Below the pieces are notes generated by a model that was given only the letters and a program-made list of their open reading frames with translations, did no database searches and was not told where the DNA came from. Below, piece after piece: positions 1 to 64,000 of a stretch of 64,000 bases of DNA. Source of the DNA: Takakia lepidozioides. Lineage: Eukaryota; Plantae; Bryophyta. Position numbers and translations under genes: made by a program. The first letter of the stretch is position 1. Every line of letters begins with the position of its first letter. The DNA lies in assembly GCA_030704615.1 (NCBI GenBank), contig CM060732.1, positions 43,276,001-43,340,000 of the forward strand, given 5' to 3'.

Positions 1-2508
1 ATGAACCCAAGCTAGCATCGGTATGTGTAATGATACAATAGGGGTAGAAGGTATGGCGTACAATGATCAGCATACAAGGTACAATATGCAAGATTTCTTC
101 AATTTTTGTCACGGCAGAGCTTTTCTCCCATTTGTTACAATCTAGCCTTACAAAACAAAGACCTTCACTAATTTATGAGCAATACAAATTAGTTTGCATG
201 GGCATGTGTGATTGCAATTCTTTTTAACCTTTTGTATGTTGCCCTCAAATCTGGTTTTAATTTCGTCTTTGAATATAGTATGATGACTGTTAGGGTATAC
301 CATACCATTGCACATGCTCCGTCATTTGAGTTTTTGCCATACCCATGCCTGTGGGACCAGGATATCTCAAAATTGGAAATACCCATACCCATCCTATAAC
401 CTACCTGGCCCGTCCTAATCTACCCCGGGCCCTACCAATTGGACCCAAGAGCCAAGTTGGACCTACCAGTACCAGTCTGGTATGTCAAAATGGACATAAT
501 GGACATACCAGTAGAGCACTGGTTACAACCTAGCGTCTCTGAGCCTCATAGGAAAATCTTATGATAGAAAATGGTTGTTTCTAAAAATAGACCAAAGTAG
601 CCATCTCGTATCAGAGAGACTAATGAAGGAGAAGATATGTTCTTCGTAGTCTCAATCTCTCTATTATGAGCCTGCGCCAGCTGCAGATGCATAGTAGATA
701 GATCAATATTTGGCAACATTAGGATGCTCTTTCAAATCGGACTAGGGGCATTGAGAGTCCATAATCTTACAAGTCAGTGTAAATGTCATCATTGAATCTC
801 AACTCGTTAAAACACACTCATAGATCGCCTCCTATTATGCAAGTAGTGTTGTTTAAAATAGAACCCTGTTTGTGACCACCACAACTGCTTCCAGTCCTTC
901 AATGGAATATCGCCCACCAAATTTCATGGTCGTATCAATGTGTAATTCTCCAATCCCTGCTTCTGACATTCTTTGCAAATCCATGCTATTTCGGTTTTTC
1001 TTCCAGGCTCCTTATACAAGACTTGCTCCAAACCAAACACACTTGAGATGTTATTTACATCTCCCAAGAAGTCAATGAGACCCCATGTAGCTGCATCTTT
1101 GTCAAATGGCAGACCATCGTCCCCTCCATCTGCGGGTAACACCTTATCGATAACCCCGGAGTCTAAACCAAGCGCTAGAAGGTCCGCAAATTCAAGGATC
1201 ATACTGCCTACCCCAGTTGTTATGTGCACACCCACTTTTGATCAACAATGTAATGGTTTTGAGGCCCCATACCAACAATGGTCGAATATTACGTCCCAAT
1301 TCACTTTCACGAGTAACCGGACAACCAACTTGACCATGTACTACATGGATAGCATTTATGTTCTCACACATGAAGTGAAGTTGCAATGGAGTCGAGCCTG
1401 ACAAGATGTAGGTGAATATTTTTCTGCCAAACGCGACGTCAGTGGTGGTGAAGTAGACAAGCCGAGGAACTTTACGTTGTTGCAATTATTCAGAGAAGTC
1501 GATCATCTTATCCAACTTTGAGCAAAGACTTGGCAAAAGTTTTTTTGCAAAGATTCAATGTCTTTGCCCAGTTTCAATATGCTTGCTTGTAACGTCTGTA
1601 AATAGTTCTTCACCTCCTTCATGTCACTTCGGATCTCGTGATGTAAATTCTTCACACCTTTTGCAATACCAGCTATAGTCTCTTCAACTTCAATTGGAGT
1701 ATTCCATTGAGTAGCTTCGTGCTCCTCCATATTATCTGTATCATTTAACAAATTAAGTTTTTGTTGCATACTTTTCAAATATCGAAGGCGGCTGGACAAC
1801 ATATCCACACATTCTTTGTTGCCCAACAAACCTCGACCTTGTCAAAACCACCTTGCACTATATTACCCTCAGACGGGTCCTATGTATGTGCATATGTGAG
1901 CTTGCCTACATTCTTGAGCATGTCCTTCTCCACCTTCCCTTTTAACATCTTCACCAACACTGCTTGATTTTTTCGGTATTTATATGGGTCAATCTCTCCA
2001 CGCACATTGGTCGCAAAATGTTGTTCACAAGTACAACTCCTTGACATCCAACTGTTGGAGAGGCACATAAACTGACAATGTGCTTCATGATTTGTTCTTC
2101 CACAAATTCGAGAATCTCATCTCTTGTCTTCAACGATGAACGAGAGCGGACTAGAATGTCAATGTCGAAGCCTGTATCGCCACCATACTCGACTATGATC
2201 TCCATACGATCGTAACCAAAAGAGATCACATCTTTGTCAAGGTGGTAGCCTTTACTCTTGCGAAATGATACCTGTATGAGTAAAATGACATATGTATATG
2301 ATAGTTATATATCCAACTCGCACTACATTTTAAATTATTTTTTGAATTAATTGGCTTTAGTCACACATACAATCAAACCACTTATTTTGCTATTCATGTG
2401 GAATTCGATCGGCTCGGCGATGACTCGTAATCGAGTCTACTTTATCTCGGGAAGGGATAACTAAGACAAGACAAGCCTACAGGCTGTCCTAGTACTATCT
2501 CTATTTTG

Positions 2509-2514
<6 letters not shown>

Positions 2515-2539
<25 letters not shown>
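2515..2539. repeat. (TA)n microsatellite in the TRN1-like intron
   Basis: Direct inspection. Confidence 0.95.
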
Positions 2540-2551
2540 CTTGGTTTCAGA

Positions 2552-2705
2552 CAACCAAGTTGTAGCCCAATGGTAATGGACATATACCACTTTGGAAGAA
2601 GTTGTGGATTCAATCCACCGATTGGTGTCACAAAGGTGTCTGCCTTCTTGCTGGAAGGCAATAGCCCACCATAATCTACTCTTCTTTCGGGAGGCGTCAT
2701 ATATT
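2552..2705 (+). mobile_element. tRNA-derived SINE, family B
   Basis: A-box-like TAGCCCAATGG and B-box-like GGATTCAATCC; colinear with the interrupted copy at 31577-32115 (shared caaccaagttgtagcc and gtcacaaaggtgtc). Confidence 0.6.
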
Positions 2706-4257
2706 ATTATATATGTACTCGGTTACATTTTTCATAGGATGATACCTGTAACCGCGGGAAAAATTCCGCAATGAGAAAAATGAGATTTTGCTCGCTACAC
2801 GCCAACCTCCGTCCAATGTACATGTAATCTGACGCCTCTTCGGTCTCGCATGGCCACCTCAATGATCTTCTTTTTTTGGACAAAATGATTGGAATAAAAA
2901 CAATTTTGTCATCCACCTCAAAGCACATGTCCAAATTGATCATCATATGTAGTAGGTCTTTTATTGTGGATCCAAGTATCTTTTGACCTGTATCTTCTCG
3001 CCACGGTGTAAAAGAACTTGAATACTCATGATGGTTTTTATGAGTTCTATAGACACACAACCATCATCGCTCTCAAATCGAAGCTTGGCGTGCAGATCAA
3101 AGATCCCTGAACTTGTGATGAGATTTCCCATGATTTTATGACAAACCAATGGGGGCTTAAAACCACGCATTGAGAATCACCTTCGTAATGAATTAGCTGA
3201 CCAGCTTCATGCAAGGTCGCAACAACAGCTCTCCGTAGATTTTCAATTCTCGGAGGATCATCAATCGTACTCTCTCTCAAACTTGGTATTTCATTGCAAA
3301 GAGCAACAAAATCAGCCCATTGTAGGAGAGGCGGGTGAGGATTTCGTGTGTTCCAATTGTTGATCTCAAGTTGCATCTCAACACATTGCTCAAGGACCTT
3401 GGGTGACTCTTCTAAGATGGTAAGAAGCTGCAACTTGATGGCATCCCATATTGAAGAGGTTGAAACATCTGAACGAGCATCGACCAGATAAAAATCTTTT
3501 CCAATGCCAATGACCCTTTTAAATTGAGACCTCAGATTAGTTAACACACCCTCCATCTCTGTGCAAAATGCTTCCATGTGCCTTTTGTTTTGGAACTGAT
3601 CCGCACAGGTAAATACAACTGACACACGAGGATGATACAATGTTGATCTTCTTGTATTTGAAGCGAAAAATCGTAACCAATATAATAGCTCGTTCTTGAT
3701 TGTCTCCAATTTCGTTTGTCCATGGTCAACGTCGTTTGTCATCTTCAATGGGTCGCACACAAGTATCAATATGCCGGCACTCCCTTGGCCGTTAATGTTA
3801 GGCAACATCATATCATGAAATGAATGGAAATCCTCTTGCCCGGCAATATCCCATAAAGGTATTTGAATGTTGTTGTTAAGCATTGTAGTCTCAACCTCGA
3901 TCCCTCGTGTGCGTTGCAACTCCGGTCTAATGCATTGCAATTTTGAAAAAACAATCATGCCCTTACGCCATGCTTTAACCCACATGTTCGAAGTCTTGTA
4001 TGAAATCCTTCGAGCCATTGATGTCCGCAAGGTTGTTTTCCCTAAAACATGACGGGCATATCATCAAAATGCATATTTAAACAATATTGATTGTCTATCT
4101 TATATTTTCAAAAATCATATTGTAAATGTCACCTACTATATTTAAGAAATGTAATTTTTTCAACTAATTACCTTCAGTACAATTTATCAAACCAGCCTAT
4201 GTTTGGAAAGAAAATACTCATCTCTTTGCTTTAACGGACTACAAAACATATCTAACG

Positions 4258-4445
4258 TTGGAAGCTCAGTTGGATAGTGCATACAATGCCACCCAGATGA
4301 TTAAGTGTCAAATTCTGCTACTTGGACGTGTGTGATATGTTCTTTTCCCCTTCCGGTGCGAAAGTGCACGGTTCCTATGATTAATGAACATTGAGGGCCT
4401 GATTAATGAACTGTCTTTCCAGGTGTCTCTTTTGAAAAAAAACAT
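4258..4445 (+). mobile_element. Degenerate tRNA-derived SINE, family A
   Basis: ggaagctcagttggatag...tgccac...tcaaattctgctac...gtgtg aligns to 30269-30350; A-rich end. Confidence 0.5.
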
Positions 4446-5804
4446 TCGATAAAATAAAAATAAGACAAACATAATTCCTCTGTTTTTAGATCTATTATTA
4501 TTAATTTAGTATGATTTTTACTTACACACATTGTTTTTTTTTTTGTTAACAGGGGGATTAATGCCCTGGTTAACTTTATTATAAACTGTTGTTTTGAAGA
4601 TGAGAAAGTTTGATTAAAATGGCCTAGACCTATCTTTTTTTGCCTTAAAAAATAAGAAACAAAATGTGGATTAAAAAACTATCTTAGAATATATGCACAC
4701 AATTCGAATATAGTGAAGATTTTTTTTTATTACCAGCAAGACCGTAGCCGCAAAGGAACAAACGCGCTGCATTTGGAGTCACGACCTTCATTCCTCTCAA
4801 CACCTCCGCGTGCTCGGTCCCCCTGGCTGTCTCGTCACCCGACACGGCTCCCCCAATGGTCACCTGCTCCTGCTCCTCGGTAATGGACAGCTTCTGCAGC
4901 GCGCGGTTGGGCTCCGAGGCATGTGAGGCAGCAAGCGGAGCCACCAACACTTGCACACTCTCTGCATCCAAATTCCTTACAGACACAGACATGGCTCCAC
5001 GTCTTCATCCCTACGTCGATCCACAAGCGTTTTAAAGTTTGGTTGGAGTGCAGGCCTCTGCAAAACTCCTGTACCTCCTGCACATCCGCTTTTAAGTTAT
5101 CTGCCTCTACCCTCGTTCCTATAAAACTTACAAGCACGTCGGACACTAGGGAGGAGGAAGCAAGTGCACGGAGAACATCCAACCGAATATGGTGGTCGCT
5201 GCTCGTATCTTCCTCCGAAGGAAATTTGTACACAGCACTCTCCTTGTTAGCGAAAAGTATCATAACATAAGATTCCGACAAAACTACATAAGATGAAGAG
5301 CGAGATGAGATTGCCGAAAGAAGATCTCCGAGCTCCTGGAAAACGTTATCGCTCGCCATTACAAGCGGAAGAAATGGGACCCTCCAATGCGACGACCGCT
5401 TCCCACAAACCAGCAATAACGTTTTACACGTCGTGGGTAGCAAACCAAGGAACGTGGAGCCTGTTCCACAACATCGCTCGAGAACTTGGTACAAAGAAGT
5501 TGAGAATCGGACAGACAATCTGCACTTCAGACTAGGCTCTCCGTCGAGCCGCACTCATGTGCAGCAGAGAGCGCAGCACGGGGCGGCCCTTGAGGCGATT
5601 CAGCCACCATGACCTGCAGGAGCCAACAAGACCGTCTTGGATGAAGTCTGCATTGAGCCCGGTGGCCCGGCCTTCCGTAAGAAACTGAGGAGTGGAGAGT
5701 GCAGAGCAAGGCTTTCGAGAGTCAGTCTTCAGCGTCCTTACAAAGAAACACATGCAGCTTCACAAGGGAGCACTGAAAAGAGCCTTGTATGTATTTGGAT
5801 ACTT

Positions 5805-6300
5805 GCAGATGTTGTGGATATTTGAAGTCCACTCCAGGGCCCAGGCAGTCAAACCAGAAAACTTAAAAAAGCTTAAAGCTTTCCTTTCCCCTGTGACTTT
5901 GTCGGCCTCATAAAGCATTCTCCACTGCAACGCTGGAACGACAACTACTTGGAACCAGGTACCGACAATGGTGTGGGCGATCAAATTCCTGTTCAGCAGC
6001 ATTACTTGTGTACGTAGGAAGCTGCTGTGGTTCATGTCACAAACTCAATAAACGCGCCAAATCGAACAAGCAGATATGCAATAACTATGATTATCAAATT
6101 ATCATCTGGCACCTGTAGATGTTCTGGATATTCAAATTCCGCTTGGAAGACTCCCTCTCAAACCAGAAAATTTGCAGAAGCTATTTAAGCTTTCCTTTCC
6201 CATGTGACATATTTGTGCTTTCCCCATGCGACTTGGTCGTCTGTGACTAAGTTTTTCTTTGCCTAAAGCATCCTGGACTGCAACTACTGGAATCCAAGCC
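5805..6300. repeat. Diverged local direct duplication (~150 bp; about 5805-5950 and 6115-6290)
   Basis: Shared blocks agatgtt.tggatatt, tcaaaccagaaaa, aagctttcctttccc.tgtgac and taaagcat...actgcaac. Confidence 0.6.
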
Positions 6301-7629
6301 ACTGGGTTTGGGACCCACGACTGGGACGAGGTACTACGCAGACTCGATTGCCATCCGCACCACCTTAAAGTGAATGTGCTCCTGAATACATGTACGTCCT
6401 AACGTTCTTTCCCAGTGCTCTCGTATTTTGTGGACTCAGTGTATGTGAGAAAGGATGGGAGTACTACTGCATCCAACTTCTGAGCTTATACTGTAGATCA
6501 CAATGACAAGTTGGGACTTGTTTCTAGCAGGAGACACACCTTGCAATATCTGAGGGAACTTCTAACATATGCATGCCTTCGATGTCATCGATGCACAGGC
6601 CCACAAATAACCATCTTGGTAGCTACAAGTTCAAGTATGCCAGGAACTCGAGGTTATGATATTGTTCAGGCAAAGGTGTTGAACCCGTACAACAAGCTGC
6701 ACTTGGTGACCTTGCACTAGAATTGCGTACTTGAGTGACAGTTTGGCTACTCTCGATGTACACAGCATTTGCTTCCCCTCCTACTTCAGGATTCAGCTGG
6801 GACAAAAACAAAAGGCATCCCAGGCGCAGGGAGCCACAGCAATTCATGACGAGTTTTGAAACAGCTTTTCACTCGTCCAAGTGACTGACTAGTTGTTGCT
6901 TTCTTGTAGCAGCACTGAGTATAATAGGTGGGGAGCTACTTTTTAATTCCAAAGAAAAGGAAGATCTGCAGCTCAGATTGCTGGTCAGTACCTCTTGGCC
7001 CGCTGACTTGGATTGCGCAGCTTTATCTCTCCAATTTCAAATTCAATTTTGTTATATTTCTGTCCTGGGAACCAAAACAGCAGGTTAAGATGATGCCTGT
7101 TCCCAAGAAAATGTATACATTCATGTACAGCTTCATGCCTGTCCCAATTCCGTGCAACAAAATGATTCAAGTCCTGAAGTAAGCCCTGTGTGTGTCCCGC
7201 GTTGACTAGTCTTGTGCAGCCAGGGATTAGGAGTTCAAGTTGGGTTTAAAACAGGACCGGCACCTTCTTGAGACACCTGGTGAGGCACCCAGCTCTCATG
7301 ACCGAGCCATGACCACCTGAGCTTTGATTTTCATTGTCGGAATTTTGTGTTTCACATTGACCTGCAGCATGGTCTGCATATGAAATCGTTGCTTGGACCT
7401 ACTTCGCCAGCTGGGTAGCTTCACTCAATTTACCTTCATCCCCTTATCATGGGAGTTCGTTGAGTGGCCCTGTGAACAAATGGAGAACAACTCGAATTAG
7501 AAGCTGAATTGTCAACATGGTAACATTGGAAGAACTGCCTGGGCCTTCCTGTCAACAAACATTGGCACTTGGTGGGCATAAACCAAAGAAAACCATGTGT
7601 ACCTTTTGTAAAGAATTGACACATTATCA

Positions 7630-7960
7630 GACCAGATGCTGGGGTGTGGAGAGCACGGGCACTGCTTGCTGCCTGCAGACTTCGTGATGATTTGGAGGTA
7701 GCAGAACATGCTTCAGACAACATTCTCAACAGGGATCCACAGCACCCTGCAGGTTATGTGTTGTATTTGAACATCAATGCCGCAGCTGGTAGGTGGGAGG
7801 ATAGTGCAAACGTGAGAAAACTGATGGAGGACATAGATGTCAAAGAGGAGCCAGGGCACAGCCGCATAGACATTGACAACCATCTGTAAACAATCGTCGT
7901 AGAGGACACATCACATCCACGAATTGAGGAAGTACATGGCGAGGTGAAGAGATTGTCTGT
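7630..7960 (+). pseudogene. PLS-PPR editing factor relic (E1-E2-PG box)
   Basis: PDAGVWR...ALLAACR...GYVLYLNINAAAGRWED...KEEPGHSRIDIDN, then a stop and VEDTSHP; no upstream PPR array or DYW core. Confidence 0.85.
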
Positions 7961-8025
7961 CTCCATAATGCTCCCTGGAAGATATGATGTTGCCCCATAG
8001 AAGTGCAAGACCTCGCATGAAAATC

Positions 8026-8320
8026 TACTCATGAGACGTTTGCTGTAGCCTTGTGGCCATAGACCCCGCGCCCAGTCTGGGCAGAACAAGAGACACATAC
8101 ACTACCTTTGTGAGGGGCACATTCCAGTAGTTTGGTGTAAACAATTGGTTCGGGCTTTCCACAATTTCATCTCGAAAGCCCTTCAGGTAAGCATCGATCT
8201 GCTGTGTGTGAGTTGCCCAGCAATTAGATCCCAACAGGGCCCGGCTTTCGGCTCAGCCTCCAGATTTTGAAAGTGAAGGGGAAGAGGGCAGAGACAAAGG
8301 GGCAGAGAGACAGACAGAGG
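8026..8320 (-). mobile_element. LINE 3' end fragment (same family as 14915-15665)
   Basis: Aligns with 14975-15250; encodes ...LEAEPKA... and terminal GRGVYGHKATANVS*. Confidence 0.8.
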
Positions 8321-8381
8321 AGCACTATACAATGTGGTCATGCCCCGAGCATATGGTGATTGCCGTTCCTTGTTCCAATAA

Positions 8382-11205
8382 TTACCAATAATCCCCGCAA
8401 GAACACAGCCCATTCTTGAAGTGATGGAAGCGATTGGCATCCCTTGCGACAATTTCACGGCCAGCAATCTTGGAGATGAACTTGGTGGCAGTGTGGCAAT
8501 CACCACATACCCGAAGGTTCTTGATGATGCGTATAGGTGTCCCAGGGGGCGTGCTGATGAGTCCGAAGGAAATTGCGAGCTTTTCACTGTGATGGCAGAG
8601 AGCCTGTTCCTTAGTCTGCAGGTCCACATCATGTAAGACAAAGCGTGTGTCTGGCAAATATCCTGCCTCCTTTATCTGCATTGTTAATTGCTCCAACTCG
8701 GCATAGATTTGCACCGTTTGTGGGTGTGACTTATCTTCTACAAGAAATGTATGTACCCTGTTCTTGACCTCAATCCAGGTGCACCCTGGCTCTTTTTTCA
8801 CACCCTTCTCCTGCATTAATTTTCTAGTTTTTGCCACAGCCTCCCACGCGCCTGCGGCAGCATAAATGTTTGAAAGCAGCACATACACTGAAGCATTCTG
8901 TGGCTCCAATTTGAGAGCACCCTCTGCAGCACGTTCTGCAATATCCACATTACCATGGATTCTGCATGCACTGAGCAAGGCCCCCCAAACCGAAGTGTCT
9001 GGATCACATGGCATGTTATTGATGAGGTCTTCTGCTTCATCCAAGCACCCTGCACGGCCCAGAAGGTCAACGATACATCCATAGTGCTCCTGTGATGGGG
9101 TGATCTGATGAGCTTGACTCATGCAACCAAAATAGTGACGGCCTTCATCCACTAGCCCGACATGGCTGCATGCAGAGAGAACACCAATAAATGTGACACT
9201 GGTTGGCTTCACCCCTTCCCATTGCATTTTCTCAAAGTGTTGGAGGGCCTCATTACAATGCCCATTCTGGGCATAACCAACAATCATTGCATTCCACAAG
9301 ACCACATCTTGTTCAAGAGTACTGTCAAACACTTGCCGTGCATCCACCACACTCCCACACTTTGAATACATGTCAACGAGGGCACTCCCCACTTGTACAT
9401 CTGAGGCAGATCCAGCTTCAATGATGTGGGAATGGACAGACTTGCCCTCTTCCAGGGCTCCTACGCGGGCGCATGCATTCAAGATGCAGACAAAAGTAAC
9501 CTTGTCAGGCTCCACCCCTTCTCTTTGCATTTCCCGAAATAGTTTGAATGCCTCTCCTCCATGCCCTTCCTCAGCTTGTCCTCCAATCATCGCATTCCAT
9601 GAGACAACATTTCGTTTAGGCATTTCCAAGAACACCCTGTGTGCATCCACCAAACTCCCGCACTTCCAATACATGGTGATAAGCGCAGTCCCCACTCGAA
9701 CATCTGACTCAAATCCAGCTTTTGTGATGCTCATATGGAGCTGCTTACCCTGCTCCAAAGCCATTGGGGTTGCACATGCGCTGAGGATGCTCATGAAGGT
9801 GATCTTGTTTGGCTTGACACCTTCTTCTTGCATTTGCCGAAATACTTCAAAAGCCTCTGACCCATGCCCTTCCCGTGCAAGTCCTGTGATCATCACAGTC
9901 CATGAGATTACATCTCGCTTAGGCATTTTGTCAAACACTAGGCGTGCATCCACCACACTCCCACACTTGCAAAAGATGCTGAGCAGGGTATTCCCCATGC
10001 GGACATATGACTGGCAAGATAATGAAGCTGACCATGTTTCCCTCACGCATTTATCAAACACTTGCAGCGCATCCACCAAACTCCCGCACTTGCAGTACAT
10101 GTTGGCAAGGGCAGTCGCCACTTCAACATCTGACTCCAAACCAGCTTTGATAATGCCCGCATGGACTTGCTTGCCCTGCTCCAGAGCGGCTGAGCTGGCA
10201 CATGCACTGAGGATGCCAATGAAAGTGACCTTGTCTGCCTTCAGACCTTCTGATTGCATTTGCCAAAAAAGTTTCAAAGCTTCCTCACCATGACCATTCT
10301 GAGCAGATCCTGCAATCATTGCAGTCCATGAAACCACATTTCGCTCAGGCATTTTGTTAAAAGCTTGTCGCGCATCAACGATACTTCCGCATTTACAATA
10401 CATGTTGATAAGGGCAGTTCCCACTCGGACATCTGACTCAAATCCAGCTAAGATGATGAGCTCATGGAACCACTTGCCCTGTTCTAGATCTGCTGGGCTG
10501 ATACACACCTTCAGGATGCTAATGAAAGTGACTTTGTCAGGCTTCGATCCTTCTAGTTGCATTCTCAGAAAGAGTTCAACTGCCTCTGTACCATGCCCTC
10601 CCTGGGCAAGTCCTGCAATCATCGCAGTCCATGAGATCACGTTCCGTTTGGGCATTTGGTCAAACACTTTGTGCGCATCCACAACACTCCCGCACTTGCA
10701 ATACATGCTGACAAGTGTGTTTCCTAGGAAAATATCTGGCTCGAATCCACTTTGACAGATGTGGGCATGGACCCCCTTACCAACCGCCAGGGATTTAGCA
10801 CTAGCACACCCTTGCAAGAGACGAGCGCACGCGTCCGAATATGGTCCAAAGCCTCTTTGCTCCATAACATCCAGAATGTGCACTGCCTCCTTCAATCGTC
10901 CCTCCTTACACAACATGGTCACATCTCCATGATAATTTGTCATGTTCGTGGCCGTGCCACCACTCACACATTTGCCCCAACTCTGATGCCCCACAATCAT
11001 CTTGGTCTGATTCCAGACCTCCAGCCCCATCGGCCTGCATGAATATAATGCAAAAGATAAGTAGAAAGAAGTAACAGTTGATAAGGGTCTGGATCGATAT
11101 CCCCTCAACTCTTTGAAAGACAGATTTCTTGCTTGCATTCACAGTGGAAAAGACGGATAAAAGAAGAGCATACCAGGTGGTCCAAAGCAGCCTTTGGAAT
11201 TTCAT
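8382..11205 (-). CDS. PLS-class PPR protein with E1-E2-DYW (PG-type) cytidine deaminase; organellar C-to-U editing factor
   Basis: Regular P-L-S triplets; PG box PGCTWIEV, HSEKLA, CGDC and terminal DYW. Proposed exon 1 11205-11174 (MKFQRLLWTT) is spliced in phase 2 to 11034-8382. Confidence 0.95.
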
Positions 11206-11489
11206 TCCGGCGATACCAGCTGCTAGAGCTTACGCAATGATAAGTGTTGAATTTCGAGAGGCACATGCGGTTCATATTGTTCAGAAAGCAATTGACTGGA
11301 GACTCAATACGCATTTGCTGCCTAGAGCTGGATCGTTCAACTGACGACTAGAAATCCTGGCGTACTCGCCGGTTTCTTTGTAGACCAATCTCCAAACAAA
11401 ATGCTTCGCTGGATTTTTGCAGACATGTAATTCGATGGGTTTGTCACCGCAAAGCAGAGGGGGAGAGAGGATTTGTAGACCAATCTCCA

Positions 11490-11935
11490 GACGCATCGGA
11501 TATCTGGTGTTGGGCATATGTTGCAGCTGACCCCACCATCTGACCTTGAATTCATCTCGTCAGGAGCTTAAGGACGGAATGCCAAACTCACCCCGAACAG
11601 CCACATTGGCTGTTTTGGAGCATGCTGACATACACTCCTTAAGCACCCCCACTTGAATGGATTCTAGAGACTTAGCCTGGTTGGAGTTATCAACCCATAT
11701 AGCAGATCCGTACTCCAAGGCAGGTCTAATAACGCGACAAAGCATGATTTTCTTAACCCCAGAGTTGACCCCTCTGCAGTGGAAAAATTTAGTGAGCCCC
11801 AGAGCTTTGCCCTTGCCAGTTTGAACAACTTTCCGGATATGTGCATCCCAATTACAATTGGAGGAGAACTCAACGCCCAGGTAAGTGTAGGAAGGGAGGA
11901 CCGGGATCTCTTGGCTACCCCACTGCCACTTAACC
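11490..11935 (-). mobile_element. LINE ORF2 fragment (RT C-terminal/thumb region)
   Basis: YTYLGVEF...WDAHI...IRPALEYGSAIW...LESIQ...AVRGEFG, then TGA at 11560-11562 (likely ex-CGA) and RWW...MPNTRYP. Confidence 0.85.
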
Positions 11936-12429
11936 ATATGCAACGTGCGTGCCAAATTTGGGAGCGAACAGAATTCATTTGGACCCAAAACCACAGTTTC
12001 TTCCCTATTTTGCACTCCAAACTTGATTTGTGTTCAACTTTCATGCACTCTTCATAGAGAGTTCTGCAATAGTGAGCGGAGAGAACACTTTTTTTTTCGG
12101 GGCATGTTTTTATTGGTCCAGATTTTGGCGGGGGAGTAGTGGTGGGATGCTGGAAGCCGCAGAACAAAATTGAGCCAAAAACAAAATCGATACGTGCCAG
12201 AAACCCCCAATGAAAGGCAGTGCAAACCTATTTATTGGCTTAAAATTAATTTAAATTCAATTACATTATGGAATGGCTTGGTGTCGATGGGGAGGCAAAT
12301 GATTTATTCGTCTGTTGTGTCTCCGCACATGTGTCGCGCACATGCGGGGCAAAAGAGGGGCTTCAACCACATCCGTTCAATGGGTGCAATAGCCGCGCAC
12401 GCATCGCAGGATTTTTTTTCCGCAATGAA

Positions 12430-14911
12430 CAAAAACCAGATTCTTGTCATTACCACCACGGTGGTTTGAGTTTATTTCACTGTATAACTTGTCCCAGTAT
12501 AATTTCTTCTGAGACCTAACAAGCTGATTGATATCTTTACGGAGCTGGTAGTACCTCGCCCACAATTCTCTGTTGGTTCCAAATTGCAGCACTCTTTATA
12601 GAGGGCTCGTCTCTTAGCTATCTTGAGTTTAATCTCATTAGTCCACCAATTAACTGCTCTACCGCAGACAATTCGTTTCCTCCCAATGATCTTGTCAGCC
12701 ACGGAGGAAACGAAACTCTCCCAAGAGTCCACTGCTCTTTCGACTTCATTTCTTGCGTTAACAGAGCGTGACTGAAGTTCTTGGAGCGATTGGACAAAAT
12801 GAGGGAGAGCCTCTTGCAAGGCCTGGACGTACTCAGCCTTGACCTCCTCATTGTGGAATTTTTCTATGCGCCACTTCCGAATCGAACGTTTCACAGATCT
12901 CTTGGTGGTGGGAAAACACCTTTTGATCTCAGTCCAAACCAGGAAGTGGTCAGAGGTACCAATATCAGTTCTGTCGATCAACACATTGGCACACCGGGGG
13001 AACAAAATTTTGTCCATTATGATATAGTCCACAATGGAACGTTCCCCAGTTTGGGATTCCTCAGGAGTCCACTGCACTTGGTCACCACTTGTCCTGTTAT
13101 TCAAGGTCAAAAGCTGAAGCTCTTCTAGACAGTTAATTAACCGTCTGCCATTAGAATTCAGCTCGTCCTCACCAAAAGGTCCAATGATATTGTCCTGATG
13201 GATCCCTTTGCCCACCCGGGCATTGAAGTCCCCCAATAGTACCACCTGACCTTTGGCAAGGAACGAAGCACAGTCCAGCTTTACATCTTCGAAGGCCTTG
13301 TCTGCGTCAGCACTAAGGGTCCCCTCTGTGGGCATGTAAACACAACCAACAAAGAGGTCCTTTGTACTCATGCCGCCCTTCAAATTCAGTTTTAGCCAGA
13401 TACTATGCTCGTACCTCAAACCCTTGTTGATAATTTCACAATTGTCAAACAAGAAATCACGGACAAAGAATCCGACCCCTTTTTGACCGCGTTTGGCAGA
13501 GGCTGCCTTGAGAGTACACATCTTACCTGCCCATTTATAACCAATGACAACCAGTTTATCCGACGTTTCCCATGTTTCTTGCCCAGCACAGAAATGAATA
13601 TCATTAGTCCGAAGAACTTGTCCCACTTCAAGTTGTTTCCTTTGGTTGGTCAACCCTGAGAAGTTGAAAGTGGCCAGCCGCAAGCCAGCCCTTTGCGTGT
13701 GAATTGTTTGTCGTCTAGGTAGCTTGTGATTGCTCCTGGACGGCCAACCGTTCTGCAAAGGGGGGACAGTTACCCCATGTGTAGATTTTGCTCGTCTTGT
13801 GTAAACTTTGAGAATTGGTAAACCATTCAGGGTACCAAATCTTTCAGTTACACGACGCACAGGCTCCGCACACATAGGGGCAGATTGTCCGTCAGACTGC
13901 TTGGGGACAATTACCCCGTGTATAGATTTTGCTCGTCTTGTGTAGACTTTGAGGATTGGTAAACCATTTAGAGTACCAAATCCTTCAGTTACACGACGTT
14001 CAGGCTCTGCACACTTAGGGACAGATTGTCCATCTGACGGCTTGGGGACAATTACCCCGTGTATAGAATTTGTTCGTCTTGTGTAAACCTTGAGGATTGG
14101 TAAACCATTCAGAGTACCAAATCCTTCAGATTCAGGGCGTTCAGGTTCTGTACACTTAGGGGCATCTTGTCTTTCTGGCTGTTTGGATTCAACCTCATCC
14201 AGAGCATCAAACCGATTAGAAACTCTCAAGTTGAAGTTGTTGCCCTTGGTTGTCTTCCTAGAGCGCCCCATTGAATCACCAATGTCTAAGACCGCTCTCC
14301 AGCCAGTCAAGGGACGAACTTCTTTGAGATTGAATTGATGCGGGACTCTATTAGAAGCACTTTTGGTCATTGCAACCTTCAACGTACCCCTGTTATCAAG
14401 TCTCGAGATGGTACCATTAGCCATGAAATCCAAGCCTAAGCTAGAGCATGTAGTTTTAAAGGACACATCGTCCATCCTGGGATTCACCCCAAAAACTACA
14501 CATGAAGCCCTAGATTTGGCATAAGTAACCAATTCCCAGGGATCACCCTGAGGAGTGTTGATGTTGATAGGAGCTAAATTTTTGATTGTTTTCGCAGGCC
14601 ATAAGTTTAAGCACAGGAACCAACCCGAGCCCAAGTGCCGAGTATGCTAGACAGAGCATACGACTGCCCAATTTGGGCGGAGGGGCTGCCCCCAAGCGGT
14701 AGGAGTCCGCTTGTTACCATTCAGAGATCACACTCCAGGGAGTTGCAGGGAATGGCCCGTGTAGGCATATTCTAAAGAGGGAAAGGCCCCAAGCTTTCCA
14801 ACTAAATCCAATGCACTACCTTACCTGAAGCAAAGCGCTTCAGGTCGAAACAAACAAGGACACGAGGTCACAAGGCCGGCATTTAGTCACAGAGACATTA
14901 ATGTACTCCCG

Positions 14912-14914
<3 letters not shown>
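12430..14914 (-). mobile_element. LINE 5' portion: 5' UTR, N-terminal extension and AP endonuclease (RTE/RTEX-like by inference); RT core missing
   Basis: APE motifs LATFN, GQETW, LGDFNAR, VDYII, SDH; post-APE WWTNEIK; frameshift at about 12590; homology ends at HRGGNDK. Confidence 0.9.
13770..14160 (-). repeat. Three ~120-bp in-frame tandem repeats in the LINE ORF
   Basis: CxEPxR...FGTLNGLPILKVYTRRxxSxHGVxVP occurs three times. Confidence 0.95.

Positions 14915-14972
<58 letters not shown>
14915..14972. repeat. (GA/TC)~29 microsatellite
   Basis: Direct inspection. Confidence 0.97.
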
Positions 14973-14975
<3 letters not shown>

Positions 14976-15662
14976 TACTCATAAGACGATGTTTGCCGTA
15001 GCCTTGTGGCCCTTGACCCCGCGCCCAGTTTGAGCGGAAACCAAAGGGACAGAACCTACCTCTGTCAGGGGCTGACATTGGTAGTAAGACTTACCTTTAT
15101 ACAAAGAATTGATTCGGGTTTTCCAGATATCCTCTAGAAATCCCTTCACACAAATCTGCTGTGTGATTTGCCCAAAAACTAGGCCTCAGAAGGGCCTGGG
15201 CTTTTGGCTCAGCCTCGAGACTTTCAAAGTTGGTAAACAGAGGTACAGGCACAATTCTCTTGATAGATTGGAGGAGAGCTTCTCTCTGGTGAGAATACCC
15301 CGGACAGTGAATCAGAAAATGAATATTGTCTTCGGGTTGCCCACACAACGGGCAATCGCACTCCCCTTCCTGCCCTGAGTTTAAATTCAGTCTAGTGCCG
15401 AGAGTGGGTAGACCCTTGAGGTCATTCATGATATCCTCCCCCATGTCACAGTCTGGAAACAGGTTCAGGGAAGTTTTCTGCCTAACTTCATTTTCATCGG
15501 ACAATTTTCTGGTAACAGACATGGCTTTGGACACTACAGTCTCAGAGTCAGATTTAGCCAGCAAGGTCAAGACTTGCAGGTCCAGATTCAGATCCTTGAG
15601 AATCTCTTCTACCCTCTTCTGCCAGGACTCAGCCTGTTTGACAGGGCGGTCCTGTTTCGAAG

Positions 15663-15665
<3 letters not shown>
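14915..15665 (-). mobile_element. 5'-truncated LINE copy (C-terminal CCHC-type zinc finger, ORF end, (TC)n tail)
   Basis: CPLCGQPEDNIHFLIHCPGY; terminal GRGVKGHKATANIVL* followed within ~6 nt by (TC)~29. Confidence 0.85.

Positions 15666-15666
<1 letters not shown>

Positions 15667-15693
<27 letters not shown>
15667..15693. repeat. (GA/TC)~13 microsatellite
   Basis: Direct inspection. Confidence 0.97.
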
Positions 15694-15749
15694 GTGTTTA
15701 TTTAGCGGAAAGCCTGACCCAGGTCGATTAAAAAGTCTATGTCGAAGGA

Positions 15750-18700
15750 ATGAGCATAGAACAACTGTGGCAGGAGTTCTTTGCAAGTCCTTTACAGTGG
15801 TGGGACAACAGGTTTGATAAGGTAAGGCCATCCTCATGCAAATGTGAAAAGTTTGTCAAGGAGGGCTTGCCACTGACGCCGGCATGATAATGTTCTGTGG
15901 ACTGGATTGTATGTCCAGGTTGCGATGCCCGCTCAGCTGCCTATTGGTGTTATTCACAGAAGAGTCCAAGATCACCAGACTTCAGGCATAAGCACACAAA
16001 CGAGTCCTTCTGATTGAGGAACGGCCAAATCCTCCTTGGGTGAAGGCTAAGCTATCTGCTATGATACAACGTCGGGTTGGTTGTAATGTTGCTGCCCATG
16101 ATCGAGCTCCAGGCCTAGAATACAATGGGTACTGCTTTGATATGGGTCAAATTGATAGAATTGGTACAGTTTTCTATGGTAGTAATTTTGTGTCCCTGAT
16201 AATATGCAGCAAAAAGCCTATCCTTATGCAGAGATGTTTCTTTCAAGTATCTAGGAGCTTGGGATATCTGATGTGTGGTTAACTGAAAAATTGGGTTTGT
16301 AACGTTCAGGTTTGACTCGTGCAGGATAGAAGGGTTAAATCAGGCCCAGTTGTTTGTGGGACATCAGACTTGTGGCAGGCCTAGTACCTCTACCATCCCC
16401 ACTGTTTTTGGAAGAGGACCAAGACAGACAGTCAACGAGAATTCTTCTTGCACTTGCATTGATGTGAAGACACTATGCAAGGCAGGACGACTGCAAGATG
16501 CTCTGCACATTTTGAATAAAAAAGGCTTCCGGGTAGACTCCGGTACTTATGTGAGTTTCTTGCAGGAGTGCATCAACATGAAGGATCTATCAAAGGGAAA
16601 GCAGGTGCACGCCCACATCATTCAAAATGGATTTAGGCCAAACATCTTTCTACTCAACACCCTTGTCAACATTGTATGAACGAATGCATCAGGAAGGAGT
16701 GACACCTGACATTTGCGTTCTCAATGCATGTGCCAGTCTAGGAGTCCTGGAAAAGAGCAAAGCAGTCCATTCTGACATCGTTAAAGCTGGAATTGCACCA
16801 GATATCATTCTCGAGACTGCCCTTGTTGGCATGTATGCCAAATGTAGGAGCATGAAGGATGCTCGTCAAGTGTTCGACAACATGGCTAAACGAGATGTGG
16901 TCTCATGGAACGCAATGATTACTGGATATGCTCAGCATGGGTATGCTAGGGAGGCTCTGGAGATCTATGAAGAAATGATGTGGGAAGGGGTCATACCAAA
17001 CAATGTGACATTCCTTTGTGCTCTCAATGCGTGTGCCACCTTAGGAACCCTGCAAAGAGGTAAAAAAGTCCATTCTGACATCCTCAAGCGGGGAATTGCA
17101 CCAGACATCATTTTAGAGAATACCCTTGTAGACATGTATGCCAAGTGCAAGAGTACTGAGGATGCACGGCGAGTGTTTGACAATATGGTTCAACGGGATG
17201 TGGTCTCGTGGAATTCAATGATCACAGGATATGCTCAGCATGGATGTGGTTGGGAGGCAGTCAAGATCTATGAGCAAATGCAACGGGAAAGGGTGACCCT
17301 TGACAAGGTGACATTCATTGGTATTCTCACCGCATGTGCCAGTTCAGGAGCCCTGGAAAAGGGCAAAGAGGTCCATGCTGACATCCTAAACACTGGAATG
17401 GCGCCGGATATAATGCTGGAGACTGCCCTTGCTGATATGTATGCCAAATGTGGGAGCATAAAGGATGCCCGTCAAGTGTTTGAGAAAATGGTTCAACGGA
17501 ATGTGGTCTCGTGGAGTGTAATGATCGCAGGGTATGCCCAGCATGGGTTTGGTAGGGAGGCTTTAGAGATCTTCGATCAGATGATACAGGAAGGGGTGAA
17601 GCCCAACAAGGTGACATTCATTTGCGTCCTCAATGCTTGCAGCAGCCTAGGAGCCCTGGAGAAGGGCCAACAGGTCCATGCAGACATTGTGAAAGCTGGC
17701 TTTGTTCCAGATATCATTCTGGAGACTGCTCTTGCTGATATGTATGCAAAATGCAATAGCATAAAGGATGCACGTCGTGTGTTTGACAATATGGCTCAGC
17801 GAGATGTGGGTTCATGGAATGTGATCATTGCAGGATATTGTCAGCATGGGTGCGGCAGGGAGTCTTTCGAGGTTTATGAGCAAATGCAAGGGGAAGGGGT
17901 GATGCCTGACAAGGTAACGTTCGTTTGTATTCTGCATGCGTGCGCCAGCCTAGGAGCTCTGGAGAAGGGCAGGGAAATCCATGCTGCCATCATCAAAGCT
18001 GTTATTGGGCCCGATGTCGTTCTGGAGTCTGCCCTTGCTGACATGTATGCCAAATGTGGAAGTGTACAGGATGCACGTCATGTGTTTGACAATATGGCTC
18101 GGCGAGATGTGGTTTCATGGAGCTCAATGATTGGTGGATATGCTCAGCACGGGTGTGGTAGGGAGGCTTTGGAGCTCTATGAACAAATGACAAAGGAAGG
18201 GGTGATTTGTGACAAGTTGACGTTTATCTGCGTTCTCAATGCATGTGCCAGCCTGTCGGCCCTGGAGAAGGGCAAGGGGGTCCATGCTGACATTATCAGA
18301 GCTACAGTTACACCAGATATCGTTCTTGAGACTGCCCTTGTTGATATGTATGCCAAATGTGGGAGTTTGGAGGATGCACGTCAAGTTTTCAACAACATGA
18401 CGAGATGTGGTGTCATGGAATGCACTGATTGCAGGATATTCTCAGCATGGGTGTGGTAGGGAGGTCCTCCAACTATTTGAGCAAATGCAGCAAGAAGATC
18501 TGAAATTGGACGGTACCACCTTTATATGTCTGCTCTATGCATGTAGCCATGTGGGCCTAGTGGATGAAGGTCACCACTACTTCGATTCCATGAGTCAAGA
18601 TCATGGCCTCCCTCCTACTGTGGGGCATTTCAGCTGCATGGTGGATCTTCTCAGCCGTGGAGGTAAATTGGATGATGCAGAAGACTTCATCAACAGAATG

Positions 18701-19330
18701 CCAATTGAACCAGATGCTTCAGTGTGGGGGGCCTTGCTTGGTGCCTGTAGGATTCATGGCGATGTGGAGCGGGCAGAACATGTGGCAAAATCCCTTATGA
18801 AGTCGGATCCACAGCATGCGCCGACTTATGTGCTGCTATCAAACATCTATGCTGCAGCTGGCAGGTGGGATGATAAAGAAAAGGTGAGAAAAATGATGAA
18901 GGAGAGAGGTGTGAGAAAGGAGCCAGGACACAGCAGCATTGAGGTTGACAACCAGGTGCATACGTTTGTAGTAGAAGACAAAACGCATCCACAAATTGAG
19001 GAAATCTATGCTGAGCTCAAAAGATTGTCTGGGCAGTTGAAGGAGGCCGGGTACATTCCGGATACTCGCTGTGTATTACATGATATAGAGGAGGAGCGAA
19101 AGAAGATTTCTCTTGGTCACCATAGTGAGAGGCTTGCCATTGCTTTTGGGCTCATCAGTACTCCCCCCAGAAAGCCTATCCGGATCATCAAGAACCTTCG
19201 GGTATGTGGTGACTGCCATACCGCCACCAAGTTCATCTCGAAGATTGTTGAGCGAGCAATTGTTGTACGGGATGCCACCTGCTTTCACCACTTCCAAGAT
19301 GGGGGTTGCTCTTGTGGGGATTACTGGTGA
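15750..19330 (+). pseudogene. PLS-PPR-E-DYW editing factor with an N-terminal OSB-type PDF motif; disrupted
   Basis: Exons 15750-15821 (MSIEQLWQEFFASPLQWWDNRFDK), 15960-16128 (KSPRSPDFRHKHTNESF*L...NPPWVKAKL) and 16310-19330 (PLS array, E, DYW with HSE/CGDC/DYW). TGA at 16011; frameshifts at about 16020, 16670 and 18400. Confidence 0.85.
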
Positions 19331-19778
19331 AGTTTGTCCCTTCAGAGATGAGGGCAGAAAAGTGAAAGAGGAAGCAAATAGATAAGTTAAGAGAATCAAC
19401 AGGTGTCATTGAAGGGGACAGTCATCATTGCAAATCTGAGAGCTGCCTGTGGTGATGAGCACATTTCAAGTATTGCCCGGGAAACAGCTGGTGTCACAAA
19501 TGTCATTCCTGTTGCGTTGGTGACAGATTGCAATGATCACTTGGCGTGAGAAAATCACCAGGTAACATGGGGTTTCACGTTCTGAAGAAAGAGATCCTCC
19601 AAGGTTGATCAAAGTGTGGGTAATCCGAGTTCAATTTCTTTTCCTTGGAGTGACTGGAAAATCCACATCTTCCTTCTGCTTGCCACAAAAGCTGGAAATG
19701 CTGTTACAAATTTGACTCCTGATTGCAATACAGCAGAGTTTCAGATGCAAGAGTTGACCTTAGTGTTCCAGTAATTAG

Positions 19779-20850
19779 TTAATCAAACCCCAGAAGACCA
19801 AAGCCGGAGCCACAGCCCGTCACGCCATACTGTGTCGTAAGCCTTTTTGACATCGAGGAAGAAGACAAAAGTGGGCTTTCCTTCTTTTTCCTTCCCTGGA
19901 TAATCTGGCTTATAGTGAAGATAGGGGCTGCACTGACCACATGTCTGTGACAGCTAGCCCGGCCTTCATGAAAACCAAATCTAGACTTCAGATCAACCTC
20001 GAGATGGGTGCTTATTATCCTACAACATAGCTTGCCAACTGCGGTATGAAGAGTGATGCCGCGATAGTTCCCAGGCTCTTCTCTGTCGCCTTTCTTACTC
20101 AGATTGACAATGACTCCCTGTCTCCAACAAAAGGGAATCATGTTAGTCTGCAAAATAAGCTTAAAGACAAGGGCAAGGGCCTCTACCATAGGGTCACCAC
20201 CATACCTGATTAGCTCGTTGACAATGCTAACAGGTTCACCTGTTTTATAGCTGCTTAGATGCTTTACAGCTTCCACGACCTTGGAAGAACTAATGATCTG
20301 CTGTAACCCTTTGGGATATTCTGCAGTTCATCATGCTGTCCTGTGTCCCTCCATTCTTTAGAAGGCCCCTCACTATTGGAGTTAGATTCACGGCCAAGAA
20401 GGCTGTAGTATGTTTCAAAGGTTTTGACGATGTCAACCGTTGAAGTCACCACTGCACCCTTATCATTCATTAAAGCCTGTATTTGCTGGCCATTTTTCGG
20501 CCTGTACAAATGCTGTAAGGCCAACCAGAATCTCTTATCATTACCACCATGGTGGTTCAAGTTAATGTCTCAGCACAACTCTTCCCCTTAAACTTTCTTC
20601 TGAGCCCTTACAAGCTGTTAGCTTCTTTGCGCATTTGGTAATATCTAGCCCAAACCTCTTTGTCATCTTTGATAGTACAGCAGTCCATCTAAAGTGCCAA
20701 TCTCTCAGCAATGTTAGCTCGATCACATTGGTCCACCAATTTACTGCTCTACCATGAACAATGAGTTTCCTCCCAATGATCTTATCAGCCACAGAGGTGA
20801 CGAAACTCTCCCAAGAATCCACTGTCCGTTCGACTTCACTTCTAGAGTGA
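19779..20850 (-). mobile_element. Degenerate LINE ORF2 fragment (linker and RT N-terminal part), same family
   Basis: DSWESFVTSVADKIIGRK...WWTN and HHGGNDK match the 12430-12730 copy; KKGDREEPGNYRGITL RT motif; several frameshifts. Confidence 0.85.
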
Positions 20851-21399
20851 TCACACTAAACCAGCTGATAAAAAATAAGAAAGTGCGTGTGACTGAGCGA
20901 ATGGAGTGGATTTGGATTGACAAGTATCTTGTGAAATGAGGGATGCAAGGGAGGTAAAAATTTGAAGTAGGGGAGACCAAACTGGAACAGGTGCATAGAG
21001 GATAGGTGAAGTGAAGTGGTTTTGGGTTTGAGTGAAGACATCCTGCAGCAATCCCATAGTGCATATCAATGGGGAGCAGGCAAAACATTTGGCGTGGACC
21101 ATAATAATAGAAACTTGTGCAGGTGGATGTTCGACTCAGAAATAAGGAGGAGAGTGGTGGGGCTGGGGGCCAGCATGACAACACCAGCAGCAGTGCTGTG
21201 TGTACCCACCACCCGAGAGGCATTGTGATTGCCATTCAAGATGGGCGGTCCCATCATCAGGTAAACCCTCTTTTTTTTGGTCATCGTCTTCTTCTAGGTT
21301 TTGACTGAGGTCTATATGGGGGTGAGGGTTCTGCTTAGTGCTATTATCACTCACCATCCCACCTCTAGACTATCCCTCTAGGGATATCTCTAGCAAAGT

Positions 21400-21706
21400 C
21401 CCTCTTCAAATCCATCAAGGGATTTGTTCCTGTACCTCTGTTTACCAACTTCGAAAAGCTCGAGGCTGATCCAAAAGCCCAGGCCCTTTTGGGGCCTAGT
21501 TATTGGGCAAATCACATACAGCAGATGATGCTTGTGTAAAGGGATTTCTAGAGGATATCTAGAAAACTCGGATCAATTGCCTGTTCCAAGGTAAGCCATA
21601 CTACCGGCGTCAGCCCTCACAAAGGTAGTTTCTGTTCCGCTCAAACTGGGCGCGAGGTCAATGGCCACAAGGCTACGGCAAACAACGTCTTATGAATACA
21701 TTCTCT
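21400..21706 (+). mobile_element. LINE 3' end fragment, same family, opposite orientation
   Basis: Reverse complement aligns to 14975-15280; GREVNGHKATANNVL* then a short tctct. Confidence 0.85.
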
Positions 21707-24345
21707 AGCAGGCCACGGACACATGAAAGCTCATGTAAAATTATTTTGTTGTGTTTGACTGACATACAGTTTGGGCACTTACCCTTTGAAAGCATTTTGG
21801 GCTAACTGGGAAGGAATGCACTGCTGTACACAGTTGAAGATACGTGAGTATTGGACAGTCTAAGTGACCATTGATGAACTCCTCGTGCTTGATGGTTATG
21901 TTTTGGATGGCCTCCATCTTCAGAACGGAGCAAAGGCTCTCAAAATACTGTGGGCAAAGCTGTAAGAGGGTGTAGGCAAGGTGCTCTGAGCTGCGGCAGG
22001 AGCAGGTCAGAGTGCTGCTTTATTGCTGTTTCATCATTTGTGTTTTAGCCTTTGTCGTCACCCTCCTCAATCCATCTTCTTCTATCCTTGGTGCTTTGTG
22101 GCGTCTTTAGTTGTACCAGATTCTTACTTGTCTACCGAAATGTGACCAGTTGTTTATGGAATCCCTATGATGTAAGAAAGTGTTGTTTCTTCTTACCTCC
22201 TTGGCATATGTTGAATGGTGTTTCACGAGGTTTTGTACAGAACATTAACCCAGACATCTCTGTTTTAGGGATCTTGCTTACGTGGACTGACCTGGTAAAT
22301 TATAGTTGCGCTAATCCTTACTCTGACCCATTTCTGCCACTTTGTCGGAATGGTCAAGATTGGGAGCAGGGACCAATCAGAGTGAATCCATACATACAAC
22401 TATCCACAAGTCAGGGTGATGGAGTATGGGGTGGGTATCACCCTGCATTCACTTGAACACATCATGGATGTGTTCATTGATGGCCTCATGATGAAGCAAG
22501 AAATTGATGCACTTGCATCCCTTGTAAAATCCTGCTAATCACTACTCAAATGACCCTCTAGAGGGAAAGAGAGCCACTAAACATCTAAACATGCCAAATG
22601 AAAAGCGAATGCTTCAAGCAACCAAAACAACTCTGATCTAGCGCTTGGCTCAAAATTAACTTGAGCCTTGACTCTAGAGTTTCTGTTCTTCCATTGCCTC
22701 CAATTGATGTCATTTTTGAATTCAAGCTGGGAGTGATGTGAAGACGCAGCAATGAGGGGGCTTAGTAGGTTCAAATCGCATTTGGAGCAGCCGTTGATGC
22801 AGAGGATCTCTCTCCAACCGGGGAGGCATCAAGGCCATCGAGGATTGTCCCCTCCTACTTTAAAATTTCCTGTCATGGTGACATACCTTGGGCAGCCTGC
22901 TCACATTGCCAGTCTGAGCATGCATGTAAGTGTTGGAACTGAGTTGAGAGTTCGAGCAGGATACCCTGTGGAGACCCATCCACCCAAGTCCAGCCATCTG
23001 AATCCTTGCTTTCTTCTCTAAGTGAAGATGTCCTTCAAAGTTCTATTTTGAATCATATTCAGTAGATAGCCTGCAAACATGCACAAGGACTTCTGTACCG
23101 CTCTGGGTTACATGGGGGGCAAAAACTTCCCTTCATCCAGCTGTTTGCTTCCATCTCAAACTGATGGAGAAACCAGCAAGCAACACATGAGAAAGAGGAG
23201 AGCCTGATAGACATGGTGCAGACCCCTTATACCATCCAATCAGTGGTCTGCACTGCTATCGAGCACTATTCTTCCTCAAGGTTGCACTCCACAACTGTCA
23301 CCATTGATAACCTGTGTAAGGCAACACAGCCCACAACCATTCACAGGACATTGACTGGTCGAGATTCCTATTCATTTGAAAATGGCTCAGGTTCCAAGTT
23401 TGCTTTTATTTTAGGGAGGGCCATGCTTGCAGACCACCAAGGTAAGATGGAGGCCGGAGGCATCGACTTATAGAAGGGAGCCCTCACCCTCTTTATGTCT
23501 CTGTCTAAAGGCGGTGGTGGAGCATTCTAGAAAGGGGGCCCACCGCCTCATCCCACTACCTCAGCCTCATCCTACTTTTGGAAAGCTATAGAACTAGAAG
23601 GAGCCCACCCTCCTACTTCTATGCTAGCCTCTACACCTAGCCTCACATTTCACCAATTTCACCATGGGTGCCCTCCCTCCATATTGACAGTTCCAATCCC
23701 TCTCCCTTTTTTCACCTTCAAGAGTGGCCCCTACCAGAATTTGCAAAAATGACATTTCTGTTGGGAGCATGGTACACTGAAAGAGTGAGGAAGGTGATAA
23801 GCAAGGGGACCACACATTAACCATTTTCTGATAAAAAAGAGATGCTTTCGAATGCAAAGCTATAGTAGATTCTTTATTCATACAAATTCCTCCCTATACA
23901 AGTGACAAAGCCCATCCACATGAATATCTCTCCAGAGTCTCGCTTGTAATGACATGGGAGCTACAAACAATGCCTTGCAAAGAGGATTCACATTGCCCCT
24001 TCCCTCCCCGCTACAACTAACTTTTAAAATCAGCTGCACCACCAGCTCCATGTTTCATAATCTGGAAACACTGGTTAGGACCTCCACCACTGGTAATAAT
24101 CCCAGAAGAATCTACCCCTTCCCTTCATTATTTTAGAAGGCAGCTTAACTTTCAAAGAGAAAGACACAAGAGACACAGACAAGACACCAGCCACAGCATA
24201 TGGAATCAGTTGCCTTCCACAAATCCTGGATACTGCCCTTACATTGTGATCTCTGTAGCTTGATTTCAGTACTAATGGTTTCCTTTGCTAAAAAAGGAAT
24301 GCTCCCTTCAACAGCTCCTCAAAAGCCATGACGACAACTAATCCC

Positions 24346-27322
24346 CTATGTCCCACTAGTCACCCCCATGCCAGCAGTGGAAGTATCAAATTTCCACACG
24401 TACATAGCACCCATACTGTCATTGTCGAGCCGGGTAACATCGGTAGGCACGGAAATTGAACTCTGCTGACCACAATTTGACCATTCAATCCGGGCCCAGC
24501 AGGAGAATGCAGCAGCTGAAGCAGGGAGCCGCTCATCAGCACAGACCAGCAATACCTCCCCAGCTAATCGGGCTTGAGGAGGGGTTTCATGGTCTAGATT
24601 GCTTCCAACTGCGCATGCCAACCAGGCACATTCCGGTTCTCCCACCATTTGCTTGTACGCTGAATTCACCCATCGCACCCGCAGTCTCAAATCTGTGATA
24701 ACTATCGGAGACCGCAGCTTCTCAAGCTGTCGCTGTACAGACTCTAAGTTTCCAGTCATGGGGGATGCCAGGTCGTTGGTACTTCTCATACACTCTATGC
24801 TGATTGTGGAACCGACTGGTCGAAGTGGTTGTGGGGAAATAACCTTGTGGAATCCAAGACCCAATGACAGGTCTCCATCAAAGACCATAGTGTCACCTGA
24901 AACCCTCGTGGTGTCAAGAGAACCTGTTCTCCTATCACAGGGAAGTGCATGCCCTGGCAATGGTTTTTTTTCTTCCAAATGTTTACTACTTTCAGGAAAA
25001 TATGTGCCCGCATCCTGTAGTATGAACTTCTTCAAAAACTGCCACAGCACTGCTTTACACTTTCGTGCTTGGAAAGGGGGCTGAAATGTTAAGACTGCAA
25101 GTTGCGTTGGAATTCCTAATGGATCAATATGTGGACCTACCGCCTGCATCACCAAAGACAGGATACTGTTTGTCAGAAAATTTTGGAGACCAAGCCAGTA
25201 CAGGCAAACAACAAAGCCAAGTTTTTGAACCTAGATGAAAACTGTCAGCGAATCCAGCAGTTTCCAGACATGCCACTAAGCAAGCGTTATGAGGACTTGC
25301 TAATCATCCAGATTCATTCTCCGTCCATAAAAAGAGTTCAACCAGGGGGTTGGCAGCTTGTGATCCACTGGCGAGCTATGTGCCTCTAGCACTAATGCTG
25401 CGGACACAGAAATGTAGACGGGCACGGCCAGCATGTGCCAGGTGATAAGAATGTGGATCACATAACCAATCCACCTACAGGTAAATTCTTTCCAAAGGTT
25501 AACGTGCACACAACACTGGCTAATGCAAGGACCCCAGCCTTTCTCCCACTAAACAGACCTCTACCATTTCCCCCTTGACCTCTCCCCAAACAACTCTTGA
25601 GAGAGTTGCTGCAGGCTCTTAGGCACTAGGGTTTATACAAGTTCCATGAGTGGAGACTATCCGGAGATACCTCTGAGTGGGAATTGAGATATCTGCAGAA
25701 CATTGAAAAACTGAAGTAGAGGATAGAATAGAACATATTGGTCCATCTGCAAAACTAACCTGAAGCTTGCCATTTGACTTTTCAGATGCAGCTCTTTTAA
25801 ATGCCAGATTCGACCACAGCATTCGATTTTGATCGTCTGCCAGCATCACCGCATCTGATGATGTTGCATATATTTGCTCCAAATGTGTGGAATCAATCAC
25901 TGGAGACTTCAAGTTCCCATTCTCGAACACAGACGGAAAATGAACTGTGGCATGAGACCTCGCACTCACCGCTTCGACAAAACCCCGGGCAGCCACTGCT
26001 CCAAGGCTCTCTAGTTTGGCATCGCATGTCCACTTGTCCGACAAACCCTTGCTGACAGGGTGGGCATACTTCGACTGTCTACATTCTTCCTCTGGCCAAT
26101 GGCCCTTACTGAACATGGTTAAATTGGTGTCTGCCGTAGCCTGTTTCCCATTCCCTTCCTTGCGGTCGATGCCCATTGTGAAGGCGGATTCTAGTGTGGA
26201 GGTCGGTAGAGAGGAATTCAAGCGTGGAGGACTCGGAAAGGAGGACTCACTGAGTGACGAATGTGCATTCAAAGGAGCGTCTGGAAGAAGGGAAAGGGTC
26301 ACCAGATTGGGTCTCCTGCTGTCAACCACATCCTCACCCGAGCACACTTCACTCTCACCGCCATAGGACGGCGAAGGATACGCAACAGGCATGATGCTGC
26401 TCCTGAATGAGCCACTTGATTTGTCCACTGCGCAAGCACTTGAACCTGCCGTTGCTCTTGGTGGGATTGATGTAGTCGTCATCTCATTAGCCGTTGTCTC
26501 GGCAACAGCTGGAAGCCCTTTGAACATCTCCCTGAAATTGCCGAGGTAACCCCCGACCTTCTGTTTCGAGATCCCATTAGCAGTTCCTTTGCTGAACACT
26601 GCAGGTGAGCTCGCAGCGGCCCTCTCCATAAAGGCCGCATCCTTCTCTATCGAGCCACCGCCCGCTGTTCTTCCTCCTACGAAGTTGTCCACTAAACTTG
26701 GAGCAATTCTTTGAACCACACCATTCCACCCACCCCCACTCACTAGAGTGGGCCTTCCAAGCTTCCCCGATCGGTTCTCTCCAAACCCATAACTCTTGCC
26801 CTCGCTGTTCATGGAGGATCTGCCCGACAAACTCAAGGCGGCAGCCAAGCTTCTCTGGTCTGTGCTGTCATTGAACCTCTGGAGCCCTCCTGGACCAAAC
26901 ACAGGTGCTACTCTTTCACTAAGAATTGGAGTCAATCCTGCCATATCCGAAGCTAGGGAAACATCCTCCCCCTTCGCCTTCACTACAGCGGTTGGCTTGC
27001 CGGTTGTCCCATTGCGCACTTTCTCATCTCTTACGGCAATGGAGACCTTCTTGCGGCTTCTCCGAGAAGCAGAAGAAGAATCCACATTCCTTTTCCGAGA
27101 CCTCTTCCCTTTACTGAATTCACTAAGCCTGCTCGTGCTTTTATCTACAGAGAGCGACGATGATGACTGCGGTTCACTGGCATCTGTTCCCTCAGGCTTC
27201 GGCGCTAGCGGCTTTGGTGCTATAGGCCGATATCTGGACATAATATGCTCGGTCTTGGAAGGAAATATGGGAGTGCCGTTGTACATTGCTAGACAGCAAC
27301 CCCCTTGATCAACAGGAATCAT
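24346..27322 (-). CDS. Uncharacterised plant protein (N-terminal RYRPIAPKP motif, C-terminal PAS-like domain), ~786 aa, 2 exons
   Basis: Exons 27322-25760 and 25143-24346 joined by a phase-0 GT-AG intron; family motifs MSRYRPIAPKP, LVTLSLLP, NSAYKQMVGEPECAWL, VPTDVTRL...WKFD. Confidence 0.8.
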
Positions 27323-27484
27323 TTCCCGTCACCTCTCTCCCCCCCCACCACCTCTCCCCTCTCACCTCCTCTCGTCCTGGCTCTCTAGCTGTCCATCTCC
27401 CTCTCTTTCGCTGCTTGTCCCGAAAACACGAGTTACCGATGAAGACCATGCCTCTTCCTCCGGGGTCCTTCCTCCTCGCAGCGG

Positions 27485-27562
27485 TCAAGTCAGCTGGTCA
27501 CGGATCCAATGGAAGTAGCTGGCCGATAGCCGAAGGCGGGATGGATGCCCATAAACACACAT
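27485..27562 (-). promoter_or_regulatory. Candidate uORF (MCVYGHPSRLRLSASYFHWIRDQLT*) in the 5' leader
   Basis: ATG 27562 to TGA 27485, upstream of the main ATG at 27322; assumes the transcript extends this far. Confidence 0.35.
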
Positions 27563-28269
27563 ACTTGAAGGGATCGCTAGTGCTACCCAGTTGCATCCAC
27601 TTCAACCCACCCCCGCTCACGACCCTTTGCTGCAACGACTTCGAGCTTTGTCAACTTGTGGCAACAGAATGCCCCACTCGCGACATCACAGCAATGACAG
27701 AGAAAGGCAGAGGAACAAAGATTGTTCAGCAGACTGCATCAGCAGCATTGCCACGACAGTAAGAACACTTCAAGACATTGAGAAAAGTGCGGGACAGCAG
27801 ACAAGCAGGGGGTACGATAAAGAGCGACTACCCAGTTCAACACAGACCAAGACCAAGCCGCGAGAGGCAGTACGAGAGAGAGACTGCTCCCACCCGACGA
27901 CTGGGGCACCTGAGCAGTCCGGGGCAGGCTACACTCTGAGAGACAGCAAGGTCCGAAAACAACAGACAGACAAGTAGCAGCGAGATCCAAACCCAATCAG
28001 CACCACGAGAACAGCACAATCACCACTACGCTCTCAACAGCCGGAGACGACGGCTTCCAACTCCTACATCAAAGCAGAAGCGATCACCACCAGGAACCCA
28101 AGTCCTACTTAAAAGCTATAGCTTTCACCATCAGTAAGAAACAACCAGAGACGAAGAACGGAGTGCAAGATTGGAACTGAAACCTACACGAGGCTGCCGA
28201 GTACGTGAATCCAACCTCACAGCCAGCAAACTACACTGAGAGAGAGAGAGAGACACAAGGAGAGTGATG

Positions 28270-29530
28270 AGAGCCGCAGCTACCTACCTGTGCCGCGGGC
28301 AGCCGCGCGGTGCCGGGCAGCCCGGCAATACTGCCCAGCGTATCTAGCGCGCATATGGCGATTGCGACGCGCCCGGATGATGCCACGCGGCCGATGTGCA
28401 GGGGGTGTATCAGCCTGCGCCAATGGAATCCACCGCTCGTCGGTTCCGGGCGTGTGGAAGTAGCGGCCCTGAAGCACCCACGTCACCATTCTCCTGACCG
28501 GATGAATGCGCCACCGACGACGATGAACGTGCTCAGCCGTTACTGCATCCGTCCCTTCGGAACCCCCATAGCCACCGTCTCGCCGAGTTTCGCCATAAAG
28601 CCAACGAACGAATGAGCAACGGACACACTCATGGTGTGCGTACGTACAGTATCGCGCGAAGCGTATATACGCGGGCGGGCGCGTGGTCAGTGGCGGCGGA
28701 CGTGGCGCGTGCGGCGACACTACAAGCATGCACAGCGCCGCGGTGCCACGCGGCGCGCGCGCACCGGCGCACTGCCGCGAGCTGGTGTGCAAGCCCCGCG
28801 GCCCCGTGGGCGGCGCCCCAGCAGGCGCAGCTACCCCCTCTCTCTCGCCAACAACATCCACACAACCCGCTCTTACGTGGATTCGAACTGCAGACTAGAC
28901 TCCCAGTCGTACGTACGTATCGGGCAGCGTACATACGGTGACTAGATGAGGTTGGGCAGGGGCGTCCGGCCAAATGGTCGGGCCGCGTCACTCGTCCAAC
29001 GTTATCCAGTCGGGATGATTAACGCATGGAAATCATCCAAGTGCCAGTGCGAGCTTTGACTTTGGTGGATGGATGACCCGGAATGGATGTCGTCTATATT
29101 TGGCACGCGCTGGCGAGAGTGACGACGAGGATTGGCGCAAGTACCGCGCGGGCGCGGGCGATTGGGGGCGAGCGGCGACGGCACGTGACGGCGATGGGGC
29201 GCGCGGCTTATCCTGCAGGCTGATGCGGCGATCGAGCCCCCACTTGGTGATGGCTGCGCGCGCGGGCATTGGTGCCCGGCGTGGTGCGCACATGGGGTGT
29301 GCGGAGGCAGAGATTCGAGCGCGGGCCAATGCGGCGAGGCGGCCCGTGGGAGGGCCCGGCTGCGAGCCACAGGTGGGGCTTGCGGCACAGGTGGCGGCAT
29401 GGCAAGGCGCGGGCAAGATGTGTCTGGCTGGGAAGAAGGTCGCAAGCAGCGAAAGCGCGGTAAGTAGCTTGTTGGCAATGATCCGCAGGGCTGACAAGAT
29501 TATAAGCAGGTCGTCAGTGATGCCACAGGA
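28270..29530. promoter_or_regulatory. GC- and CpG-rich island upstream of the RPIAPKP gene
   Basis: Visibly high GC and CpG; clustered CGTAC/GTAC and ACGTG motifs; palindromic gcgtatatacgc at about 28661. Confidence 0.5.
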
Positions 29531-29784
29531 GGGTGCGCATCCCCAGTGAATTTCGGAGGTACTTACTTATGAGGCCCAGTAGGCGGTCCACGTTGCAGGC
29601 ATGGCCGAGCCTGTTTTGTACGGGGAACATTGATGTCCAAGGAAATCGCAAAATAAGTTATGGCCCGCGGCTATTTTTCACGCCTCTTGAACGCTGGTGC
29701 ACAGCCTTGGATGACTATGATGAAGGTTTGAGATTTGAGCCCGGGATCAGCTTGGTCAAAAAACAAATACCCCTGAACCATGGA

Positions 29785-29851
29785 TAGAGCACTGAGTGCC
29801 ACTGGTGATTCTGGGTTCAAATCCTGATACCTTGTCCGGTGTGGTATAATC
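29785..29851 (+). mobile_element. SINE family A 5' fragment interrupted by a DNA transposon
   Basis: actgagtgccac...tgattctgggttcaaatcctg.taccttgtc.ggtgtggtataat is near-identical to 30290-30351. Confidence 0.65.
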
Positions 29852-31521
29852 CAGTGTTGGGGGGTTATTTGAATTTCTCTCTAGTTACCTATCCGGTTAT
29901 ATATATAGATGACCGGCGGAGGTGAAAAAATGAAGTAACCGGTCCAGTTAGGAATCAGCGGGGAGGTCACACATTCAAATAACCGAGCAAAAAACCTCTT
30001 AAACAACCGCCTACCAGTGGTTATTTGATGAAAACCGTCGATTATTTGAGGTTTTTGCATGTAACCGTAACCGCATTTTTTGAATTTTTATAGCCGGCAG
30101 TTCCAGTTTCTTCAAATTTTGTGAAACTAATTGGTAAAACCCTTCCTTGGGGGGTGTCCCATTCCTCAGCCTCCATGGCACGGTTCCAAGAGGTTATTTT
30201 CTCCTCTCACTATCAAGGGGCCTGATTTGTGAGCTGTCGCTCCCAGGTGTTTCCCTTGACCACCAGTCGGAAGCTCGGTTGGACAGAGGACTGAGTGCCA
30301 CCTAGTTGATTCTGGGTTCAAATCCTGCTACCTTGTCGGGTGTGGTATAATGTATAATCTTCTCCCCCTTGCCTTGGGCCTTGTACACCTTGAGAGTATT
30401 TCCCTTTAAAAAATAAACTTTAAATAAGATAAAAAAAAACCTGCAGCTACGATGAAATCTTATATGGCTAAATATAACCTGCAGTTCCGAGACTTATGGA
30501 AACTTTAAATAATTGGCAGTTGTCATCAAATAATTGCATGTATTGGGCGATTCTTTGAAAGGTTCTTACCAGTGCTGGTCTGGTATCTAGGTTTCGCCAG
30601 GCATCAACCCCGGTCTCTCCTAACCTAACCTACTGTTCGTTGTTCCCGTAAACACTTGTTACCCTACCAGAAGGTTCTCGGGTTCGGGGCGGACCCCCCA
30701 ACCCTAAGAGGTGGATGTTAGGGTTCTCCTTCCCCCAGCCCCTACCAGAGCTCGACTCGTTGCTGCAGGTCTGTTCGGGTATCATGTTAATTTGCACATA
30801 TAGACACTATATCTTGATATCATTGATCTTCATTTGAGAAACACTATGGATGCAACTCTGATTCAGTGTATAATTGTATGGGGGTTGATATCCTATGAGA
30901 TGAGCAGGTTTCCCTTGTGGTTTTCTTGAATATTCAAATGGCCATTTGAATAGTTCAGATGGCCATTTCCATACTGAATATGAATACTAGTACTGTTTTT
31001 ATTTTGTTATTTTTTTTAATACCATATCCGAGTTCATATTTCTAGGTTATTGACATTCAGATACCATTGCTCATATCCGGATTGATTTTTTAAAACCACT
31101 CTATGCATAACAGATTCATACTTGAAAAAATTAGGGGCTGCATTATTGGAAAACCTACCTCCCTTAAAAAAATTCAGCATTGCATACAAGGACCCTTCTA
31201 GGTATTTCCAATTCAAGATACCACACTGGTTCTCTTTGAAAGGTTCTTAGCTCGGTTGATTGAATGCCCGGCCTCCACCGGTTCGTAACTTCGTTTTTCA
31301 CCTCCACCCGGTTAGATAGGTAACTGTCGGGGTTTTTTTTTCAGAACAAGGGATAAGGCCCTGGGGAATCTTATTAATCAAAAATCCTCTACTGGCAGAC
31401 GTGGTGTGATAGCCCTCCTTGGGAACCAATGTGCTCAGAAACCCACTTCCTTGCCCAATCTTTGTCTCTGTTTAGTGTCAGACCGTCGGGTATTACAGAG
31501 AAATTTAACCACCCAACATTG
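29852..31521. mobile_element. Non-autonomous hAT-like DNA transposon with nested insertions
   Basis: TIRs CAGTGTTGGGGGGTTA / TAACCACCCAACATTG; subterminal inverted blocks about 29883-29942 and 31277-31326; degenerate 8-bp flanks gtataatc / gcacaaac. Confidence 0.6.
30265..30440 (+). mobile_element. tRNA-derived SINE, family A (best copy)
   Basis: A box AGCTCGGTTGG, B box GGTTCAAATCC, tGCCa in the anticodon-like position, A-rich tail. Confidence 0.65.
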
Positions 31522-31576
31522 GCACAAACTCCCAAACCACTTTAAGAAAAAGGCCTCCACTCAGTGTTAAGTTAGT

Positions 31577-32115
31577 GCAACCAAGTTGTAGCCGTGGTAA
31601 TGGGCACATAACCCGTTCTTAGAGCAGACTCGCTGACGTGGCATGTTTCTACTGGATTTGAGGAGGGGTGCTATATGTGGTATTCTACGACCTACTGGAT
31701 TTTAACTACCTTCCATTTCAGAAGCACCACAAAAATGACAACCTCTCCACGAAATGCAGAGTCTAGATAAGAACGAGGAGGTAAGTATGTAGGCACAAAC
31801 GTGGTGGTGGGTACGTACAAGGGTAAACTGATTGCTCTCTGCCCTAAAAACCGTATATGACCGGTAGCGATCAACAGGAGTCCTGCTACCGGATATAAGT
31901 TAGCAGGAGCCAGGACCTACTGTCCCTGCTATACCGGGTAGCAGGGCTCCTCTTGTATGCTACCTAGTCCATACCACCTCAGAAGTGGTTTGGGTTCAAT
32001 CCCCGATTGCTGTCACAAAGGTGTCCATCTTCGTAATAGAAGGGGCAGTAACCCTTAAACCCTTGAGGTCAAGAGACACCATAATTTACGTTTCCTTCAC
32101 GAGGCGGTACATATA
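31577..32115 (+). mobile_element. SINE family B copy interrupted by MITE-like inverted-repeat inserts
   Basis: 5' part 31577-31612 and 3' part 31970-32115 align to 2552-2705; inner inverted repeats at 31614-31775 and about 31863-31965. Confidence 0.55.
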
Positions 32116-32786
32116 TTAATGCAACTATTAGTCTAAAACTCAATATAGGGCCCACCCCCAAAAGGGGCAGTAGCCGCAAGGCGAAGTGGTTCTTAGTTAG
32201 CTCCATGGCTGGAGTCTTCTCTCTCTCTAAAACTCAACTTTTTGTCATTCATGAACTCAAATCTCATTGTCAAAGGAGACCATCTCATCTATCTATGAAG
32301 GGACAGAATTAGAAACAGGAGATATTTGGGTGACGTGGCATAATGCCATTGCTTACGAGAAGGAGCGCCATATTTGATAGCCGGTACGGACGCCACATTT
32401 TCTGGATGAGATGTGCCAAAGCTCGATGTAAAGTGTGCTCCACATGACAGACTATGACCGATAGTGACATGTGGCCCTAGCCACTATCTAGTCCAAAGCC
32501 ACCATATAAAAAAAATAGCTTGTAAAGATGCAGCCAATGAACATGTAGAACATCGTAACCGAGGTTTGGAGGCATTTTGCCTATGTGGCAGCGTTTAATT
32601 AGTCCTGAACAGGCCTGTCACCCGCCGTACCCCACCACCACCTCCGTTATGTCCGGGGGAGGCTTGACCGGCTACGGGGTGTAGCAGGACACCAGGGAAT
32701 CCCGGGACGCTACCGCCCGAAGATGGGCAAATAAAATTCAACAACGTGGCAAAAAACCAATAGCAGCCGTCATGTTTTCGTGCTTG

Positions 32787-32868
32787 CGCAGCCTGAGAGA
32801 TTCGAACTCTCGCGGGGAAACCCCATGTACTTAGCAGGCACACGCCTTAACCGCTCGGCCAAAGCTGC
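32787..32868 (-). tRNA. tRNA-Ser(GCT), nuclear type
   Basis: Acceptor stem GCAGCTT/AGGCTGC, D arm TGGCCGAGCGG, anticodon loop CTGCTAA, long variable arm, GTTCGAATC; T6 terminator ~30 nt downstream. Confidence 0.96.
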
Positions 32869-33662
32869 TCGATGTGCACTAGTGATGAATTTAACATATA
32901 TATTGTCTAAAAATTCTTTCATTTATCGTGAACACATATGAGGGCTAAAGTGCCCTCTTTAATGGGTGTATCTTTGTCACGCTTCAACCCAAGCTAAAAA
33001 GAAAAAGAATGTGGGTGCTCGTAGGTTTGTCTCAAAAACAAAATCTTGGGACATGATCGAAGCGGTGAGACAAGTGCTGATTTTTGTGCAGAGTGAAGAC
33101 CTTTGGGCGATGCAACAGCACATAGGTTCCTTTCAAGGAATCCTTAGCTTTGCGGACTTTGTTGCACAAGGGCAGAGAGTGAAGAGCTAGTTTTGGAAGA
33201 TGGAGGATCCACGCTAGGGATCCGTGCAAAGCAGGGGCGCATCTGTATCCACAGTAGTTTGGGGCAATGCTACAAGTTGCACAGTACACAAAGATATAGC
33301 CAGAACAGATGGGTTTGGACGAGTCTTTTGCTCATCTGTGGAAAATGGAACTGCCAGCAAAGAGAACACTTAACTGGTTGTATCAAAAAATATGCAGACT
33401 CCGGACTGTGCAATATGGACAAAGATTACTTTACACAATGGGTGCTTTTCACCAAAGGCCAAAAGCAGATACCACACCATATATGCCTTGATACAACTGA
33501 AAAGTAAAATTCTTGCAAGGGACCCAGCTTATCCCAAAGACTGTACAAGTATGGAGGCTATGCTTATACTCATTATGAATAACCACAGCCGATTCCTGTC
33601 AATTACAAAGCCAATTATTAAGGTCATACAGGCACCTCTCACTGAATCTGAGCTTTAGGTAC

Positions 33663-36600
33663 TCACAAACCCATGTTGTCATGCCCAGATCTTAATTCTC
33701 GCGAGTGCAGAGACAACTCAGTGAAGTCACTACTCTGTGTTACCATCCCATGTCCATGTGGAGAGCGCATAGCCAGGCCACTTAGTCCCATGGCTTGAGC
33801 TTGCCGGGAACTCTCAATCGACTGAAGACTAAGGTCATGCATTGACGTGGGCTGTCCCCCGAACCCTTTGGCAAGGTGCATCTCAATCAGAGAGCTTGCT
33901 GCCTGCACACCAGGCATCTGACCTCCAATCACGGGCAACTCACTCTCATGCCCAGACAAGTTCATGATCATACCTGATGACTCCCTTCCTGGGACCATCC
34001 TCATCTGATATTGGCGGTTCAGATAATTTGGCGGACTCATATCTCCAGTTGGAAATCGTGCAGTCAGGTCATCCTCCAGTGGTCTGGTAAAACCCATGCT
34101 GCCACCCACTGAATGGAATGGTACTTGTCCAAGGACTGCAGGCTGCCCATGCATATGCTGGTCAAAATGCATGGGCCCCATTTGATTATGCTCTATGGGG
34201 TGACGCCCCATCCCCATATGATGTCGCACAAGATGCTGCTGCTCATATGGCGGACCATGCAAGTCCAAGTGATGAGGCTGTCGTCCCATGTGCTGGGTCT
34301 CCATATGCTGCTGCCCAGTGTGTGCCTGCTGACGTCCTGCCCCCATGTGCTGCTGCTGCTGCCGAGCTACATGCTGCTGATGGTCCACATGCTGGCGCCC
34401 AATCAGGCGTGATTCCATATCATCACCAATTTGCCTCAGGTGACGCTGCTGCTCGAGATGTTGGTGGCCGACTTGCTGGTGATCCAAGCCAGGACGGTGC
34501 AACTGCTGCTGCTGCTGCACTGTCTGATGGAGGTCCAAATCGGGACGCCCCATGTGGAGCACAAGGTGGTTGTGGTGTTGGTCCACCTCCCGCTGCTGAA
34601 TTTGGTGCTGTTCCATATGCTGCATATGCTGTGTTTCCATCTCCCCATGCATCCCACTTGTTTGCCCCACATCATCCTCCAATCCAGGTACTGATGTCCC
34701 AGCCAGAGGGCTCCCCTGCTCACTACTTCCCTGGGGAAGCTGGAGAGAGAGGTCAGGCAGGCCTGTTACTGGTTGGCAGCAGTCGCCCGAAACACCTGGC
34801 ATCTCCTGCTCCTGGGGCTGCAGACCTTGGACACTGGGTACTGCTTGGTGGGGGTGGCAAGCCATGTTGGACAGCCCTCCGTGTTGACCATGAGGGTGCA
34901 CCGCAACATCAGACGTGATAATGCTTTGCTGCTCAGTATGCAAAGAAGACTCGGACCTGTGGCTGGGTGAGTGGGCTGAAATGTCGGGCCCTGTTCCAGT
35001 ATGCTGCTGGCACTGAACTTGCTCTTCAGGAATCCTTAGCGGAGAAGAGAGACCATTGCATGCTTCAAAAACAACCATGCCGTTAGACAGCTGCTGCTGC
35101 CGCTCTGTATTGTCCTCTATACTCTGGTTCTGTTTCTGTTGCTGATTGTTCTTTGCTAGAGGAGGCTTTGGCGGCTTGCCCAGCTTTGATTCCTTCACGC
35201 TAGCTTCTTTACTCTCCGTTGGCATTTTTTTCCCCTTAAGATTTTTCTTTCCTAGAGGACCTTTCAGCTGCTGGCAAGTAGAAGGATCTTCTGGAGGCAG
35301 GGCCGATCCAAGTGCAACAGACTTGGTTGAAGAGCCCTTGTACTGGTCATAGGTGGTCGGCGGGTCACCAGGTAGCACCTGTTCTTCAAAAATTTGGTTC
35401 AACACTTCATACTTGTAACCACAAGATGAAAAATGATGCTTCAGCTTCTCAATTTTTTTGTCCTTGGATGCCACCTCTGTCTTCAATCGTCTGATCTCTG
35501 CTTCTCGTTCTTTCACCAGATCTTGCAACTGCACTTTCCTTCTCTTAACTTCCCTACAAAGAGAGTGGACGCTGGATCCTTCAGTCTCCTGTCAAAGAAC
35601 TGGAGCCTGCACTACACTAAACAGACCTCCAAAGTAAAACAGTGTTCACCAAAACAACTGATTGCTGGAAGAGAGGTGGAAGGAAGAGGCCTGATTACTC
35701 TGAGTTCCGCATTCCACCAACCCAAAAGCACCTGACATGCCCTGGGAAGTCAATCCAGCGATGCCCTATGCTAAACCCAACTGAACTACTCTTCAAAATG
35801 CAACATAAGTGATGCCATCAGTGTCGTAAAATGAAAATGAGTTGCGTATCCCTCAAGCTGTGACTAGGTCCACTAAAGGGGTTACTGGCTCACAGCAAAG
35901 CTCAGTAAGTATTGGCTCTGAAGCCAACCTGATTGAGATTGGTTCCAAATGCAGCTTTGCAGGTAAGGCAAATGTAAGAAAAGTCAGCAAGGGCTTCCAT
36001 ACAACAAGGCCGATCCATTCATGCAAGGAATCCATACCTCAGTCGCATGCCATCCTTGGCATGGAGTTCAAGATCCACAGCATGACGGCCAGTTCGTTCA
36101 AACGCCTCCCAACTCACATAAATCACTGGCCTCTTCCGCTTACCTCCCTTAAACTGTCACAATTTAAAATCCATCACACACCTTGTCAGTGACATGCACA
36201 TCCTCACAAACATTACTGCGAGTTCAGCAAATGGGATCCAGGTATTGAGACTGAAACAATGGCCCATAGCTATTCCTAATCCAAAAAGTTGCACTGACAC
36301 CATAACACTCTTCACTGTGTAGCACAATGATGCAGAAAAGGCAATAATAAATGCAAATTGTCACAGGCCTGCACATAAAAAGAAAATACTTTTCGAAACT
36401 GCAAGAAAAATTTCCTGAACACCTAGGAGGACACACCAAAAGCAGCTTTGCAAAATTGCACACCTTTTTCTGCTCAAGCGATGGATCGCCATCCGGGTTG
36501 ACATAGTAAACATGTTCTTTGAGTGGCGGGTCTCGCTTTGTGCCATCCTCAGCATCAACAGTACCCTTGCGAACTTTGCGTCGTACAAACTCCCTGGGTG

Positions 36601-37921
36601 CCAGGACCATGATCCCTACCTCATCTTTCCCCACCAAATCATCAACCACATAGTGGTGCACTGGCTTCCTCTTCTTTTTATTGGGATGGTCATCTGCAGC
36701 CTCATCTGGCAGGTTCTCCTTGTCAAAGAAAACGCCCCGATAGTATGATGGAGCAAGCTGAATTGCCATCGCTTGACACATTTTGCACAGATTAGGTACC
36801 AGCTGTGCAAAAAATTGCGTCACCTGTTGCAGCTGGTATACTACGTGCATGTCACCTGCGGGTGGGGTTGCCAAGGTGCCTGTAACAGGCATTCCCTGTG
36901 GAAAATGTGGATGCATAAGCTGCTGCCCAGGGGGCCGCATGAACGGCATTGGCAGTGGGAATTGCCCAGCTTGTGCCGGTGGTGGCGGAAAGAACGGTGG
37001 AAACTGGGCTCGCATGTTTGGGGGGTAGGGGTGCGGCAGAGGCGGAGGGAAGGGCATCCGCGGTGCCAGCTGATTCATGCCTGCTCTCTTCCATTTGGGA
37101 GGCGTAGGAACAGGGACCGTCTTTCTTTGCTGGGATCTCTTGCGACTTTTCCCCTCTGGTTTGGGTTGTTCAGAAGCACCATCATCATCTTCCATGCGAT
37201 GCTGCGCCTCTGCCAAATGGTCAGGAAGACCTGCTGTCTCTGGATTATTTTGCGAGGGCGACGGCGGCTGTTCCGGGTGCAGCCACACAGGTGCTACTGG
37301 TGGCTGGTTATAAGGCTGTGCATAGTCTTGAAGAATGACGAGTGGCCTGGGCATTATCTTCTTTGTTTTCACTTTCAGCTCCCTGCTCCGAGGCCTGCCT
37401 AATTTCTTCTTTGCCTTCGGATCTTGTAAGGCCTGAGGTTTTGCCCCATCTTCAGTCTGATCCTTGGCCGCAGAATTGACATCGGCGGAAACTGGCCCTG
37501 CTGCAAGCGGTGACACTGGTTTCTCACAATCCGCTTGTAAAAGAGACTCCTCTTTGGAAGCAATCTCCAGTTTCCGCAGAGGTGGGCTGCCCTCAGCTGC
37601 CCGCATGGACCTGCCACTTGACTCCTGCGTTTCATTTACGGTCTTGCCTTCTTGATTAAAGTTTTGCTCTGCAAGAACAATGTCCTGAGATTCTTCACTC
37701 CCAGCCTGAGTAAAATTGGAAGCACCATCCAGCTCCCCATTTCCAAACTCTTGCTGTTTCACAGGCACTTCATGACTGCTAAAGCTTCCATCGCAGTAAG
37801 TAAGCTCATTATCCTCATTCTGATTCGAATTCAGAAGAACATCAACCGTGTGATCCGATGGGCCCGATGCCGCCTTCTGGTGCAAGCCACTGACCAGGCT
37901 CTCCGCTGCTTGGGATTCCAT
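33663..37921 (-). CDS. Uncharacterised ~1165-aa protein: Pro-rich IDR, central globular segment, coiled coil, Q/H-rich C-terminus
   Basis: Frame-consistent GT-AG exons 37921-36464, 36153-36038, 35731-35699 and 35553-33663; basic NLS-like stretches. Confidence 0.75.
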
Positions 37922-39922
37922 TGAAGCAACTGGCTAGGCCTCAACCGCCCACCATCATATCCGCGCCAGAGCCATTTCAAGCGACCACTGCACACACCCG
38001 TGTCTAAACTTCAGCATTCATCTTCAATTCCCCTAAGCCCAAAGGATCCATGACGGTCGGAACGGAGCCCCATGCACCAACACAACGACACCCCTAACAT
38101 CTGCCAAGAAACAACAAAACCTAGTTTCCAACTGTTGTCAGCGGGAAGCCCACCAAGACTAAACTGGGTCTGTCACCGTCACAGCAAATCTAACCCAAGT
38201 ATACGTACCAGAGGTCTCGGAAACACCCACCTGTGTCTTGCAAAGCAAAGACACCACACCTCCACTCCCTCCCTCAAGAAGTCAGTAGTTGAAAAACTTT
38301 CTTGCTCGAACAGGGTGGGAGGCTCTCTTAACAGAATCAGGTCGAGCCCTGCTCACGGTCTAGTTCCGTGTCAGAAACTGTCCCCAGGTCACCAGGAATC
38401 AGACTTACAGGATGCATGTTCTCAACGAAAGTCAGACGGATGTAGCACAGTATCCAACCTTCACACAGTAAGGACCCCCCCCCACGGCTTTCTTGGCTCC
38501 ACAGAGGGCCTCAGACCTTTTCTCTCCTTAGAAGAACTAGCTGCTGGTGGAAAGAGAATTCTTGGAATCATTTCTGGACTAGCCTTTTTCTTTCATTTAG
38601 CTTGCTCAACAATGGACACTTTTCAGGAGTGTAGGAATGAATGGCAGGTCTTAGGGGTCCAGTGATGCTTGAAATTCGGCGCATACTTATGCAACTAAGT
38701 TTTACTTGAAGGTGCAACAGAGTTATCTCTTGAGCTTTTCTGGTCGCTGGAAGTGGAAGTGACCAGAAGATGAAGAAGCATTTATAAATGAATGTGCAAG
38801 TGAAAACCAACCATCTGTTGAGACTCTCTTTCAACCTCTGACACTCAAAAGGTTGAAAGTATGCAGCTGAAGAGTGAAACATCTCCAAGCATGGTGTATT
38901 AGTAAGGATCACTCATTCAATATCCATCTATAATTCACGTGGGTACTGAGCTGTGCATGGCCTGGACAACGGCCATTCAAACTCATAATCCACATGTAGA
39001 ATTTGAGATGGTACAAACCAAATCTACAAAGGTGCACAGGTGCAATAAAGAAGTAGCATGAAATGTCTTTTCTCCCCCTCAATTGTCACAGATAAGTTAA
39101 TCAGTGGAAGGTTCTGCATGTTGCAAAGAGAACCAACACATGCTCCAGTATGGAGACAAGACAATAAAATCATATTTTTGAAGAACAAGATGACTGCTCC
39201 AATACCGCTCAATAGGCTTGAAGCTGGTCCACAGGCCACAGCTTGACAGATGCAGTGAAATATGGTAGACCCCCACAGCAAGCCTCCTAGGTTGGTGTGT
39301 CCTGTGTGGTTTTAAACCAGCTCTGATAGAGACTCATGGCAGGCCTACTTGGAGGATTCCTGATTTTCCAACAGCTTTCGTAAGTCTGTCTGATTTTGAC
39401 GTGTGCAAGGGCTGCAGGCAAACCAAAAACCACAACAAGAATTTCATCAAGGAAAACTAGAGAATTAAACATTGCAAAAATGAGGGTGCAGACCTATAGC
39501 TGTGCACTGCTATGATCCTACTTGATTCACTACCATGTTTCCCTGGCAATGCATAAGCCTTCCAATAACAATCTGCAAAACAAGTAGAAAACAGCTAGGT
39601 GAAGTTGACCAATACCAAATAGGAGAGCAGAAAAGGGACATTGATGGTGCCCGAACAGACTCATGTATTGTCCTTTCCAGAAGATCGCTGTCAGGAATTC
39701 AAGTCCATCATCTTGCAGCTGTCAATCTGCAAGACGATTCCTCCAAAAGGTACGAGTCTGTAGTCCAAAGATCTCAGCTGAAGTGGAAGCCATTGATACA
39801 CTCCGTATCATCCAACTGTTATTCCCATTACTGAATTGATGATTGACCCTTGCCTGGGTGCTGGGTGTGCCATTTGTCATCTGCCCCTGCATTGCCACGC
39901 TATGAGCTTTGAGCTCACTGTC

Positions 39923-42900
39923 TTAGGTGTGCAGCTCCATGAAATACCTTTTGGACTCATGATTTAAGGCACTTGTACTATTTAAGTTTGTTACAGACCC
40001 ATCCACACCAGCGCATAAACAAGTGGATGTCTTCTCACCAAGAATGGCCTTAATGTCAGACTCATCCCAAATGTCGCCTTGCAGAAGAGTACTTTCATAC
40101 CCATCACCTTGCAAGGCATTATCATTTGCCTGTCTCCCCAATTTCCTACTCATCAATGCTGCTGTATTTGTTCCTTTACATGTCCTAAGAAATTCTGAGG
40201 AAAATGACGGCTTCAGCTTTTGCTTCTCTTCATTGGTGTCCCCTAAGGAGGGATACTGTATAATCGCCGGTACTTCAGATCCCAAAGAAGTCCCCAAGGA
40301 AGGCTCTGATTTTGATGGAGCTCCAATATCATCATTATGATCGCATATCAAGTCTTCGAAAACCACCCTAAAACATACAGGCTTTGTCTCCTCAGAAGTA
40401 GGTTCCGTTTGTTCTAAAATAGATCTTTGTCGTAAGCCCTCAACCACTTCATGCCTGAGGGTTGAAAGAATGTTGGGGATGTGCTTGGATTCTCTGTGCT
40501 CCATTGTGGTTGGCTCTGGAGCTATGGCAAGAGTTTCCTCCTCCGCCATCACCTCCCCCTCTGAGATTGCAGAACGCTCTGGCTCATTGTCTACCGTAAC
40601 TCTCATAGTTGACTCTGTCAGACATTTGCTAGAATACAATCCTGGCCCTGGCAATGCTTCAAAGAGCATGCATCCTTTAACCCTGGGAATGCTTACTGAC
40701 AGAGCACACGCTATCCTAGGTTCAAGACAGTCTATATCCTGCTTACGGCCGTCTGCCCCTTGATGTCCACTTGTCTCAAGCTCCAAAAGAGCTTCAGCGG
40801 AAAATGGAAAAGGCTGGGAAACATCATCAACACAGCTATCATTAACTTGCGGGTTTCGAGGAGGTAAGACCCCAGCTCTCTTGCCAGGCAACATCAGAAT
40901 GTATTTATGTGAATCCATCATGCCATGCACCACTTCCACCACTGGATCACTCTTGACTTTCCTGAATTCCCTCTTTACTCCTGAACTTGACCCTTCTTCA
41001 CTAGTGCTCACCATGTTGAACACACTAGGGATGTTTGAGCACAGTTCTATGTCCTGGAGCTTTGCCTGTGCAGAAAGATGATCTCTCCTCCACACATTGG
41101 CTTTAAAAATGCCTGCCTCATCCTGTAAATGCAGCAGACTTCCTCCAGGAGCCTTACAATTGATTTCAGAAGAGGTCTCAGAAAACACAGTTGACGATAC
41201 AAAATCTAGGATGCTTTTGGGCCACACGCTTGTTGAGGGTGAGGAGAAAACCAAATCTGAAACTGGTGGACAAGACAAAAATCTGCCATCACTCCTAGCA
41301 GGGAAAACTTGTACAAGGTCGGTGTCCACAGGTTCTGGGGAAGTCACTGGGGGCAGGTCCTCATCGAGCCTCCGTGTTGCCAGTTTACCCAGCCGCCTTT
41401 CTGCAATCAACAGCTCCTGGCTTGCCTCTGCCAATTCCCAAGCCAGACCACATGGCTGGTAACACAAACTATGTTCCACCGGGAGCACTACAAAGTGCAC
41501 TGGCGATTCCTGAGCAGAAGAGACCAGCTTGTTTATGAATACTGACCTAGAAACGTCAGCAGAGGCTTCTGAAGAGCTCAAGTTCTTGTCACATGTGTCG
41601 AACTCCATAGGCTGTCCTCCATCTTTTCGGAGTGAAGTTCTCACAGATGCCAAATCTCTCTCCCTGGTCTCAGGGGCAGATGGAGAAAATAGTGCATCTC
41701 CATTCACAAATTCTACTGCTTCCATGACTGGGTCAGACCTCCAGTAGTGCTCAGTCCCATTCCCCCACCTTTGAATCCCCACTCCGTCAATGACTTGAGC
41801 AGAAGCCAAAAATCTTCTGGTCAGATCTGTGTCCCCTAGAGTTGGGGAAATTATGGAACCATGTTGACGTTGGGGTTCAAGAGGCATTGCAAATCTGTTT
41901 GTCTCACGTGCGTTGGCAGCTTGGGAAAAATCCTCCTCAGGGACACGAGCAGGCCGCACAGATGACCTGTGATATATGGAAATGAGACATGTTAGAAACC
42001 TAGTTCCAATTGTACTGTTACATGAACAGATCAGTTTCCTTTTTCCAGACCATGATCGCATGGCAAAGAGATGTTCTCAAACTTAGGGATCCATGGACTA
42101 AGATGACCCTCCAAACTGGTACCACTACCTAACACATCTCTGTGAGAACAAAAACTGGCAGTTGCTTTACCTGTTGTAGAAAAGCATATAAGCTCTTTCA
42201 GACATCACCTTGTCCAAGTGCACTTCTTTTACCTGCCCAGCAGACATCCCACTCATGATTTGTACAATTGGAGAGACACGGGATAGCAACATTGATCAAC
42301 CCTTCTGATTATCCTGTAAGCTTCATAATAAGCCAAAGCCTCACCTGATGACTAGTATTCTGACCTCCTGAGATAGAGAAATCATAAAAATTCACAAGGA
42401 AGCCTAATACTGGAAGGCTTACCTTGCTATCATCAACTTTGTACCAACAACCCACTGAATCCTTAACATAGCAGATGTAATGTCCAAAGAAGGAGGCATT
42501 TAGCATATCCACATGGACAACCACAGCATAGAGCCTGTAAAGTGGTGGTTTATCGCCTTTCCCACTCATGTACGGCACCATATCCAGCACTTCAGGAAAG
42601 GTGACCTGCTTGTTCAGCTTCCCAAACTTCCCACTCTGCACCAAGTTGCAATAATCACTGATATTTTGTAAACCTGAAATGAAATCTATATCCAGTAACA
42701 ACTCCCCAAACCAGACTATAATTGCAAATTATTGTGATGTCCCCTTCACAAAAACCACAGGGTTCTGCAGCTCCATAGTCTGCCAACATAGTGTCATACA
42801 AGATGCACCCTTGTATTGGCTGAATGACATATGTTTTCATATTGAAAAATGGCAAGCAGAATCCAAACAAGAATCACCTGAAAGCGCTTGAGAGCAATAG

Positions 42901-45900
42901 TAAGAATGTTGGGTGCTTCATGCACAGTGAGCTGCTTACATGCTCTTACATACGCCTTACACCTGCACAGCAATTGCCCAGGTAGCACACTGTTACACAA
43001 AGAGAAAGAAGAATGGATAATGCAGTTCTTAACGAATTTGTGTTGCAAACTTTGACCACCTGCTATAGGGGTGAGCACAACTCACCACATGTCACAGATA
43101 CGCCTACTTTTAGAGAGTTAACCCAACATGTTCTGGACTATGAACCGTTTGAAGCCACTGCTTCCCACACAAATTGAGTAGTCTTGTAAATAGATGACAA
43201 TACGTTTGTGAGAACCCCGATGCCAAAGGGCCATTCTTGTGACTTCAGGACCATACCTATGCAGCAATTGACAACACACGCAGACATGTGGACAACCAGC
43301 GCATACCCTAGAAGGATGAGTAGTACACACCGGTCACATTTGTACTTATTTTCACCATCCAACCATTCAGGAGCTGTGAACTGCGCAAGAGCATCCTCTA
43401 ATGACTTAACAAAGCCTTGCATCTCCACTGCAACATCCATCATTTTCTCATACCGATTAGATTCATGTAGGCACTGCATACACTTGACCTGCATTCCAAA
43501 GATATTAAACAGCACATCCCATGTTATTCTTTTGTCCACTTCAAAAGCTGTAATGACAACTCCAAAGACCTTCTCAAAGACCACTGTTGTCAAATCACAC
43601 TTCAAACAAGCTAGCAACACCAAAAGAGGCAAAATTCACTTGCCCTCAAGACCATGAACATACAAGGAGAAGTGACATATGGAAGAGTACTAGTGAATGC
43701 CTACCTGCGACTGTAGGTGCCCACCAAATATATGATGTATAAGTGTAGTCTCTTGTGTAGAAGGATCAACAGCCTTCTCCCCTCCCACTTCATCGAGGCA
43801 AATGGATTGCATGGAATCAATAGCAAACCTAACCTCAACACCAATTACAAACCATGAAAATATCATCCCACAGGTATAGAGAACTTACAAGAAGTAAATC
43901 CTCCATAGTACCACATCAACACATTTGAACTACCTTGCAGATATTTCTTGGCAGGTATATTAAGGAGAAACTGCACATACTTACTCAACATCAATTAATA
44001 AAAGATCATATTGACCAGTTTTGCTTCCTGCTACGAGCTCATGAACATTATGACAGACACGAGACATTTCAAACCATGCAATTACTTAATATCTTACCTC
44101 ATAAACTCATGGGCATCTTCTTGCCTGCCATATCCAAGATGATTCCCAATGTCTCGAATTCTTGAAAGTATTTTGATGGGTGAAAAAGGGTTCGAATTCT
44201 GCCTTACCCTCCATACATGATCTTGGAGCTCACACATAAAACACCAGTCATTTCTCCTGCCTGTTATCAGACAAGGAAGAGAAGTAAAGCCTTTGAGGAG
44301 AAAAGCCCACCCAAAGAAGACTAAGCCACCAACAAAGGATGAGGAAATGGCCAATGGAGACTTGAAAAGTGACCTCACAGATTTCAACATCACACCTTTC
44401 CCAACAGCTGATGGTAATGAAATGGTACATACAGTCTTCAGCATGACCACCTTCAAGCAGATATGCAGTGAGAGGTCGTGTGTACGTAAGGCACTGCAAG
44501 ACCACACTGGCAAAGCAGCTGCGTCGAAAACCCAGACCAAGCATACCCACATCAGCACTCCTGAACCTAACACTTGCTTCTCCCTTTAGTACACCAGTCA
44601 ACACCTTCATGGATGCCTAACAAAGATAAAAGCCTGCTTTCTCGTCAAGTACATGTCTATCAAAGATTGTCTACAGAGAGTCCAAGCACAAGATGCTACT
44701 ATTTGTTACATTAGCCTATTAGAAGAAAGTTGGTTAAGGGGAGGAAAAAATTCACAAAGAGCTTTCACGAAATGCACCTGTTTCCACAGTTGATTAAGCC
44801 ACATGGAGGAAATCTTAGTAGATCCCAGTTGAAAAACTTGATAAAATAGTCATATGGGAACAATATCTGACCAGGGAAACAAGAAAAAATCATTTGCTAG
44901 CTTTAATACCGAACCCATAAACCTGCAGTAACCGATACACCTTTGGATTTTATAGTACAACTATAGGAAGAGGCCTAAACCAGAGAGTATGTTTTCATGA
45001 GTTAGTCCCCAGCCTGGGGCACCACTCCTACAATCTGGTCTGGTTTTCCATCTGGAAAATTCACCCAAGGTGCCTCTAAATTGCATGACAAGGGATATCC
45101 AGCATTCTGTTCAGCTGTGGAAGAAAAAGATTCATGCATGTAACATGCAAGCTAGTGATGAGCGTCAACCAACATACCTTCTTAGGCTTTGGCAGGCTCC
45201 CATTCAATGTAACAGGAAAGACTGTTGGCTTTGACACCTGTGCGTTGGGTTGTGGAAGGCGCCCATCTGAAGCAACAGAAAAAGGTGTTGGCTCTGACAT
45301 CTGCTCGTTGTGTTTTGGCAGGAGCCCATCTGTTGTAACAGGAAAGAGTGTTGGCTCTGACACCTGCTTGATGGGGTTTGGAAGGGCCCCATCCGATGTC
45401 ACAGGAAAGGGTGTTGGCTCTGACACCTGCTTGTGATTTGGAATGCTCCCATCTGGTGTAACAGGAATGGGTGCAGGTTTTGACACCTGCATTTTTGGTT
45501 TGGGAAGGTTCCCATCTGGTGCTGGCTTTGACAGCTGAGGAGATGCTACTACCTCATCAACACGAACTGGATCAGGTACATCACGAAAGTTCATCCTATT
45601 ATCATTCCTAGAGCTCCCCGGGCTGTGCACATCAGAAAAGTTTTGACTGCCACTTCCTGAACTCCTTGGGCTGCTGGTGTCAGGCGCCCGGCATTCATAT
45701 TTGTGACCTTGAGTCCAATGTTGCATTTGACATGCTGCAGAACTGGGCAATCCCAGAGGACACCAACAGTTGAAGTCACAAAATGTGCACAGCAAATGAT
45801 GTGATTGATAGCTTATCAGACGGCATACAGGGCTCCCACCCTTATCACAACCTCCCCAGTGTGCAACCACCTACTGAGTCTGTAAACAGGCTGAGAACTT

Positions 45901-47013
45901 GCATCCATAACTTAGAAAGTAAACTGACCCTGAAATTTCTCCAGACATAGCATTGAAAATTATCAGCTTTTTAAGGCTGCGATAAGCAGCACAAAAGAAG
46001 ACCAAAAGACAGCCTGCCAACTGAGCTCAAAGCTCACTCTTCCACAAGGTCACTTGTTGGGCTATCCCACAGTCTGCATGTAGCTACATTGTCTCCATTG
46101 CTCCTGTATGATTCTAAAATTATTGTCTCACCGAAGGTTCATTCTCTACAATATAAGAAGATTGTGGGTGTGGAAAGAGGCCCCCACCTGGCACAATTCT
46201 GATCAATGGAAGGGTTATATCAAACTTTTGTTTTACCTCTGATGCACTTTAAGACAATAAAAGAAGTCATGCCAAAATCAAAACCCCGGATAACCAAAAA
46301 TGATGTTGAGAACTGATCATCTTCAAGGTTTGACAGGTTCTATGGACTCACATCGTTTTACAGTCCACACACTTGTGTACCTTACCCAGAAGCCAACCCA
46401 CTCAGACTCAATCTGCGAAATTGGACATGACATCCTTCGGTATAGCTAAAGAGACTTTTGGGCAAGAGTTGACCTGAGAAACCTCTAATTCAAAATCCTT
46501 CACCACGTAGCTGAACACAACTGTGTATGCAGGACTCACATACAGATAATCTTATTTGAGAAAAAAGCCAAATTCCAAATTATGCTGGCTCAAGAGAGTA
46601 TCGTGCGATGCCTAAGGAAAGATACGACCTTGGAATTATGACAAGTCCTACCAATTCCTGAGCTTCAAGTGTAGAGACACCCACATCAAACACCCAATAC
46701 AGACAAGGAAAAATCAGGAGAGAGAAATTGCCAACCAATATCGCACAGCCTTGCATCGAGCGCACCGAGTTCTTGTTGGGTTCGAACAAACAAAACAATA
46801 ACTGCGGCCTGCCAACATCGATGATGAATATTCGGCTTCCGCCTCTGCCTCGATCCTGGCTGCTTCTTCTGCTGCCAAGTGCTGCAGCTTCCGAAACTCA
46901 GCCTGTTTCGCTGCTCTCAACTTGAACTGGTGTGCAAAAGCCACACTCGCCACCACTACGATAACAAGAGCCAACAGTACAGCTGCAATCCCTGTCTCCG
47001 CCAAATCATGCAT
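39923..47013 (-). CDS. Ubiquitin-specific protease with N-terminal TM helix and zf-MYND (UBP15-19 subfamily)
   Basis: CFVC...CARCKAVRY|[10 protein letters not shown]...HKYEC; Cys box GLINCGNSCF; QEDAHEF; His box GHYICYVK; AYMLFY; multiple GT-AG exons; 3' end uncertain. Confidence 0.92.
45178..45538 (-). repeat. About six 60-bp coding tandem repeats ([19 protein letters not shown]) in the UBP gene
   Basis: Repeated tgacacctg period and repeated peptide. Confidence 0.9.
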
Positions 47014-48774
47014 CTAACTGCTCCCTTGCATCCCCGCCTTGACGGCATCAAATCAAAATCCAGTGACCTGGGTGGCCAATGACAGAGGACTGACGAACAA
47101 TCTACTGTACATTTACAGACGGCGGGCTGGCCCCTCACGCATGTCCAAGATCCGAATCAGGAACTCTAAGAAAGAAGCTAATCCGTGGGAAGGCAGCAAT
47201 TAGAGAACACAATTCCGGAGCAGGGAAGCTGCTTGCGAATATCTCGACTGCCAACTGATCTTGAGTCCCAAAAACGCTTCCGGTGGGGAAGACAGTTGGT
47301 GCATTTGCGCACCCAGCAGAGTGTTTGATCTGCAGAAATCTGAAGCAGTCATTGACCGAATACTTGCTTCAATATATGCTGGAGTGAACCTAGTGATGAG
47401 GAGCAGCGGTAAGGAAAACCATTGTTCTAGGGCAGGCTCCATTGAGAATGCCTCGGATGCGGCCCAAAAATCATGGCGCAATCGTGGGGCTCTGCCGGAT
47501 GCCCTTTCCACCTGGTTTATTAGTTGAACAGTCCTCAGATTCTCTTTGTCACGTGTCCAGCCCACTTCCCGTTTTATAAGCAAGCAGCGGTCGTCACACA
47601 TCTCTCAATCATCTCCTTCATGCCATTTGGGTGGTGCGCAAAAGGTCAGGATCTTCCCAACGAACAACAACTTCATGCTCAGAGAGGAAACTGGATTCTA
47701 CTCTATCCGTGGATGGCTGGAGCCTGTTAAAGAGATGGACACTCATCGCATAAATCTTTCAACTTCCCATGACATCGTTGCTCATGAAACTTGAATTTTT
47801 ATCTTCCAGTACAGAATCCGATCAGAGTGTGACAGCACTTCAATTCTCCAACCGTCTCATCAAATGTCCCTCGGTACTTGAGAGAAGCCCAAACGCAAAG
47901 AGTCCACAGTCCATTGAGCAAAACGCATATAAAGCTTTCAGCAAGAATGACTCTCGCACTTGAGTAGTACCCCAGTCCATACCAAATGGTTCTTCAGTTT
48001 TGGTCCAAACGTCCAAACCTTCGATTTTACATGGTATTTGATCATTGCCTTGGACTTGGCCAGGCTTAACACTGCTCATTTGCAAGAACATCCAATCAAA
48101 GTGCATAAAGATTAAAAGGACTGTTGATGGGCTGCATCTTATGACTTGACAGGAATCTAAATGCTACTCACAAGTAATTGAAAGTTGGGGACCTTCTGAA
48201 AAGGAAGAGTCCTGGTTGTGCATGTAAGTCTGCTTCATGCATTGGCTAATGCTAGGCATGCTGAATATGCCAGCCAGCATGTTGTGAGGATCCAAGTTTT
48301 GTATCCCTTCTTCCATAATAGAAATACACACATAAATTCACATCATCATTTGACCCAACTACACTTCTATCATGAACCACCAGATTATTCGACTAATTTA
48401 AGTGGCTTTGAGGACATTTGACATAAGAGCTGTCGTCTTCTCTCAGTTGGCATCATTATGCATTTGACTGCGTAACTAAAGCTAAAGATGCAACTGGTGT
48501 ATCAGTCCCATTTTAATGTGGGGACTTTGTCTGTGGCATCTTGCTCCAGAGCGCCCACAATAACCATAACACCGCTGTTCCTCCAAAATCCTTCTAGGTG
48601 AAGTTGTAGCTGTTGATGATGCGTGCATGTCATCGAGCAGTTACTGCTGGATAGGCCAACACCACGTCCAGAGTGATAAACACAAAGGAAGGAAGGACGG
48701 AAAACAAGATTCCGAGACCTCACAAAGAGGTAGGGATGAAGCAGGAGGCATTATAGCAACGATCAACATGGGTG

Positions 48775-51446
48775 CTAGAGCATGAGCTTGGAGAAATACT
48801 CGTCAAAATCGCAATCAATGGTAGTTCTCTGGCCACCTGGCTGCAGCTCTGCACATGCGACAGACCATGAAGATTTAAACAAGCACCCTGTCTACCATAT
48901 GAATAAGAACACATGTTGACTGAGAGGCAGTAGCCACTGACATTATCTGCAAAACCCAACTTACTGGCATTCCTGCAATGTTGCCATGACCAATGATGCA
49001 GGTAGAGATACTGCAATCCCCTCAACAGGTTCCCACATAAACTGGGCGAGAGGTTGAGCAAGAAGTTGAAAGATATGCTTACAAAATCTTGCTTCCCTTC
49101 TACATGATGCAGAAGTTGAGAGTCAAACTCTTTCAAATCCCTTCCTTTCAAGAAGTAGAAACTACTTGAAACAGCCCAGAGAAAAAGCTCTGGTGTTCCT
49201 TGCAGTGTCCAACACTATTTCTGCTGAGAGTTGTACCTACTCATATAGTCAACCCACTGTCAATGCTTGCAGATGTGACCAAATATCAAAATGTGCGTCC
49301 AACATACAAGAGCAGGCCAGATAAGATCCTCCTCAATGACAAGCTGCATATGGACAGGTAGCTGATGCACACCTTTATTCCTGCTCAGTCGCCCAGATGA
49401 AAGAACGTACGTCTGGTGCACAGCATGACTCCCCATGTTGTCGTCCTCTTCAATCCTCGGTTGGTTATTCAGCGGAAATGAGGGTCCCCGAACTCCACAG
49501 ATTGCTCCTTGATCTGGAATTTCAATGGACAGCTGACAACTTTCATTTTTCCTTTCTCTATCTCCATCTTCGCCTTCGTCCTTGACAGTTCCAACCATAG
49601 CAGCACTACTGCTCTTCTCCAGGCAACAGTCCAGTGCCAACTGTTGATATTCGCGTGCGCAAGATTGGGGCACAGAGCCTACATGGCTTGGACCAAACAT
49701 ACTCATGCTTGGCAAGCTTCCTTGGGTTTCTATCTGTTTGCTACCTGATCCTAAATGACTGACTTCACCTTCCCAAAAGGAACTACATGTCTCCCCATAT
49801 CCTGCTGATCTAGCTTCGACGAATCTGTTTTTAGATTCCACATTTTCCGCACCAGGTGACACAGGTCCTTTGGCACTGTAAACACGTCTGAGATTTGATA
49901 GCCCCAAATGAGAGCGACCATGGCGCGGTTGCTCACTTATGATGGTACTATGAGCACCCCTGCCTTCAAGTTCAGATCCATCCAGCTTCAGTCTTTGTTT
50001 TGCTATGTTCACATTAAACTGTGACCTCAATAGATCATCTTTTTCAGTCCACAAGTCTGTTACTTGCATTTCACTGCTATCATCCTCACCGTCACTGGAT
50101 GTACAAGCACTTGTGATGCCACTTGTCTTGCCATCTCCATCGCCATCACAACTGGAGCAACTGGTGTCTAGTTCTGGTACTCCATGTGCCCTCACGCACC
50201 TCACCTGCTGCCCAAAGACATCGAGCTTCAGCCCAGCCAAGTAATGCTTCTGAATCATCAATGCATCCTCTGCACCAAGACCTTCGACTGTGGAGGTGGA
50301 CGCAGCGCACGAGGTGCTGTCACAGGAAGAAACAATCCATTGCTTCTGGCCTTTGCGATACCGCTTGCAATCTAACCCCACTACATTGATGTCCCATTTT
50401 CCTGCTGATGACCTAAACAGCCAAAAAACAAGCATAAGTAGAACCACACAGTAATTGGAAAAAAAATTCACAATCCTACATCCTAAAAGCAGGTGTCACA
50501 TGAAACACACACACACAGACAAGGAAAAGTAGACTGACAGCAAACAGCATGATTTTGGTAAAGGGGAGGTCCGCATCCGTTGTCCGAGCTGTGGAAGACC
50601 TACGTGGAGCTAGGTACATCGACCTTCGATCTATACGCACAAAGAATTTAGTGTCCAAAAGAGCCAAACTGAGTGACCACACCAACAGCTGGGCTAGTCT
50701 ATCCAAAAGTAAGAAAAAGGAGAGAGGCTGTAAATTTCCAACTCTGTGGCAAATGAAGCAGAGGGCAAGGAAAAGCCTCGTTGGATGTAAAAACACACCA
50801 GAAAATGTAATTTACTGTGCTGCACTACACCGCCAAATGCAAGGGGTATGCGCATGTCCTGTACTGCATCAGGGGATGCTGAACTCTCTGAGGATACAAA
50901 GCCCCCAACCTAGTTGCACACTGGAAAAAAAAGTTAAGGCCACAATTCGATCTTAGCAAACAACTTCAGCAAACCAAGGCCGTTAACAATTAATCAGTTT
51001 CATGACAGTGCGGCATTTGACACCAAAACTCGACAATATTGTTCTTGCGCGCCTTCCATCTTCCCCAGGTGCAAGCTCTCGGGAAAAATTAAGTGCCGGC
51101 CATTGAATACTGGGTATGGTAGAAAACCGAAAATCAAAGTGGCAGACATTCAGAAGACTTACTCCTTGCGCTTCCGCATATCAAGATGGCAAATCCTTAG
51201 ACTGTCAGCGTCACTGACCGTAGGACTTTCAGAACTGCAATCAGGCTGACTATCAGTGCACCCCACTGGCGGCCCTGTCTGTTTCTCCACTTCCGCAAGC
51301 CAAAGTCTCGTCAAGCTCGCCGATTGCACCGCCGTTCCTACGTTGCCTGCCATTTGGCCTTCTCCTGCTCCTGCCTTGCGCTTCCTCCCTTCTACCAGCT
51401 GCGGCATGGCGGGTACGTTATTGTAGCCATCAATACTCCCCTCCAT
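48775..51446 (-). CDS. Conserved uncharacterised plant protein ending YVLSSGR...TIDCDFDEYFSKLML
   Basis: Exons 51446-51163, 50412-49373 and 48836-48775 are frame-consistent; the C-terminus resembles the TIDQEFEQYFSMLML-type ending of an unnamed plant family. Confidence 0.75.
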
Positions 51447-52349
51447 CGCCCACCCACGTGATGGGAATAAATGCTGTGCAGCTCACACAAATCTCAAATC
51501 AGCTGTCTCCCTCTTCTACCTAGCAATCACGTGCTCCCCATCGCATCCTTCCTACTGCTTCGCTTTACTTCTCCACGCGGCACCGTCCCATAAGCGTCCT
51601 CCATCCTCGTAACAAACCCAAGTGCAGCGCCGTCAGCCGTGAGCACGGCAAGGCGAGATGGGTAGCTCAGAGCAGACAGACAGCTGGGAGCAAGCGGGAG
51701 GGGGTCAGCGGCTGGCAGTCATGGCCGTCTAGGGCCCTGCAATCACGGCTCAGACTCCATATCTTCCTGCCGCCATGTGAGCACCCACTTGAAATGCGGG
51801 AATAGATTGCCCATGCTGCAGCCATTCATACTATCTCAAATACATCCGCTCCTCGCAGGCATTGGAAGAACCTCCAGACTCTTGTAGACACGAAAGCCAC
51901 CCTGAAACAGCCTCGTTCCTGCACACTTTTGAGCTCGATATGGCAAATCGAAAAGTGTTGCGAGTCCCACAGATCCTCTTTTGCGTTCTTGTGATTGGCC
52001 TCCCTCGCCGTGTCCAATCCCCTTCGCACGCTCTGACTCAGCAGCTGCAGATCTGAGGGTGGGCAGGATGCTGAGCCCATGATGTAGGCAGCAGTAACAG
52101 CATTGTGATTGGGACAAGTTGAGGGCTTGGGCGAGAAAGGCGCCCTCATTTGGAGGCTGTTGCTACGGACCTCCAGCGCAGCCTTGGTTGGCTCCTTGCC
52201 TCTTGTTGCCTCTTGTGGCCTGCAAATCCCATATTTGTAGCAGCCCATTGTGGGGTCAAGCGTGCAACTTCACATGGGTACATTGCTATTAGCATCCATA
52301 GCCTTGCAAGACTCTCAGACCTCTAAAACCAGACTCACTAGAGATGGAC

Positions 52350-52735
52350 TTTCTCAAGTGTAAAAAGCTTTATAAAGGACCCAAGTGAGGGCTCTATCCG
52401 ATCTTCTTCATTGAGACAAAACTTTAGATCTCCAGTGTAACAAGCTTTATAAAAGAACCAAATGAGGGCTCTATCCGATCTTCTTCATTGAGACAAAACT
52501 TCAGATCTCCGGTGTAAAAAGCTTTATAAAAGAACCAAATGAGGGCTCTATCCGATCTTCTAAGTTCATTGAGACAAAACTTTAGATCTCCGGTGTAACA
52601 AGCTTTATAAAAGAACCAAATGAGGGTTCTATCTGATCTTCTCCATTGAGAAAAAAATTTAGATCTCCAGTGTAAAAAGCTTTATAAAAGAACCAAATGA
52701 GGGCTCTATCTTCTTCATCGGGACAAAACTTCAGA
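52350..52735. repeat. Five ~77-bp tandem repeats (minisatellite)
   Basis: Unit gatctcc.gtgtaa.aagctttataaaagaaccaaatgagggctctatccgatcttcttcattgagacaaaactt.a, head to tail. Confidence 0.95.
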
Positions 52736-53787
52736 TACAGGAGGTTAGGTTACAACAACATACAGTTCAATATCCAATCTTCATCTTAGTTCTTGAACAA
52801 TTGTGGGTCGGGCAAGCCTCTAGTGATTGAACCATGTCTAGCCAACCCCAAGGTGTGGGGGAGTGGTTGAAAATGCGAAGGCCCCTGCTTTTGTCTTGTT
52901 GAAATTTTTTGTGGGATGGATTGGAACCGCCATGGAATCATCTCCATAACTTGGCATCCAGTTCGGACAAACATGAATCTATTGAGACAATACAACCGAC
53001 TATGTGCTCTCTCGTGCCACTAGCACACTTTGCAAGCATCCCATTTAGTGTGTTGTTCGTGTCATGCGTCGCAAAACAGGCAAGCAAATACATTACATCA
53101 TACTGCACATCCAGGGGTTCCTTAATTTGTCATTGGATAGGTGGGGAACAGTTCCATCAGAGTTTCTTCATGTTTTGATTCATACAAGTAATAACATAAG
53201 GTTAAATTGTACCACTCTCTCGGATTACTATAACCACCTTACAGTTATTATACTCACACACAGTTGAACCTAACCCACTCCTTTTCCTTACAAGCACTGA
53301 GACACAGGGCAGAGATAGGAGATGGGAGCTTCTTGCAGTTGCTAAACCATCAATGCCATTTGAACTACATTGTTAGGACCAACAGAGAGATGGACATGAT
53401 GTGATTCTTTGTTAAGCTACCTATAGTTATGAAGCGTTTCTGCACTCTTTAGGATAGGAGAGAGAGAAGATGCAAAGGCTTAAATGTGTTGCAGAATATC
53501 TCAGCAGTGGTGGTGAGGTTCCATGTGCACATGATCATGTGTCAAGCCCTGACCAAAATATGAAGGAGAGAGACAGAGATGATGACCATTGCGGTGTAAT
53601 GCTACTGTTGTTGAGGGCTCACTTCTCTAGCACTTGAGCCTTAGTTTCTCCTGGAGTCAGGTCCTGCACTGGACCATAGTTCAATTGTGTTGATTTAGAC
53701 CTGAGGAGGACCATGACCGCAGGCATCCCCACAATCCTACCATAGGAGTACAGTACCAAATAAAAAACACGACAGAAGATCTAGACC

Positions 53788-56700
53788 ATGTTAACAACTT
53801 TGTATGATGCTGTTGCGAGTGGTGCAACCGCCGAGGTCAGCCGCCTCTTAACTCGACCTGAGATTGATCCCACTGCAGCAGGGCCTGATGGCAGAACACC
53901 TCTCCATGTGGCTGTAGAAGATGGGAAGGTGGAGATAGTGAAGCTGCTCTTGATGCAACCAGCAGTCAAACCATATGCCCTGCTCGATGACCTTAATCGG
54001 ACACCACTGCATGCTGCTGCCTGGAAAGGGCATGGTCCAGTGGTGGAGGTCCTGCTCGCTACAAGGCCAATGAGGCCAGATGCCTTGAGTTCTAATCCAG
54101 GGCCTGAAACTCCAAAAACTGAGCCTGTGCCACCAGCGGAGGGACCTGCCATCCTGGTTGTTACGGAACCCAAAGCTCCAGGAACCTCAGAGGTTGTCCA
54201 GACCGTGGCAGAAATCCCTCAGCCGCCGGCTCAGGAAGATGGCGGAGGCAGCATGAGCTCAGTAGCTCAGGGCATTGGCCAACGGCTCTTTGGTGCTCCA
54301 CAGGCAGGGACTAGCGTTATAGAGCGGTATATCTCAACAACCCACAAACGTATCTAGAGTTGCTGTAGTCAATCTGAGTTGTAGGAAGCGTGGAAGTCTG
54401 TGGTAAGAATCACCCTCATTTCCTCTCATGAACACAAGTGAGTAATCACAGAGAGACACGGTCCAAAATTAATTGCCATTGCCACTGCAGCATTGCTCAA
54501 AAGCCGTATTGATCCAAAGAATTGAGTCATGTTTGCTGACTTTTTCTCTCCATCACATGTCAGGATCGAATCAGTCCTGGCAAGCAGGCATGTTCAGCCT
54601 GCTGAACTTTCTCGTGTGGACGTGAATGCCAAGGCCAGGGAGAAATTTGTGGAGTCCAGATGGTCATTGACCCACACCATTTCTGCCCAGGACAGGGCTG
54701 ACTGGTCCCAAAGAGGGTTCACCCCTCTTCACTTGGCTTCATGGAGTGGCAGCGAGGAAGTTGTGAGGCTTCTGCTAGCAGAGCCAGAAACGGACTTGGA
54801 TGCAGAGACCTCTGAGAGGTTCACCCCTCTGCACATGGCTGCAGACAGGGGGCACGAGCTGGTAGTGCATCTGCTTCTTGAAGAGCATGCGAGACGAAAG
54901 CCTGAGAGATCCATGCACCAGGCGAGTCACCTGGGTGACAAACGAGGCATGCATTCCATGAACCCTGACAGGGATTCAAGATTGCTCAAGTTCCAGGACT
55001 CGGAAAAGGCACAGCAAGCACCTGGTCCGGCCAATGCTAGGGATTGTGTGGGGCGCACTCCTTTGCATTATGCTGCAAGGCAAGGTCGGGCATTCACAGT
55101 CACAGAGCTGATAGAGTGGGATGATACCTTCGTTAACGCTGCAGACAGTGATGGACTTCTACCAATGCACATGGCTGCTAGGGGAGGGCATGCTGCAGTG
55201 GCAGAATTGCTTCTATATGAATATCACTGGGGGCCAATTGTCCTTAAAGGCCATCCAGAAGGCTTGGTCAGTAAAGCCAGTACCCCCAAAAAACTGATAC
55301 TGCCAGAAGGGTTGGTCCGGGAGCTCCTTCCTCGGCCTGATCTGTCAGATGCATTTGCTGATGTTATTGAAGGATCCACACCCCTACATATGGCTGCAAT
55401 CGAGGGCCACAGTGAGGTGCTATTGAAACTGCTAAGATATTTGGATATAAAAGCTCAAAATGGCAACAAGCAGACTGCACTAGATCTTGTTATCCAGCGC
55501 CTACAAGACAAGAAGTGGGAAGCTTCGAACCAGCTTATTGAGGTATTTAAGCTTCTTCTCATTTGTATGCCAAAAGTGGCAGAAGTCTCTGAGTCCGACA
55601 TCAAGTTTTTGCAAACTTTGAAACTGAACACAGACTCGGGCCGAGAAAACATCCTGTGGAAACTAGATGCTTTCGGCCTCGACACTCCTGCACTGGGGGG
55701 CAGCCAAGGGGAGTGCCTACCTTGTTCAAATGCTGCTAAGACAGCCAGGTGTAGATGTAAACTCTATCAGTGAGTTTGAGAGATTTACACCACTGCACTG
55801 TGCTGCAAAGTCGGGGCATACAGATGTGGTGAGGCTACTGATCGGCTCAAAAAACTTGAGGGCTAATGAGGAGGATATGTTAGGCCGGACAGCTGTGCAG
55901 ATAGCTGCAGAGAAGACGGAAGAAACTCGACGAGGACGAAAGAGAGGGGAAATAGAGGGTACAAACCCGCTGCAAGGTATAATTGAAATCAACTGGAGAG
56001 ATGTTGAGAAGCTCCTGATGGATCGGGACGATGTGAGAAGCTATGTGCAGCTTCTCTACCGAGACAGACAGGTTTTTGTGGATGGATCCAATGCTATCTT
56101 GGTGGGATCTGCTCTGATAGCCACTATCACATACGTGGGATGGATGACACCGCCCTTGGGATATGTCCCATACTACCATGCACAGGTATAGATGCACCCA
56201 ATATATCCAAGACTGCAAAGATGCCCTCAGCAATAAGAATTTGTCTAATTTAGGCAACGCTAGATTCTCTACCCGTTCCTTATGTCTCCCTCTTCATTTC
56301 TGTGAAGTGTGCAAAATGTAACATGTACCTAATCCAAACCTAGAGAGTGTTCCCAGATTTACAGTGTACCGATATTTGGCGTGTCCGCTATTGATATTAT
56401 TTAGTGTAGTGAAGCTGAATGCTGCAATTGTGTTTGGCAACCTTACCAGTTTGAAGAGCCCGAACCGGCTCCTCCCGGCACCTTTGCTTCGTTTGCTGCT
56501 ATTGAGCAATCCCAGAGCGTTCGCGTATACTGGGTATTCAACAGCTTGTCTTTCTTCTTCAGCATGGCATCAGTCATAGCAGGGGCTCAGGGAATACTAC
56601 CATCGCAAGGTAAGTTCATCAAAGAAGCAGTCCAGGATGCTCGAAGGGCACTTGCCTATGCCTCACTCCTACTGGTGGTCTCTATTGTCTTGGCACTCGG

Positions 56701-56893
56701 GGCTTTTGCAGCTAGTGGGATAGCAGTGCTTCCCCCAATACAGAAGTGGGAGAACTACATGAGCACCACAGCCTCATTTGGTGGTGTCGTGGCATTGATC
56801 TTTTCCGTCCGTTTTATGGTTCCCATTTTCAGAATGATGCGTCCCCAACATAGCATGAAGCGTTTCAGAAAACAACTTCAAAATGTGTACTGA
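53788..56893 (+). CDS. Ankyrin-repeat PGG-domain membrane protein (ACD6/ITN1-like) with one apparent frameshift
   Basis: Many TPLHxAA repeats; PGG-like region (LVGSALIATITYVGWMTPPLG ... VFNSLSFFFS) and TM helices; exons 53788-54326, 54564-~56184 and ~56450-56893; frame switch at about 55677. Confidence 0.85.
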
Positions 56894-57897
56894 TTGCATC
56901 ACATTCCTGTCATACAGCGAAATAGTTGGCTACACTATGTGGGGAGGAGGTTGGATTGGGGGAGGGGGGGTCGGGGAGGAAAGAGAATGTTCTCATAAAG
57001 AGTGATGCTAGGAATTGCCTACTTTCTCTGAAATAACAACTACTAGACTGTTCACTCACTCCACACCTTAGCAAGTAGACTGACGCATGCTTCCTACTGC
57101 CCACCCTTCTTGGGCATCTCCAAAGGTAGTGAACTGAAAGCCAAGGTTGTTTTTGATCCAATAGTGAAAGTAGTCATCTGCAGTTGCAAATAACAGTCTT
57201 TCACATGGTTGACAAGCGGGTATCCCGTAAGGATACCCACTCTACACTTCACTGACTGCATCAGAAAAAGGGAATGTATATGCTTTGATTTCAGCCACAT
57301 GGGGTTGCCTATTTCCAGCTGGACAAACTGTCAAAAGGTAAGGAGCCTCCTCCTTACCTCCTTACAAGAGGTAAGGAGCCCGTTTTTCTTTTGGACTTCA
57401 GCCCGACAGCCAATGGGTGGATGTTCCAGGAACTCCTGAAGGCCAAATGTTCATTGAATGCTAGATTTATACCATGCCTTCACTAATTCGCCTTTGACTC
57501 CTGGGGCCTCACTTACATCACAGTCAAACTATTCCAAGGACTTATCTAGGTCCTTCCTTCGAAAATGAGTTTGTCTCGATTAGATAAAAGGTCCAGACAC
57601 TGCAATCTTTCCAAGGTGTGTATAGAGGCAAAGATTCGTGTTATTAGACCTCCTACTAAATATAACATCTGAATACCAATATGCTCAAAGAATGGTTGAA
57701 CAAAATCTATTTCCTACTTTCTTAAGGAATAATGAGCCAAGTCAAAAAACTCACAACCACAGGACTATCCTCAACTAGATCAAACGACGAATTCAATTTC
57801 CTGACAGTTTTTCTCCAGCTGTGGAAAGAGAAAATATGTGCTATTTCTACAAATGTCGTTAGCAAGGTGTCAGTGTACTGAAAATCCTTACTGGTTC

Positions 57898-60800
57898 TCA
57901 CTCTGCGCGTGCTTCCCCTTCCAAACCCCATTCTTCTTCACCGTCATCAGTTCCATTACCATGATGTGGTTCCAAAAGCTCACCCTCCCCCTCAATGTAC
58001 TCTTCAGTCTCATCAAACCCTGCCTCTGGTGTAACTTCCTGCTCGGCGTCCTCTTGGTGGTCATCTTCTGCGTAGTCCCCGTCCTGCATTATCCATTTGA
58101 CAAAAACGTGAGAAACACATAATTCTTACTTACTGACAGTCTGGTGAAACCCATAAGCATCGCCACTTCCACAAAAAACAGAATGATTGTTCTCCACCCC
58201 AGTTCTTAAAAAGATTTGCTGCAACAAAAAAAATAAAGATACTAAAGATACTTGGTGTTAAGACCTGAGCAAATGGAGGTGACACGTAGTAGAAAAGTAA
58301 TCAAACCTCATGTAAAGAGTGGCCATTTTCTACCGGGATGTCTCCATTCGTGTGCTGTCTCTTGAGCTCTTCTATCAAATCCCCATTCTGGCTGCCGATG
58401 TAACTTGCGTAGGCCTTTGCAGGAGGAAACTTTCCCCTGCCATGTCACAAGAAGACACGATGAATTTTCTACACAGAAGAAAATGCACAGTTGACAACTC
58501 TTGCAATATATAAGCCCATCGCAGGCATCAGCACTCTGGAGCTCCATGAAAGCCTGGCAGAAAAGCCCCATCAAAAGTGCACTTGACATGCATCATCATG
58601 TGTTCCTTTTCGCACTCTGGGGGATGACCACAGAATAACTTCTTAAAACATTCATACCAATTTTCTTCTTCATGACCAGGATCAGCCAACAACTCACTCC
58701 CAACATTACACACAGCTTTCAGCTCATGAACTGGGTTATGTCAGCCGAGTCGTGAGGGAATATCAACACTGGATATTTCACAATGCAAAAGTTGCACTGC
58801 TGCAATTTTCTCTCACCTGTTCTCTTTAAGGCTAGCTTCTGCATCCAATGCCAATTGCCAGTCTGGAAACAAGTTGGGGTACTCCTGAGGGTCTGCCAAG
58901 GATTCAGCAGCTCTCTGATTGATCTGCATGCACTCCCACAAGACAGTTCAGGTCACAGATTCTGGGTTGAGATGCCTTCCCTGTGGGTTCATTAAGTACG
59001 CATTTAATCCAGTGTGGTCTAGAGACCAGAGAACTGCTTAATCTGGAAGAAGGAGAGAAAGGGAGGATGAGGGGGACATGGGAGAGGGTTACCAAGGGTC
59101 GCAGGGCAGAACAGGTCACTGGAGACTAGCTTCAGTACCTTCATAGATAAGGTGCTTTCCAACATCCCAAAATTCCTCCCACAACTCTTGAGAAGAAATG
59201 GTGACCCCAAACTCTGGCTGAAAAGGGGCATTGAAGGGCATTGCACCATAAGATGCTCCCAGTTGCATGGACGTTGTATGATGCAGTTTCAGTGGTTTTT
59301 AATAGGCTGGTGGATCAGGATGAGCAGGTTCGCAAATACAACTTCGCATTCCTACATTGACCTAAATCTTTCCCCAAAAGTGGGTTGTTTTCTTCCAAGC
59401 TGGCTTGACTTGTTGTTTGGAAGAGCGGCCGCTTCTTAGGATGTGTACGTGTCTGGAGGAGGGCCGGACACAAACATCACAAAAGAGGGAGCATTTAGGT
59501 GGCTTGCTAACTTTTTTCAAATCATTGCGCCAAAAGGGCACAACATTGGAGACCTCACTTGGCAAGTAGGTACGGGTAAGGAAAGCAGCCTCCGGTAATC
59601 GATTGCTGCAGGAACACCACAACAAAGCACTTGGCCATAACATATCCACTTATCTCCAATTCCCAAAAAAGCAACACCAAATACATAGACATTACAGAAC
59701 AAAAAAGCATCTGGAAGGCAAACACGCTTGCAGACGACTTGCAAGGCATACTAAAGATATAGCAATAAGCGAGTCTAGTAGACATAGAGGCATAATAAAG
59801 GGGCAAAAATTGCATATAAGAGTCGCAAAGGAAAAATCAGAAAAGACAGCTACCTTTCTATGAGCAGTTGTACACAATCCTCCACTTTTCCAAGCAGGAA
59901 GAGACAAAGGAAAGCCACATTGTTTTTCCCTTGTTCCCTAGCCAAGGCAGGCAAAAGTTTTCCAATCCTTCCGCATCTCCTAGTGCAGAATAAATCAGTA
60001 AAAGTCCACTTTAATCTGCTGCATGACCCAGGCATTCTTCTGCAACATCCAACTGCACCACATCCACACATCCCTGTCAGGAAAAAGTGTATTGATGTGA
60101 TCAACTCTGATAAAGGACAAATGTACTCATCAAATATGCTGGAGACAAAACACCTGAAAAGATGGTGTGCTGAAGATGACCACATGAACAACTCCAAAGA
60201 GGTGTGATCATTAATAATGCTGGTGACTCTGAAGGGTCCAAAGGGTTGCCTAGCTAGCTCAATATCCTGTGCATGAGGATGCACACAAGAGAAATCAACT
60301 GTACCCTCAAAGCGGCGATCAAATCAACTAAAGGAACAAATTTTCACGATCTGCTTTGGTCTCTTGTAGGAAGATAGATTACAAATCTACCCTTCCAGCA
60401 GACATGGCCAATTCTCCCAGCTGTTTCCATTTGGACTCACTCTGAGCCTCTTCTGCAATAGCCTGCACATAACAATGACAAACTGTCTCTTAAGTTGTCC
60501 TCCTCGTCTGATTTCCTACGCTGGGTAAGGAGTAGATTGCTCAATGTGACAGCATGATAAACTCTGAACTCACATTTGAGAGGTAACCAGAGATAAAAAG
60601 AACTGTGAGAGAACTGGAAAGAAGATGTGAGCTGGCCAAGAGTGGGATACAAACCTTGGCAACTTCAAGCCTGCCAAGCTGCACAGCAAGGTCAAACTTG
60701 TAATCAGCCTCAGAGGCAATCTCAAGGGCCTCCTCCAACATGCCTCGCGACTCCAAGAACCGTGCCACACTGCCATCCAGAAAATTATCAAATCTTTGCA

Positions 60801-63800
60801 TTTAAGAAAGGTCCTGAAACTCCCAGATCTCCCAAAAGAGTTGGGATCTTATGCTTACCTGTTCATGTGTTCCTTAGGGATAGTGGGCAAGACTTCTTCT
60901 GCCCTTTGGAAATCTCCACGCAAAACAAGAGTTTTGTACTCGATCAAACTTAGCAACAACGTGTAGCTCATGACGCTGCATCCGAAACACCCAGTCAGGA
61001 CATTAACGGTGCTCCACAAAAACATTATCAATAAAATCTACACCAGACCTCTGAGTACGAGACAAGGTATGTGCACCAGTCACATTTATACAGGAACATG
61101 AGGCAAAACTGGCAATGCTGCTGCCCCAGCACCTGTGGAGGAGGCCCCTCCTGTTGTCACCATGTGCTACCCCTGTTAATCCCAGGATAGTATTAAACTG
61201 TCCAAAATATATGTGTGAGTCCATGATGAATGCCACAGCTGCAGCCAAGTGCACGATGGCATGCAGGTTACAAATAACACCCCATAACTGATGATGAGAA
61301 ATGATGTTCTCTGCACCAATACAGCTTTATTTTCTTATAATAATGAGCAAACAGAGACAGACAAGAGAATCCTGAGGCAAAAGCAAACTGAGGGCTATCT
61401 TAGTGAGGATGCAGATTCAGGGGAATGTAATTGGACTTGAAATGAATAAAAATACATTTGATCAAATATATTGTATTATATTAAGATGCAATGGCAGCTT
61501 CGGATATTGGGAGAGGTCATCAGCAGATCAAAGGCCATACTGATCAACTCACTGAGATTGGCACATTAAATCAGCTGGTTAGCTGTCAAAACCAGAGGAG
61601 AATGAACAAGTTGGGATTGAAGATAACATACTTGAACTCCTTATCAATAAGATACACGCGACTTTGATTGGCCAAGTATCCAAGTAGATACATGGGACGA
61701 TCCAAATGAAACATTGTAGTCACCTGCAAGCATCCACCAACATGGACATGTTTGCAAATGGTTTTTAAAAGGTTGAGTACACAAGGACCGACCAAGCGGG
61801 ATCAAAATGCAGGGAGCAGATCAGAACAACCCGACGGACTCTATTCTGATTAGACACCAAATCTTTACGATGTAAGCAGAGTCTTTGCCTCTTCAAACCA
61901 AGAACCCTACAAGGGTATCCCGCATGTCCATAACACTTCAAGAAGCTGTTCATGCCACAGGCACACGAGGGCCCGGAGGTCCGGAAGGTGAGCATGCATG
62001 CACCTCTCATAATGTTTACACATTTGAAATGGATTAAATGACAGAACTGATGTCTGGGATGAAGCTTTCCCTGTCCATTCTAGCAGGAATGTTTGAACTC
62101 ATTTCCATGGCTGGACATATATAATTCGCAGGTTTATCTCAAGTCCTGAGAAGGTCTTTGCAGAGGATAATTACCTCTCCACCAACACAGTAATTAAGCC
62201 GCCAAGTTGAGTTGTTGTAAATGAAGCAGTCGCCCACCCAAATACCAGTACGAACTCGCTCAGATATTTCATGCAGAAGTTCAAAAGCATCCTCCACCCC
62301 TTGCTCATCCACTGGCTTGCCACTTTCCAGGTACCCAGCAACCGCCTCCCGCTGAAACAGATCAGACAGATAGAACAGTCTCTGTTACTAGATCCCAAAG
62401 AAGTTAGTCCTAGTCCTGCTGTAGCTACCATGCTGTCATATTAGTCTAGAAATTATGTGTAGGAGGTAAGGGTGGAGTTGAGTGAAAGCCACCCAACATT
62501 TAGCTACCAAGTAATGGGCAACTTCTTCAGTTTTGCAGAGCAATACAACCCACCAACATCCAACTACCAGATCAAGCACAGAAAAGGTATAACTACCACT
62601 AAGGTGCAGTGTGGTTAAAGCTCCTATGCTAGACTAGCCAGAGAGAAATTTGACCAAGACAAATCTGGGAAATCATAGTGAAAAGCAGTAAAAGGCTTAC
62701 ATTGTACTTGAGGATGTAGAAGGAGTTATCACTTGCAATGGCAACCAAATCTCCACCATCTGACCAGTATATATTCTGCATTCACAAATGAACAAGCACA
62801 TTCCCCAGGGATGAGGTCTCAAATTGATACATCTTACCTTACCTGAACTCCAATGGGTCAAATAAGTGATGGACTGAGGTCTCGTACTTCTAAGCAGAAC
62901 AAGCTGAGAAGGTAGCTGGTTGGACCATTCACAAGAGGGTGAATGGATCAAAAGACACCGTTACTTTGGAAAAGCTGTTAACTAGTACAGTGATGTTACC
63001 AAAGTCCTGTGCGTTGTCTTCTACCTTAACAATGACATCGATCCTCCGGACAACACGACACTCAGCCCAATCATAGAAACAGACGAAGTCATTGGATCGA
63101 ACTGCCAGCAGACATCCGCCATAGATCCCTTCTGCTGAGAATGTTGGCCGAATGCTTTTCCGTTCCTGCAAAAATAGATGAGTGATAAATCACATTGCAT
63201 GCTCATGTATGACCTGAACACGTCAAATGACAAAGGCTGATGTCAACAAATGCCCAACTTCCTTGGGAAAATTAACACAAACCAGAAAATAAACATAGAC
63301 ATAAACATTGAATGAATCTAGTACATCTCTGGAACATTTCGTGGGAAACTTGTGTTTATGTGCAGGTTAGTTGTTAAGCTGAGCCTGAAGCAAATACAGG
63401 GCTGTATGTATGCATTCATACCTGAAACAGCTTGCTGAATATTTTGATCTTGGATGTACTCTCCCGAACAGCATATTCACCATCAATTGACCAAGCAAAC
63501 TCCAAAGCAGAGCCAAACGAACGATTCCTCCATGCAAGAGCCGTGTAGATGATGTATTCCCCATCACCACATACCACCACAAACCTGCCATTTGGGTTAT
63601 GCCTCAAGCTCTGCGTCCCAACACCACGTATTATGACTTGAGCATTTGAAGACAGTTCTCTAGAGACGAAAGAACCAACGGAACGCAACAGCTTGAAAGT
63701 GCCCTGCATCCATAGTAAGGACATTATCCTGGCCCCTTTAGGCAGAGTAAAAGATTCCCAGAGGGGTATAGACCTATGAATCGAGCGAGAACACAGCAAT

Positions 63801-64000
63801 CACCTGAGGATAAAGATCACAGCTCCCTAGCTCCTTCACAGCCAATGGCAAACGCTCCCCATCAGTCACCTGCACATCATCCAGAAGACTGGAGCAGTCA
63901 GAGAAACGAGCTCAGGCTGAAGCTCCTCTGCCTACAAGAGCGAACCCAAATAAGGTGACCAAGACAAGACGATGCCAACTAATGATGAACCCACTATTCA
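57898..64000 (-). CDS. COPB2: Coatomer beta' subunit (beta'-COP), 3' portion; one exon disrupted
   Basis: [93 protein letters not shown]; 5' exons lie beyond the window. Confidence 0.93.

What the first reader, a model, noticed from the sequence alone, without database searches (positions are those of the whole stretch)
15750..19330. OSB-type PDF single-stranded nucleic-acid-binding motif spliced onto a PLS-PPR-DYW deaminase
Seen: two small exons largely missed by the ORF track (15750-15821 and 15960-16128) have canonical GT-AG sites. They translate to LWQEFFASPLQWWDNRFDK|KSPRSPDFRHKHTNESF(W>stop)L...NPPWVKAKL. A phase-2 intron (16129-16309) joins them in frame to the PLS-E-DYW exon. Established: W..FF.NP.EWWDNR..K.NP..PDFKHK.TGEALWL is the PDF motif of plant organellar ssDNA-binding OSB proteins, and PLS-DYW proteins are organellar RNA C-to-U editors. 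Inference: this is a chimeric editor joining an ssDNA/nucleoid-binding module to a programmable deaminase, perhaps for co-transcriptional or nucleoid-tethered editing, or action on ssDNA. The neighbouring paralog (8382-11205) shares the N-terminal NQxxxxVGHQ segment but lacks the PDF exons, which points to exon shuffling. This copy is decayed. I cannot rule out that such fusions exist unremarked in other non-seed plants.
Basis: partly seen in the sequence, partly recalled or inferred. Interest (0 to 1): 0.82.

Follow-up and report, generated by a model that had tools for sequence, protein, structure and literature searches.

The report
Decayed PPR-DYW editing gene with PDF module
This is a broken copy of a plant organelle RNA-editing gene (PPR-DYW type) that carries the small "PDF" module of the single-stranded-DNA-binding OSB proteins at its front; intact genes of this build are common in seed-free plants, and I found no paper describing it.

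Summary
Two small GT-AG-bounded exons (15750-15821, 15960-16128) encode one OSB-type PDF motif. A profile built only from OSB proteins ranks their three reading-frame pieces first among 3216 pieces of the window (E 3.7e-10, 4e-4, 0.05), in colinear order.

They lie in frame with a downstream PLS-E-DYW exon, and the whole locus aligns colinearly with annotated Diphasiastrum complanatum PDF-PPR-DYW proteins.

The architecture is real elsewhere:
- All 120 listed long proteins with a PDF motif are PPR proteins, from about 87 D. complanatum loci, Sphagnum and the liverwort Calypogeia. An Adiantum fern protein with the same build came from an earlier search.
- 45 of them have a complete DYW deaminase.
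- The Adiantum gene is a single uninterrupted ORF.

The phase-0 intron inside the PDF motif sits at the same codon in PPR genes of a clubmoss, a moss and a liverwort, and in true OSB genes of two liverworts. That points to an ancient transfer of OSB exons, not a local event.

This copy is a pseudogene: a stop and a 1-nt deletion in the PDF, a roughly 50-codon deletion, a 5-nt deletion, no 5' exon, and a LINE fragment just upstream.

What the PDF module does in a PPR protein is untested. RNA reads could not be obtained. Earlier agents of this scan reported the same architecture at other loci of this genome.

The parts
15750..15821 (+). PDF exon a: first half of the PDF motif (…LWQEFF…WWDNRFDK), ending in phase 0
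   Evidence: Sequence. OSB-only PDF HMM E 3.7e-10, positions 2-27. PPR-type PDF HMM 40.2 bits against 33.2 bits for the OSB type.
15822..15959 (+). Intron 1 (GT…AG, phase 0), inside the PDF motif
   Evidence: Same codon position and phase as in the D. complanatum gene L002, the Calypogeia PPR gene L003, the Sphagnum-like contig L001, and the OSB genes L004 and L005.
15960..16128 (+). PDF exon b: second half of the PDF motif plus linker. Broken by TGA at 16011-13 (at the nearly invariant Trp) and by a 1-nt loss in an A-run at about 16025-27.
   Evidence: Sequence. HMM pieces at E 4e-4 and 0.05, colinear. tblastn HSPs in two frames.
16129..16324 (+). Intron 2 (GT at 16129, phase 2). The latter resembles the …catgcag|G acceptor of the D. 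complanatum gene and of the neighbouring paralog.
   Evidence: Sequence. L002 has a phase-2 intron at the same place between PDF linker and PPR exon. Reading straight through instead hits a stop at 16280-82.
16325..16679 (+). Start of the large exon: N-terminal linker (…NQ….VGHQ…) and the first PPR motifs. It ends at a deletion of roughly 50 codons with a frame change, with TGA at 16677-79.
   Evidence: Pfam PPR hits. 37% identity to the neighbour's N-terminus, E 3e-14. tblastn frame switch at 16669-16673.
16627..18406 (+). PLS-class PPR array, read in a second frame. It ends at a deletion of about 5 nt near 18400-18406.
   Evidence: Pfam PPR_2 E 3.4e-93. 47-53% identity to D. complanatum PDF-PPR proteins.
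18401..19330 (+). Last PPR motifs, E motif (18755-18943), E+ (18956-19027) and DYW deaminase (19049-19327), read in a third frame. The HSE…CGDCH…CSCGDYW signature is intact.
   Evidence: Pfam E_motif 2.3e-20, Eplus 9.6e-9, DYW_deaminase 2.8e-41. 60% identity to P0031 and P0064 C-termini.
15097..15700 (-). Antisense retroelement-like fragment (my reading of the ORF; Pfam finds nothing) with a (GA)n run at about 15670-15695, ending about 50 nt upstream of exon a. No transit-peptide exon or further PDF exon is detectable upstream.
   Evidence: ORF list, with its Pfam scan blank. The adjacent ORF at 12475-14634 carries an endonuclease domain, E 2e-6. tblastn with N-termini of five PDF-PPR proteins finds nothing upstream of 15693.
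8382..11138 (-). Neighbouring intact PLS-E-DYW paralog without PDF exons, head to head with this gene (context only).
   Evidence: 918-aa ORF. Pfam PPR, E, E+ and DYW, E 7.3e-45. No PDF hit on this strand.

Best explanation
The locus is a pseudogene copy of a real, old and large gene family: organelle C-to-U RNA-editing factors of the PLS-E-DYW PPR class that carry one to three OSB-type PDF modules at the N-terminus.

Gene structure (shown): PDF exon a, a phase-0 intron, PDF exon b plus linker, a phase-2 intron, then one large PPR-E-DYW exon.

How intact members probably work (inferred):
- The PLS array reads the RNA upstream of the target C and the DYW domain deaminates it, as in other DYW editing factors.
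- PPR arrays bind RNA in parallel, N-terminus towards the 5' end. The PDF module therefore sits 5' of the PPR footprint.
- There it most likely acts as a sequence-independent clamp on single-stranded nucleic acid. It would raise affinity or keep the site unfolded, or hold the factor at single-stranded DNA of the nucleoid.

Origin (inferred): the PDF exons came from the two 3' exons of an OSB gene before liverworts, mosses and vascular plants diverged.

This copy cannot make the protein.
For: Motif identity: an OSB-only HMM hits the three pieces colinearly. The PDF region of the D. complanatum PPR protein P0075 hits proteins named OSB1, OSB2 or OSB3 and carrying PF00436 at E 1e-16 to 1e-29, and unnamed PF00436 proteins down to 7e-42.

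One gene: D. complanatum PDF-PPR-DYW proteins align colinearly from 15756 to 19327.

Family:
- 13 of the 120 best PPR homologs carry the motif.
- All 120 listed proteins of 579-1386 aa with a PDF are PPR proteins; 29 have two or three PDFs, and 45 have HxE…CxxCH and a DYW-like end.
- The Adiantum gene is 3009 nt for 1002 aa, so it has no intron.
- Sphagnum fallax and relatives carry the same build.

Introns: the position and phase inside the PDF motif are identical in L001, L002, L003 and the window, and in the OSB genes L004 and L005. L002 also shares the phase-2 intron after the PDF.

PDF tree: the PPR and OSB labels need only 2 changes over 162 rows, against a shuffled mean of about 55.

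Fold: AlphaFold2 pLDDT 92, a compact helix, small sheet, helix module.

ssDNA binding by the PDF motif is reported in PMC6963530 and PMC4166229, both citing Zaegel 2006.

Pseudogene: lesions seen.
Against: - The splice junctions rest on homology.
- The linker after intron 2 is about 45 residues longer than in D. complanatum and resembles the PDF-less neighbour. A rearranged junction is therefore not excluded.
- OSB proteins were reported to prefer ssDNA over RNA (PMC4166229), so an RNA-clamp role is not implied by precedent.
- No function of a PDF module in any PPR protein has been tested.
- The D. complanatum and Calypogeia gene models are annotations whose transcript support I could not inspect.
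Confidence: 0.85

Rival explanations
1. Chimeric junk: the PDF exons and the PPR body come from two different gene copies (one PDF-bearing, one PDF-less like the neighbour). Rearrangement or transposon capture put them side by side, so they were never one working gene at this locus.
For: The exon-3 N-terminus matches the PDF-less neighbour (37% identity, E 3e-14) and has about 45 extra residues relative to D. complanatum PDF-PPR proteins. A retroelement-like fragment abuts exon a. An unchecked scan note reports a Pack-CACTA carrying PPR, PDF and DYW modules elsewhere in this genome.
Against: The order, strand, frame and both intron positions and phases match an annotated D. complanatum gene. 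The acceptor context …cgtgcag|G is shared with that gene. Linkers in this family vary in length in any case.
Confidence: 0.09
2. A separate OSB pseudogene fragment that merely lies upstream of an ordinary PPR-DYW gene.
For: The motif also scores against an OSB-only profile, and the best identity of exon a to OSB and to PPR-type PDFs is equal, 17 of 24.
Against: There is no OB-fold or SSB remnant anywhere in the window. The three pieces together score higher on the PPR-type PDF profile (74 against 58 bits). The linker and phase-2 donor after the PDF match PPR genes, whereas in the two liverwort OSB genes mapped here the protein ends about 20 residues after the motif. Hundreds of PDF-PPR genes exist.
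Confidence: 0.03
3. A still-functional gene whose apparent lesions are assembly or sequencing errors.
For: One lesion is a 1-nt loss in a homopolymer. The DYW catalytic signature is intact.
Against: There are at least four independent lesions, including a deletion of about 50 codons, a 5-nt deletion and a TGG-to-TGA change. The 5' exon is missing.
Confidence: 0.03

Closest known systems
[quoted passage not shown]
   Same: The roughly 55-residue PDF motif, with the same nearly invariant W, P, WWD.R, K, PDF.HK, LW and P.W positions, present in one to three copies. The same phase-0 intron splits the motif after …R..K.
   Different: OSB proteins have an SSB-like OB-fold (PF00436) with the PDFs at the C-terminal end. 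Here there is no OB-fold, the PDF is N-terminal, and it is followed by a PLS PPR array and a DYW deaminase.
PLS-E-DYW pentatricopeptide repeat RNA-editing factors (for example the Physcomitrium DYW-type PpPPR proteins)
   Same: PLS repeat array, E1/E2 and E+ motifs, and a DYW cytidine deaminase with HxE and CxxCH, ending in …CSCGDYW.
   Different: An extra N-terminal PDF module encoded by two small upstream exons. The accessory domains listed for PPR proteins in a 2022 review are RRM, LAGLIDADG, SMR, NYN, CBS and SAP, not PDF (PMC9459714).
Diphasiastrum complanatum O6H91_10G000700 (P0315, locus L002) and about 87 sister loci; Sphagnum fallax BDL97_09G079500; Calypogeia fissa P0356; Adiantum capillus-veneris GOP47_0015052 (P0069)
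   Same: The same domain order, and in D. complanatum the same two intron positions and phases. PDF exon a is about 70% identical.
   Different: Those are intact annotated genes, most with a transit-peptide exon and often a second or third PDF. The window copy has one PDF, no 5' exon and several disabling lesions. The databases call them hypothetical or uncharacterised.

Membership tests
PLS-E-DYW PPR editing factor | Array of P/L/S pentatricopeptide repeats | tested here: met
   Pfam PPR_2 E 3.4e-93 and PPR E 5.9e-87 on the 610-aa piece.
PLS-E-DYW PPR editing factor | E and E+ motifs followed by a DYW deaminase with the HxE and CxxCH zinc signature | tested here: met
   E_motif 2.3e-20, Eplus 9.6e-9, DYW_deaminase 2.8e-41. 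HSE…CGDCH…CSCGDYW read directly.
PLS-E-DYW PPR editing factor | Continuous reading frame able to give a full-length protein | tested here: not met
   Stop at 16011-13; frame changes at about 16025, about 16675 (with stop 16677-79) and about 18400.
PLS-E-DYW PPR editing factor | Organelle transit peptide and site-specific C-to-U editing activity | not testable with these tools
   No 5' exon was found.
OSB family | PDF motif | tested here: met
   OSB-only HMM, three colinear pieces, best E 3.7e-10.
OSB family | SSB-like OB-fold domain (PF00436) N-terminal to the PDF | tested here: not met
   tblastn with the parts of four OSB proteins N-terminal to their regex-detected WWD.R motif finds no OB-fold-coding sequence in the window. 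The single hit is a PDF repeat retained in one query. Pfam finds none either. The locus is therefore not an OSB gene.
PDF-PLS-(E/DYW) PPR subfamily (unnamed; defined here from database proteins) | PDF motif or motifs N-terminal to the PLS array on the same strand and in a joinable frame | tested here: met
   Colinear tblastn with P0031, P0064, P0094 and P0315.
PDF-PLS-(E/DYW) PPR subfamily (unnamed; defined here from database proteins) | Phase-0 intron inside the PDF after …R..K, and in the one clubmoss gene mapped (L002) a phase-2 intron between PDF linker and PPR exon | tested here: met
   Window junctions against L001, L002 and L003.
PDF-PLS-(E/DYW) PPR subfamily (unnamed; defined here from database proteins) | Exons actually spliced together in RNA at this locus | not testable with these tools

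The most novel reading that the evidence does not exclude
PDF-PLS-DYW proteins form an undescribed, ancient class of organelle editing factors, found in liverworts, mosses, clubmosses and ferns and not seen in seed plants in my searches. They arose when the two 3' exons of an OSB gene were placed in front of a PPR gene. The one to three PDF modules are functional single-strand binders that give these editors a property ordinary PPR-DYW factors lack: anchoring at nucleoid ssDNA or nascent RNA, or extra non-specific affinity 5' of the PPR footprint.
Probability: 0.4. Interest if true: 0.7.

Novelty: new variant of a known kind. Interest (0 to 1): 0.5.

Why it matters
PPR-DYW proteins are the programmable RNA editors of plant organelles and are being engineered as base editors. 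An accessory single-strand-binding module that nature has attached to about 87 of them in one clubmoss alone, and kept since before the bryophyte and vascular-plant split, should tell something about how editing sites are found or held open. It could also be a useful add-on for synthetic editors.

The finding also widens the role of the PDF motif, which so far is known only from OSB DNA-maintenance proteins.

This particular locus adds little by itself. It is a dead copy, useful mainly as one more dated member of the family and as a record of the conserved exon structure.

Tried and rejected
- Pfam has no PDF model, so exons a and b give no family hit.
Each exon or frame piece was searched on its own by reference.
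- The look-up of encoding contigs found no record for P0031, P0094, P0064 or P0095. The Adiantum locus came back without DNA. P0315, P0356, P0158 and P0223 worked.
- The neighbour's 918-aa ORF is not in the protein collection as an exact sequence, so the organism was not identified. The closest proteins are from D. complanatum, at 50-56% identity over the PPR body.
- A PDF profile against PDB sequences gave no hit at E up to 1. Foldseek against the PDB gave nothing at E 0.001 or better. VIA-align wide gave a best Z of 3.6, which is noise. No known fold can be assigned.
- Literature: no paper combines 'PDF motif' with pentatricopeptide in a relevant way, and 'WWDNR' and the other term sets gave nothing relevant. 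Zaegel 2006 is not held. Subscription papers such as large PPR surveys could not be searched, so 'undescribed' is provisional.
- The big representative-protein search was not used, because the word search settled the question and that library has no taxon names.
- A second PDF or a transit-peptide exon upstream was looked for and not found.
Full report
**1. What is in the sequence**

- Exon a (15750-15821) opens with ATG and encodes 24 residues ending …WWDNRFDK. GT follows at 15822.
- AG at 15958-9 precedes exon b (15960-16128), which reads KSPRSPDFRHK…ESF and then TGA (16011-13).
- Five codons later the motif continues (NPPWVKAKL…) in the next frame. This fits one base lost from an A-run at about 16025-27.
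- GT at 16129 and AG at 16308-9 join in phase 2 to the frame of the PPR ORF that starts near 16310.
- A second AG at 16323-4 is also phase-2 compatible, being 15 nt further on.
- Reading straight through the proposed intron 2 meets a stop at 16280-82.
- Downstream, Pfam finds PPR repeats (E 3.4e-93), the E motif, the E+ motif and a DYW deaminase (E 2.8e-41). It has no model for the upstream exons.

**2. Is the small motif really the OSB PDF motif?**

I took the PDF region of a Diphasiastrum complanatum PPR protein that turned up as a homolog (P0075) and searched proteins of OSB size. It hit proteins that NCBI and UniProt name OSB1, OSB2 or OSB3 and that carry the SSB domain PF00436, at E 1e-16 to 1e-29. 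Unnamed PF00436 proteins scored down to 7e-42.

From 115 of those hits that have no PPR repeats I cut 141 PDF segments, built an HMM and searched all 3216 stop-to-stop pieces of the six frames of the window. The best three pieces were exactly the three pieces of the proposed motif, in order:

| Piece | HMM positions | E-value |
|---|---|---|
| 15732-15884 | 2-27 | 3.7e-10 |
| 15891-16010 | 21-38 | 4.1e-4 |
| 15992-16279 | 36-54 | 0.048 |

Nothing else in the window came close. Of the 14 positions that are at least 90% conserved in an alignment of 146 PDF segments, the window keeps 12. The two lost are the Leu-Trp pair, where Leu is now Phe and Trp is now the stop. The exons were searched one by one, and the joined peptide was never built.

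**3. Do the PDF exons belong to the PPR gene?**

A word search with the 610-aa PPR piece returned PLS proteins of clubmosses, ferns and gymnosperms. D. complanatum gave the highest identities (50-56%). Thirteen of the 120 best hits carry an N-terminal PDF motif.

tblastn of six of them on the window gives one colinear chain:
- PDF at 15756-16010 and 16028-16129;
- N-terminal region at 16344-16673;
- PPR array at 16669-18399;
- last repeats, E and DYW at 18401-19327.

The chain runs in four successive frames.

For one intact D. complanatum gene (P0315, 822 aa, with DYW) the DNA was available (L002). Mapping the protein on it gives four exons:
- a transit-peptide exon;
- a small exon ending …WWDNRLTK, followed by GT;
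- an exon starting KSPKHPDFKHK after AG and ending in a split codon (cg|gtatgg);
- the large PPR-E-DYW exon, after …catgcag|G.

The window has the same phase-0 intron at the same codon of the motif, and a phase-2 intron at the same place between PDF linker and PPR exon. Its sequence …cgtgcag|G at 16318-16325 looks like the L002 acceptor, and like the probable acceptor of the neighbouring paralog (…catgcag|G). The true acceptor may therefore be 16323-4 rather than 16308-9. Both keep the frame.

**4. How common is the architecture?**

I searched the PDF region of P0054 against proteins of 576-1832 aa, which is too long for OSBs. It found 125 proteins, 120 of them listed.
- All 120 have a PDF by the OSB-derived HMM and all have PPR repeats.
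- 91 have one PDF, 23 have two and 6 have three, always near the N-terminus. The exception is P0277, which looks like a merged gene model.
- 53 have a DYW domain, and 45 have HxE…CxxCH and a DYW-like end.
- 91 rows, or about 87 locus tags, are from D. complanatum. The rest are from Sphagnum species, the leafy liverwort Calypogeia fissa and unnamed environmental contigs.
- No seed plant is among the rows listed.
- Cluster look-ups tie two unnamed hits to Sphagnum fallax genes.

Adiantum capillus-veneris P0069 has the motif too. Its gene range is 3009 nt for 1002 residues, so PDF and PPR lie in one uninterrupted ORF. That is independent of any splice prediction.

Source names are 'hypothetical', 'uncharacterized', 'pentatricopeptide repeat' or 'DYW domain-containing'. 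None mentions OSB or PDF.

**5. Origin**

The intron inside the PDF motif is at the identical codon and phase in five places:
- the window;
- D. complanatum (L002);
- Calypogeia PPR gene L003 (…WWDHRLEK | GSLRYPDFKHK);
- a Sphagnum-like contig L001 (…WWDHRSEK | ANAKYPDFKHK);
- two true OSB genes, Calypogeia L004 and Marchantia L005 (…WWDNRDTK | RNPKAPDFKHK and …WWDNRFNK | KNPKAPDFKHK).

In those OSB genes these are the last two exons. In the liverwort and moss PPR genes the second PDF exon runs on into the PPR ORF without a further intron.

A maximum-likelihood tree of 165 PDF segments is poorly resolved, with only 62 columns. Even so, it separates PPR-borne from OSB-borne motifs with only 2 label changes, against about 55 when labels are shuffled. 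One or very few captures are therefore enough to explain the pattern.

Together this supports genomic exon shuffling from an OSB gene before liverworts, mosses and vascular plants diverged. The PDF-less neighbour in the window says nothing about that event.

**6. State of this copy**

The lesions are these:
- TGA in place of the nearly invariant Trp of the PDF (16011-13).
- A 1-nt loss about 14 nt later.
- At about 16670-16680, the motif …NTLVN runs straight into …YERMHQEG…. This means roughly 50 codons are missing, with a frame change and a stop at 16677-79.
- About four codons are missing just after that.
- At about 18400-18406, only one base stands where two codons precede …RDVVSW, so 5 nt are lost and the frame shifts.

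No transit-peptide exon and no further PDF exon is found upstream. A retroelement-like fragment on the other strand, with a (GA)n run, ends about 50 nt before exon a. The DYW signature itself is intact, but the gene cannot give a full protein. I treat it as a pseudogene.

**7. What the module may do**

AlphaFold2 on the PDF alignment gives a confident compact model: mean pLDDT 92 and pTM 0.79, with a helix, a small sheet and a second helix. It has no convincing relative among solved structures:
- no sequence hit;
- Foldseek nothing at E 0.001 or better;
- best VIA-align Z of 3.6.

Reviews state that the PDF motif of AtOSB1 is sufficient for ssDNA binding, and that OSB1 and OSB2 prefer ssDNA to dsDNA or RNA (PMC6963530 and PMC4166229, citing Zaegel 2006, which I could not read).

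PPR tracts bind RNA with their N-terminus towards the 5' end, which is established knowledge. An N-terminal PDF would therefore sit upstream of the recognised stretch. My best guess is a sequence-independent single-strand clamp that adds affinity or keeps the site open. Tethering to nucleoid ssDNA is the main alternative. None of this is tested.

**8. Known or new?**

I found no paper that links PDF or OSB motifs with PPR proteins. A 2022 review of moss PPR proteins lists RRM, LAGLIDADG, SMR, NYN, CBS and SAP as accessory domains, not PDF. Subscription journals are not covered, so this is provisional.

Earlier agents of this scan reached the same conclusion at other loci of the same genome, and two of them report intact, transcribed copies. 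I did not check those loci, and their notes are not independent evidence.

**9. Verdict**

The architecture is a new variant of a known kind: a PLS-DYW editor plus a known module. It is present but unnamed in public proteomes. This locus is a decayed member of that family.

Noticed in passing
window 11037-11205 (- strand): The intact neighbour probably also has an upstream intron. A pyrimidine tract and …catgcag|G precede …PMGLEVWNQ…, and a short ORF starting at ATG 11205 ends at a GT (…acc tg|gtatgc) in the matching phase 2. The ATG at 11138 taken by the ORF finder may therefore not be the real start.
   Followed up: partly
window 11560-14634 (- strand): LINE-like element between the two PPR genes. 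It has a 720-aa ORF with an endonuclease domain (Pfam Exo_endo_phos, E 2e-6). On the + strand, three near-identical short ORFs start at 13808, 13949 and 14090, which points to a 141-nt tandem repeat.
   Followed up: partly
window 7644-7889 (+ strand): A short ORF that by eye looks like an isolated E-motif fragment of another PPR gene (…YVLYLNINAAAGRWED…KEEPGHSRIDIDN…), probably a further pseudogene piece.
   Followed up: no
P0279, P0281, P0278, P0280, P0282 (D. complanatum proteins): These PPR proteins carry three tandem PDF motifs, like the multi-PDF OSB3 and OSB4 type. P0277 has a second PDF at residues 680-733 and is probably two tandem genes merged in one model.
   Followed up: partly
L003 and L004 (Calypogeia fissa), L005 (Marchantia polymorpha): The leafy liverwort Calypogeia has both PDF-PPR-DYW genes and an OSB gene. 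For Marchantia only the OSB gene turned up in my searches.
   Followed up: no
model mc137239480f0 (PDF motif of P0315, residues 135-200): The PDF motif folds with high confidence (pLDDT 92) into a small helix-sheet-helix unit that has no clear match in the PDB. A solved structure would be new for OSB proteins as well.
   Followed up: partly
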